Below, piece by piece: positions 1 through 50,472 of a stretch of DNA of 50,472 bases (position 1 is its first letter; every line of letters starts with the position of its first letter). The stretch is from Deltaproteobacteria bacterium (lineage in GTDB: Bacteria; Desulfobacterota; Desulfobulbia; Desulfobulbales; SURF-16): contig JAOZOY010000006.1 in the NCBI GenBank assembly GCA_029933005.1, forward strand, positions 3,182 through 53,653, in the 5' to 3' direction. A program made the translations under genes and the position numbers. The notes beneath the pieces are model-generated. The model made no database searches, was not told where the DNA came from, and saw nothing but the letters and a program-made list of their open reading frames with translations.

Positions 1-21
1 CCTCTCGCTGAATAATCAAAA

Positions 22-957
22 ATGTTTTCTTCCGAAACTGAAATTCCCGCCTTGCGCTCCCTGTCATGCCGGACACTCATGACAGCGGGTCTCAAAACCA
101 AACTCGACCGCCGCGGCAACTCTTTCTCTCTCTGCTCCATTATAAATGCCAAATCAGGCAGATGCGGTGAAAATTGCCGCTTCTGCGCCCAATCGTCCCA
201 TCACCGGACAAATTCCCCTGTTTACCCACTGAAAAATACCGAAGAAATCGTCGCGGATGCCAGGAAAGCAAAAAAAAACGGCGCTAATCATTTTTCCATC
301 GTCACCAGTGGCCGGGGACTACATGAGAAAAATCTCGACAGGGTCATTGAGACCGTTACAGCCATCCGGGATAAGGTGGGTATCAAAGTCTGCGCTTCCC
401 TGGGTATTCTCAATACTGAAGATTTCAAGAGACTGAAGAAAGCAGGTCTTGCCCGCTATCACCATAACCTGGAGAGCTCCAGGGAATTTTTCCCGAAAAT
501 CTGTTCATCCCACACCTTCCAGGATCGACTGGACACCATCAAGGCGGCCCGGCTGGCGGGGCTTGAAATCTGCAGCGGCGGCATTATCGGCCTGGGCGAG
601 TCCGAAGAGGACCGGGTTTCCCTGGCTCTGACCCTGAAAGAATATGACATTGACTCTGCCGTGATCAATATTCTCATTCCCCTGGCCGGGACTCCCATGG
701 CTGATCATACGCCCATGGCCGTGAATGATATACTCCGCACCATCGCTCTCTTTCGCCTCATTTTACCGGATATCCCTTTGCGCCTTGCTGCCGGCCGAGA
801 AACTGCGTTGGCTGACTTTTTAAGCTCGGCCTTTCTGGCCGGGGCTGACGGCATGATGATCGGCGGCTACCTCACCAGGCACGGCCGCTCTCCTGAAAAA
901 GATCTTGCTTTTATCCAAGACATCAAAAAAATATGGACATCTTCTCTTCCTGGTTAA
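22..957 (+). CDS. bioB: Biotin synthase (radical SAM)
   Basis: NAKSGRCGENCRFCAQS carries the radical SAM CxxxCxxC motif; YHHNLE, CSGGIIGLGE and RLAAGRE motifs; adjacent to bioF. Confidence 0.95.
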   Translation: MFSSETEIPALRSLSCRTLMTAGLKTKLDRRGNSFSLCSIINAKSGRCGENCRFCAQSSHHRTNSPVYPLKNTEEIVADARKAKKNGANHFSIVTSGRGLHEKNLDRVIETVTAIRDKVGIKVCASLGILNTEDFKRLKKAGLARYHHNLESSREFFPKICSSHTFQDRLDTIKAARLAGLEICSGGIIGLGESEEDRVSLALTLKEYDIDSAVINILIPLAGTPMADHTPMAVNDILRTIALFRLILPDIPLRLAAGRETALADFLSSAFLAGADGMMIGGYLTRHGRSPEKDLAFIQDIKKIWTSSLPG

Positions 958-2090
958 GCAAACAGAAACAGGCTGGCCAATTGCGAAGCTTGACACCGGT
1001 CATCCGTGCAACCGACGGCCGTATCAATCTTGCCGAAACCGGGAAAGCACTCCTTGATTTTTCTTCAAACGACTATCTGGCCCTTTCCCTTCATCCCGAA
1101 GTCATTGCCGAAAGTCACCGCTATCTTGACCAGGCCGGCTGTGGAGCCGGAGCCGCCAGATTGATGAGCGGTGATCTTAAGCTTTACCATAACCTCGAAG
1201 AAAAAATCGCCCGACTCAAGGGCAAGGAAGCAGCGCTTCTCTTCGGCAGCGGCTACATGACAAACAGCGGCGTCATTCCGGCCCTGGCCGGTCGGCATGA
1301 TGTCATTTTTTCCGACCGGCTCAACCATGCATCCATCTATGACGGCTGTCGCCTGGCCAGGGCAAAACTTCATCGCTTCCATCATAATGATTTGAATCAT
1401 CTGGAAAAGTTGCTGCGCCGTCACCGGGGAACCGGCCAGGCCCTGATCGTGGTGGAATCCATTTATTCCATGGATGGCGACTTCTGCCCCCTGCGGGAAC
1501 TGGCCGCATTGAAAAAACGGTATGACTGCCTGCTCATGGTGGATGAAGCTCATGCCACCGGACTCTATGGAGCAAACGGCTCCGGCCTCATAGAAGAAGA
1601 GGGGGTGACGGACCTGATTGATATCGCCATGGGCACATTCGGCAAGGCCCTGGGCAGCTATGGAGCCTATATTGCCGCCTCGCAGAACATGGTGGATTAT
1701 CTGATCAACCGGGCCAGAAGTTTCATTTACTCAACCGCACTGCCACCGGCCGTTATCGGCGCCTCCACGGCCGCAGTGGACATCATTCAAACAGAACCCA
1801 AACAGCGCCACGAACTGCACAAAAAGGCGCGTCTCTTTAAAAATACCCTGAAAAAAGAGGGTCTGGATAATCTCGGTCCTTCCCAGATTATCCCGGTTCT
1901 GGTGGGTGACAGCGATAGAGCCATGACCATGGCATCAAAGCTCAGGAAAGAGGGAATTTTTGCCACTGCCATCCGGCCTCCCACGGTTCCACCGGGAACG
2001 GCCCGTCTCCGCTTCTCCATCACGCTCCATTTAAGCAATGATAATATTCTCCGCTGCGCCCGGCTTCTTCTCCAAACCTTAAAGCTCTAG
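933..2090 (+). CDS. bioF: 8-amino-7-oxononanoate synthase
   Basis: FSSNDYL, DRLNHASI, ESIYSMDGD, DEAH, GTFGKALG (PLP lysine) and IRPPTVP motifs. Confidence 0.95.
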   Translation: MDIFSSWLSKQKQAGQLRSLTPVIRATDGRINLAETGKALLDFSSNDYLALSLHPEVIAESHRYLDQAGCGAGAARLMSGDLKLYHNLEEKIARLKGKEAALLFGSGYMTNSGVIPALAGRHDVIFSDRLNHASIYDGCRLARAKLHRFHHNDLNHLEKLLRRHRGTGQALIVVESIYSMDGDFCPLRELAALKKRYDCLLMVDEAHATGLYGANGSGLIEEEGVTDLIDIAMGTFGKALGSYGAYIAASQNMVDYLINRARSFIYSTALPPAVIGASTAAVDIIQTEPKQRHELHKKARLFKNTLKKEGLDNLGPSQIIPVLVGDSDRAMTMASKLRKEGIFATAIRPPTVPPGTARLRFSITLHLSNDNILRCARLLLQTLKL

Positions 2091-2818
2091 CCATCCTCCC
2101 GTACCCTTGCCAGAGTCAAAACCTGCACTTCCCGGACGCCTGCTTTCTTCAAAGTACGGCTGCATTCATTGACCGTGGTACCGGTGGTAAAGACATCATC
2201 AATTAGTATGATTTTCTTATCCTTCACCTTTTCCGGATCAATGACCCTGAAGGCATTGGTCATATTTTTACGTCGCTCATCTCCTCTGAGAGTGGTCTGT
2301 GGACTGGTATCCAGACAACGAATAAAGGTATCGCAGTCGATTTTCTCCTTCTGTTCCGGATAAAAAACCCTGGCCAGGAAAAGAGCCTGATTAAATCCAC
2401 GCTGGCGCAGACGCTTTGCATGCAGGGGAACAGGCATAATGATGTCAGGCTGAAACAGGTCAAGGCATGGATCCGCCTTTTTTTTAAGTTTGCCTAACGT
2501 TGCCAGGCATTCCTTCCTGCCCCCATATTTAAGAGCATGAATTGTTTTGGCGATAACATCGTTATAAATCAAAACAGCCCTTGCTCTACTGAAAAGCCAC
2601 TGTTTTTCTAAACAGACGGAACAAAAATGATTTTCTCCAGATATAAATGTTCTGCCGCAACAGGTACACAAAGGTTCCTTGACAAAATTCAGCTTTACAC
2701 AGCAATCGGCGCAAAATAAAATTGCTTTTTCATCAAGCTGTTTTGTACAGGAAAGACAGCGTGAAGGAAAGCAAAGTTCTCTCACACCCCGGAAAAAATT
2801 GATGGCCTTGTTTCTCAT
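2087..2818 (-). CDS. comF: ComF family protein (double zinc ribbon plus PRTase domain)
   Basis: N-terminal CxxC pairs, PVPLH...RGFNQA, and IDDVFTTGTT PRPP-binding loop. Confidence 0.9.
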   Translation of the reverse strand: MRNKAINFFRGVRELCFPSRCLSCTKQLDEKAILFCADCCVKLNFVKEPLCTCCGRTFISGENHFCSVCLEKQWLFSRARAVLIYNDVIAKTIHALKYGGRKECLATLGKLKKKADPCLDLFQPDIIMPVPLHAKRLRQRGFNQALFLARVFYPEQKEKIDCDTFIRCLDTSPQTTLRGDERRKNMTNAFRVIDPEKVKDKKIILIDDVFTTGTTVNECSRTLKKAGVREVQVLTLARVREDG

Positions 2819-3026
2819 TGCGTATTATCTTGAAAAGGTTGAGGAGTTCAAAGTTCAAGTGTTAAATCGACAGATCCGGACTTTCACTCTCGTGGGCATA
2901 GTTTTATTTTTTCCACAAAATCAACGAACTATTCAAAAAGAAAAGAAAAAATCTTGTGTTTTTCGTGGGGTTGGTGGCTGAAAAATAATATTCTGGTATC
3001 TTTGAACAAATTTAAAAGGAATCACC

Positions 3027-3188
3027 ATGAACCCAATTCTTATAGTATCACTTTCTTTGCTCATCGGTGTCATCACCTTTATCATCATTCTAAAAAAAGG
3101 CGGCAGCAACTGCACTCCCTGAATCATGATTTACGGATCCATAGGTATGGGTCTCCTGGTATATTATCTTTTCAATAAATTCTTTTAA
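3027..3188 (+). CDS. Putative 53-aa membrane selenoprotein with CxxU motif (UGA at 3120-3122 read as Sec)
   Basis: AAGGA RBS, then ATG at 3027; translation MNPILIVSLSLLIGVITFIIILKKGGSNCTP-U-IMIYGSIGMGLLVYYLFNKFF to TAA at 3186-3188; SECIS-like hairpin at 3135-3154. Confidence 0.65.
3135..3154 (+). promoter_or_regulatory. Putative bacterial SECIS element
   Basis: Stem GGAUCCAU/AUGGGUCU with AGGU loop beginning 21 nt after the UGA, the same offset as the selD hairpin. Confidence 0.6.
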
Positions 3189-3208
3189 TACATAATGTTA
3201 TCTTTAAA

Positions 3209-4333
3209 ATGAAAGTACATGGCGAACATTACCGGACAATATGGCCTGATGCCAAACATCCTGAAATCATCAAGATCATTGACCAGCGTCATCTTCCCCA
3301 TGAGTTTATCATTGAAAATCTCAAAACCGTTGCTGATTACGCCACAGCTATTTCTGAAATGCATGTTCGCGGGGCCGGACTCATCGGCGCAACAGCCGGT
3401 TTCGCCATATATTGCGCTGCTCTTTCCGCTCCGGAAAATAATTTTGACCCCTTTATAGATGAAGCGTCCCAAAAAATTCTAAAAACCAGGCCCACGGCTA
3501 AAAATCTGGCATGGGCTGTTGATCGTCAGCTTAAAACTATCAAAAATGAATCCAACCCGGCCGCTAAAAGAAAAAAAAGTTTCGAGGTTGCCTGTAAAAT
3601 AGCGGATGAGGACGCGAATTTTTGCAGACAAATCGGCGAGCATGGTCTGAATATTATCAAAAAAATAAGTGAAAAGAAAAACGGCGAACCGGTCAACATC
3701 CTGACCCACTGCAATGCCGGCTGGCTTGCCTTTGTTGATTATGGTTCAGCCACCGCGCCAATTTATGCGGCACATAACAGCAATATCAAAGTTCATGTCT
3801 GGGTTGATGAGACAAGGCCCTGGTTGCAGGGGGCGAAACTGACCTGCTGGGAACTGGATCAGGAAGGAGTGGAGCATACCTTGATCGCCGATAACACCGG
3901 AGGACATCTGATGCAGCATGGAATGGTCGATCTGGTGATTACCGGCACGGACCGCACCACCTCAACAGGTGATGTTGCCAATAAAATCGGCACTTATCTC
4001 AAGGCGTTGGCGGCCAGGGATAACTCTGTTCCCTTTTATGTCGCCCTGCCTTCCTCAACCTTTGACTGGCGGATAAGAGACGGTGTGAAAGAAATTCCCA
4101 TTGAACAGAGATCCGCCGATGAAATCAACTATATCACTGGTTTGATCCAAGATAACCGTCAGGCAACTATTAGTATCAGCCCACCCGAAACCAAGGCGGC
4201 AAATTATGCCTTTGACGTCACCCCGGCCCGGCTGATCACCGGTCTTATCACCGAAAGAGGGGTTAGCAAAGCCGACAGAAAGTCTATTCTTGAACTTTAT
4301 CCAGAACATAGAGAAGATATGACAGCATCATGA
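3209..4333 (+). CDS. mtnA: S-methyl-5-thioribose-1-phosphate isomerase
   Basis: MHVRGAGLIG, TRPTA, ILTHCNAG, DETRPWLQG, NKIGTY and FDVTP motifs. Confidence 0.95.
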   Translation: MKVHGEHYRTIWPDAKHPEIIKIIDQRHLPHEFIIENLKTVADYATAISEMHVRGAGLIGATAGFAIYCAALSAPENNFDPFIDEASQKILKTRPTAKNLAWAVDRQLKTIKNESNPAAKRKKSFEVACKIADEDANFCRQIGEHGLNIIKKISEKKNGEPVNILTHCNAGWLAFVDYGSATAPIYAAHNSNIKVHVWVDETRPWLQGAKLTCWELDQEGVEHTLIADNTGGHLMQHGMVDLVITGTDRTTSTGDVANKIGTYLKALAARDNSVPFYVALPSSTFDWRIRDGVKEIPIEQRSADEINYITGLIQDNRQATISISPPETKAANYAFDVTPARLITGLITERGVSKADRKSILELYPEHREDMTAS

Positions 4334-5418
4334 AACAGAGGTCTGAATCTTCTGATTCCTTCTTTAATCCGTGGATGTATACGGTTTGTCAATAATACCA
4401 TGACCAATTGCCGCTGGGGATCTATCCAAAAGGATGTTCCTGTAAAACCAAGATGTCCCATGCTTTTGTCAGAAATATACCTTCCGCCGCTTGATCCTTT
4501 TTTCGATGGTGTGTCAAAGCCGAGTCCCCAGCTGCTGTCTCTCACCATAGTTTGCTTTCTTAAAAAAAACTTTAAATCCGCCGTTCTAAAAAAAGGGTGC
4601 CTCATCCAGCCCTGATGAATATCATGAAGCATGGAGACAAGGGCCATGACCCCATTTATTGTCCCGAACAGCCCGGCCTGACCTGAAACGCCGCCAACTG
4701 CATAGCTATTTTGATCATGTACCTCGCCGCAGAGAATCTTTTGCCGCCACGGACAATCTTCGGTAGCTGCATATTTTTTTTCTTTTTTCTCATCCAGAAG
4801 ATTAAAAAAAAGATCTTTTTCAAGATCAAGCGGTGCCAGTATACGATTTTCAATATATTGATCCAATTTTTTTAGTGACTTCATTTCAATCATTCTTCCC
4901 AGCAGCATAAAACCAAGATCACTGTAAACCGCTTTGCAACCGATTTCATACTCAAGAGGTTCGGCCAGGATACGGGAAAGAAGTATATCTTGTCGCTTAT
5001 CTTTAGGAAAATTAACTATTTCTTTATAAAAAAGACGGTGGGCTGGCAATCCGGAACAATGGTTCAAGAGATGAAACAGGGTAATTTTTCTTTTTTTTGA
5101 GGAAACTTCTCTTTCCAGGAGATCATCGAGCCTGTCATCAAGGCGTATTTTTTTTTCTTTAATCAGACTCAGAACAGCAAGAGTTGTGGCCAGGGGTTTT
5201 GTCAAAGAGGCGAGGTCGAAAAAAACTCCCTTATCAAGTTGTTTTACTACCGGAGTTACGGCCCTGTGGCCGAAAGTCATAATATATTTTTTTCTTTCAG
5301 CCGGAGATCCTGTCATCACACCCACTGAGGCACCAGGAAAAATGGACTTTTTCAGCGCTGAATCAAAAAGAAAAGATAATTTTTCGTGAAGCGAAATAAA
5401 ACAAGGATCAATTTCCAT
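4297..5418 (-). CDS. Serine hydrolase, beta-lactamase/class C-like family
   Basis: FDLASLTK (SxxK), YSDLGF, GEVHD and GHLGFTGTS motifs. Confidence 0.85.
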   Translation of the reverse strand: MEIDPCFISLHEKLSFLFDSALKKSIFPGASVGVMTGSPAERKKYIMTFGHRAVTPVVKQLDKGVFFDLASLTKPLATTLAVLSLIKEKKIRLDDRLDDLLEREVSSKKRKITLFHLLNHCSGLPAHRLFYKEIVNFPKDKRQDILLSRILAEPLEYEIGCKAVYSDLGFMLLGRMIEMKSLKKLDQYIENRILAPLDLEKDLFFNLLDEKKEKKYAATEDCPWRQKILCGEVHDQNSYAVGGVSGQAGLFGTINGVMALVSMLHDIHQGWMRHPFFRTADLKFFLRKQTMVRDSSWGLGFDTPSKKGSSGGRYISDKSMGHLGFTGTSFWIDPQRQLVMVLLTNRIHPRIKEGIRRFRPLFHDAVISSLCSG

Positions 5419-5454
5419 ATCAGGCCGTTCGGGAAGGTATAAAAAAACAAATTT

Positions 5455-5870
5455 TCATCCCTTTATTATTATTATTATTCATTGAAATTATTACTAATTT
5501 GAACTAAAATCAGTAAAGTAAAAATCTCGTTTTTTAATGGGTTAAAAGTACTATAATTTCAATTGGTTGTCTTAAAAAAGAAAAAGATTTATTTTTGAGA
5601 AAAAAACATTTTGTTCAGTGTCTGACGGGACATTATTTTTTTGTGCTGTTTTAATTTTTTTTAATCGATAAAATCTCTGTTGAAAACGTGTTTATTCAAT
5701 TTTGAAAACGTGTTGAAAACAAAAAAATATATATATTCCCACAATTTTTAAAAAGATCATGATTAATAAAATTTTCTGATATTTAAACAATTTATATAAT
5801 TTTCCAACAAACTAACAGATTTTATTATTATAAGTTTTTAATATATATCTATAAATAAAAAATAAGGATT
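5455..5870. other. Probable replication origin (oriC)
   Basis: Very AT-rich gap directly upstream of dnaN. Degenerate DnaA-box-like 9-mers: TGTTGAAAA at 5678 and 5711, ATTCCCACA at 5735, TTTCCAACA at 5801. The last is followed by TTA repeats at 5821-5832 (DnaA-trio-like). parABS lies in the same window. Confidence 0.65.
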
Positions 5871-5877
5871 GTGAATT

Positions 5878-9440
<3,563 letters not shown>

Positions 9441-9559
9441 TTAGTTTTATTAGTTCAATTTGTTTTATTTGTTTAACTGGCCGGTAAAGCCGGTAAACAA
9501 ATTCAACCGACTAAACTAATCAAACCAATCAAACCAACTAAACTAATCCAACCAATAAT
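9441..9559. repeat. Degenerate 9-mer tandem/inverted repeat tract (AAACYAAYY)
   Basis: Left arm ttagttttattagttcaatttgttttatttgttt mirrors right arm aaactaatc-aaaccaatc-aaaccaact-aaactaatc-caaccaata. Confidence 0.75.
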
Positions 9560-12037
9560 ATGACAGAACAAGAACAGCAAGAATCACCAACTATTTCCAT
9601 AGAGAAGGAGTTGAAAAAATCTTATCTCGACTATGCAATGAGTGTTATTATCGGTCGAGCTCTGCCCGATGTAAGGGATGGTCTTAAGCCCGTGCATCGA
9701 CGGGCACTTTTTGCCATGCGGGAGCTTGGAAATTATTATAACCGGCCTCATTTGAAATCAGCGCGTATTGTTGGTGATGTTATTGGTAAATATCATCCCC
9801 ATGGTGATACGGCTGCCTATGATACCATTGTCCGAATGGCCCAGGATTTTTCAATGCGTTATCCTCTGGTGGATGGACAGGGCAACTTTGGCTCAGTTGA
9901 CGGTGACTCACCGGCTGCCATGCGGTACACCGAAGCCCGGATGACAAAAATAGATCAGGAGATCATTACCGATCTGGAAAAGGATACCGTCGATTTTGTC
10001 GCGACCTATGATAACAGCATGATGGAACCCGTAGTTTTTCCAAGTAAAATTCCAAATCTGCTGATAAATGGCTCATCAGGCATTGCCGTGGGCATGGCAA
10101 CCAACATTCCTCCCCATAATTTGAATGAGATCATGGATGGTCTCATTGCCATGATTAATGATTCCAATATCACGGTCCATCAGCTGATGGAACATGTGAG
10201 TGGACCGGATTTTCCCACAGGTGCCTACATCTGCGGCAGGGCCGGCATCAGGCAGGCCTATGAAACCGGACGGGGCAGCCTGCTTCTTCGGTCTCGATAC
10301 CATATTGAAACAAACAAAAAAAAGAGGGAATCGATTGTTATCACGGAGATTCCTTATCAGCAGAATAAAGCGGTTCTTGTTGAAAAAATAGCCCGGCTGG
10401 TTAAGGATAAAAAAATAAATTCTATTTCCGAAGTGCGGGACGAATCAGATCGCCATGGTATGCGTATTGTCCTGGATTTGAAAAAGGATGAGATGGCCGA
10501 AGTAGTCATCAACCAGCTTTACAAAATGACGCCTCTCCAGCGCAGTTTTGGAATCATCCTGCTCAGTATCGTTAATAACAGGCCGGAGGTACTGAACCTT
10601 AAGCAGATTTTTGAATGTTTTATCCAGCACCGAAAGTCAGTTATTTATCGCCGTACAGCATTTGATTTGAAAAAAGCGGAGGAACGGGCTCATATTCTGC
10701 AAGGCTTGAAAGTGGCCATTACCAATCTTGACGAGGTGGTTGCACTGATCAAGGCATCGGCCAATCCTAAAGAGGCGAGACAGGGGCTGATGAGTCGTTT
10801 TGATCTTTCAGAAATCCAGGCCCAGTCCATTCTGGAAATGCGACTCCAGAAATTAACCGGACTGGAAAGGGATAAGATCATCTCGGAACTGGACGAGCTG
10901 ATGAAACAGATTGAGATGTTTCAGCAGATTCTTGGGAATGAAGCCCTTGTTCTGGATATAATCAGGGACGAGTTTGTCGCCATTAAAGAGCAATATGGAG
11001 ATGATAGACTGACTGAGATTATCGAAGCCCCGGATGAAATTTTGCCTGAAGATATGATTCAGCGTGAAGACATGGTGGTCACGGTCACCCATGACGGATA
11101 TATCAAAAGAAATCCGGTCGATCTTTATCGTTCCCAGCGCAGGGGCGGCAAGGGGATCAAGGGAATTAAAACCGTGGAAGAAGATTTTGTCAGTCATCTC
11201 TACCTTGCCTCAACCCATGATACTTTTTTGTTTTTCACCAATTTAGGCAAGGTGTTCTGGCGCAAGGTTTATGAGATTCCTCAGGCCAGCCGTATTGCCC
11301 GGGGCAAGGCCATTGTCAATCTTCTTGATCTGGGACAGGATGAAAGAGTCGCAGCTATTTTACCGGTCAAATCTTTTGAAATTGAAGATGGCGAACAATG
11401 TTTTATCATGATGGTCACCAAATTGGGTGTGGTCAAAAAAACCGTGCTGCAAGAATTTAACAGGCCTATCCGCAGAGGTAAGATTGCTTTAAGAATCAGG
11501 GAAGGGGATGAAATTATTTCCGCCGCCCTGACCTCCGGGCAAAATAAAATTCTTTTGGTTTCTCATAACGGCATGGCCGTAAAATTTCAGGAAGACGATG
11601 TCAGGGCCATGGGCAGGACTGCCAGCGGGGTCAGGGGAATCAGGCTGGCTGAAGATGACCAGGTTGTCGGCGTGGTGGTGCTGGAAACCGATGAGTCAAT
11701 TCTTGTGGTGACCGAAAATGGTTTTGGCAAGAGAAGTCCGGAGATGGATTATCGGCTGACCAAGCGGGGCGGCAAGGGTGTCTTTGCCATTAAGACCAGC
11801 GAGCGCAACGGTAAGGTGGTTGGTGCGCTGCAGATTACCGATGAAGATGAGATCATGCTGATCACCAATGGCGGCAAGATTATTCGGATGAATATGGAGC
11901 ATGTCCGAGTGATTGGCAGGAATACTCAGGGCGTGAAACTTTTTGATCTTGGGACTGATGAAAAGGTGGTTGGTATGGGAATGGTGCCGGAGTCTTATAA
12001 AAAAGAAGATGGAGATGAAGGGAAAGAAGACGATTAA
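9560..12037 (+). CDS. gyrA: DNA gyrase subunit A
   Basis: [19 protein letters not shown] (catalytic Tyr), GyrA-box QRRGGKG and acidic C-terminal tail. Confidence 0.98.
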
Positions 12038-12308
12038 GATTTTGACGTGAGTCCGATGTTCCATGTGTCTCATCGATGTTGAATTACCTCATTGTCATCG
12101 TCGACAAGACATTTTTCAACTTGCCTTTTTTAATTTATAAAAGATTCTTGATGCAGTCTGCAGAACTCGTTAATCAAATTTTTTCTGGCTGACAGATCCA
12201 TTTTGAAATAAAGCGGGCTTAATATCAGAATTTTTAAGGCTTCTCTCTGTGTCATAGCGGTCACCCTTTATAAAAGATGGTGATTTTGAGCGATAATTCA
12301 AAAAGTGT

Positions 12309-12424
12309 AATGTAAATATTCGGCTAGCACCCCATCTTTGAACGATCAGGCCTACTCGCATATGAATCAATATAGCTCACAGACCTGATCGTCCAAATAT
12401 GGGCCACTATCCAAAATTTACATT
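12309..12424. repeat. ~110-nt palindromic GTAA...TTAC element, subfamily A
   Basis: ~45-bp imperfect inverted arms; homologous to 27674-27780 and 45148-45250. Confidence 0.8.
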
Positions 12425-12694
12425 TCGGTGATTTTTGTAATAATTTATTATAAAGTCGAATGTTTACAAAGTAATTTTTTTAATTCCTTTATTTTAAATA
12501 AATAAGCAAATTTTGATCCAATTTGAAAAAAAGTAACATTCTGAATGTATGAATTTGATTTTACGTATATTTAATTGGGGTTTCTAAATAATTTTTTTCG
12601 ATTTGTTTAAAAAAAACCAAAAGCTTTACGGAAAACAGGAAAAGAGTTTTGTTTTTCCGAATTTTTACAACAGGCTGAAAAGGTAAAATGAGAG

Positions 12695-13714
12695 ATGGTC
12701 TTTCAGCAGCAGATAGCCGTCATCGGTGCGGGCAGTTGGGGAACAGCCTTGACAAAGCTTGTCAGCGATAAAGGTATCCGGGTCAGGTTATGGGGACACC
12801 GCAGGGATCATGTTGAAAAAATCAGGAAAGAAAAAGAGAATTCGACCTATTTACCGGGGGTTGTGCTAAGTGAAAATGTTGAGGTTGTTGCAGATATCGA
12901 AGAGGCTGTAAAAGATCTGAACACCATTCTCATGGTTGTTCCGTCACATGTCTATCGTCAGGTTTTTGAAAAAATCGTTCCATTTCTGGAAAAAAATAGC
13001 ATAATTATTTCTGCGACAAAGGGGATAGAGAATGAAACTCTGTTGACCATGACCCAGGTGATGACTGAAGTCTTGGAGAAAACAGGAAAAAAGGCGGATT
13101 TTGCCGTTTTATCCGGACCGAGTTTTGCTAAAGAGGTTGCCCGGCAGACCCCAACGGCAGTAACTGTGGCGGCCCATGACAAAGAAATTGTCAGGCAGAT
13201 ACAGCAAATTTTTTATACTGAACGTTTCCGGGTCTATGGTTCAAGGGACGTCATCGGTCTTGAACTGGGCGGCGCCTTGAAAAATATTATTGCCATTGCC
13301 GCCGGTATCTGTGACGGTCTTGGTTTCGGTACAAATACCAGGGCGGCTTTAATAACCAGGGGCCTTGCGGAAATCACCAGACTGGGAGTGAAGATGGGAG
13401 CGGATCCTTTAACTTTTTCAGGTCTCGGCGGTCTGGGAGATCTTGTTTTAACCTGCACCGGCGCACTTTCCCGCAACAGAACCGTTGGTTTAAAACTGGG
13501 ACAGGGAAAGAAACTGGCAGTTATTCTTGATGAGATGGAGATGGTGGCCGAAGGTGTAAAGACAACAAAATCGGCTTGGACCCTGGCAAGGAAGCAAAAG
13601 GTTGAAATGCCGATCCTTGAACAGGTCTATCAGGTTCTTTACCGGGACAAGAGCTGCGAGGATGCGGTTCACTCTCTTTTGCTTCGTGATCTCAAGGAAG
13701 AAATTTATTATTAG
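12695..13714 (+). CDS. gpsA: NAD(P)H-dependent glycerol-3-phosphate dehydrogenase
   Basis: GAGSWGTA, ATKGIE, SGPSFA, GALKN, GDLVLTC and SRN motifs. Confidence 0.96.
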   Translation: MVFQQQIAVIGAGSWGTALTKLVSDKGIRVRLWGHRRDHVEKIRKEKENSTYLPGVVLSENVEVVADIEEAVKDLNTILMVVPSHVYRQVFEKIVPFLEKNSIIISATKGIENETLLTMTQVMTEVLEKTGKKADFAVLSGPSFAKEVARQTPTAVTVAAHDKEIVRQIQQIFYTERFRVYGSRDVIGLELGGALKNIIAIAAGICDGLGFGTNTRAALITRGLAEITRLGVKMGADPLTFSGLGGLGDLVLTCTGALSRNRTVGLKLGQGKKLAVILDEMEMVAEGVKTTKSAWTLARKQKVEMPILEQVYQVLYRDKSCEDAVHSLLLRDLKEEIYY

Positions 13715-13730
13715 CTGGTGAACGGTTACA

Positions 13731-15050
13731 TCAGTTGCCTGTTTTGACGATCACTTCTATAATCGTTTCCAGAAAAAAGAAACGGCCCACGACAAAAAAG
13801 AGGATCGACATCACTGCAGCGGCTGGAACCGTGATGATCCAGGAGAGGAAGATTTTTTTTGTGACATTTTTGTCGATACCTCCTAAGCCCCTGGCCAGTC
13901 CGATGCCGAGGATAGCCCCCACCAAGGTGTGGGTGGTGGACACAGGCAGGGAAAGACGGGTGCACATCAGTACCGTGGCAGTGGCGGCAATATCAGCCGC
14001 AACCCCGCGCGAAGGTGTAATTTCAGTGATTTTGGTGCCAACAGTCTGCATCACTTTGTAACCGTATGTTGCCAGGCCCAGGACAATGCCGATTCCACCA
14101 AGACCGAGAATCCAGGGCGGCACCCCGACTTTCATCTCAATGGCACCGGTACGGAGGATGTGAACAACTGCGGCAAAAGGCCCCACGGCATTGGCCACGT
14201 CATTGGCCCCATGGGCAAAGGCCACCGCACAGGAACTGGTCACTACCAGGGGAACGAAAATTTTTTCCACAAGCTTCAGTTGCCTGGAGATGGGCAGTGA
14301 GTTCTTACCACGAAGTTTATTGGTGACAATAATTTTTGCAACAATGGCTGTCACCACGGCCAGTCCCAGGGAAAGGTAGAGAGAATTTGAATCAGTCAGC
14401 CAGGAAATATCACCGATGACATGTTTTAAACCCTTGTAAATCGTGGCCAGACAGACCACGGCCACCAGCAGAAAAACAATATACGGAATATATATTTTGG
14501 CTGCCCGGGCGGGCTGTTCTTTTCTTAAAATCGTTCTTCTGATCAGTTTAAAGAGAACGAATGCTATTGCGCCACCGGCTATCGGAGAAATAAACCAACT
14601 GGCGACAATCTGGCCCATTTTAGCCCAGTTGACTGCCTGCCAGCCTGCGGCGATGATACCGAAACCGGCAATGGCTCCGATGATGGAATGGGTGGTGGAA
14701 ACCGGCATGCCGAACATGGATGAGAAGTTCAGCCAGAAGGCGGCGCAGAGCAACGCTGAAGTCATACCGATTACAATCAGGGCGGCCGCCTCACCTGGCA
14801 GCAGACCGGGCAGGGCGGCAAGCATGGCCGGATCAACAATTCCTTTGCGCACGGTGTCGGTGACATGAGCGCCAACCAGAACTGCTCCGGCGAATTCGCA
14901 GATTCCGGCGGCAATAACCGCTTGTTTCACAGAAATTGCCCGGGAACCCACGGCATCGGCCATTGAGTTGGCCACATCGTTGGCGCCGATGTTCCATGCC
15001 ATGTAGATGCCGATCACTGCCGGTATGCATAAAACGATATATTCTGTCAT
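13731..15050 (-). CDS. pit: Inorganic phosphate transporter, PiT family
   Basis: Two GANDVAN signature motifs and two PVSTTH motifs. Confidence 0.93.
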   Translation of the reverse strand: MTEYIVLCIPAVIGIYMAWNIGANDVANSMADAVGSRAISVKQAVIAAGICEFAGAVLVGAHVTDTVRKGIVDPAMLAALPGLLPGEAAALIVIGMTSALLCAAFWLNFSSMFGMPVSTTHSIIGAIAGFGIIAAGWQAVNWAKMGQIVASWFISPIAGGAIAFVLFKLIRRTILRKEQPARAAKIYIPYIVFLLVAVVCLATIYKGLKHVIGDISWLTDSNSLYLSLGLAVVTAIVAKIIVTNKLRGKNSLPISRQLKLVEKIFVPLVVTSSCAVAFAHGANDVANAVGPFAAVVHILRTGAIEMKVGVPPWILGLGGIGIVLGLATYGYKVMQTVGTKITEITPSRGVAADIAATATVLMCTRLSLPVSTTHTLVGAILGIGLARGLGGIDKNVTKKIFLSWIITVPAAAVMSILFFVVGRFFFLETIIEVIVKTGN

Positions 15051-15155
15051 GGTTTAGATTCTAATTTAAAATTAGAGATATTTGTGGATCACAACTAAAA
15101 AAATAATGCTAATTTATGTCATTTTCGTGGTTTTTTGTGCCTTCAGCGCAGCTGG

Positions 15156-15830
15156 TCAGGTTTTTGTAATCATGGCCCGCAGAAAATCTCCGGCATTTTC
15201 AGCCTCATTGGCGATGGCGCTGAGTTTTAAGAGTAATTTTTCGTAAAAGATGATGTCCATTGGTTTAAGCTCGTCCTCCAGCTTATAGATCTGGACGCTC
15301 AGTTCCCGGGCCAGACGGTCCGCCTGCCACTCTTCAACACCTAAATCCTTGATTCGATCCAGAACCAGATTGGCCTCGGCTCCGCTGAAAGAGACCTCGG
15401 CCAGATTCTTTAATTCGACTGCCGCAGTCAGCAACGTACCGCTCACCTGAAAAATTTGATTCACAAAAGTCAAAAAACCTTGATGCAGGGTTGGATGGAG
15501 TTTTGTTTTGCGAATAAAAAGAATGACCGAGAAATCTTCGGCATAATCAGCCAGTTTTTCCTGGCACTGGAGAAATCCGTCAAGTTCCTCACGGGCCACC
15601 GGTAAAAAAAATCGACGCGGCAAGTTACGACGGATGTCATGTTTGATTAGGTCCGCCTCGTATTCGGTTTTTGAAATTTTATGATGAAGCTTCTGGATTT
15701 GCTCAAAATCTTGCTTGATCAGGGCCTCCATGAGAGGTTTGATCAGTTCCACGCACTCATGGACTTTTTTGGCATGTTCAACAATTGGTCCAAAAGGTGA
15801 TTTGCTGAATAGATCCCGTATTAACGCCAT
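15156..15830 (-). CDS. DUF47/TIGR00153 PhoU-like phosphate transport regulator
   Basis: SPF N-terminus; EYEADLIK, FFLPV and EAENAGD motifs; upstream of pit. Confidence 0.88.
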   Translation of the reverse strand: MALIRDLFSKSPFGPIVEHAKKVHECVELIKPLMEALIKQDFEQIQKLHHKISKTEYEADLIKHDIRRNLPRRFFLPVAREELDGFLQCQEKLADYAEDFSVILFIRKTKLHPTLHQGFLTFVNQIFQVSGTLLTAAVELKNLAEVSFSGAEANLVLDRIKDLGVEEWQADRLARELSVQIYKLEDELKPMDIIFYEKLLLKLSAIANEAENAGDFLRAMITKT

Positions 15831-16062
15831 TCAATAGACTCCTCTCCATTTTTTTTGATACTGTATATTTTTAAATTTATTCAGGCCGTATAGTGGCTCG
15901 AAGATACAGTACAGCCCCGGCAAAGTCAAGATTTGCTGTTTGTTTTTCCTTGTTGCGAAAAGGCGTATTTTTTGTCCTTTTTTTGAAAATTAATTGATCT
16001 CAAAGAGAGAATAGGGGATAAAAGACAGATCATTTTTTTATCAATTGTTCAAAGGAGGGATT

Positions 16063-16251
16063 ATGCCCTATGTAAATATCCGGGTAGCCGGAACATTGAG
16101 CAGGGAACAGAAGGAGCAGGTATGCAGCGAAGTCACCGAGATCATTTCCAGAATAGCCAATAAACCGAAGGATTCCATCATTATTTTTATTGATGAAGTG
16201 GAGCGGGAAAATATTGCTTCGGGCGGTAAACTGCTGCAACCGGCTTCCTGA
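16063..16251 (+). CDS. 4-oxalocrotonate tautomerase family protein
   Basis: GGAGG RBS; M-P-Y-V-N-I start giving catalytic Pro1; EQK and GG motifs; 62 aa. Confidence 0.9.
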   Translation: MPYVNIRVAGTLSREQKEQVCSEVTEIISRIANKPKDSIIIFIDEVERENIASGGKLLQPAS

Positions 16252-16264
16252 TCGGTGTGGATAG

Positions 16265-18369
<2,105 letters not shown>

Positions 18370-18386
18370 GATTGAGGGAGAATAAA

Positions 18387-18662
18387 ATGGACCAATGCAT
18401 TAAAGCTATTGTCAGGGGGAGGGTTCAGGGTGTTTTTTTTCGGGCCTATACGGAAGAAGAAGCCCGACGGCAAGGTCTTGTCGGCTGGGTGAGAAATTTG
18501 GCTGATGGAGATGTTGAGGCAATGATCTGCGGTTCCGCGGAAAATATTGAGTCCATGATAAAATGGTTACATACCGGGTCTCCCATGGCAGATGTCAAAG
18601 AGGTTTTTGTGAGCGGGATTGAACCTATGGAGCAGCTTGAAAATTTTGAAATTCGCTACTGA
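18387..18662 (+). CDS. acyP: Acylphosphatase
   Basis: GRVQGVFFR, GWVRN and GSP motifs. Confidence 0.93.
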   Translation: MDQCIKAIVRGRVQGVFFRAYTEEEARRQGLVGWVRNLADGDVEAMICGSAENIESMIKWLHTGSPMADVKEVFVSGIEPMEQLENFEIRY

Positions 18663-18666
18663 CATT

Positions 18667-18704
18667 GTAACCGTTCACTAGATGAGGTGCTGGTGAACGC
18701 TTAC
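18667..18704. repeat. Minimal GTAA...TTAC element
   Basis: gtaaccgttcactag...ctggtgaacgcttac. Confidence 0.75.
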
Positions 18705-18769
18705 CTGATATTGACAATGTAAAGTCGCTGCTTTAAATTAAAAGTTAATATTTTGAAGGAGGAAATAAA

Positions 18770-19042
18770 GTGGATTTTATCCCTGAAACAATATCTGACT
18801 CTCAGCGGCTGAGCAAGAAAAGAGGGCATCTCATTACCTGCCCCAACTGTGGGAATGATCATGATTTTTTTGAAGTCGCGGAGGGGGTGATTCTGACCAC
18901 CCATTATGTCCAGAACGCGGATTCCAGCTTTACTCAGGATAGTGATGAATCGCAGATTCTGGGACAGATCAGATTTTTTTGCGGTGAGTGTAACACCGAC
19001 TTGTCCCAGTTTCATCAACGTTTTGTGGAGATGCTCTTTTGA
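18770..19042 (+). CDS. Small acidic zinc-ribbon-like hypothetical protein
   Basis: GGAGG RBS, GTG start, CPNC and CGEC pairs. Confidence 0.75.
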   Translation: MDFIPETISDSQRLSKKRGHLITCPNCGNDHDFFEVAEGVILTTHYVQNADSSFTQDSDESQILGQIRFFCGECNTDLSQFHQRFVEMLF

Positions 19043-19842
19043 CGCCATTACGATCTGATACGTCCAAGACCTCACAAAGGCGTATTATCAAAAATAACAA
19101 AACTCTGCGGCGCAAATTTAACGAGCTTGGCGTTGGCGACATTGTTCTGGGTCGAGTCCGGATGAAACCGTCCGAAGAGTTTCTCCTGCTTGATCTTGTT
19201 GAGCGGGGTATTGTCCTGTATCCATCTGCCCTGTCCCAGCAGGTTTGCCGCTCAAAAGTTCAGCAGGCTCTACTTTTTTCCAGTTTCATGCTGCCCCATA
19301 CACATGCAATCCACGATCAGCATGATATCATGGCCGCTGTAAATCTCTATGATCAACATGGCATCAGCAGGGTTGTTACCAAGCTTGACCGCAAAAATGC
19401 AGGTATGGGAATTTACCTCTGGCAATCCATCGAGGACGTCTATACCCAGGCATCCCTTGGCGTGCTTCCCTTTCCCTTTGTCGTGCAGCCCTTTTTAGCG
19501 GAATCCCGGGATGTCCGTGTTGTTATTCTTGGAGACTATGGGGAGGCCTACAGCAGGCATAATCCGTATAATTTTCGTAATAATCTTCATTGTGGGGGCA
19601 GGAGTGAGCCTTATGATCTTTCTGCTGATCAGTGGCATCTTTGTCATAAAGTTATGGAAAGGGGGAAATTTCCTTATGCCCATATTGATTTGATGATCCA
19701 CAACGCCACATCATATTTAGCAGAAATTAATTTGCGCGGGGGGATACGGGGTGCGGCCATTACGCCTGTTGAGTATGCAGAGAAAGTGGAAACTCTCCAT
19801 GCTGAGGCCTTGGAGAAGATAGCAAAGGCTGGGCTGGGCTGA
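19039..19842 (+). CDS. RimK-like ATP-grasp protein
   Basis: CRSK, K...GMGI, VVQPFL...DVRV, FRNNLHCGG, HIDL and EIN motifs; start codon uncertain. Confidence 0.8.
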   Translation: MTPLRSDTSKTSQRRIIKNNKTLRRKFNELGVGDIVLGRVRMKPSEEFLLLDLVERGIVLYPSALSQQVCRSKVQQALLFSSFMLPHTHAIHDQHDIMAAVNLYDQHGISRVVTKLDRKNAGMGIYLWQSIEDVYTQASLGVLPFPFVVQPFLAESRDVRVVILGDYGEAYSRHNPYNFRNNLHCGGRSEPYDLSADQWHLCHKVMERGKFPYAHIDLMIHNATSYLAEINLRGGIRGAAITPVEYAEKVETLHAEALEKIAKAGLG

Positions 19843-19865
19843 TTGAGGAAATAACGAGGGGTGAG

Positions 19866-19902
19866 ACAAAAAAGGAAGTGAAAAAATCACTTCCTTTTTT
19901 GT
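19866..19902. terminator. Bidirectional intrinsic terminator
   Basis: acaaaaaaggaagtga-aaaaa-tcacttccttttttgt, a perfect hairpin between convergent genes. Confidence 0.85.
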
Positions 19903-19947
19903 AATTAAGTTACTGCAATAGCTGGATTCTGCTATCTGAGAACTTAA

Positions 19948-20268
19948 TTATACACAACCTGTAGGTTTGGGCAGGCCGGCCATTTTACAGGCTCCTTTAC
20001 CAGGTCCTGAAGGGAACAGCTCATAAATTCTTTTCAGCGGATAACCGGTGGTCTTGGACAGAATACGAACCATGGGAGCGATACCGTTTTTCTTGTAGTA
20101 CTCCTGCAGGGAATTAATTACTTTCCAGTGCTCGTCGCTCATTTCGGAAATACCTTCAATTCCTTTTACATACTCAACCCAATCCTCGTTCCATTCCTCT
20201 GTTCCCTTGGTCAGGAAGCCGTCCTCATCTACCTCGTAGCTATGACCATTGTGCTCAACTGTTGCCAT
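19948..20268 (-). CDS. dsrC: Dissimilatory sulfite reductase-associated sulfur carrier DsrC
   Basis: DEDGFL and YELFPSGPGKGACKMAGLPKPTGCV with both C-terminal Cys; AGGAG RBS before ATG at 20268. Confidence 0.95.
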   Translation of the reverse strand: MATVEHNGHSYEVDEDGFLTKGTEEWNEDWVEYVKGIEGISEMSDEHWKVINSLQEYYKKNGIAPMVRILSKTTGYPLKRIYELFPSGPGKGACKMAGLPKPTGCV

Positions 20269-20552
20269 GTTGTTGTTCCTCCTTGTTAAAGTCAACTTAA
20301 AATAAGCTATATTTAAATAAAAATTCCTCGATACCAGATTTAAGTTTAGGCCTAAATACTATAGAGATTTCATTTTGTCAAGATGCCAGAGGACAAAGTT
20401 ACGTTTTTATTTATTGAAAAAACAGTATCAGCTGACAGCCGCGTAACCAAGATTTGCCTGTGGGGCTTGCTGGTGTTACGCGAACAGGTCTGTTGATAGA
20501 TAAGCACCTTTAAAAACAGGGTATAAACTCGGTTTCCGAAGCGGATGCGGAA

Positions 20553-21998
20553 TTACCCGGACGGAAGTTCAATAACAACGACAAACCCTCCGGCCTCCCT
20601 GTTGCCGGCCTTGACTTTTCCCTGGCAGGCTTCAATACAGGTCTTGACAATGGCCAGACCAAGTCCGGCGCCGCCACTGTTCCTGCTTCTGTCGGGCTCA
20701 AGCCTGAAAAAGGGATCAAAAATACGGTCCAGATATTTTTCAGGCACTCCGGGGCCGCAATCCGCAATTTTGATCAGGGCCATATTGTTTCTTTTTTGTG
20801 CCGATATTTCCACAGGACCGCAATCCCCGCCATAGCGCAGACTGTTTCTCAAGAGATTGGCCAGGGCTCTGGCCAGGAGTTCTGAATTGGCTCTGACTGT
20901 AAAATTATCGTCAATCCGCATTGTTATTTTAGTATTGTTGATTTTTTCCCGCTCCAGCACCTTATTGACAATGGTCTGAAGATTAACCTTGCCGATGTTG
21001 ATGTTATCCGGTGTCATTTCGGCCTTGGAGAAGGACAGGATTTCATTGACCAGCTCAGAGATGTTTTCCGCCTCTTCAGCTACATCAGTAAGATAAGCAT
21101 GCTGTTGAGGATCAATTTTATGTTCGAGCACCCCCAGACCCATCTTGAGGCGGGCCAGGGGTGAACAGAGTTCATGGGCCACATCGCCTAAAAATCGTTT
21201 CCGGCCCTGGATAAAATCGTCAAGCCGTTCAGACATCGTGTTGATGGAGTGGCCTAGTCTGCCTATTTCATCTTTGCGCCTCTCATTCACTCTGATGTCA
21301 AAATGTCCTCTGGCAATTTCTTCCGTGGCCCTGGTCATTGATTTAATCGGCCTTGTCAGGTGGTTGACCATGGGCAGCCACCAGAGGCCGGAGAGAGCCA
21401 TAATGCCAAGAGCGATACCAACCAGGGGAAGAAGATCAGGGTAGAGGAGGCCGGAACCCAGGCAGGAATCGGTTACGGCCAGAAGAATAGCCGGTTTAAT
21501 GGTGTTATCCTGATGGGTTATGATGGGTATGGGCATACCCAGCCAGTAACGGGTAGGATTTTGGGTCTGTAAACGGAAAAATCGGGAGACTCCACGATGA
21601 CTGCCGTTTTTTTGTCCTGAACCTGCAGGTCTTCCATGGTGTTTGCCAAAATGAAACTGTTTCAATGATTGGATTTTCTCTCTTACTTTTTTCGGTACCG
21701 GGATGTCACGGTCTGTAAGCTTATGCCCGCTCGGGCTCAAAAGCAGAAGATCCACCTTGAATTCCTGACCGTAACGATCCAAAAGCTTATTCCATTGATG
21801 TTTCGGTGTAGAGGCCAGTTCGTGACGAAGCAGGCGGTGCAGGGAACCGGCCTTTTGGGGGGTACTGCCTGCCAGCAGAGAGTCGGGTGGGACATGGAAC
21901 TGGATCTGGAAAAAAATAACGGAAATAAAGGCAAGCAGAACCATGTTCAGAAAAAACCAGAGGAGAATTTTACTGAAAATCGACAGACGTATTTTCAT
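20553..21998 (-). CDS. Sensor histidine kinase (HAMP-HisKA-HATPase), CpxA-like
   Basis: Two TM segments, DEIGRL HAMP, DVAHELCSPL H-box, NLLRNS, DCGPG and GLGLAI; ATGA overlap with the regulator gene. Confidence 0.92.
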   Translation of the reverse strand: MKIRLSIFSKILLWFFLNMVLLAFISVIFFQIQFHVPPDSLLAGSTPQKAGSLHRLLRHELASTPKHQWNKLLDRYGQEFKVDLLLLSPSGHKLTDRDIPVPKKVREKIQSLKQFHFGKHHGRPAGSGQKNGSHRGVSRFFRLQTQNPTRYWLGMPIPIITHQDNTIKPAILLAVTDSCLGSGLLYPDLLPLVGIALGIMALSGLWWLPMVNHLTRPIKSMTRATEEIARGHFDIRVNERRKDEIGRLGHSINTMSERLDDFIQGRKRFLGDVAHELCSPLARLKMGLGVLEHKIDPQQHAYLTDVAEEAENISELVNEILSFSKAEMTPDNINIGKVNLQTIVNKVLEREKINNTKITMRIDDNFTVRANSELLARALANLLRNSLRYGGDCGPVEISAQKRNNMALIKIADCGPGVPEKYLDRIFDPFFRLEPDRSRNSGGAGLGLAIVKTCIEACQGKVKAGNREAGGFVVVIELPSG

Positions 21999-22708
21999 TT
22001 CCATCCCTCTTCATCGAGAAACATGTAGCCCGCACTTCTGATTGTTTTGATATAGCGTGGATTTTTCGGATCATCTCCCAGTTTACGGCGCAAGGATGAG
22101 ATATGAACATCAATAGAGCGATCAAAAACCGTATAATTGCGACCGCTGACCGATTCAAGCAGTTGATCTCTGGACAGAATGCGACCGGCACTGGAGGCCA
22201 GGCTGATGAGAAGATCATATTCCACCGGGGTCAGATCAAGTTTCGTCCTGTCCTGGAAGATAGTTCTTGCATGTGAAACAATAACAAGGTCTTGGACAAC
22301 CATTTGATCTTGAGTTTGTTTTTCATCACATACAGTCGGCTCGCCCGTCATGGCCGAACGTCTGATTACAGCCCTGAGGCGGGCCAGCAGCTCCCTTGAT
22401 GAAAAGGTCTTGGGGATGTAGTCATCCGCTCCCATCTCCAGGCCGACGATGCGGTCCATTTCGTCCCCTCGGGCTGTAAACATCAGTACCGGCACATTTG
22501 ACTCCTGTCGCAGCTGCCGTAACACATCAAGGCCGTCCATATCGGGCATCATGACATCAAGGATCAGGGCGTCAAAGTTTTCTTCGCGAACGAGAGTAAG
22601 TCCTTCTGCTCCGGAATGGGCGGCGCTGACCTGAAACCCTACTGGTTCAAGATACTCTTGAACCAGGCGGCACAATTTTTTGTCATCATCGATAATCAGT
22701 ATTTTCAT
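21995..22708 (-). CDS. OmpR-family response regulator, CpxR-like
   Basis: IIDDD, LDVMMP and GADDYIPK receiver motifs; RSIDVHISSLRRK and TIRSAGY winged helix. Confidence 0.93.
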   Translation of the reverse strand: MKILIIDDDKKLCRLVQEYLEPVGFQVSAAHSGAEGLTLVREENFDALILDVMMPDMDGLDVLRQLRQESNVPVLMFTARGDEMDRIVGLEMGADDYIPKTFSSRELLARLRAVIRRSAMTGEPTVCDEKQTQDQMVVQDLVIVSHARTIFQDRTKLDLTPVEYDLLISLASSAGRILSRDQLLESVSGRNYTVFDRSIDVHISSLRRKLGDDPKNPRYIKTIRSAGYMFLDEEGWK

Positions 22709-22800
22709 GATCCCTGGAGGAAATGTTGATTGGTTGATTTATCCATCTTCATACTTCATTAAAGAAGAAATACCCTGAACCATAAAAAAAGAAAGCCATC

Positions 22801-22820
22801 TTTACAAAAGATTTACAAAA
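22801..22820 (+). promoter_or_regulatory. Putative OmpR/CpxR-type direct-repeat operator
   Basis: TTTACAAAA repeated with an 11-bp period (GTAAA-N6-GTAAA on the minus strand), followed by a CATAAT -10-like hexamer at about 22836. Confidence 0.6.
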
Positions 22821-22913
22821 ATAGGGGCTACTCGACATAATTCCTTAACAACCACACCTTATCCTACAGACAACGAAGCAAGAGAAATAATCTCTAACAT
22901 GGAGGAAATAAAC

Positions 22914-23435
22914 ATGAAAACATCTAAAATTTCAAAAACCGTCTTAGCCCTCAGCACCGCTCTGCTTATTATGCCGCTTGCCGGGGCAGCATACGGTTTC
23001 GGCCATGGCCATGGCCACGGTTATTATGGTGACAAGGGGAAGGGGGAGTGCAATTCCAAAAGGTTTGAAAAAAGGTCTGAATATCTCGAGGAGGCATTAT
23101 CGCTGGATGAAGGCCAGGTTGCCTTGCTGGAAATCATGCACCAGTCCCGCATGAACCTTAAAGATGAGTTTTACAAGAACAATGATAGCGACTCACGGCC
23201 CGGAAAAACCGTGCGTCGTTCATTTCACCTGTTCAGGGCTGAACTGGATGCCGTCGATCCTGATTTCCAGGCAGTTGGCGAAAAAATAAAAGCTGGATAT
23301 CAAGGTGAGCACAGCGAAAGCTTTGAGAAGGCAGTGGATGCCAGGGTCGCTTTTTTGAGCAGTCTGTCCGCTAAACAGCGCTTAAACATGATGGAGATGA
23401 AAGGCCGCCGTGGCCGGCATCATAGTCGGCAATAA
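22914..23435 (+). CDS. Secreted Spy/CpxP-like periplasmic protein
   Basis: GGAGG RBS, signal peptide (AGAAYG), GHGHGHG tract, LSLDEGQ and LSAKQR (LTxxQ-like) motifs; divergent from the two-component system. Confidence 0.7.
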   Translation: MKTSKISKTVLALSTALLIMPLAGAAYGFGHGHGHGYYGDKGKGECNSKRFEKRSEYLEEALSLDEGQVALLEIMHQSRMNLKDEFYKNNDSDSRPGKTVRRSFHLFRAELDAVDPDFQAVGEKIKAGYQGEHSESFEKAVDARVAFLSSLSAKQRLNMMEMKGRRGRHHSRQ

Positions 23436-23442
23436 ACACCCT

Positions 23443-23468
23443 TGAGAACTCTTCTTTGGGAGAGTTCT
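23443..23468. terminator. Hairpin between convergent genes
   Basis: gagaactct-tctttggg-agagttctc. Confidence 0.6.
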
Positions 23469-25081
23469 CAAGGCTTGCCGATCTGTAATACCGTATTTTT
23501 TTTCCAATTCAGATCATCCTTTTCAGGAAAATCAATGACGTAATGCAGTCCTCTGGATTCTTGACGCAGGAGGGCTGATTGGACGATCAGTTGAGCAATC
23601 AGGGCTATATTATGTAATTCGATAAGATCCGGTGTCAGAAGAAAGTCGTGGAAATGCTGCCTGACATCGGAGACAATTAAATCCAGGCGCTGCTTTACCA
23701 TGGTCAGCCTCTTGACGCTGCGAACAATTCCTACATAATTCCACATCAGGCGCCGGATCTGGTCCCAGTTGTGGCTGATCAGAACGCATTCCTCAATTTT
23801 TTCCGCCTTGGCGGTGGACCAGGGCGGTACATCCGGATAGCTGATCCGGCTGAGTTCTGGCCAGTCACGGCGACACTGTTCAAAGGCCTGATGGGCAAAA
23901 ACCACGGCCTCAATCAGGGAGTTGCTGGCCAGTCGGTTACCGCCGTGCAGGCCGGTGCAGGCTGTTTCGCCAAAGGCATAGAGGTGTTTTATGTTGGTCC
24001 GGCCCATGGTATCGGTCAAAACACCGCCACACATATAGTGGGCCGCCGGGACAACGGGAATCGGTTCCCTGGTCATATCAATGCCGTATGACAGGCAGGT
24101 CCGGTAAATATTAGGAAATCTTTTTTTGATAAAATCAGCCGGCTTGTGACTGATATCGAGAAAAACGCAGTCATCACCGCTTGCCTTCATCTCGGTGTCA
24201 ATGGCTCGGGCCACGGTATCCCGGGTGGCCAGATCACCGCGCGGGTCGTATTTTTTCATGAAAGCGCGTCCTCTTTCATCAACCAGTCTGGCGCCTTCCC
24301 CCCTGACGGCCTCGGAAATCAGGAAATTTTTGGCCTTGGAATGATAAAGACAGGTGGGATGAAACTGGACAAATTCCAGATTGGCGATTCTGGCGCCGGC
24401 CCGATAAGCCATGGCAACACCATCGCCGGTGGCAATATCAGGATTGGTGGTGTAGAGATACACCTTGCCCACGCCGCCGGTGCAGAGAACAGTCACCTTG
24501 GCCTGGTAGGGGGTGATGGAGTTATCCTCTCTGTCAAGAACAAAGGCGCCCAGGCAGCGTTCCTGCTCATCTGTTGATTTCAGGCCGGCCCTTGAGGCAA
24601 TAAGCAGGTCAACGGCCAGATGATTTTCCAGAACCGTGATATCCGGATTTTCCGCCACTTTTTTCAGCAGTCCGTGTTCAATTTCTCTGCCGGTGAGATC
24701 CTGGGCATGGGCCACCCGCCGGGCGGAATGACCTCCTTCACGGCCGAGATCAAGCTGGGCCGGATTATTTTCGTCATGGGTGAAGGAGATGCCCTGACGA
24801 ATTAACTCGTCAATCCGCGCCGGACCGTTTTCAACCACCATCCTCACCACCTTTTCATCACATAATCCATCTCCGGATCGCAGTGTGTCCTGAATGTGGA
24901 GATCAAAAGAATCATTTTCGGAAAGCACGGCAGCAATGCCGCCCTGGGCCAGGTTGGTGGCTGTATCCACCTTGGCTTTTTTGGTGATGATCGTCACCGA
25001 GCCCAGGGTGGCGGCCTTAAGAGCAAAGGAAAGGCCGGAAATTCCACTGCCGATAACAAGAAAATCAGTTGTACATGTCAT
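23468..25081 (-). CDS. nadB: L-aspartate oxidase
   Basis: GSGISG, AQGGIAAV, EGGHS, QFHPT, SEAVRGEG, PAAHY, HGGNRLASNSL and ESRGLH motifs. Confidence 0.96.
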   Translation of the reverse strand: MTCTTDFLVIGSGISGLSFALKAATLGSVTIITKKAKVDTATNLAQGGIAAVLSENDSFDLHIQDTLRSGDGLCDEKVVRMVVENGPARIDELIRQGISFTHDENNPAQLDLGREGGHSARRVAHAQDLTGREIEHGLLKKVAENPDITVLENHLAVDLLIASRAGLKSTDEQERCLGAFVLDREDNSITPYQAKVTVLCTGGVGKVYLYTTNPDIATGDGVAMAYRAGARIANLEFVQFHPTCLYHSKAKNFLISEAVRGEGARLVDERGRAFMKKYDPRGDLATRDTVARAIDTEMKASGDDCVFLDISHKPADFIKKRFPNIYRTCLSYGIDMTREPIPVVPAAHYMCGGVLTDTMGRTNIKHLYAFGETACTGLHGGNRLASNSLIEAVVFAHQAFEQCRRDWPELSRISYPDVPPWSTAKAEKIEECVLISHNWDQIRRLMWNYVGIVRSVKRLTMVKQRLDLIVSDVRQHFHDFLLTPDLIELHNIALIAQLIVQSALLRQESRGLHYVIDFPEKDDLNWKKNTVLQIGKP

Positions 25082-25171
25082 GGGATCAGTTCGGTTTGAT
25101 TTGTTTTCTTCATAAAAGTGGGTTATTTTTTTAAATCTGTTTTTTTATGCAACTTCAGAAAAGGACGTATC

Positions 25172-25801
25172 ATGTCACAACTCAAACTGGTGATTTTTGA
25201 CTGCGACGGGGTCATGTTCGACTCCAAAAACGCCAATAAACTCTATTACAATAAAATTCTGGAAGAATTCGTCCATCCACCCATGACAGAAGAGGAGGTG
25301 GATTATATCCACATCCATAATGTCATGGATTCTGTACGGTTTATCTTGCGTCATTATCCTGAAGATATTGAAAAGGCCGAGGCCTTCCGGGCGGATCTGG
25401 ATTACCGTCCCTTTCTGCAACACATGAACATGGAGCCGGATCTTATCGAATTTCTTGAGTTTCTAATACCCGATTACGAAAGGGCCATCAGCACGAACCG
25501 GACATCAACCATGAGCAATATTCTGGATATTTTCGGTCTGTCTTCTTATTTCGGCAAGGTAATGACGGCCTTTGATGTAGAAAATCCCAAGCCCCACCCC
25601 GAGGCCCTGCTTCAAATCCTCGATCATTACCGGCTCAGGGCAGATGAGGCTGTCTATATTGGTGATTCAATTATTGACCGGGAGCACAGCCAGGCTGCGG
25701 GCATGGAGTTAGTTGCCTTTAAAAATCAGGATCTGTCGGCGGAATATCATGTTTCAACCTTCATGGAAATCACCCGTCTCCCTTTATTTCAAAAAGGATA
25801 G
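25172..25801 (+). CDS. HAD family hydrolase (phosphoglycolate phosphatase-like)
   Basis: FDCDGV, STN, KPHP and IGDS motifs. Confidence 0.88.
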   Translation: MSQLKLVIFDCDGVMFDSKNANKLYYNKILEEFVHPPMTEEEVDYIHIHNVMDSVRFILRHYPEDIEKAEAFRADLDYRPFLQHMNMEPDLIEFLEFLIPDYERAISTNRTSTMSNILDIFGLSSYFGKVMTAFDVENPKPHPEALLQILDHYRLRADEAVYIGDSIIDREHSQAAGMELVAFKNQDLSAEYHVSTFMEITRLPLFQKG

Positions 25802-25808
25802 TTAGACG

Positions 25809-26303
25809 ATGACTTTGAACATCAGCCATCTTTTTTTAGCCACTGGCAGTGACGGTCGGACGGCCCACAGTCATGTTCTCCACTTTCTGGATCAGACAAC
25901 CCTGGTCAAATATGACCGAATTCAGATCGTCGAAGAACACATCCTTTCAGCGGAGAACAAAAAATTCTGGCCCAATCTTGAAGGCTCAATTTTAGAAAAC
26001 CGACTGGTTATTGACAGTCTTATCAATGAGTTAACAGAATGCGGAGTTAATCGTCTTGATGATATAAAAAAATTTGAGCAGGGTTACCAAAGTAAAATTC
26101 TGCATACCATTGCCCATCTGCTTGACGGTTTTTTCGGCATCGACAGCTGTTTTTTTAACTTGATTGAGGATTCCCACTGGCTGTCCACTGCCCTTAAGGA
26201 AAAAATTGTGGAGAATCCAGATCAATACTGGCTGGTGGAGGCTCATCCGCTTTTTGAGGCCAGCCAGCTTGATCGTGATGTCGTAAGCCAGCATTATAAA
26301 TAG
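25809..26303 (+). CDS. Hypothetical protein
   Basis: 164-aa ORF 7 nt after the HAD gene; natural-looking sequence (LLDGFFGIDSCFFNLIEDSHW). Confidence 0.7.
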   Translation: MTLNISHLFLATGSDGRTAHSHVLHFLDQTTLVKYDRIQIVEEHILSAENKKFWPNLEGSILENRLVIDSLINELTECGVNRLDDIKKFEQGYQSKILHTIAHLLDGFFGIDSCFFNLIEDSHWLSTALKEKIVENPDQYWLVEAHPLFEASQLDRDVVSQHYK

Positions 26304-26369
26304 CTGGTAACTGTTCAGCGTAACAACAGGTAATTCTGTCATTTATTTTAAAATTAAACTTTCATGCTT

Positions 26370-26472
26370 TGTTGTTCCCGCTTGCGGGGATGGAGGTTAG
26401 CCGGAATCCAGGAGCTAGCCACATCTTCTGGATCGAAGTCTACGCTATCTCCGGGTCAAGCCCGGAATGACA
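26370..26472. repeat. GTCATTCC/GGAATGAC-type palindromic repeat with inserted cassette
   Basis: gccggaatccag...ctggat[cgaagtctacgctatct]ccgggtcaagcccggaatgaca; homologous to 48636-48772. Confidence 0.75.
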
Positions 26473-26487
26473 TCGGAATAGCTAAAA

Positions 26488-26736
26488 TTAATGATGGTGA
26501 TGATGATGATGGTGTCCTTCCACCTTGCCTCCCAGGCTGTCCAGACTTTTTTCCAGGGCACTGTTTGCCTCGGTCATGGCTGCAATCGCTTTTTCAATGA
26601 GATCAGACACATCGGCCTTGCCCTCATCTTTAGCCACTGCCGCCCATTTTTTGAATTCTTCCTGGTGGCTGTGGCTGTGTTCAATCCAGTGGGGCAGCAA
26701 AATTCGTAATTTTTCCAGTTCGGTTTTTTCGCGCAT
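26488..26736 (-). CDS. Small helical protein with C-terminal His8 tail (putative nickel chaperone, CooJ-like)
   Basis: LPHWIEHSHSH motif and eight terminal His; coupled to cooT. Confidence 0.75.
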   Translation of the reverse strand: MREKTELEKLRILLPHWIEHSHSHQEEFKKWAAVAKDEGKADVSDLIEKAIAAMTEANSALEKSLDSLGGKVEGHHHHHHHH

Positions 26737-26737
26737 C

Positions 26738-26941
26738 TCAGTCTCCAGGATTTCTTGTAGTCAGGATGACGGTTCCGGCCAGAAAATCAATTTTTTTAAC
26801 CTGGGCCCCGGCCACGGTTTTCGGTTCCTCGAACAGGGTGGTCACGGTGGCCCCCTTTTCCGTCACTTCAAGCAGGGTGGCATTTTCCAGAATTAATTTT
26901 TCGCGATCTTCTTTTTCCAGATAGACACTCATCTGACACAT
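26738..26941 (-). CDS. cooT: CooT family nickel-binding protein
   Basis: M-C N-terminus (Cys2), LFEE and IKKIDF-like (VKKIDFL) pattern; 67 aa. Confidence 0.8.
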   Translation of the reverse strand: MCQMSVYLEKEDREKLILENATLLEVTEKGATVTTLFEEPKTVAGAQVKKIDFLAGTVILTTRNPGD

Positions 26942-27090
26942 GGCTATACCTCAATGAACCGTTGTTTATGTTTGCAGAATGTTCTTCCGGGAAAAATTTT
27001 AGCAAAAAAAATAAATTTTCAATGTTTTTTCCGGAATTTCATGGCTTAATTCCTTTTTACTTCACTGATTATTCAACCTTCAGGAAAATT

Positions 27091-27495
27091 ATGCTTGTCG
27101 ATTTTAACGAAATCAGAGAAATCCTCACCACCTGCAAGACCATCGCCGTGGTGGGACTCTCACCTAAGAGCAAACGGCCGAGCCATCAGGTTGCAAGTTA
27201 TCTTCTTGAAGCCGGCTACACCATTATTCCGGTTAATCCCGGACAATCGCAGATTTTGGGACAGACCTGTTATCCAAATCTCTCTTCAATTCCCGTGGCA
27301 GTTGATCTTGTCGATATTTTCCGACGCTCGAAAGATGTTCCTCCCTGGGTGGACGAGGCCATAAGAATCAAGGCCAAAGCCGTCTGGATGCAGGAAGGAA
27401 TCATTAATAATGAAGCCGCTGATAAAGCTCGCCGCCATGGGCTCCGGGTGGTCATGGACCGCTGCACCAAGACCGATCATGCTAATCTTCTTTAG
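27091..27495 (+). CDS. CoA-binding protein (YccU-like)
   Basis: TIAVVGLS, PVNP, VDIFRR, WMQEG and VMDRC motifs. Confidence 0.9.
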   Translation: MLVDFNEIREILTTCKTIAVVGLSPKSKRPSHQVASYLLEAGYTIIPVNPGQSQILGQTCYPNLSSIPVAVDLVDIFRRSKDVPPWVDEAIRIKAKAVWMQEGIINNEAADKARRHGLRVVMDRCTKTDHANLL

Positions 27496-27574
27496 AGGAA
27501 AACCTCCGGTCCAGCCTTTTTTTAAATTAATACCATAAAATTGACAAGGTGGCAAAGAGACTGTTTCTTGACTT

Positions 27575-27628
27575 GTAAACGCTTACAGAACTGTGGTTCC
27601 TGAAAAAAAGTGCCCGGTGAATGGTTAC
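27575..27628. repeat. GTAA...TTAC element, subfamily B
   Basis: gtaaacgcttac...gtggttcc...cccggtgaatggttac; homologous to 34004-34058. Confidence 0.75.
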
Positions 27629-27629
27629 C

Positions 27630-27658
27630 TTGACTTTTCCCTTGAACTGAGCTAAATT
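27630..27658 (+). promoter_or_regulatory. Putative sigma70 promoter of hisS-aspS
   Basis: TTGACT-N17-TAAATT. Confidence 0.5.
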
Positions 27659-27673
27659 TTTATGTTTTTTGTC

Positions 27674-27780
27674 GTAAATATTCGGCAGCACTCCCCAGGA
27701 AGGCGATCAGGCTGCCCAGCATACCAGTGTATAGCCGATCAGCCTGCGTACCTCCCTGTGAAATATTGCCAAACATTTAC
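27674..27780. repeat. ~110-nt palindromic GTAA...TTAC element, subfamily A
   Basis: gtaaatattcggc...cgatcaggc...gcata...tatagc...cctg...ccaaacatttac, collinear with 12312-12421. Confidence 0.8.
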
Positions 27781-27859
27781 AATTTGGTGGTTCCAGTTTT
27801 ATTTCGGTATCATGCCGAATAATTGTTTTTTGTCGTTATTTTAATAGGGAGAAGAGATT

Positions 27860-29128
27860 GTGAGTGTTAAGGCCTTAAAGGGCTTCAAGGATATCTTGCC
27901 TGGTACAGTGGAGACCTGGCAAAGGATCGAGCAGACGGCCAGGGACATCTTCCACCGTTTCGGCTTTTTTGAGATCAAAGTGCCGATCCTGGAAAAGACA
28001 AAACTTTTCCAACGTTCCATCGGCGAGACCACCGATATCGTTGAAAAGGAGATGTACACCTTTGCCGACCGCAATGGCTCCTCGCTGACCATGCGGCCCG
28101 AGGGTACGGCCCCGGTTCTGAGGGCTTACGTGGAGCATGCCCTCCATGTCAAAAAACCGATTCAGCGCCTTTTTACCATCGGCCCCATGTTCCGGCATGA
28201 ACGGCCTCAGAAGGGGCGGTTGCGCCAGTTTCACCAGATAAGTATCGAGGTGCTCGGAACGAATCATCCCATGGTGGATGCTGAGGTTATGGGAATGGCA
28301 CGGCTTGTTTTAGAGGAACTCGGCCTTTCCGTAAGTCTTGAAATTAACTCTCTGGGCTGCCCGAAATGCCGGCCCGAATTTAACCAGGCCCTGCTGGATT
28401 TTCTTGAGAAAAAGGCGGACAAACTTTGTTCGGACTGCGAGCGGCGGCGGCAGACTAATCCCCTGCGCGTCCTTGACTGCAAGAGTCAGCATTGCCAGGA
28501 ACAGTATGAAAACGCCCCGTCAATTCTCGATCATCTCTGTCCGGACTGTGTGGAACATTTTTCGTCGGTCAAAAAAAATCTTGATCTGTTAAATGTCCCT
28601 TATTCTGTGAATTCATTTATGGTCAGGGGGCTGGATTACTATACCAGGACCACCTTTGAACTCCTGACCGATAATCTGGGTGCCCAGAGCGCGGTGGGAG
28701 CCGGGGGACGTTATGACGGACTGGTCAAACAGCTTGGCGGTCCTGATGTGCCGGGGATCGGTTTTGCCCTCGGCGTGGAACGTCTGGCCCTTCTTTTGCA
28801 ACATGAAGGGTTGTCCAGTGAGGAGCCGCAAGTCGATTGTTTTATTGCCGCCCTGGGAGATGAGGCTTTGGCCAGGGCTTTCGTCATGGTTAACGCGCTG
28901 CGCATGAGAGGTCTGCGGGCTGCCATGGATCATCAGGGCCGCAGTCTGAAAAATCAGATGAAACAGGCGGGCCGGATGAAGGCCCGTTACGCCTTGATCA
29001 TAGGCGATGATGAACTGGAAAAGGGTGAAGGGATTCTTCGCAACATGGAGAACCGCGAGCAGCAAAACGTAGAGCTTGGTGGGGATTTAGCTGTCTGGAG
29101 TAAAATGATAAAAATTTTATTGGTCTGA
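27860..29128 (+). CDS. hisS: Histidine--tRNA ligase
   Basis: KEMY, RPEGTA, FRHERPQKGRLRQF, RGLDYY and GGRYD motifs. Confidence 0.98.
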   Translation: MSVKALKGFKDILPGTVETWQRIEQTARDIFHRFGFFEIKVPILEKTKLFQRSIGETTDIVEKEMYTFADRNGSSLTMRPEGTAPVLRAYVEHALHVKKPIQRLFTIGPMFRHERPQKGRLRQFHQISIEVLGTNHPMVDAEVMGMARLVLEELGLSVSLEINSLGCPKCRPEFNQALLDFLEKKADKLCSDCERRRQTNPLRVLDCKSQHCQEQYENAPSILDHLCPDCVEHFSSVKKNLDLLNVPYSVNSFMVRGLDYYTRTTFELLTDNLGAQSAVGAGGRYDGLVKQLGGPDVPGIGFALGVERLALLLQHEGLSSEEPQVDCFIAALGDEALARAFVMVNALRMRGLRAAMDHQGRSLKNQMKQAGRMKARYALIIGDDELEKGEGILRNMENREQQNVELGGDLAVWSKMIKILLV

Positions 29129-29200
29129 TTGGTTCGGTTGTTGTTAACCAATTAGACCAATGAGACTAACCAGACCAGTCAGACCAACAAGACCAATATA
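29120..29200. repeat. Degenerate 9-mer tandem/inverted repeat tract (AGACYARNN)
   Basis: tggtctgattggtt...agaccaatg-agactaacc-agaccagtc-agaccaaca-agaccaata. Confidence 0.75.
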
Positions 29201-29218
29201 AATAAGGAGCCATAACTA

Positions 29219-31006
29219 ATGGAATCCATGGGAAAACTCAAACGGAGTCATTCCTGTAATGATCTTGAAATTCAGGATCTGAACAAAGAAGTCACCCTGA
29301 TGGGCTGGGTGCTCAGACGGCGTGATCACGGCGGCGTTATTTTTATTGACCTGCGCGACCGTTGGGGCCTGACCCAGGTTGTCTTTAATCCGGAAATCAA
29401 TGCGGAAGTCCATGCCAAAGCCCATGATTTGCGGAGCGAATGGGTTCTGGCGGTGCGCGGCATTGTAATGGAACGTCCTGAAGGAATGCGCAACGAAAAG
29501 CTTAAAACCGGGGCCATCGAGATTATGGTCAGTGAACTGCGGATCTTAAACAAGAGTATGACCCCGCCCTTTCCCCTGGATGAGGACGTCGAGGTTTCCG
29601 AGAATCTTCGGCTCAAATACCGCTATCTTGATCTGCGGCGGCCGGGCATGGCCGACAATCTGATTATGCGGCACAAGGCCTGTCAGGCCATGCGCACCTA
29701 TCTGGACCAGGAAAATTTTTTGGAGATCGAGACCCCGATCCTGACCCGTTCCACCCCGGAAGGGGCCAGAGATTACCTGGTTCCCAGCCGGATCAATGCC
29801 GGTAATTTCTATGCGTTGCCCCAGTCGCCTCAGCTTTTTAAACAGATTTTGATGGTGGCGGGTATGGATCGCTATTATCAAATTGTCAAGTGTTTTCGGG
29901 ATGAGGATCTGCGGGCTGACAGGCAGCCGGAATTCACCCAGGTGGACATGGAGCTCTCTTTTGTTGATGAAGAAGATATTTACGTCATTGCCGAAGGCTT
30001 GATGAAGGCGTTGTTCAAAGCCACCCTGGATATTGACCTGGAAACACCGTTTTCCCGTATGGCCTACGATGAGGCCATGAACCGTTTTGGCTGTGACAAG
30101 CCGGACATCCGTTTCGGCCTGGAACTGGTCAGTCTCACTGAGATCGTCAGAAATTGCAGCTTCAAGGTTTTTCGTACCGTGGTTGAAAAAGGCGGCCTGG
30201 TGAAGAGTATCAATGCCAAGGGATGCGCCACCTTTTCCAGAAAAAACCTGGATGATCTCACCGAATTTGTTGCTCCGTTCGGCGCTAAAGGGCTGGCCTG
30301 GGTCAAGGTTAAAGCGGAAGGCGAATGGCAGTCGCCCATTGCCAAGTTCTTTACCGAGGAAGAGCGTGCCGATATGAGTGCGGCTCTGGGAGCCGAGGAG
30401 GGTGATTTGCTCTTTTTTGTGGCGGATCAGCCCGCCATTGTCCATCAGTCCCTGGCTGAACTGCGCCTGGAACTGGCCCGGCGGTTGAATATGGTGGAGC
30501 CCGACACCTTTCAATTTCTCTGGATTACGGAGTTTCCCCTGGTGGAATACGATCATGAGCGCAAACGCCATACCGCCGTCCATCACCCCTTTACCGCTCC
30601 CTATGAAGAAGACCTGCATCTGCTGGATTCGGAACCGGCCAAGGTGCGCAGCCGGGCCTATGACCTGGTGCTAAACGGCAATGAGATTGGCGGCGGCAGT
30701 CTGCGTATTCATCAGAAAGATCTTCAGAACAAGGTGTTTAGCGCTTTGGGGATCAGCGACGAGGAGGCAGCCGACAAGTTTGACTTTCTTCTCCGGGCCC
30801 TGGAGCATGGCGCGCCTCCCCACGCCGGCATTGCCTTTGGCCTGGATCGCTTGATGATGATCCTGGCCGGCCGGGAGTCCATTCGTGACGTGATCGCCTT
30901 CCCGAAAACCCAGAAAGCCGCCTGCCTGCTCACAGAAGCGCCGGCGCCGGTCAACCGCAAACAGCTCACCGAGTTGTATCTGCGGCCGGATTGGGAAGAG
31001 AAGTAA
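29219..31006 (+). CDS. aspS: Aspartate--tRNA ligase (probably non-discriminating Asp/Asn type)
   Basis: [38 protein letters not shown] and GLDR motifs. Confidence 0.98.
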
Positions 31007-31042
31007 ACTGCCAACCTTCCCCTTTTTTAAAGGAGGATTTAT

Positions 31043-31450
31043 TTATTTGGTTGCCACCACAGTCCGCTTTTCTTCCAGAATATCATTGACGATTTCAACA
31101 ATCTGGGGTTCCGGGTCATGACGGAGAGGTTCCAGGGCATCCAGGGCCTCTCTGGTGGCGATGATGCCGAGCAGGGTGACGGCCTCTCCCCGGATGTAAG
31201 TTTCTTCCGTAAGCAGGGGCAGAAGCGTCGGGATGGCCAGAGTTACCTCGTTCGGTCTGATGGCGACCAGTTCTTCAAAGAGAAGCACCATGCCCATCCT
31301 CACCACGAACCGCTCATCACGCAACAGATCTCCGGTGAACCGGTAGTAACCGGGATCCTGTTTAAACATGGCCACGATATTTTCAACATGGCCCAATTCG
31401 ATGAACTCGCCAATGGTCCTGATCAGCTCTTCATCACTGATTTCAGTCAT
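31043..31450 (-). CDS. HEAT-repeat-like hypothetical protein
   Basis: GGGAGA RBS before MTEISDEE; LLRDERFVVR and IRGEAVTLLG helical repeats. Confidence 0.7.
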   Translation of the reverse strand: MTEISDEELIRTIGEFIELGHVENIVAMFKQDPGYYRFTGDLLRDERFVVRMGMVLLFEELVAIRPNEVTLAIPTLLPLLTEETYIRGEAVTLLGIIATREALDALEPLRHDPEPQIVEIVNDILEEKRTVVATK

Positions 31451-31489
31451 CTCTTTCTCCCGATTTTTCTTCCAATGAATGTGACATAA

Positions 31490-32338
31490 ATGGGTGTCAT
31501 CTATATGCTTCTGGCCTCGGCCTCCTTTGCCACCATGTCCGCCCTGGTCAAATTGGTGGGGACAGCGATTCCCATTCAGGAGCTGATCTTTCTGCGCTGT
31601 ATTCTGGCCCTGCCTTTTTTTTGCTGCTACCTTATCTACCAGAATAAGCCACTGGTTGTCAAAGCGAGAAAAACAGTGGCTGTTCGCGCCTTTTTCGGCT
31701 TTTCTGCCATGATCGGTTTTTATTATGCCTTGACCCATATGGGGCTGGCCGACTGTATTTTTCTTGGTCGTATTCAGCCCCTTTTCGTCGCCCTGCTGGC
31801 TCCTTTTGTGCTGGGGGAAAAAACACCGAGCTGTGCCTGGCTGGCAATCATGACCGGTTTAAGCGGTGTTGCCCTGATCATGAAACCGGCCCTTGTCGAC
31901 TGGCCCATTGCCGCCTTGGTGGCCCTGGCAGCAGCCCTGGCCGGAGCCTGCGCCCACCTTATGGTGCGGCGGCTCAACCGGACTGATGCTCCAGGCGCTA
32001 TTGTTATGAACTTTCTTTTTCTCACTGCTCTTGCCAGCGGCGGCTGGACTCTGTTTTTCTGGGTTCCTCCTTCATTTTACCAATGGCTGGCTATCTGCGC
32101 TATTGCTCTGTTTGCCAGCCTGGGCCAGAGTCTGATGACCATGGCCTACCGGCTGGACCGAGCTCCGGCCGTGGCGGCGGCAAGTTATTCATCCATCATT
32201 CTTTCACTTTTTTACGGGTATTTTTTCTGGGGAGAAAGTCCCCGTGGACTTGTCTGGCTCGGCGGCGTTTTGATCGTCTGCGGCGGGGCGCTATTGGTCA
32301 AATCACGGATCAAGGTCTCGGAACCGGCTCGGATGTAA
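31490..32338 (+). CDS. DMT/EamA family transporter
   Basis: About 10 hydrophobic segments in two EamA halves; PLFVALLAPFVLGE and FFWGE motifs. Confidence 0.9.
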   Translation: MGVIYMLLASASFATMSALVKLVGTAIPIQELIFLRCILALPFFCCYLIYQNKPLVVKARKTVAVRAFFGFSAMIGFYYALTHMGLADCIFLGRIQPLFVALLAPFVLGEKTPSCAWLAIMTGLSGVALIMKPALVDWPIAALVALAAALAGACAHLMVRRLNRTDAPGAIVMNFLFLTALASGGWTLFFWVPPSFYQWLAICAIALFASLGQSLMTMAYRLDRAPAVAAASYSSIILSLFYGYFFWGESPRGLVWLGGVLIVCGGALLVKSRIKVSEPARM

Positions 32339-32427
32339 TCTCTCAATAAGTGGTGGTATACCGACAATTGCCCCCTTTCGTAAAGTGGGATTTGTTTATA
32401 GGTTGCCACCATTTATTGAATAGTTAC
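32335..32427. repeat. GTAA...TTAC element with nested CCCCTTT/AAAG(T)GGG hairpin
   Basis: gtaatctctcaataagtggtgg / ccaccatttattgaatagttac arms; its GTAA supplies the EamA stop codon. Confidence 0.75.
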
Positions 32428-32469
32428 CTTTTTTATTGCGATTTTTTCCGCCCACCGTTACTGTTTTTT

Positions 32470-33015
32470 ATGAAGAAAAAACAATTTGATCCATTCAATG
32501 ACCGGGAATCCCGGGACATCCGCAACGGTTTGTCCACGGCCCTGACACAATCGATCCAAACAAAAAATCCGGACGTGGTGCGCAAACAGTTTGAGAAATT
32601 TGCGGCGGCCTATTCCGGGAAAATTTATCAGGATTATATCAGCGACCGTCGCCAACGCTTTGAGGCGGTGCTTCAGGCTATTCTCAAAAATAAGATCAGC
32701 AGCATCCTGGAACAGGGTGTGCTGCTCTGGAATCAACATCTTTTCTTTGAGTTTCACGAGCTGCTTGAGGGGCGTTGGCTGATAGCGGAAGGAAGGGAAC
32801 GGATTTTTCTCCAAGGCCTGATCCGGGCTGCCGGAACCTCCGTTCACCTGGAACGGGGCAATATGAAGGGGGCCGGGAAAATGTCCCAAAAGGCTATCGA
32901 CAATCTCTCCGAACCTCAATTCCTGTCGGGGATCGAAAATATTGACGAACTGATCATGTGGCTTGAGCGGCTTGGTCAGGAACCCCCTGTTCTTGTTTAC
33001 AGTAGAGAAGATTAA
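32470..33015 (+). CDS. DUF309 domain protein
   Basis: LWNQHLFFEFHELLEGRW and LQGLI...VH motifs. Confidence 0.8.
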   Translation: MKKKQFDPFNDRESRDIRNGLSTALTQSIQTKNPDVVRKQFEKFAAAYSGKIYQDYISDRRQRFEAVLQAILKNKISSILEQGVLLWNQHLFFEFHELLEGRWLIAEGRERIFLQGLIRAAGTSVHLERGNMKGAGKMSQKAIDNLSEPQFLSGIENIDELIMWLERLGQEPPVLVYSRED

Positions 33016-33029
33016 GCGTTAGGGAGAGG

Positions 33030-33389
33030 ATGATGGAAAAATTGATTCAGGAAATAAGGGAATTTGCCGGGCAGAGGGACTGGCAGCAGTTTCACACCCC
33101 CAAGAATCTCGCCATGGCGCTCAGTGTGGAAGCATCTGAGATCGTCGAGATTTTCCAGTGGCTCACAGGGGAACAGAGCCGCAAGTTAAGCCCTGAAAAG
33201 GGTGCCGATCTTGAAGAGGAAATCGGTGATGTGATGATTTATCTTACCTGTCTGGCAGATAAATTTGATATGAATCCTCTCGAGGCAGCCCGGAAAAAGA
33301 TGATGATCAATGAAAAAAAATATCCAGTTCATCTCTCCAGGGGCAACGCGAAAAAATATGATGAGCTGACGGAAATTAAAAAATTGTGA
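33030..33389 (+). CDS. MazG-like nucleotide pyrophosphohydrolase
   Basis: RDWQQFHTPKNL, EASE, EEIGDV and NEKKYP motifs. Confidence 0.9.
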   Translation: MMEKLIQEIREFAGQRDWQQFHTPKNLAMALSVEASEIVEIFQWLTGEQSRKLSPEKGADLEEEIGDVMIYLTCLADKFDMNPLEAARKKMMINEKKYPVHLSRGNAKKYDELTEIKKL

Positions 33390-33417
33390 ATAAAAAATTT
33401 AACATGCAGAGGCAATT

Positions 33418-33897
33418 ATGACTCCTGAAGAAATGCGGGAAAAGGCGATGGATCTTTTCAAAAAACGTTTCCACTGAAGCCAGGCAATCCTGGCCGTGGG
33501 CCTGGAAAGAATTAACAAATATGACGAGAATGCGATCAAAGCAGTTGGAGCCTTTGGTGGTGGAATTGCCAGCTCCGGTGCTGTCTGCGGAACGCTTCTT
33601 GGAGCAATCGCGGTGGTCTCGTCTCTATACAGCAGGGGCAATTTAGGGGAAAAAGAAAATCCTCGTGTCTGGGGAGTCAGCAACAAACTGATTAAGCAAT
33701 TTAATCAATTGACAGAACCATACGGTGGGACGGATTGCAAAGATATCGCTCGTATAAACTGGTCAAACCGCGAGGAGGTAAAAAAATATTATTCCAACCC
33801 GGAGAGTACACGAAAAGATTGTGTCCAACTCGTTGGCGATTTCGCTTTCGCTCTCGGTAAAATCTTGGAAAAAGAAATGACTAGACAGGAAAAATAA
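33418..33897 (+). CDS. C-GCAxxG-C-C family selenoprotein (Sec at codon 20, UGA 33475-33477)
   Basis: MTPEEMREKAMDLFKKRFH-U-SQAI...FGGG...CGTLLG...DC...DC; the UGA sits at the position of the family's first conserved Cys; SECIS-like hairpin at 33488-33506. Confidence 0.85.
33488..33506 (+). promoter_or_regulatory. Putative SECIS element
   Basis: UCCUGGCC-GUG-GGCCUGGA hairpin with loop 19 nt after the UGA. Confidence 0.65.
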
Positions 33898-33903
33898 TGA
33901 AAA

Positions 33904-34078
33904 GTAATCTCCGGTGCCTGTGATCGCTTACGCTCGAATAGCACCAGTATGCTTCGCTGGCCCAGGTAAGCGAAGACTCCGAAAGAACGAATCTAAGGCA
34001 CTGGTAACCGTTTACAAGGACGGTGGTTCCCATAATTAGTGACCCGGTGAACGGTTACATATTTTGTAAACATTCAGC
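33904..34078. repeat. Cluster of nested GTAA...TTAC elements
   Basis: 33904-34015 shares segments with 18282-18369 and 46697-46796; 34004-34058 matches 27575-27628; half-site gtaaacattcagc at 34066. Confidence 0.75.
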
Positions 34079-34113
34079 AATTGATTTGACGTAAGCGAAA
34101 ATTTTTCTTCTGG

Positions 34114-34899
34114 TTAAAAAAATACGTATGGATATTTCGGCTTCTCAATTGTTTCAAGATGATCGCTAACAATAAGTGGCATGGTTTCTTTGCCCGTCTG
34201 GTACAGACCACCCTTGCCCGTCACCCGTATCCACTGTCCCGGTTCCAGCTCCAGTTCACCGGAATAGCGAATAAGAATACCCACGGGAATGGCATCGGCG
34301 GCACAGCAGTTAATAAAAAAACGAAAGGCATAAAGGGTCTGTGGCGGCAGTCGTTCATCACGGCTGACCATTCCCAGCACCTCAATTTTTTTCCCCGCAT
34401 AGTTCTGCGGATTTCTCATGAGCTGCATTAGGCTCGGTTTTTTCGGTTCCTGATGTTTTTTGTCATACTCCTGGCCCATTTTAAGCAGCTCCTGAAACAG
34501 GTCACCATCCCCATCCGTCTCATCAATCCTGTCCTGCTCTACCTTATCCAGAGCGCCACGGATATCGCCGCCGATAAAACGGTTTTGAAAGGCATCAATG
34601 CCGAGATGAGCGGTAGTGGCCAGGGGAAAATAGCAAAAGGGCAGCAGAAGAATTCCTGCCTGGATCAGGAGTGATATTCGTTCTTTTTTTGACGAGGTCC
34701 TTTTTTTCTTTCCGTCCGTAACAGTCTCGAAAAGCATTAATGCCGCAGCCAGCAGACCGCAGATAATGAGCCATTTCAAGGAGGGGTTCAAGAACAGCTG
34801 TAAATGGCTGCCCTGGTCATTTTTCGCCAGAAGAAAGGCATACAACACGGTCCAGCTGAAAAGAACAACACAGCGCATTCCACGTTCTAAATCTAGCAT
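34114..34899 (-). CDS. TIGR03943/DUF1980 (YcgQ-like) putative permease subunit
   Basis: Three N-terminal TM segments; RFFINCCAADA, WIRVTG and PKYPY motifs. Confidence 0.85.
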   Translation of the reverse strand: MLDLERGMRCVVLFSWTVLYAFLLAKNDQGSHLQLFLNPSLKWLIICGLLAAALMLFETVTDGKKKRTSSKKERISLLIQAGILLLPFCYFPLATTAHLGIDAFQNRFIGGDIRGALDKVEQDRIDETDGDGDLFQELLKMGQEYDKKHQEPKKPSLMQLMRNPQNYAGKKIEVLGMVSRDERLPPQTLYAFRFFINCCAADAIPVGILIRYSGELELEPGQWIRVTGKGGLYQTGKETMPLIVSDHLETIEKPKYPYVFF

Positions 34900-34901
34900 G
34901 T

Positions 34902-35954
34902 TCACACACCACCCCAAAATTCAAGAAGGAGCATGAGCAGGCCCACGCAGGAAAAGGTCAGGATGGACAAAGTGACAATGACCTTTTTGGGGAAAACAGT
35001 CAGGTACATGAGAATCAGTTTGATATCAAGCATGGGTCCCAGCACCATGAAGGCCATTTGTGCCGACCCAGGCAGAACATTGCGAAAGCTTGCGGCGATA
35101 AAGGCGTCAGCTTCGCTGCAGAGATTCAAAATAATGGCCAGGGCCATCATCAGCAGAATGGCAAGCCAGGGGGTAGCGGCCAGATTCTGAAAGGTGCTGA
35201 TGCTGATCATGGACCGCAGCAAAGAAGCGATAAAGCAACCAATGACCAGATATCGGCCCACCTCGAAGAAATCATCCCGGCCATAACGCACCGCCAGTCT
35301 GATTTTTCCCGTGAATGTCACGGCCTGTTCCAAGGCATGGCCGCAGGAGCAGCATCCTGCACCTTGTTCTGTCCGGGTCAGGAGAAGGCCGGTTTGCCGG
35401 TCAAAAAAACATCCCATGACAAATGCCACCGTTACAGCAACAATGTAGCCACAGACCAGTCGCATCATCACCATATTCCAGTCATACTGGTAGGCCACTG
35501 CCGTGGAACCAGCGACAAAGGTATTCACGATAGGACCACCGAGAAGATAGGCAATGGCGGCGGAAAAGGGCACTCCCTTGCCGAGCAGTCTGCGAATAAC
35601 CGGCACAATAACACATTCACAGACCGGGAAAATGATGCCCATGCCCGCGCCGATCAGGACGGCCGGTTTGCCCCGGCCTTTAAACAGCCGGTCAAACCAT
35701 TTTCGGGGAATAAAGACCTCAATGAAGCCGCCGGCCATGGCGCCGAGCAACATAAAGGGCATGGCCTCCAGCAAAAGAGCGACAAAGTTGATGGACAGGG
35801 TCGTAATTCTTTCCTGCCGGCTGTCCAGGCTGCCGGCAACAAGAATTCCCACGGCTGCCAGCAAGAAAAGAGATTCAATGATAAGAGGAATCATGCCGGG
35901 CTGTTGTTGCGAACAGCAGTTTTCTTCCTGATGGCTCGGAATTTTCATAATCAT
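34902..35954 (-). CDS. DUF318/ArsP (YcgR-like) permease
   Basis: LEAMPF, PVCEC, Cys/His loop CCSCGH, LCSEADAF and GPMLDIK motifs. Confidence 0.88.
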   Translation of the reverse strand: MIMKIPSHQEENCCSQQQPGMIPLIIESLFLLAAVGILVAGSLDSRQERITTLSINFVALLLEAMPFMLLGAMAGGFIEVFIPRKWFDRLFKGRGKPAVLIGAGMGIIFPVCECVIVPVIRRLLGKGVPFSAAIAYLLGGPIVNTFVAGSTAVAYQYDWNMVMMRLVCGYIVAVTVAFVMGCFFDRQTGLLLTRTEQGAGCCSCGHALEQAVTFTGKIRLAVRYGRDDFFEVGRYLVIGCFIASLLRSMISISTFQNLAATPWLAILLMMALAIILNLCSEADAFIAASFRNVLPGSAQMAFMVLGPMLDIKLILMYLTVFPKKVIVTLSILTFSCVGLLMLLLEFWGGV

Positions 35955-36203
35955 GATTTTCCGGCTCGCTCAAAGAAAAGGGTCAATTTTTTATTCAATT
36001 TACACATTGACCTGTTCAGGGATGAAATCAGTGTCAAGGGCAAAGGAAACCTCATTTAATCCGATCACAGGTATTTTCATGTGAAGAAGATATGAATTTG
36101 TTACTCATTACATAATGAAAAATTGATTAAATTATCTTTTATTTGTACAAAGACAATGACTAAAAATCAATAAACATACATTTTTTTTAATATGGAGACC
36201 AAG

Positions 36204-37256
36204 GTGAGTCAAATAAGCAAAGTAAAATTGACCAGTAGTGTCAAAGCTGCCGGTTGAGCCGCAAAAATCAGTCCGGGGGACCTGGACAATATCCTTTGCG
36301 GCCTTAAAATAGCAACAGACCCTAATCTTATTGTCGGCACCGGTGCTGCCGACGACGCCGGCGTCTACCGTTTAAACGATGAAATTGCCCTGATCCAGAC
36401 AGTTGATTTTTTTACTCCCATTGTCGATGATCCCTATCGTTTTGGCCAGATCACTGCTGCCAATGCTTTAAGTGATGTGTATGCCATGGGCGGCAGACCC
36501 CTCCTTGCCATGAATATTGTCGGCTTCCCCATCAAGGAAATGGATAATTCTATTCTTAAACAGATTCTGGCAGGCGGCATTAACAAGATCGAAGAGGCAG
36601 GTGCTTTACTGGTGGGCGGGCATAGTATCGAGGATCCAGAGGTGAAATACGGACTTGCGGTCACTGGTATTGTTCATCCTGACCGGGTCATGCTGAACTC
36701 CGGCGCCAGGACAGGGGACAAACTCCTTCTCACTAAGCCGGTGGGCACCGGTATCCTTTCAACTGCGATTAAAGGGGGGCTGGTCGGTGAAGATGTTGAA
36801 AAGATGATCACCCTGTGTATGGTCACCTTGAATCGGACGAGCTGTGAAGCCATGACCGCAGTGGGCGGGCATGGCTGTACTGATATCACGGGCTTCGGCC
36901 TTATCGGTCACCTCTATGAAATGGCCTGCGCCTCTTCGGTATCCATTCGTCTTTTTTCCGCTGATGTTCCTCTCCTACCCGGTGTCCTTGATTTTGCCGC
37001 CATTGGCATTATTCCGGAAGGAGCCCATAAAAACAGGCAGTTTTACGCAAAATTCGTGAAAAATTCCCTGGCTGAAATGGCTCCCCTGGAGATGGCGCTT
37101 TATGATCCCCAGACCTCCGGCGGGCTGCTAATTTCGGCAAGCGCGAAAAACGTTGACGAGATTGCGGCCAGATTGAATCAGGGAGATTATCCCTTGGACT
37201 GCGCCGTTATTGGCGAGGTGATTGAGGAGAGGGAAGACAAAATTTTTATTGAATGA
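36204..37256 (+). CDS. selD: Selenide, water dikinase SelD (selenoprotein; UGA at 36255-36257)
   Basis: GGAGA RBS and GTG start; KLTSSVKAAG-U-AAK, DDAGV, QTVDFFTP, SDVYAMGG, GGHS, TDITGFG and DPQTSGGLL motifs. Confidence 0.96.
36271..36287 (+). promoter_or_regulatory. SECIS element of selD
   Basis: GUCCGGG-GGA-CCUGGAC hairpin with loop 21 nt after the UGA. Confidence 0.75.
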
Positions 37257-37262
37257 ATGATA

Positions 37263-37420
37263 GTAACTGTTCAGGTCGATAGGCTATAGGCATTTAAACT
37301 GTAGGACAGAAAGTGTGTTACACCGCAGAGCTGTATAACGAAAAACACTCTAATAAGCTGAGTATAGACCGAATTTGAAACCTAATAGCCTCTAGCCTGC
37401 AACCTAACCTGAATAATTAT
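37263..37420. repeat. GTAA-family element with internal 7-mer TAGGCTA/TAGCCT arms
   Basis: Termini gtaactgttcaggt / acctgaataattat; internal taggctataggc versus cctaatagcctctagcctgcaacct. Confidence 0.7.
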
Positions 37421-37426
37421 ACATGA

Positions 37427-38113
37427 TCAAACAATAAGCTCTTTAAAAAAGATTATAGAGGGAAATTTTTTTGAATGGATCACGGGCATGGTGCTGCTCG
37501 ATTTGGCCACAAAGATAAGCTGGTCCCTGAAAAAACCAAATTTTTGCGCCGCGTCAAGAACTTTTTCATTGTCCTCTGCCAGAATTGTTCTGTCCTTGCT
37601 GAAGTTGATCATCTCTTCCAGCTTCTCCCAGAACTCAGGATCTTCCTTGGCCATGCCCACCTCCTCCGAACAAATAATGCGCTCAAAATAATTGGCGATG
37701 CCTGTTTTCTCCATTTTGATTGCCAGTGTCTTGCTGTGGGCGTTGGTGACTAGATAGATTTTTTTGTCATTTTTTTGACAATATTTAAGAAAATCAATTA
37801 CATACGGATGAACTTTGATCAGGTAATTCATCTTTTTTTTCAAAGAAACAATGTCCAGTCCCAATTCTTTGGACCAGAAATCAAGATCGGTCCAGTCCAG
37901 GCTTCCTTCTTTTTTTCTGTAGCGGGCCAGGAGCTTTTCCTCGGCGTCAAAAATAGATATTTTATTCTTTTCGGCAAACACCACGGGCACATACTCTTCC
38001 CAGAAATAATCATCAAAATGTTTGTCAAGCAGGGTGCCGTCCATGTCAAGCAGGATGGTATCAATCACCTGCCAGTCAATCTTTGCCTCAAATTTTGGTT
38101 TTCCTAAAATCAT
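37427..38113 (-). CDS. HAD hydrolase, YrfG (GMP/IMP nucleotidase)-like
   Basis: LLDMDGTLLDKHFDDYFW, VTNAH and KEDPEFW motifs. Confidence 0.85.
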   Translation of the reverse strand: MILGKPKFEAKIDWQVIDTILLDMDGTLLDKHFDDYFWEEYVPVVFAEKNKISIFDAEEKLLARYRKKEGSLDWTDLDFWSKELGLDIVSLKKKMNYLIKVHPYVIDFLKYCQKNDKKIYLVTNAHSKTLAIKMEKTGIANYFERIICSEEVGMAKEDPEFWEKLEEMINFSKDRTILAEDNEKVLDAAQKFGFFRDQLIFVAKSSSTMPVIHSKKFPSIIFFKELIV

Positions 38114-38131
38114 TTTTTCTCTATTTAGTTA

Positions 38132-38225
38132 GTGATGGTTTCGTAAAACGTCCCCTTCTCCGTCATACCCGCGCTGGTGGGAATGACGGGAAATTGGCAA
38201 AATGTGTTTTTTATGAAGCCATCAT
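38132..38225. repeat. GATGGYTTCGTAAAA-type palindromic element with nested GTCAT...ATGAC hairpin
   Basis: tgatggtttcgtaaaa / ttttatgaagccatca arms enclosing cgtcatacccgcgctggtgggaatgacg. Confidence 0.7.
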
Positions 38226-38272
38226 TTAGTTATTGGTTTTTCGAAGATATTTTTAATTCCCGACCATTTTTT

Positions 38273-38992
38273 CTACATTCCAACCAGTACGCCTATTGTG
38301 TTTTTGTAAACCTCTGTTCTGCTGATCTGGTTCAGCAGCTGTGAAATTTTCTCTTCGTCTTCCGGCGGTACAATAACATTTGATGCCGGCTCAGCAGTGA
38401 GCAGGCGGAATCTCGCCCGGTCTACCTTGTTCGCACCCTCCCCCTGCCATTCCCGGCCGATATAGCGACTCTGGGAACTAAGCTCAAGCAAAATGTCCAT
38501 CATATTGCCCCAGTACTCCCCCTGCCCCACATGCTCGACAACCTGCATCATGACCGTATTCAGGCTAATAAGCCAGGATGGCTGTTCCGCCGAGTGATTA
38601 AGATCGCATTGTACTGTGGAGCCAAAACATCTGCATGCAAACGGTCGAACCGCATAGATTGTGCAGCAGTTATTATCAAGAAAACAACAGGGATTCAAGT
38701 CCCAGCTCTCTTCCTTCACCTCTTTCTTTTCATGATAAAGTGCGGCAAGCCTATTAGGTGTATGAGCAGGGATATATTTGCTTTCGCTGCGTTTGAGAAT
38801 TTCATGCAGTTCTTCTATGCGATTCTGTTCTTTTAGAAACTCAATAATCATTTGCCCCTCGGTGGCCGTCATGGTTACACTTTGAGTGCAGCATGTTGAG
38901 CAGCCTTTTTTGCAGGCAAACGTTAAATTTGCTACTTCCTGTTCATAAATTTCAAACAGAGTTGTTATGATTTTTTCGCGCAGATTACTCAT
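38273..38992 (-). CDS. YkgJ family cysteine cluster protein
   Basis: CKKGCSTCC and CCFL...CTIYAVRPFACR motifs. Confidence 0.85.
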   Translation of the reverse strand: MSNLREKIITTLFEIYEQEVANLTFACKKGCSTCCTQSVTMTATEGQMIIEFLKEQNRIEELHEILKRSESKYIPAHTPNRLAALYHEKKEVKEESWDLNPCCFLDNNCCTIYAVRPFACRCFGSTVQCDLNHSAEQPSWLISLNTVMMQVVEHVGQGEYWGNMMDILLELSSQSRYIGREWQGEGANKVDRARFRLLTAEPASNVIVPPEDEEKISQLLNQISRTEVYKNTIGVLVGM

Positions 38993-39005
38993 ATCGTTCT
39001 ATGAT

Positions 39006-39254
39006 TTAAAAAATTTTTCGTTGTACCTTGTCCAGTATCTTTGACGGTACAAGGCGGATTGCCAAGGCGATCAGAAAGGTCCCGATGGTCAAATCGTCCA
39101 TCAGACCAAGAAAAGGAATTTGATCCGGTATTATATCAAGGGGATAGATAAGATAGACAAGGCCAAGACCAAGTAGAAGCTTAACATACCACGGTGTTTC
39201 CCTGTCAAAGAGAATATGAAAATAGAAGCGTATTTTTTTTAAAAATTGATCCAT
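39006..39254 (-). CDS. DUF1232/YkvA family membrane protein
   Basis: TPWYVK and YLIYPLDIIPDQIPFLGLMDD motifs. Confidence 0.88.
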   Translation of the reverse strand: MDQFLKKIRFYFHILFDRETPWYVKLLLGLGLVYLIYPLDIIPDQIPFLGLMDDLTIGTFLIALAIRLVPSKILDKVQRKIF

Positions 39255-39270
39255 GAACAATGGCTGGTAG

Positions 39271-40203
39271 TTAGTCCTCGGGTAAAATGACCGAGCCCAC
39301 CAGTTCACTGACTGATTTGATGTCATTGTCTCTCAGATAATCATGGATCCCTGTAACGATTTCTCCGGTCACGGCAGGATTGATGAAGTTTGCCGTACCG
39401 ACCTGTATGGCAGAAGCGCCAGCCAGGAGAAATTCTATGGCGTCCCGGGTTGAGCTGATGCCACCTATGCCGATTACCGGCACATTCACCGCATTCGCCG
39501 TCTGCCAGACCATACGCAGGGCCACCGGTTTAATTGCCGGCCCTGAAAGGCCGCCGACCACATTGGCCAGTTTCGGCTTTTTCGTCTTTACATCAATTGC
39601 CAGGCCCAGCAGGGTGTTGATCAATGAAATTGCATCAGCGCCGCCTTCTTCGGCTGCCCTGGCCATCAGGGTAATATCCGTCACGTTGGGAGAGAGTTTG
39701 ATAATCAGAGGGAGATCAGTTTTTTTTCGAATCGCGCCAGTGATCTGATAGACTATTTTGGCATCCGTGCCGAATGCCACGCCTCCCTTTTTTACATTGG
39801 GGCAGGAGATATTGACCTCGATGGCCGAAACACCGTTTACGTCACTGAGCTGTTCGCAGAGGTGGCAGTAATCTTCAATGGTGTTGCCGAGGATATTGAC
39901 GATGACGCTGGTGTGGTAGCGCCTGAGAGCAACCATTTTTTCCTTGATAAATCTCTTCAGCCCGACATTTTCCAACCCAATGGCATTGAGCATGCCACAG
40001 GATGTCTCCACAATACGCGGAGGAGGGTTGCCGGGCCGGGGTTCCAGAGAAATACCCTTGACAATGATGGCGCCAAGAGTTTGAAGATCGACAAAATTTT
40101 CATATTCCCGGCCATAGCCAAAGGTGCCTGAAGCGGTCATGACCGGATTTTGCAGGTGCAGATTGCCAATTTCAACTTCAAGTTTAGGTTTCATTACAGA
40201 CAT
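39271..40203 (-). CDS. pyrD: Dihydroorotate dehydrogenase class 1B, catalytic subunit
   Basis: TASGTFG, NAIGLEN, NISCPN, KLSPN, INT and GGLSGPAIKP motifs. Confidence 0.96.
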   Translation of the reverse strand: MSVMKPKLEVEIGNLHLQNPVMTASGTFGYGREYENFVDLQTLGAIIVKGISLEPRPGNPPPRIVETSCGMLNAIGLENVGLKRFIKEKMVALRRYHTSVIVNILGNTIEDYCHLCEQLSDVNGVSAIEVNISCPNVKKGGVAFGTDAKIVYQITGAIRKKTDLPLIIKLSPNVTDITLMARAAEEGGADAISLINTLLGLAIDVKTKKPKLANVVGGLSGPAIKPVALRMVWQTANAVNVPVIGIGGISSTRDAIEFLLAGASAIQVGTANFINPAVTGEIVTGIHDYLRDNDIKSVSELVGSVILPED

Positions 40204-40964
40204 ACATCACCCGCTTTAAAAACAGGACCATCTTTGCAGACATGCTTATATTCATGTTTTACCTTTCCCCGCACCGCACAGCCAAGGCAGGCTCCCATAC
40301 CACAGGCCATGGTGGTTTCAAGGGAAACCTGGCAATCCCAGTTTTTTTCTTCGCATCTCTTTGCTACGGCCCGCATCATTGGTGCGGGTCCACAGGTCAT
40401 CACCGTCCAGTCTCCTTCCATATCCATCAGTTCCGTGACCAAGCCATGGTGTCCGGCCGACCCGTCATCGGTCGCTGTGCGAACTTTTAAGCCCCGCTTG
40501 CGAAAATCGTCCACAACAGGAAATTCCGCTGAGGTTCTGGCGCCAATCAAAATCAGAATCTCCTCCTCCTTTCGTCCCTTCCGAATCGCTTGTTGAGCAA
40601 CAAAGAGAAGAGGCGCAATTCCCAATCCTCCCCCGACTATTGCCACATTTCCTTCCTCAGGGATGGTAAATCCATTACCCAGCGGCCCAACCAGATCTAT
40701 TTCCATCTGCTGCTTCGCTAGATTTTTTGTGCCCCTCCCCACAACCTTGTAGAGGATGAAAACTCTTTTGCCATCAACGCGGTGAATGGAAAACGGTCTT
40801 CGCAGGATCGGGTCGTCAGAAGCCTCGGTAGCTGTTTTAATCATGACAAACTGGCCTGCCTTGGCGGCTTCAGCAACTTCTTCCGCCTCAAAGGTCAAAC
40901 GAAAAACATTCGGTCCCACCTCAACATTTTCGAGGATCTTCGCCTTGGTCAGAAACTGATTCAT
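40194..40964 (-). CDS. pyrK: Dihydroorotate dehydrogenase electron transfer subunit
   Basis: GQFVM, RRPFS, GPLGNGF, GGGLG, CGP, MACGMGACLGC and CKDGPVF motifs. Confidence 0.95.
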   Translation of the reverse strand: MNQFLTKAKILENVEVGPNVFRLTFEAEEVAEAAKAGQFVMIKTATEASDDPILRRPFSIHRVDGKRVFILYKVVGRGTKNLAKQQMEIDLVGPLGNGFTIPEEGNVAIVGGGLGIAPLLFVAQQAIRKGRKEEEILILIGARTSAEFPVVDDFRKRGLKVRTATDDGSAGHHGLVTELMDMEGDWTVMTCGPAPMMRAVAKRCEEKNWDCQVSLETTMACGMGACLGCAVRGKVKHEYKHVCKDGPVFKAGDVCL

Positions 40965-41863
40965 TATTTTTCTCGGCTTCTGACTATCATTTTATGAAGT
41001 CGCTCAAGATCATCAAGAGAGTAATACTCGATTTCAATTCTTCCTTTATCGCCATTTTGGACAATGCGGCTTTTCGTGCCCAGACAGGAAACGAAATCTT
41101 TTGTCAATGTTCGGCAATAGGAGGACGGGATGGGGGTTCGAATTGGCGCCGTCCTGCGCGGGACATTTTGCCTTTTTTTCTTTTTAACAAGCTGTTCGCT
41201 CTGACGGACGGAAAGGGACTGTGTAACTATGATATTGCGTACATCCTTCATGGCCTGCTCATCACCCAATCTTAACAACACCCGCCCATGCCCCATACTT
41301 AAAATTCCATTCATAATATCTTCTCTGGCAAATTCGGGCAGTTGCAGCAGTCGCATTGAATTTGCAACGGTAGAACGTTCCTTGCCGACTTTTCGAGCGA
41401 TCTCCTCCTGGGTCAGGGAGAACTCACGGCCAAGACGCTGATAGGCTGTTGCTTCCTCTATGGGATTGAGGTTCTGCCTCTGAACGTTTTCGATCAAAGC
41501 CAGTTCCAACCGATCCTCCTTTTCGGCCTCCCTGATGATAACAGGAACATTGTCAAGCCCGGCTATCCTTGACGCCCGCAACCGTCTTTCACCGGCAATG
41601 AGCTGATAGCCGCCCGCTTTTTTTCTTCGCACAACAAGAGGTTGGAGTACGCCTTTGGCGCGAATTGATTCAGCAAGCTCCTTGAGTCCTGATTCATCTA
41701 TTTCCCGGCGTGGCTGATAAGGGTTTGGCTCAATATGTACCACCGGGCAAAAAAAATAATTTTCCTGCACTATTTCGGACTGCGTTTCTTTATCAACATC
41801 CTGCATAGAATCCGGCAGCAACGCTCCCAGTCCTTTACCCAGTGGGCTCCCACTCATTGCCAT
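40964..41863 (-). CDS. parB: Chromosome partitioning protein ParB (CTPase)
   Basis: LGKGLGALL, NPYQPR, IAGERRLRA and ENVQRQNLN motifs plus HTH. Confidence 0.96.
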   Translation of the reverse strand: MAMSGSPLGKGLGALLPDSMQDVDKETQSEIVQENYFFCPVVHIEPNPYQPRREIDESGLKELAESIRAKGVLQPLVVRRKKAGGYQLIAGERRLRASRIAGLDNVPVIIREAEKEDRLELALIENVQRQNLNPIEEATAYQRLGREFSLTQEEIARKVGKERSTVANSMRLLQLPEFAREDIMNGILSMGHGRVLLRLGDEQAMKDVRNIIVTQSLSVRQSEQLVKKKKRQNVPRRTAPIRTPIPSSYCRTLTKDFVSCLGTKSRIVQNGDKGRIEIEYYSLDDLERLHKMIVRSREK

Positions 41864-41865
41864 AA

Positions 41866-42645
41866 CTATTCCTTAACCTGTTTTTTAATAAATTCTCTAC
41901 CAAGATTCATATAACTGATAGCCCCGGAAGACCGTTTATCGTAATCGATAACCGACATCCCGTGGCTTGGACATTCACTCAGCCGAACATTACGGGGAAT
42001 AACAGTGCCGTAAACCTTTTCTTTGAAATGCTGTTTGACCTCTTTGGCAACCTGATACGTCAGCCTGTTTCTCCGATCGTACATTGTTAAGACCAGCCCC
42101 TCGATGTACAGACTGTTGTTATACGAATTTTTTACCAACCGAATTGTCCGGATCAGTTGACTCAATCCTTCCAGGGCAAAATATTCGCATTGCAATGGGA
42201 TAATCACAGAGTCAGCCGCAGTCAGGGCATTCAGGGTCAGTAAACCAAGGGATGGTGGGCAGTCAATGATAATGTAGTCATACGAATCAAGAAAGGGCTC
42301 CAGCATCATACTAAGATATTTTTCTCGCCGCTCCGCCATCATCAATTCAACCTCAACACCAATCAGATCAATGTGAGTCGGCAGGATATCAAGTGTATCA
42401 TAGCCGGCCACGCTACGAATGGATTTTGCCACCTGCTCTCTGTCCATATAACAATGATACAAATGTTTTCCCATATTGGGAGAGGAGCTGACACCAAGAC
42501 CGCTGGAAGCGTTGCCCTGGGGATCAGAGTCAACCACCAAAACCCGCTTGCCCAGCCTGGCCAAGCCAGCGGATAAATTTATTGTTGTTGTTGTCTTGCC
42601 AACACCACCCTTCTGATTAGCAAGCGCTACGATCTTTCCCTTCAC
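41866..42645 (-). CDS. parA: Chromosome partitioning ATPase ParA/Soj
   Basis: NQKGGVGKTTT, DPQGN, DCPPSLG, QCEYFALEG and PRNVRLSE motifs. Confidence 0.97.
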   Translation of the reverse strand: MKGKIVALANQKGGVGKTTTTINLSAGLARLGKRVLVVDSDPQGNASSGLGVSSSPNMGKHLYHCYMDREQVAKSIRSVAGYDTLDILPTHIDLIGVEVELMMAERREKYLSMMLEPFLDSYDYIIIDCPPSLGLLTLNALTAADSVIIPLQCEYFALEGLSQLIRTIRLVKNSYNNSLYIEGLVLTMYDRRNRLTYQVAKEVKQHFKEKVYGTVIPRNVRLSECPSHGMSVIDYDKRSSGAISYMNLGREFIKKQVKE

Positions 42646-42690
42646 GATAGTTTTTTATTTTTTTTATTAGTGGATCTTTTTTTATGAGAC

Positions 42691-42801
42691 GTAACTATTC
42701 AACAGCCCATGGAGTTTACGCTACCTTTTTCGCCTAGTTCGGACTCTCGCATGCTCGCTTTATCTGGTCTTCTCGAATGGAGATCTACTTGAGCCGTTTA
42801 C
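42691..42801. repeat. GTAA...TTAC element carrying the shared cassette
   Basis: Termini gtaactattcaa / ttgagccgtttac; tggagtttacgctacct at 42710. Confidence 0.6.
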
Positions 42802-43148
42802 TTAGACGATTTTTTATCCTGATATCTTTTACAACGGCGCGGCCTCTTTTGGCAACCGCAAAATATATTTTCGGCAAGATATGGCGATTTACAAATTTAT
42901 ATTGATCTTATTTTCCCTTGGGAAAGATACGGTGCTATTTAAAAGTAACAATCGTTATGGATTCTCGCTAACAATATGCGGGAATGAAGGTTTTATCTAC
43001 TTATTCGTTATCCCAGTATGTCATTATCGGCGATTCATGTGATTATTTAAAATAAATGCCTGGGTCCCGGGTGCTGTGCTGAATAGTTACAAAAAACACG
43101 AGAATTACACGAGTGGTCAATTCTAATTTATCATACTGCCACAGCAGA

Positions 43149-43164
43149 TGTTTCACGTGAAACA
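43149..43164. promoter_or_regulatory. parS: parS centromere-like site
   Basis: Perfect consensus palindrome TGTTTCACGTGAAACA about 500 bp upstream of parA. Confidence 0.93.
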
Positions 43165-43185
43165 AAATCAATTAAAAACGTATTT

Positions 43186-44322
43186 TCAAGAGGTTAGCAA
43201 AGAGATTATCAATTCTGAGGTGCGCGCCATGTCGTCTAAACGAATGGTTTCATGGGTCGTATGAACATCAGTCATGCCAATACCTAAAATGGCTGTCTCA
43301 AGTCCATAGCTATTGAGAATGTTTGCATCGCTGCCACCACCGGCACGGATAAAAGGAATATGGCGGGCCAGAGAAGAGGAGGCGCAGCTGACCCGGCGCA
43401 TAACGGACGAATCGGGATGAAGATTCAACAAGGGATATTGGTCAGGAGTGTGAAATGACAGGGTTGGAGATTGCTTGATCCCTTCGGGAACAGGCCATTG
43501 CTCGACGACCTGAGAAAAGGTTCGCTCGATTTCCTCAAGGTGTTTTTGCAGCTTGCTCTCTGAATGACTGCGCACCTCGCCTCGCAGCTCAACATGATCA
43601 GGAATAATATTGGTGGCTGTGCCACCGGAGATCATGCCAATATTGGCGGTGCTTTCATCATCAAGAAGGCCAAGTTTCAGTTTGCCCACAGCCTGAGCGG
43701 CAATCTGAATGGCGCTGATGCCTTGTTCCGGGTGCAGGCCGGCATGAGCCGCGAGCCCGGAGATTTTGGCAACTACAAATTTAGCTGCCGGTGCGCCGGT
43801 GATTGCCACATCAATTCCGGTTGAGTCCAGAGCATAACCTATTTTAGCAGAGAGCATATCAGCGTCAAAGGCCTTGGCGCCCAAAAGCCCGATCTCTTCA
43901 CAGGTGGTGAAAAGAAATTCAACCGGTCCAAAAGGAACTTCGTTGTCCAACAGAGCCTGCATTGCCTCAATGAGAATGGCAAGGCCACCCTTATCGTCGC
44001 CGCCGAGAACTGTTTCACCTCGGCTTGAAAACAGACCGTCTTTAAAGCGAACCTTCACTCCATCACAAGGCGAGATTACATCCATATGACAGTTAAAAAA
44101 AATCGGCTCCAAAGGAAGTCCCCTGCCCTTGAAGCGGATGATCAGGTTGCCGCAGTCAGATCCTGTCAATGCGGCGGATTCATCTTCGATAATCCAGTCA
44201 GCGCCCATGCGCTTGAAAAGTTTTTTGAGATGATTGGCAAGCCTGCCTTCTTTTCTGGCCGGACTGTCAATTTCACAGAGAGAAATAAAGGTTGAGGCAA
44301 GCCTGTCTGGATTAATCAGCAT
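43186..44322 (-). CDS. M20 family metallopeptidase (peptidase T-like, YqjE type)
   Basis: CHMD, LGGDDK, CEEIG, AHAG, ATNII, GGSDAN and HTTHE motifs. Confidence 0.9.
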   Translation of the reverse strand: MLINPDRLASTFISLCEIDSPARKEGRLANHLKKLFKRMGADWIIEDESAALTGSDCGNLIIRFKGRGLPLEPIFFNCHMDVISPCDGVKVRFKDGLFSSRGETVLGGDDKGGLAILIEAMQALLDNEVPFGPVEFLFTTCEEIGLLGAKAFDADMLSAKIGYALDSTGIDVAITGAPAAKFVVAKISGLAAHAGLHPEQGISAIQIAAQAVGKLKLGLLDDESTANIGMISGGTATNIIPDHVELRGEVRSHSESKLQKHLEEIERTFSQVVEQWPVPEGIKQSPTLSFHTPDQYPLLNLHPDSSVMRRVSCASSSLARHIPFIRAGGGSDANILNSYGLETAILGIGMTDVHTTHETIRLDDMARTSELIISLLTS

Positions 44323-44324
44323 GT

Positions 44325-44756
44325 TCAGCCCATGGCACCAACAGATTGGTCCAGGGAAACCTCCATGGCCCGGACCGGACAGACGGCAACGCATAAGCCG
44401 CAACCCGTACATTTATCAGGATCAAAGAGAACAGCCATGTCGGGACGGTGAATATGGAGAGCCGCAGTGGGACAGATTCCGGTACAGGCCCCGCATTCAA
44501 AGCATTTTTCATTATCACGCCGGATGATGGTTGATAATCTTTCGATGGTAACGCCAAAGCTTTTCAGGTAGGCAAGGGCATCTTTGACATTGGATTTATG
44601 GCCCATAATTTCCAGGACCATTATGCCTTCATGATGGGGAAGTATTGTTGCCTTGAGAATATTAAACTCGACGTTATACTGCTTCACAAGCTTGCAAATG
44701 ATAGGCAGATCACTGGTTTCCTTAGGAAACCGTAAAACAAACAAACGGGTGTACAC
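44325..44756 (-). CDS. NIL domain plus 2x[4Fe-4S] ferredoxin protein
   Basis: PII...FNILKA NIL domain; CFECGACTGICP and CTGCGLCVAVCP. Confidence 0.9.
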   Translation of the reverse strand: MYTRLFVLRFPKETSDLPIICKLVKQYNVEFNILKATILPHHEGIMVLEIMGHKSNVKDALAYLKSFGVTIERLSTIIRRDNEKCFECGACTGICPTAALHIHRPDMAVLFDPDKCTGCGLCVAVCPVRAMEVSLDQSVGAMG

Positions 44757-44834
44757 GTCTTAACCTCTGATTTATTATTTTGTTGTAGAAAGGAATTTTA
44801 CCAAAATTTCCTGAATGAGTAAACGGCCATTCAA

Positions 44835-45071
44835 TTACCGCGCCTTAATTTCACCCTTCAGCAACATCTTCAAACCTTCAAGAGTCCCTTTCCACATGGC
44901 ATCTTCACCGGCCATAATGGCAACAATGACGTTTTTTTCAACACTAACCTCAACCACAAGCTCTTCTTCAGCGATCTTAAAAACCGCCTCGCCCCAATGC
45001 TCGGCCGGCATACCAGTTGTTTCACATTCATAATCAGTGCGTAATTCTCCGGTCATACGTATTTCAGACAT
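44835..45071 (-). CDS. Small acidic hypothetical protein
   Basis: AAGGAG RBS; 78-aa ORF co-oriented with its neighbours. Confidence 0.75.
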   Translation of the reverse strand: MSEIRMTGELRTDYECETTGMPAEHWGEAVFKIAEEELVVEVSVEKNVIVAIMAGEDAMWKGTLEGLKMLLKGEIKAR

Positions 45072-45147
45072 AATTTACTCCTTTAATTCATTTTAATTTT
45101 TTTGGTAACTATGGATGGCGCCACATAATTGGCAAAATTGCCAGACT

Positions 45148-45250
45148 GCAACTGTTCAGCAGTGTCGCAACCGCCCCGCACACGATCAGCCTTATTCACA
45201 TAGAGCTACTATAATTCACCAGCCTGCTTGTGCACATGCTGAACAGTTAC
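45148..45250. repeat. GTAA...TTAC element, subfamily A
   Basis: Termini gcaactgttcagc / gctgaacagttac; core acgatcagcct...cata...tata...cagcctg; the right end supplies the stop codon of the FAD oxidase gene. Confidence 0.75.
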
Positions 45251-46665
45251 TTTTTTTGAGGAAAAATTTTGCCTGGATTCAAAATATTTTTCGGATCAAA
45301 AAGGTTCTTGATCTGCTGCATGGCTTCAAGAGTAGCGGGACTCAGTTCCAGGAGAAGGTAATCCGCCTTGGTGAGACCGATACCATGCTCGCCAGACAAG
45401 GTACCGCCAAGACGAATAACCTCGACAAAAAGGGCTTTCTTTGCGACCCGGGCCTGTTTAAGTTCCGCTGAATTTTCTCTGTCCACCATGATATTGACAT
45501 GAATATTGCCGTCACCGGCATGGCCAAAGGTAAAGATCAACAAATCATGCCTTTTGGCAAGCTTTTCGGTAAAGGCCACAAGGTCAGGAATACGGCTGCG
45601 TGGGACAACCACATCCTCGCTGATTTTATTTGGTTTTATTTGAAAGGCGGCCGGTGAAATTGAGCGCCGTGCCTTCCAGAGATACTCCACATCTTCCCTG
45701 GTGGCTGCCTCTTTGACAACAAGTAGGTTTTCCTGGCCATCAAGAAATTTTTTCAATTTTCCCGCTTGGGCGGCAACAGAAAGTTCATCGCCATCGACCT
45801 CAATCAGGAGCAGAGCCTCGGTGGAATCCGGCAGGGAAAAGGGAAGCAGTTCCTTGACAATACCAAGAGCTGTCCTGTCCATGTACTCCAGAGTGCAGGG
45901 CTGATGGGAGGCCAGAATACGGCAGACAAGGGATGTTGCCTGATGGAGGCTGCTGCTTAACACCAGGAACGTCTTTTTTGCCGTTGGCTTGGCCAGCACT
46001 CGCAATATTATTTTGGTGATAATTCCGAGAGTGCCTTCGGAACCGACAAAAAGTCGCGTCAAATCGTAGCCCACCACTCCCTTGGCAGTTCGGACCCCGG
46101 TGTTAATAATTCGTCCGTCTGGTAGAACAACCTCAAGCCCAAGGACATAATCTCGTGTCACTCCGTACTTGACCGCACTGGGGCCACCGGCGCATTCGGC
46201 CACATTGCCGCCAATGGTGCAAAATTTAAGACTGGCAGGATCAGGAGGATAGTACAACCCTTTTTGAGTCAATTCCGCCTGAAGCCGACCGTTCACCACT
46301 CCGGGTTCCACCACGGCGATTTGGTTGTCCGTATCGATTTCAATGATATGATTCATGCGGCTCATGGCCAGGACAAGCCCGCCCGACACAGGCAGGGATC
46401 CACCGGTCATGCCGGTTCCAGCGCCCCGCACAACAACGGGAAACGCTTCTTCGTCAGCAAGCCGCATAATCGCGCTGATCGTTTCAACAGTTTCTGGAAA
46501 GGCGACTGCTTTGGGCAAATACTCCAAGCCTGTCCCGTCATAAGAATAACAGAGAAGTTCTTCGGACGCGGTGGTAAATTGGTCTGGTCCGACAATTTTT
46601 TCTATTTTCTTGATAAGCTGCTTTTTCACTGAGATAATTCTGAACTCTGGCAGGTAATCCTTCAC
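45247..46665 (-). CDS. FAD-linked oxidase, GlcD/D-lactate dehydrogenase family
   Basis: RGAGTG, YPPDPAS, TIGGN, GSEGTLG, GHAGDGNIH, GEHGIG and NPGK motifs; start may be GTG at 46629. Confidence 0.92.
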   Translation of the reverse strand: MKDYLPEFRIISVKKQLIKKIEKIVGPDQFTTASEELLCYSYDGTGLEYLPKAVAFPETVETISAIMRLADEEAFPVVVRGAGTGMTGGSLPVSGGLVLAMSRMNHIIEIDTDNQIAVVEPGVVNGRLQAELTQKGLYYPPDPASLKFCTIGGNVAECAGGPSAVKYGVTRDYVLGLEVVLPDGRIINTGVRTAKGVVGYDLTRLFVGSEGTLGIITKIILRVLAKPTAKKTFLVLSSSLHQATSLVCRILASHQPCTLEYMDRTALGIVKELLPFSLPDSTEALLLIEVDGDELSVAAQAGKLKKFLDGQENLLVVKEAATREDVEYLWKARRSISPAAFQIKPNKISEDVVVPRSRIPDLVAFTEKLAKRHDLLIFTFGHAGDGNIHVNIMVDRENSAELKQARVAKKALFVEVIRLGGTLSGEHGIGLTKADYLLLELSPATLEAMQQIKNLFDPKNILNPGKIFPQKK

Positions 46666-46871
46666 AGGGATTTTACTAAAAGCCCCGTTCTATAGGCGGT
46701 TACCAGTACCTTAGATTTGTTTGTTTGTGTATTGGTGCAATAGCCGCTCTATACGACAGGTTCAAACGGGCAAAGATGGTGTTGGTGAACGCTTACCCTG
46801 GCAGCACGTTCGGTTGCAGTTGCACGGAGCCTGTCCGGAAATGATTGATCTCGTCAAAATGATCGTTATCG

Positions 46872-48317
46872 TCATTTAAAATCCAAAATGACAGGACAAT
46901 GATCAGAACCCATGACATCCTTTAAAATAGCAGCACTTTTGATTCGATCCTCACTTTTTTTGTCGACACAAAAATAGTCAATCCGCCAGCCGATACCTTT
47001 GGCCCGAGCATTAAAGCGGTAACTCCACCAGCTATAATGGTTGGGGCCGGAATGAAATTTACGGAATGTGTCAAGATAACCGGATTCAATAAACTTGTCC
47101 ATCCAAGCCCGTTCCTCGGGCGTAAAGCCGGGATTATTGATATTATTTTTCGGATTTTTCAGGTCAATGGCTTTATGTGCCACATTGAAATCGCCACAGA
47201 TTACGACTGATTTCTTATCAGCCAGATCATTGGTAAAATCAAGGAGCCGGCGATTAAAATTGAGTTTGTAATCCAATCTTTTCAACCCATAGGCCGCATT
47301 TGGGAAATAAACATTGACTAGAAAAAAATCAGCAAATTCCAGGGTCAGCACCCTGCCTTCCTCGTCAAATTCTTTTTGATCAATGCCATAATAAACATGA
47401 AGGGGTTCCTCCCGGGAGTAAACAGCCACGCCGGAATAGCCTTTTCTTACGGCACTGTGCCAGAAAGATTGATAACCGTCAATATTGATTAAATTTTGAG
47501 AAAGTTGTTCAGGCTGGGCCTTGATTTCCTGAAGAGCGAGAATGTCGGGATCCATTTCACGGACGATTTCGACAAAACCCTTTTTTTCAATAGCGCGGAT
47601 CCCGTTGACATTCCAGGAAATAAATTTTTTAATTCCGGCGGAACGGGCCTTCTGGCGGGCTTGAGGGGATTTCCTGGGAGTGACACCGATTTGCGGACAG
47701 TATTCTTGAATGACACAACTGTCGCAGTGGGGCCCCACAGGCCGACAGGTTCCCTGGCCAAAGGCGACCAGAATAGAATTCACCCGGAGCCAGTGCTTGG
47801 TCGGGAGTTTAGCCCGCAGGATCTTTTCTGTCTGCAGTGGAGTCTTGGTATCGACATAACCCCAGATATTCATGATGCGATGGACATGGGTATCCACGCA
47901 GATGGCCGGCTTGCCAAAGGCAATACAGACCACCAGGTTGGCAGTTTTCCTGCCTACACCAGGCAGGGTCACAAGAGAATCAATATCATCTGGAACCTCT
48001 CCGCTAAAGGCCTGCAGAGCCTCGGGTAATTTTGTTAGATAACGGGCTTTATTTTTATAAAATCCCACAGGATAGATGAGCTTGGCAATCTCTGCCTCGG
48101 AAAGACGGGAAAGACCGTCCACATCGTCTGCTTTTTTAAAAAGGCGGGCCGAGGCCCTGGCTGTGGTCTCGTCCTTGGTCCTGGCCGATAAAATCGTTGC
48201 CACCAGAACTTTGAAGGGATCCTTTGTTTGCACGGCAATCAAATCCACAATTGGCACGGCATAGCCGCTTACCTCTTTTTCAAGGGTTTTCAGAATAAAA
48301 TCAATATGAAATGTCAT
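46872..48317 (-). CDS. Endonuclease III (Nth) / exodeoxyribonuclease III (Xth) fusion protein
   Basis: HhH motif LPGVGRKTA, VDTHV and CX6CX2CX5C cluster, then SWNVNG, LQEIK, GDFN, GWRIDY and SDHCP in a single frame. Confidence 0.93.
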   Translation of the reverse strand: MTFHIDFILKTLEKEVSGYAVPIVDLIAVQTKDPFKVLVATILSARTKDETTARASARLFKKADDVDGLSRLSEAEIAKLIYPVGFYKNKARYLTKLPEALQAFSGEVPDDIDSLVTLPGVGRKTANLVVCIAFGKPAICVDTHVHRIMNIWGYVDTKTPLQTEKILRAKLPTKHWLRVNSILVAFGQGTCRPVGPHCDSCVIQEYCPQIGVTPRKSPQARQKARSAGIKKFISWNVNGIRAIEKKGFVEIVREMDPDILALQEIKAQPEQLSQNLINIDGYQSFWHSAVRKGYSGVAVYSREEPLHVYYGIDQKEFDEEGRVLTLEFADFFLVNVYFPNAAYGLKRLDYKLNFNRRLLDFTNDLADKKSVVICGDFNVAHKAIDLKNPKNNINNPGFTPEERAWMDKFIESGYLDTFRKFHSGPNHYSWWSYRFNARAKGIGWRIDYFCVDKKSEDRIKSAAILKDVMGSDHCPVILDFK

Positions 48318-48635
48318 AGGATACCTGTTTTTTGATGATGGGAGACCGGCAAGAATCTTCCTTGGAGCTGTGTAATTATTTTGCGAGGAGCACTGATTGA
48401 CGTTTGGAAGCAGAGGCACCGGACAACGAAGATGACTTTGATTTTCCGAGGATTAGGAAGGGAGATAGGCCCTGTTCACGCCGGAATATCTGAATGATAG
48501 AAAAATAGGATGGAAGGAACTTGCTTCGGTGAAAAAAGTGGTAGTTCATTAATTCCTGCATATAAGACTTACGGTCTAAAAGAACATCAATCCTTAGTAC
48601 TACAGCGACATTTTCTTCAAACACACCTGCTAAGT

Positions 48636-48772
48636 TGTCATTCCGGCATGTTTTTAGCCGGAGGTAAGCGTAGACTCCGATCTGGTGACGTTGCCTTTGT
48701 ATCACTCTCACTCCGAAAATTCTGGATCGAAGTCAAAGCTTATCTCCCGATAAGGATTTTCGGGAATGACGG
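48636..48772. repeat. GTCATTCC/GGAATGAC-type palindromic repeat with the cassette in both arms
   Basis: tgtcattccggc...gccgga[ggtaagcgtagactccg]atctgg...ctggat[cgaagtcaaagcttatct]cccga...tcgggaatgacg. Confidence 0.8.
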
Positions 48773-48855
48773 GAAAATGGCGCTGTAGTATTAGGTAACT
48801 CTAAAAAATTAAGTAACTATTTAATATAGGCTAAAATTACCCTTTACAGCAGACT

Positions 48856-48926
48856 GTAACTGTTCGGATGTGCTTCATATCGAAGTTTACGCTATAGGCA
48901 AAGATGGTATGCAGCTGAACAGTTAT
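48856..48926. repeat. GTAA-family element carrying the shared cassette
   Basis: Termini gtaactgttcgg / ctgaacagttat; tcgaagtttacgct at 48880; ggcaaagatggt shared with 46769. Confidence 0.7.
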
Positions 48927-48985
48927 AAAATTCGACAGAATTTTTCCTAAATCGGTTGAAAAGGCTAGGCTTATTCTTCTTCTTT

Positions 48986-49867
48986 TCAAGGTTTCTTTTT
49001 CAGTTTTTTGGAGCCCCAGGTGTACATGATACTCATCCCCGCCAGGAACTGATCTTCATCATCAACAATGGGGCTGTCCGCAGCATCACCAAGCAGCCGC
49101 TTATATTGGAGGTCAAACCCGATTTTCCAATTATCCCGAAAATGGATGCCGGAACTCAGTATGATCCCGATGTTTTTTATACCGGAGTCGGCATCGAATT
49201 CCTTGAGTCCTGATCGTTCTGACTCTTTTGTACTGACACCGAAAAAGCTTTCCATATAATTATTGCTTGCCCACGTGGTCTGTGCCATTGCAACAAACCA
49301 AGGCTTGTCAAGCGGGAAACCAAGCCCGGCACCTGCTTCAATGAGAGTACCCTCATGACCAGAGCCTGGGTCGTGACGTATGTTCAGCTCGAAGCGGAAT
49401 GGCTTTTTCCTGTATTTGGCAAAACCACCGACTTCGATACTGCTGTCAACTTCGTCTAGCCACTTGAGCTTGCGATTGTCGTCATCATCCCGGCTAGTAC
49501 TCTTTGCGACAAAGGGGCCAGCTGTCCAGCCATCCCGCTTCAAGAGGTTCACCCCAAGACTCTTCCCTTTGAACCAGATCAAGTCTTTCCAGGTGATGGA
49601 GATGTTTGGACCCATACCAAACTCATAGTCGTTGGACCCTTCGTAATCGGGTGATACGCCGCCAATAAAACCGACCTCTATTGCCCAGTTGCGAAGGCGA
49701 TCGTCAGAATCCTCGTAGCCCGGGGCTTCATCTATGTCTTCGGCCACATCAAGCCAAACGTCAACATTGTCAAAGGTGTCTTCGGACTTTGCGGTGTTGA
49801 CATGGAATATAACGTTGAATGAAAAAGCAACAATACAGATAATTGTGAAACAGATAGATCGATTCAT
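48986..49867 (-). CDS. MipA/OmpV family outer membrane protein
   Basis: Signal peptide; PDYEGS, YMESFFGV and LLGDAADSPIV motifs. Confidence 0.85.
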   Translation of the reverse strand: MNRSICFTIICIVAFSFNVIFHVNTAKSEDTFDNVDVWLDVAEDIDEAPGYEDSDDRLRNWAIEVGFIGGVSPDYEGSNDYEFGMGPNISITWKDLIWFKGKSLGVNLLKRDGWTAGPFVAKSTSRDDDDNRKLKWLDEVDSSIEVGGFAKYRKKPFRFELNIRHDPGSGHEGTLIEAGAGLGFPLDKPWFVAMAQTTWASNNYMESFFGVSTKESERSGLKEFDADSGIKNIGIILSSGIHFRDNWKIGFDLQYKRLLGDAADSPIVDDEDQFLAGMSIMYTWGSKKLKKKP

Positions 49868-49907
49868 ATAAAGCCTTTCCTTTTCAGCTTTATTGGTTAG
49901 GTGCTTC

Positions 49908-50177
49908 CTACTGTGTCGGCTCATCACAATACTGATCAAATGATTCCCTGTTTTTCTCAAAATTTTTCTTCTCAGCAAGTTCCCAAGGACGTTCACACTG
50001 CTTAGTGCGCTCACACCAAACATACCCTCCCGATGCGATGCATCCATGAGATTCCAGATCCAAGCCCGTCATTTTCGCTTCGGGAGCTTCGGATACCACC
50101 GGCTCCACATGTACTTTAGTTTCGCATGCCGTGAGACATGCGATAAGTAGAGCGCTGAAAATAATTAGAAATCGCAT
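49908..50177 (-). CDS. Small Cys-rich lipoprotein
   Basis: GGAGG RBS, lipobox LTAC, and HGCIASGGYVWC...C..PWE motif. Confidence 0.8.
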   Translation of the reverse strand: MRFLIIFSALLIACLTACETKVHVEPVVSEAPEAKMTGLDLESHGCIASGGYVWCERTKQCERPWELAEKKNFEKNRESFDQYCDEPTQ

Positions 50178-50472
50178 GAAAACCTCCTTGTGTCATTAGT
50201 AACGAATAAGCTCGTGAATAGGCCTGCAACTACGCATGCGTCTAACAATTATTACTAAAGAAAAATTATTTTATAATTCCAATATAAACAAATATGCAAA
50301 TAGTACAACAGGTAGACATGTTTTTATATTATTGAGTTAAACGAATAAATCGGTATATTTTTTAGCTAGTTGGCGTGGTACGTCCCCAGTCTCATCTCTC
50401 CCCAACATAGAACAAAATGAGACCTCTTTGTTTTTTAGATAATTGAGTTTTCGGATTGTTTTATTGATTTCC

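Follow-up and report, generated by a model that had tools for sequence, protein, structure and literature searches.

Near its upstream end, the window (the whole stretch of 50,472 nucleotides analysed here) holds a small gene on the plus strand, at positions 3027–3188, that appears to encode a selenoprotein. It consists of 53 codons and a TAA stop, with UGA as codon 32 when TGA is translated as U. A Shine-Dalgarno-like AAGGA (3016–3020, plus strand), read directly from the sequence, lies six nucleotides 5' of the ATG at 3027. From there, the frame runs to the in-frame TGA at 3120–3122 and continues over 21 further codons up to the TAA at 3186–3188. The ribosome-binding site, the start codon, and the readthrough frame had been pointed out in an earlier sequence-only reading of this DNA, and all of them were found where that reading had placed them. 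It had also remarked that the ORF track misses the gene; under genetic code table 11, the frame indeed yields only a 31-aa ORF that is closed at the TGA. The genome itself has a single copy of the readthrough product. Four DNA sequencing runs gave no reads over the gene, and a search for RNA runs that contain the locus found none. Within it, a hydrophobic helix 1 (residues 3–22; 3033–3092) is followed by K23 and K24 and then by a hairpin turn with a C-x-P-U motif (C29, T30, P31, U32; 3111–3122). Helix 2 (residues 33–49; 3123–3173) carries Y36, G40, and G42. The same part of the coding sequence contains a SECIS-type hairpin (3135–3154), with arms at 3135–3142 and 3147–3154 and the loop AGGU at 3143–3146; all of these features are on the plus strand.

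The gene sits between a divergent gene for a ComF-like phosphoribosyltransferase with a double zinc ribbon (2087–2818, minus strand) and an IF-2B/MtnA-like gene (3209–4333, plus strand; Pfam PF01008, E 8.7e-65). Further upstream, a radical-SAM/BATS (BioB-like) gene overlaps a gene for a class I/II aminotransferase (22–2090, plus strand). On the other side, dnaN, gyrB, and gyrA follow in a row (5878–12037, plus strand), and clusters of this type are often located near the replication origin. The window also carries selD (36225–37148, plus strand; contig C12:39406–40329; TIGR00476, 369.4 bits) with an in-frame TGA of its own.

Homologues of the small gene are common among related genomes. In its own family, 34 of 40 genomes carry the gene at E ≤ 1e-5, and TGA occurs exactly once inside every match; in all 30 of the loci compared, the TGA occupied the same column and was followed by a stop 20–22 codons on. 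A profile built from these 30 own-family sequences was used to search the whole order and found the gene in 343 of the 401 genomes sampled (242/266 when only high-quality genomes are counted), and the carriers are spread over 71 of the 83 genera and 13 of the 17 families; each of the 150 matches listed contained one TGA. The profile did not find the gene in the families f8 (0/4), f12 (0/3), f11, and f14 (0/1 each) of this order, in which selB is present, and five non-carrier genomes held no diverged copy upstream of the MtnA-like gene. Outside the order, the phylum yielded one carrier among about 387 sampled genomes. A search centred on the order of that lone carrier then recovered the gene in 62 of 251 genomes and 22 of 58 genera, again with one TGA in each of the 66 matches listed. 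The genomes G879, G823, and G827 of this second order have two or three copies; elsewhere, the gene is single-copy. A DNA pattern with an explicit TGA, run over 185,579 species genomes, matched at least 119 stretches, and the whole gene was present at 80/80 among the matches listed.

The named records point to Desulfobulbales as the order of the window. They include Desulfobulbus, Desulfocapsa, Desulforhopalus, Desulfopila, Desulfofustis, Desulfotalea, and Desulfoprunum. A distinct sub-type is found in Desulfonatronovibrio, Desulfonatronospira, Desulfohalobiaceae, and Desulfovibrionaceae, and the second carrier order is probably Desulfovibrionales. Altogether, 140 unique protein sequences of 45–64 aa were collected, most commonly of 53 aa (82 sequences). 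TGA stands in the column of the internal UGA in every homologue examined. A TAA or TAG at this position, which would have spoken against the proposal of a selenoprotein, did not occur among the 150 and 66 matches listed or in the 140 unique sequences.

The stretch beyond the UGA evolves as coding sequence. In 75 gapless sequences, the pN/pS ratio after the UGA is 0.49 in frame versus 0.90 and 1.45 in the two other frames, and the entropy at codon positions 1, 2, and 3 is 1.0, 0.56, and 1.49 bits. The codon-like signal is kept outside the hairpin codons, with a pN/pS of 0.56. In nearly all homologues, a stop follows 20–24 codons after the UGA. The frame after the UGA, which had been expected to be conserved if it is translated, is thus conserved. 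An ATG lies within three codons after the UGA in 66/140 homologues, including the window gene (ATG 3126), so that re-initiation is conceivable in individual genes. The ATG at 3126 is a lineage feature. In 65 of the 140 homologues, the three codons after the UGA include no ATG, GTG, or TTG, and for this reason a separately started second peptide is not the general case. Many homologues use TGA as their true terminal stop, and TGA is therefore not reassigned in the carriers.

The hairpin of the window consists of eight pairs, two of which are G-U. Its folding energy is −13.2 kcal/mol versus a mean of −12.1 for shuffled sequences (z −0.42), and 62 of 200 shuffles are at least as stable. Judged by folding energy, a single hairpin of this kind is no better than chance, and it is the comparison across genomes that raises it above chance. 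When the fixed structure of the window was imposed on 75 sequences, 88.3% of the 600 cells were paired. The covariation score was 0.335 versus a mean of 0.199 for shuffles, none of which reached it in 500 trials, and sliding the 3' arm as a control gave a score of at most 0.13. The wobble-wobble pair between the codons of Gly37 and Gly42 shows this most directly, with AU in 25 sequences, CG in 20, UA in 7, UG in 6, GC in 1, GU in 1, and no pairing in 15 (n = 75). Pair 34:41 (window positions 3141 and 3148) is AU in 37 and GC in 15 of the 75 sequences. This pairing also couples residues: Ile39 goes with Met or Val at 41 (A-U), and Val or Ala at 39 goes with Ala or Thr at 41 (G-C).

Among the 140 homologues, all eight pairs are formed in 87 and seven in 17, the wobble-wobble position is unpaired in 30, and the loop is NGGN in 139. 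According to the section of PMC13188914 that deals with it, the bacterial SECIS has a G in the first two positions of a loop that lies 16–37 nt from the UGA. In the minimum-energy fold, this rule holds for 113/140 homologues versus 63/495 true TGA stops of the genome, and it fails for 27 of the 140. RNAalifold gave a consensus of only two pairs for the 75 sequences, and explicit pair counts were used instead. A search of positions 2900–3300 against Rfam at E ≤ 10 returned only noise, with no match to a bacterial SECIS model. On this comparative evidence, the hairpin behaves as a SECIS, and the conservation of a hairpin across homologues, which the sequence-only reading had left to be looked for, is borne out by the covariation and the NGGN loop.

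The placement of the hairpin agrees with that of other SECIS elements of the genome. The sequence-only reading described an 8-bp hairpin with an AGGU loop, starting 21 nt after the UGA. The hairpin is there; the offset holds for the loop, which starts at the 21st base after the UGA, and not for the stem, which starts at the 13th. The proposed agreement with selD stands: counted from the U of the UGA, both loops start at base 24, the loop of the selD SECIS being GGA. An FdhA-like gene with an in-frame TGA, located outside the window (contig C64:5303–6031, minus strand), was also used for comparison, and its hairpin has the loop GUC, starting at base 23 from the U of the UGA.

The genome possesses the machinery that such a gene needs, as had been foreseen. 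SelA (624 bits), SelB (384 bits), tRNA-Sec (73 bits), and SelD with one TGA inside its gene all score above the curated cut-offs. Of the 62 carriers in the second order, 60 were tested for selB and 58 have it; the two misses are genomes that are 81% and 89% complete. Non-carriers also have it: selB lies above the cut-off in 18/20 of those from the own order and is found at E ≤ 1e-60 in 20/20 of those from the second order, of which G799 falls just under the score cut-off. The selenocysteine trait is therefore necessary and does not explain the distribution of the gene.

Forms with cysteine at the place of selenocysteine are almost absent. A HMMER pass over 1.84 billion representative proteins, drawn from a collection of 15 billion, produced nine matches in total. 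Five of them are stumps of 29–44 aa that end just before the UGA. P0004 and P0007, gene calls from metagenomes, are Sec forms that show W both at the Sec codon and at the terminal TGA, and their contigs were evidently called with a code in which TGA is Trp. P0008 was rejected as an unrelated repeat protein. P0011, a 53-aa singleton from a metagenomic contig of 1397 bp, has CPAC, the second Cys of which falls in the Sec column; this single candidate aligns with the family from end to end (hhalign probability 97.5%, 53 columns). It carries Asn, Ala, and Ala in the columns of Y36, G40, and G42, which hints that part of the invariance of these residues is imposed by the RNA. A peptide pattern for Cys forms matched three stretches in the genome scan, none of which is a relative. 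In the phylum search, L082 (CIPC in a 41-aa frame), as well as L080, L081, and L083, proved to be chance matches that lack the hairpin architecture. As far as these sequence collections indicate, the family is almost obligately a Sec family, which is unusual.

The protein itself is short and strongly constrained at its turn. All 137 sequences compared share C29, U32, and Y36, and 135 of them have P31; conservation reaches at least 90% at M1, P31, G40, and G42. The conserved residues of helix 1 are A/S10, a small residue (G/A) at position 14, and F18. The motif occurs as CIPU (54), CTPU (42), CLPU (16), CVPU (10), and CMPU (7) in the 140 homologues and, more rarely, as CSPU (5), CPPU (4), CPSU (1), and CPAU (1). 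A two-helix hairpin of 53 residues had been predicted from the letters, and AlphaFold2, given the 137 sequences, arrived at the same fold, with helices at residues 3–28 and 31–52 and the CxPU motif at the turn (pLDDT 77.6, pTM 0.46). U32, Y36, and G40 would lie along one face of helix 2 because they are spaced i, i+4, i+8. The turn holds 2.25 Lys and Arg on average versus 0.72 at each terminus. By the positive-inside rule alone, the CxPU turn should be cytoplasmic and both termini periplasmic. Both the RNA hairpin and the protein constrain the S38-x-G40-x-G42 run, and the RNA may contribute more than the protein to keeping G40 and G42 unchanged. A Foldseek search against the PDB found nothing at E ≤ 0.001, and a sequence profile search of the PDB gave no hits at E ≤ 1.

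The sequence-only reading did not recognize the family, and no Pfam or NCBIfam model fits it. For the protein encoded in the window, Pfam gives no family and NCBIfam nothing beyond a hit below threshold, and no family model matches more than three of the 137 members, the matches in question being weak transmembrane look-alikes. In Table 1 of a review from May 2026 (PMC13188914), 119 families of prokaryotic selenoproteins are given, and every one of them is linked to a domain model. None of them is a two-helix protein of about 53 residues; families with only cd or PTHR identifiers were set apart by their names, which denote larger soluble domains. Other collections are BSepDB, which in the portion available compiles 111 previously reported selenoprotein families, and the preprint of Haft and Gwadz, which in the part consulted lists further ones. 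Full-text searches of the literature turned up no description of such a protein; the supplementary sequences of PMC12013277 and PMC13326102 lie outside this comparison.

The CxxU motif had been called a classic of redox selenoproteins, and it is indeed recurrent in Table 1 of PMC13188914. Among the families listed there, it can be compared with the SelW-like/Rdx (PF10262), AhpD-like, and GrdA proteins. In these proteins, as here, a Cys-x-x-Sec pair stands at the start of a helix, the UGA is decoded by means of a SECIS hairpin within the coding sequence (as it would be in the small gene), and a selenenylsulfide redox couple is presumed. However, they are soluble domains, whereas the small protein has two predicted membrane helices and matches none of their models. 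Unlike them, it is almost without Cys-containing relatives. Most characterized selenoproteins have a thioredoxin-like fold according to the relevant section of PMC13188914. A thioredoxin-fold CxxC/CxxU oxidoreductase was rejected here, as AlphaFold2 gives two helices with no strand and there is no Pfam match.

Membrane proteins offer further likenesses. SELENOK and SELENOS are short, membrane-anchored selenoproteins with Sec close to the membrane, possibly paired with a nearby Cys. The small protein resembles them in being short and membrane-anchored, with Sec near the membrane. However, they are single-pass eukaryotic proteins with Sec near the C-terminus in a disordered tail and a SECIS in the 3'UTR, and they have no sequence relation to the small protein. 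In the membrane oxidoreductases of the DsbB/VKOR type, a pair of the CxxC type sits at the membrane surface, where a transmembrane helix begins, and communicates with quinone. The position of the pair at the N-terminal end of such a helix is shared by the small protein, whose turn is predicted to be cytoplasmic, whereas DsbB/VKOR are much larger, with at least four helices and a periplasmic active site; no homology to them was detected. MerF and MerE are Mer-type small membrane metal carriers. Like the small protein, such carriers are helical, very short, and equipped with a pair of soft-ligand residues at the face of the membrane, but their motif lies within helix 1, whereas that of the small protein is at the turn before helix 2. 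SELENOS appears as a eukaryotic membrane selenoprotein in the portion of PMC3628699 that was available, and a C/SxxU selenoprotein form of MerT (PF02411) is listed in Table 1 of PMC13188914. Assignment to the Mer-type carriers (MerT/MerF/MerE) was rejected: there is no profile match and no mer operon, the neighbours being typA, NUDIX, MtnA-like, and ComF-like genes.

The surroundings of the gene vary. In the window, 20 nt without a terminator-like site separate the small gene from the MtnA-like gene. The co-transcription proposed for this pair is plausible, indeed probable, at this locus; a general link between the two genes does not hold, since 79/140 loci are near typA/bipA. The MtnA-like gene lies just downstream in 41 of the 140 loci. 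In the 79, typA/bipA is just upstream on the same strand, and in 47 of these, a convergent NUDIX gene also lies behind. Twenty loci show neither context and belong mostly to the second order, in which the copies mostly stand alone, or have short flanks. Redox, metal, or respiratory genes do not recur as neighbours across the 140 loci, and the typA/bipA, NUDIX, and MtnA-like neighbours give no pointer to function.

Taken on sequence evidence, the stretch 3027–3188 is very probably a genuine, previously uncatalogued selenoprotein gene that founds a new family. The ribosome would read the UGA at 3120–3122 as selenocysteine, and the stem-loop at 3135–3154 would recruit SelB carrying Sec-tRNA(Sec). 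One alternative is that the UGA is an ordinary stop that ends a single-helix peptide of 31 residues, with the downstream stretch serving as a separate micro-ORF or a regulatory RNA hairpin. This would be in line with the 31-aa ORF of table 11, the deposited products of 29–44 aa from gene callers, the unremarkable energy of the hairpin, and the ATG that lies two codons past the UGA in the window and within three codons in 66/140 homologues. Such a stop is nevertheless very unlikely. The downstream stretch is always in the frame of the upstream ORF, with a stop 20–24 codons on, and it evolves in a codon-like manner in that frame only. A start codon after the UGA is missing in 65/140 homologues, and in 79/140 loci there is no downstream gene on the same strand to regulate, as the gene follows typA, often with a convergent NUDIX gene behind. 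Furthermore, TGA is never swapped for TAA or TAG among the matches listed, and the lone candidate for a non-Sec relative, P0011, has a Cys codon in the UGA column.

Readthrough of the UGA by a standard amino acid (Trp, Cys, or Arg, by near-cognate decoding) is even less probable. The W at the UGA position of P0004 and P0007 might suggest it, but this W is no evidence for Trp because it also stands at the terminal TGA and comes from calls with an alternative code. This kind of decoding is also at odds with the many homologues in which the gene is itself terminated by a TGA, with selB in the carriers, with a covarying hairpin at SECIS distance, and with the CxxU context, a recurrent selenoprotein motif (PMC13188914, Table 1). 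Even when taken together, the ordinary stop and the non-Sec readthrough are improbable. A third possibility is a selenium-sensing leader peptide, functionless in itself, with which the supply of Sec-tRNA tunes the adjacent gene. The gap of 20 nt to the MtnA-like gene, with no terminator-like site, and the adjacency of the two in 41/140 loci could be read in this way. However, the helices, the CxPU turn, and Y36 are conserved as protein across two orders, and the gene ends a typA unit in 79/140 loci and is mostly alone in the second order, which makes a mere leader highly improbable as well.

As for the function of the predicted selenoprotein, its product would be a helical hairpin of 53 residues, made of helix 1, a Lys/Arg-rich turn that ends in Cys-x-Pro-Sec, and helix 2. 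Sec would be the first residue of helix 2, with the invariant Tyr one helical turn further. If the turn faces the cytoplasm, as the positive-inside rule suggests, it would put the Cys/Sec pair at the membrane interface, where the pair may cycle between the selenol/thiol and the selenenylsulfide. It could thus form a membrane-anchored redox centre that works on its own, acts as an oligomer, or belongs to a larger membrane complex as one of its small subunits. Such a selenol/thiol redox role at the membrane interface is the leading guess, a tentative one. A two-helix hairpin that presents a pair of soft ligands at the surface of the membrane would resemble carriers of the MerF/MerT type. By analogy with them, the Cys/Sec pair might instead bind or pass a soft metal or metalloid (Hg, Cu, Cd, As, Se, S) at the inner face of the membrane, with no redox cycle. 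A MerT-like C/SxxU family and several metal-binding CU or UxxU families (PMC13188914) are in keeping with this idea, and the essentially complete absence of replacement of Sec by Cys would fit a need for very high affinity. Nevertheless, there is no Pfam or NCBIfam match to Mer or metal-handling families, metal-resistance or transport genes are not found nearby, and a gene that is present almost throughout one order looks more like a housekeeping gene than one for resistance. Binding of a soft metal or chalcogen therefore seems rather unlikely; it ranks next after the redox role, and in either case, the protein may be a subunit of a larger complex.

The selenoprotein reading has consequences for how such genes are found. 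Gene callers stop at the UGA, and selenoprotein finders rely on Cys-containing homologues or on known families, according to the portion of PMC12013277 (deep-Sep) that was consulted. Families of this kind are therefore invisible to them, and the near-absence of Cys forms means that tools that need Cys homologues would miss this family in particular. UGA-interrupted micro-ORFs thus deserve systematic comparative screening. The family is by no means rare: carriers make up 405 of the 652 sampled genomes in two orders of sulfate reducers. Cultured strains are available among the carriers, for example Desulforhopalus singaporensis DSM 12130 and Desulfoprunum benzoelyticum DSM 28570, so that the predictions can be tested at the bench.

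A bolder and likewise tentative proposal is that the family constitutes a new type of Sec-obligate redox module, with a selenol/thiol centre buried at the interface between lipid and cytoplasm in which Cys is unable to substitute, in the sulfate- and sulfur-respiring Desulfobulbales and part of Desulfovibrionales. If this is true, the protein may serve to reduce lipid- or quinone-derived oxidants, or it may be a subunit, overlooked so far, that brings selenium into a membrane complex of respiration or electron transfer. The SECIS hairpin and the transmembrane helix would then co-evolve, being encoded by the same 20 bases. The family would be among the very few membrane-embedded bacterial selenoproteins, and one that is almost without a Cys form. 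In this respect, it is relevant to the long-standing question of the conditions under which nothing can take the place of selenium.
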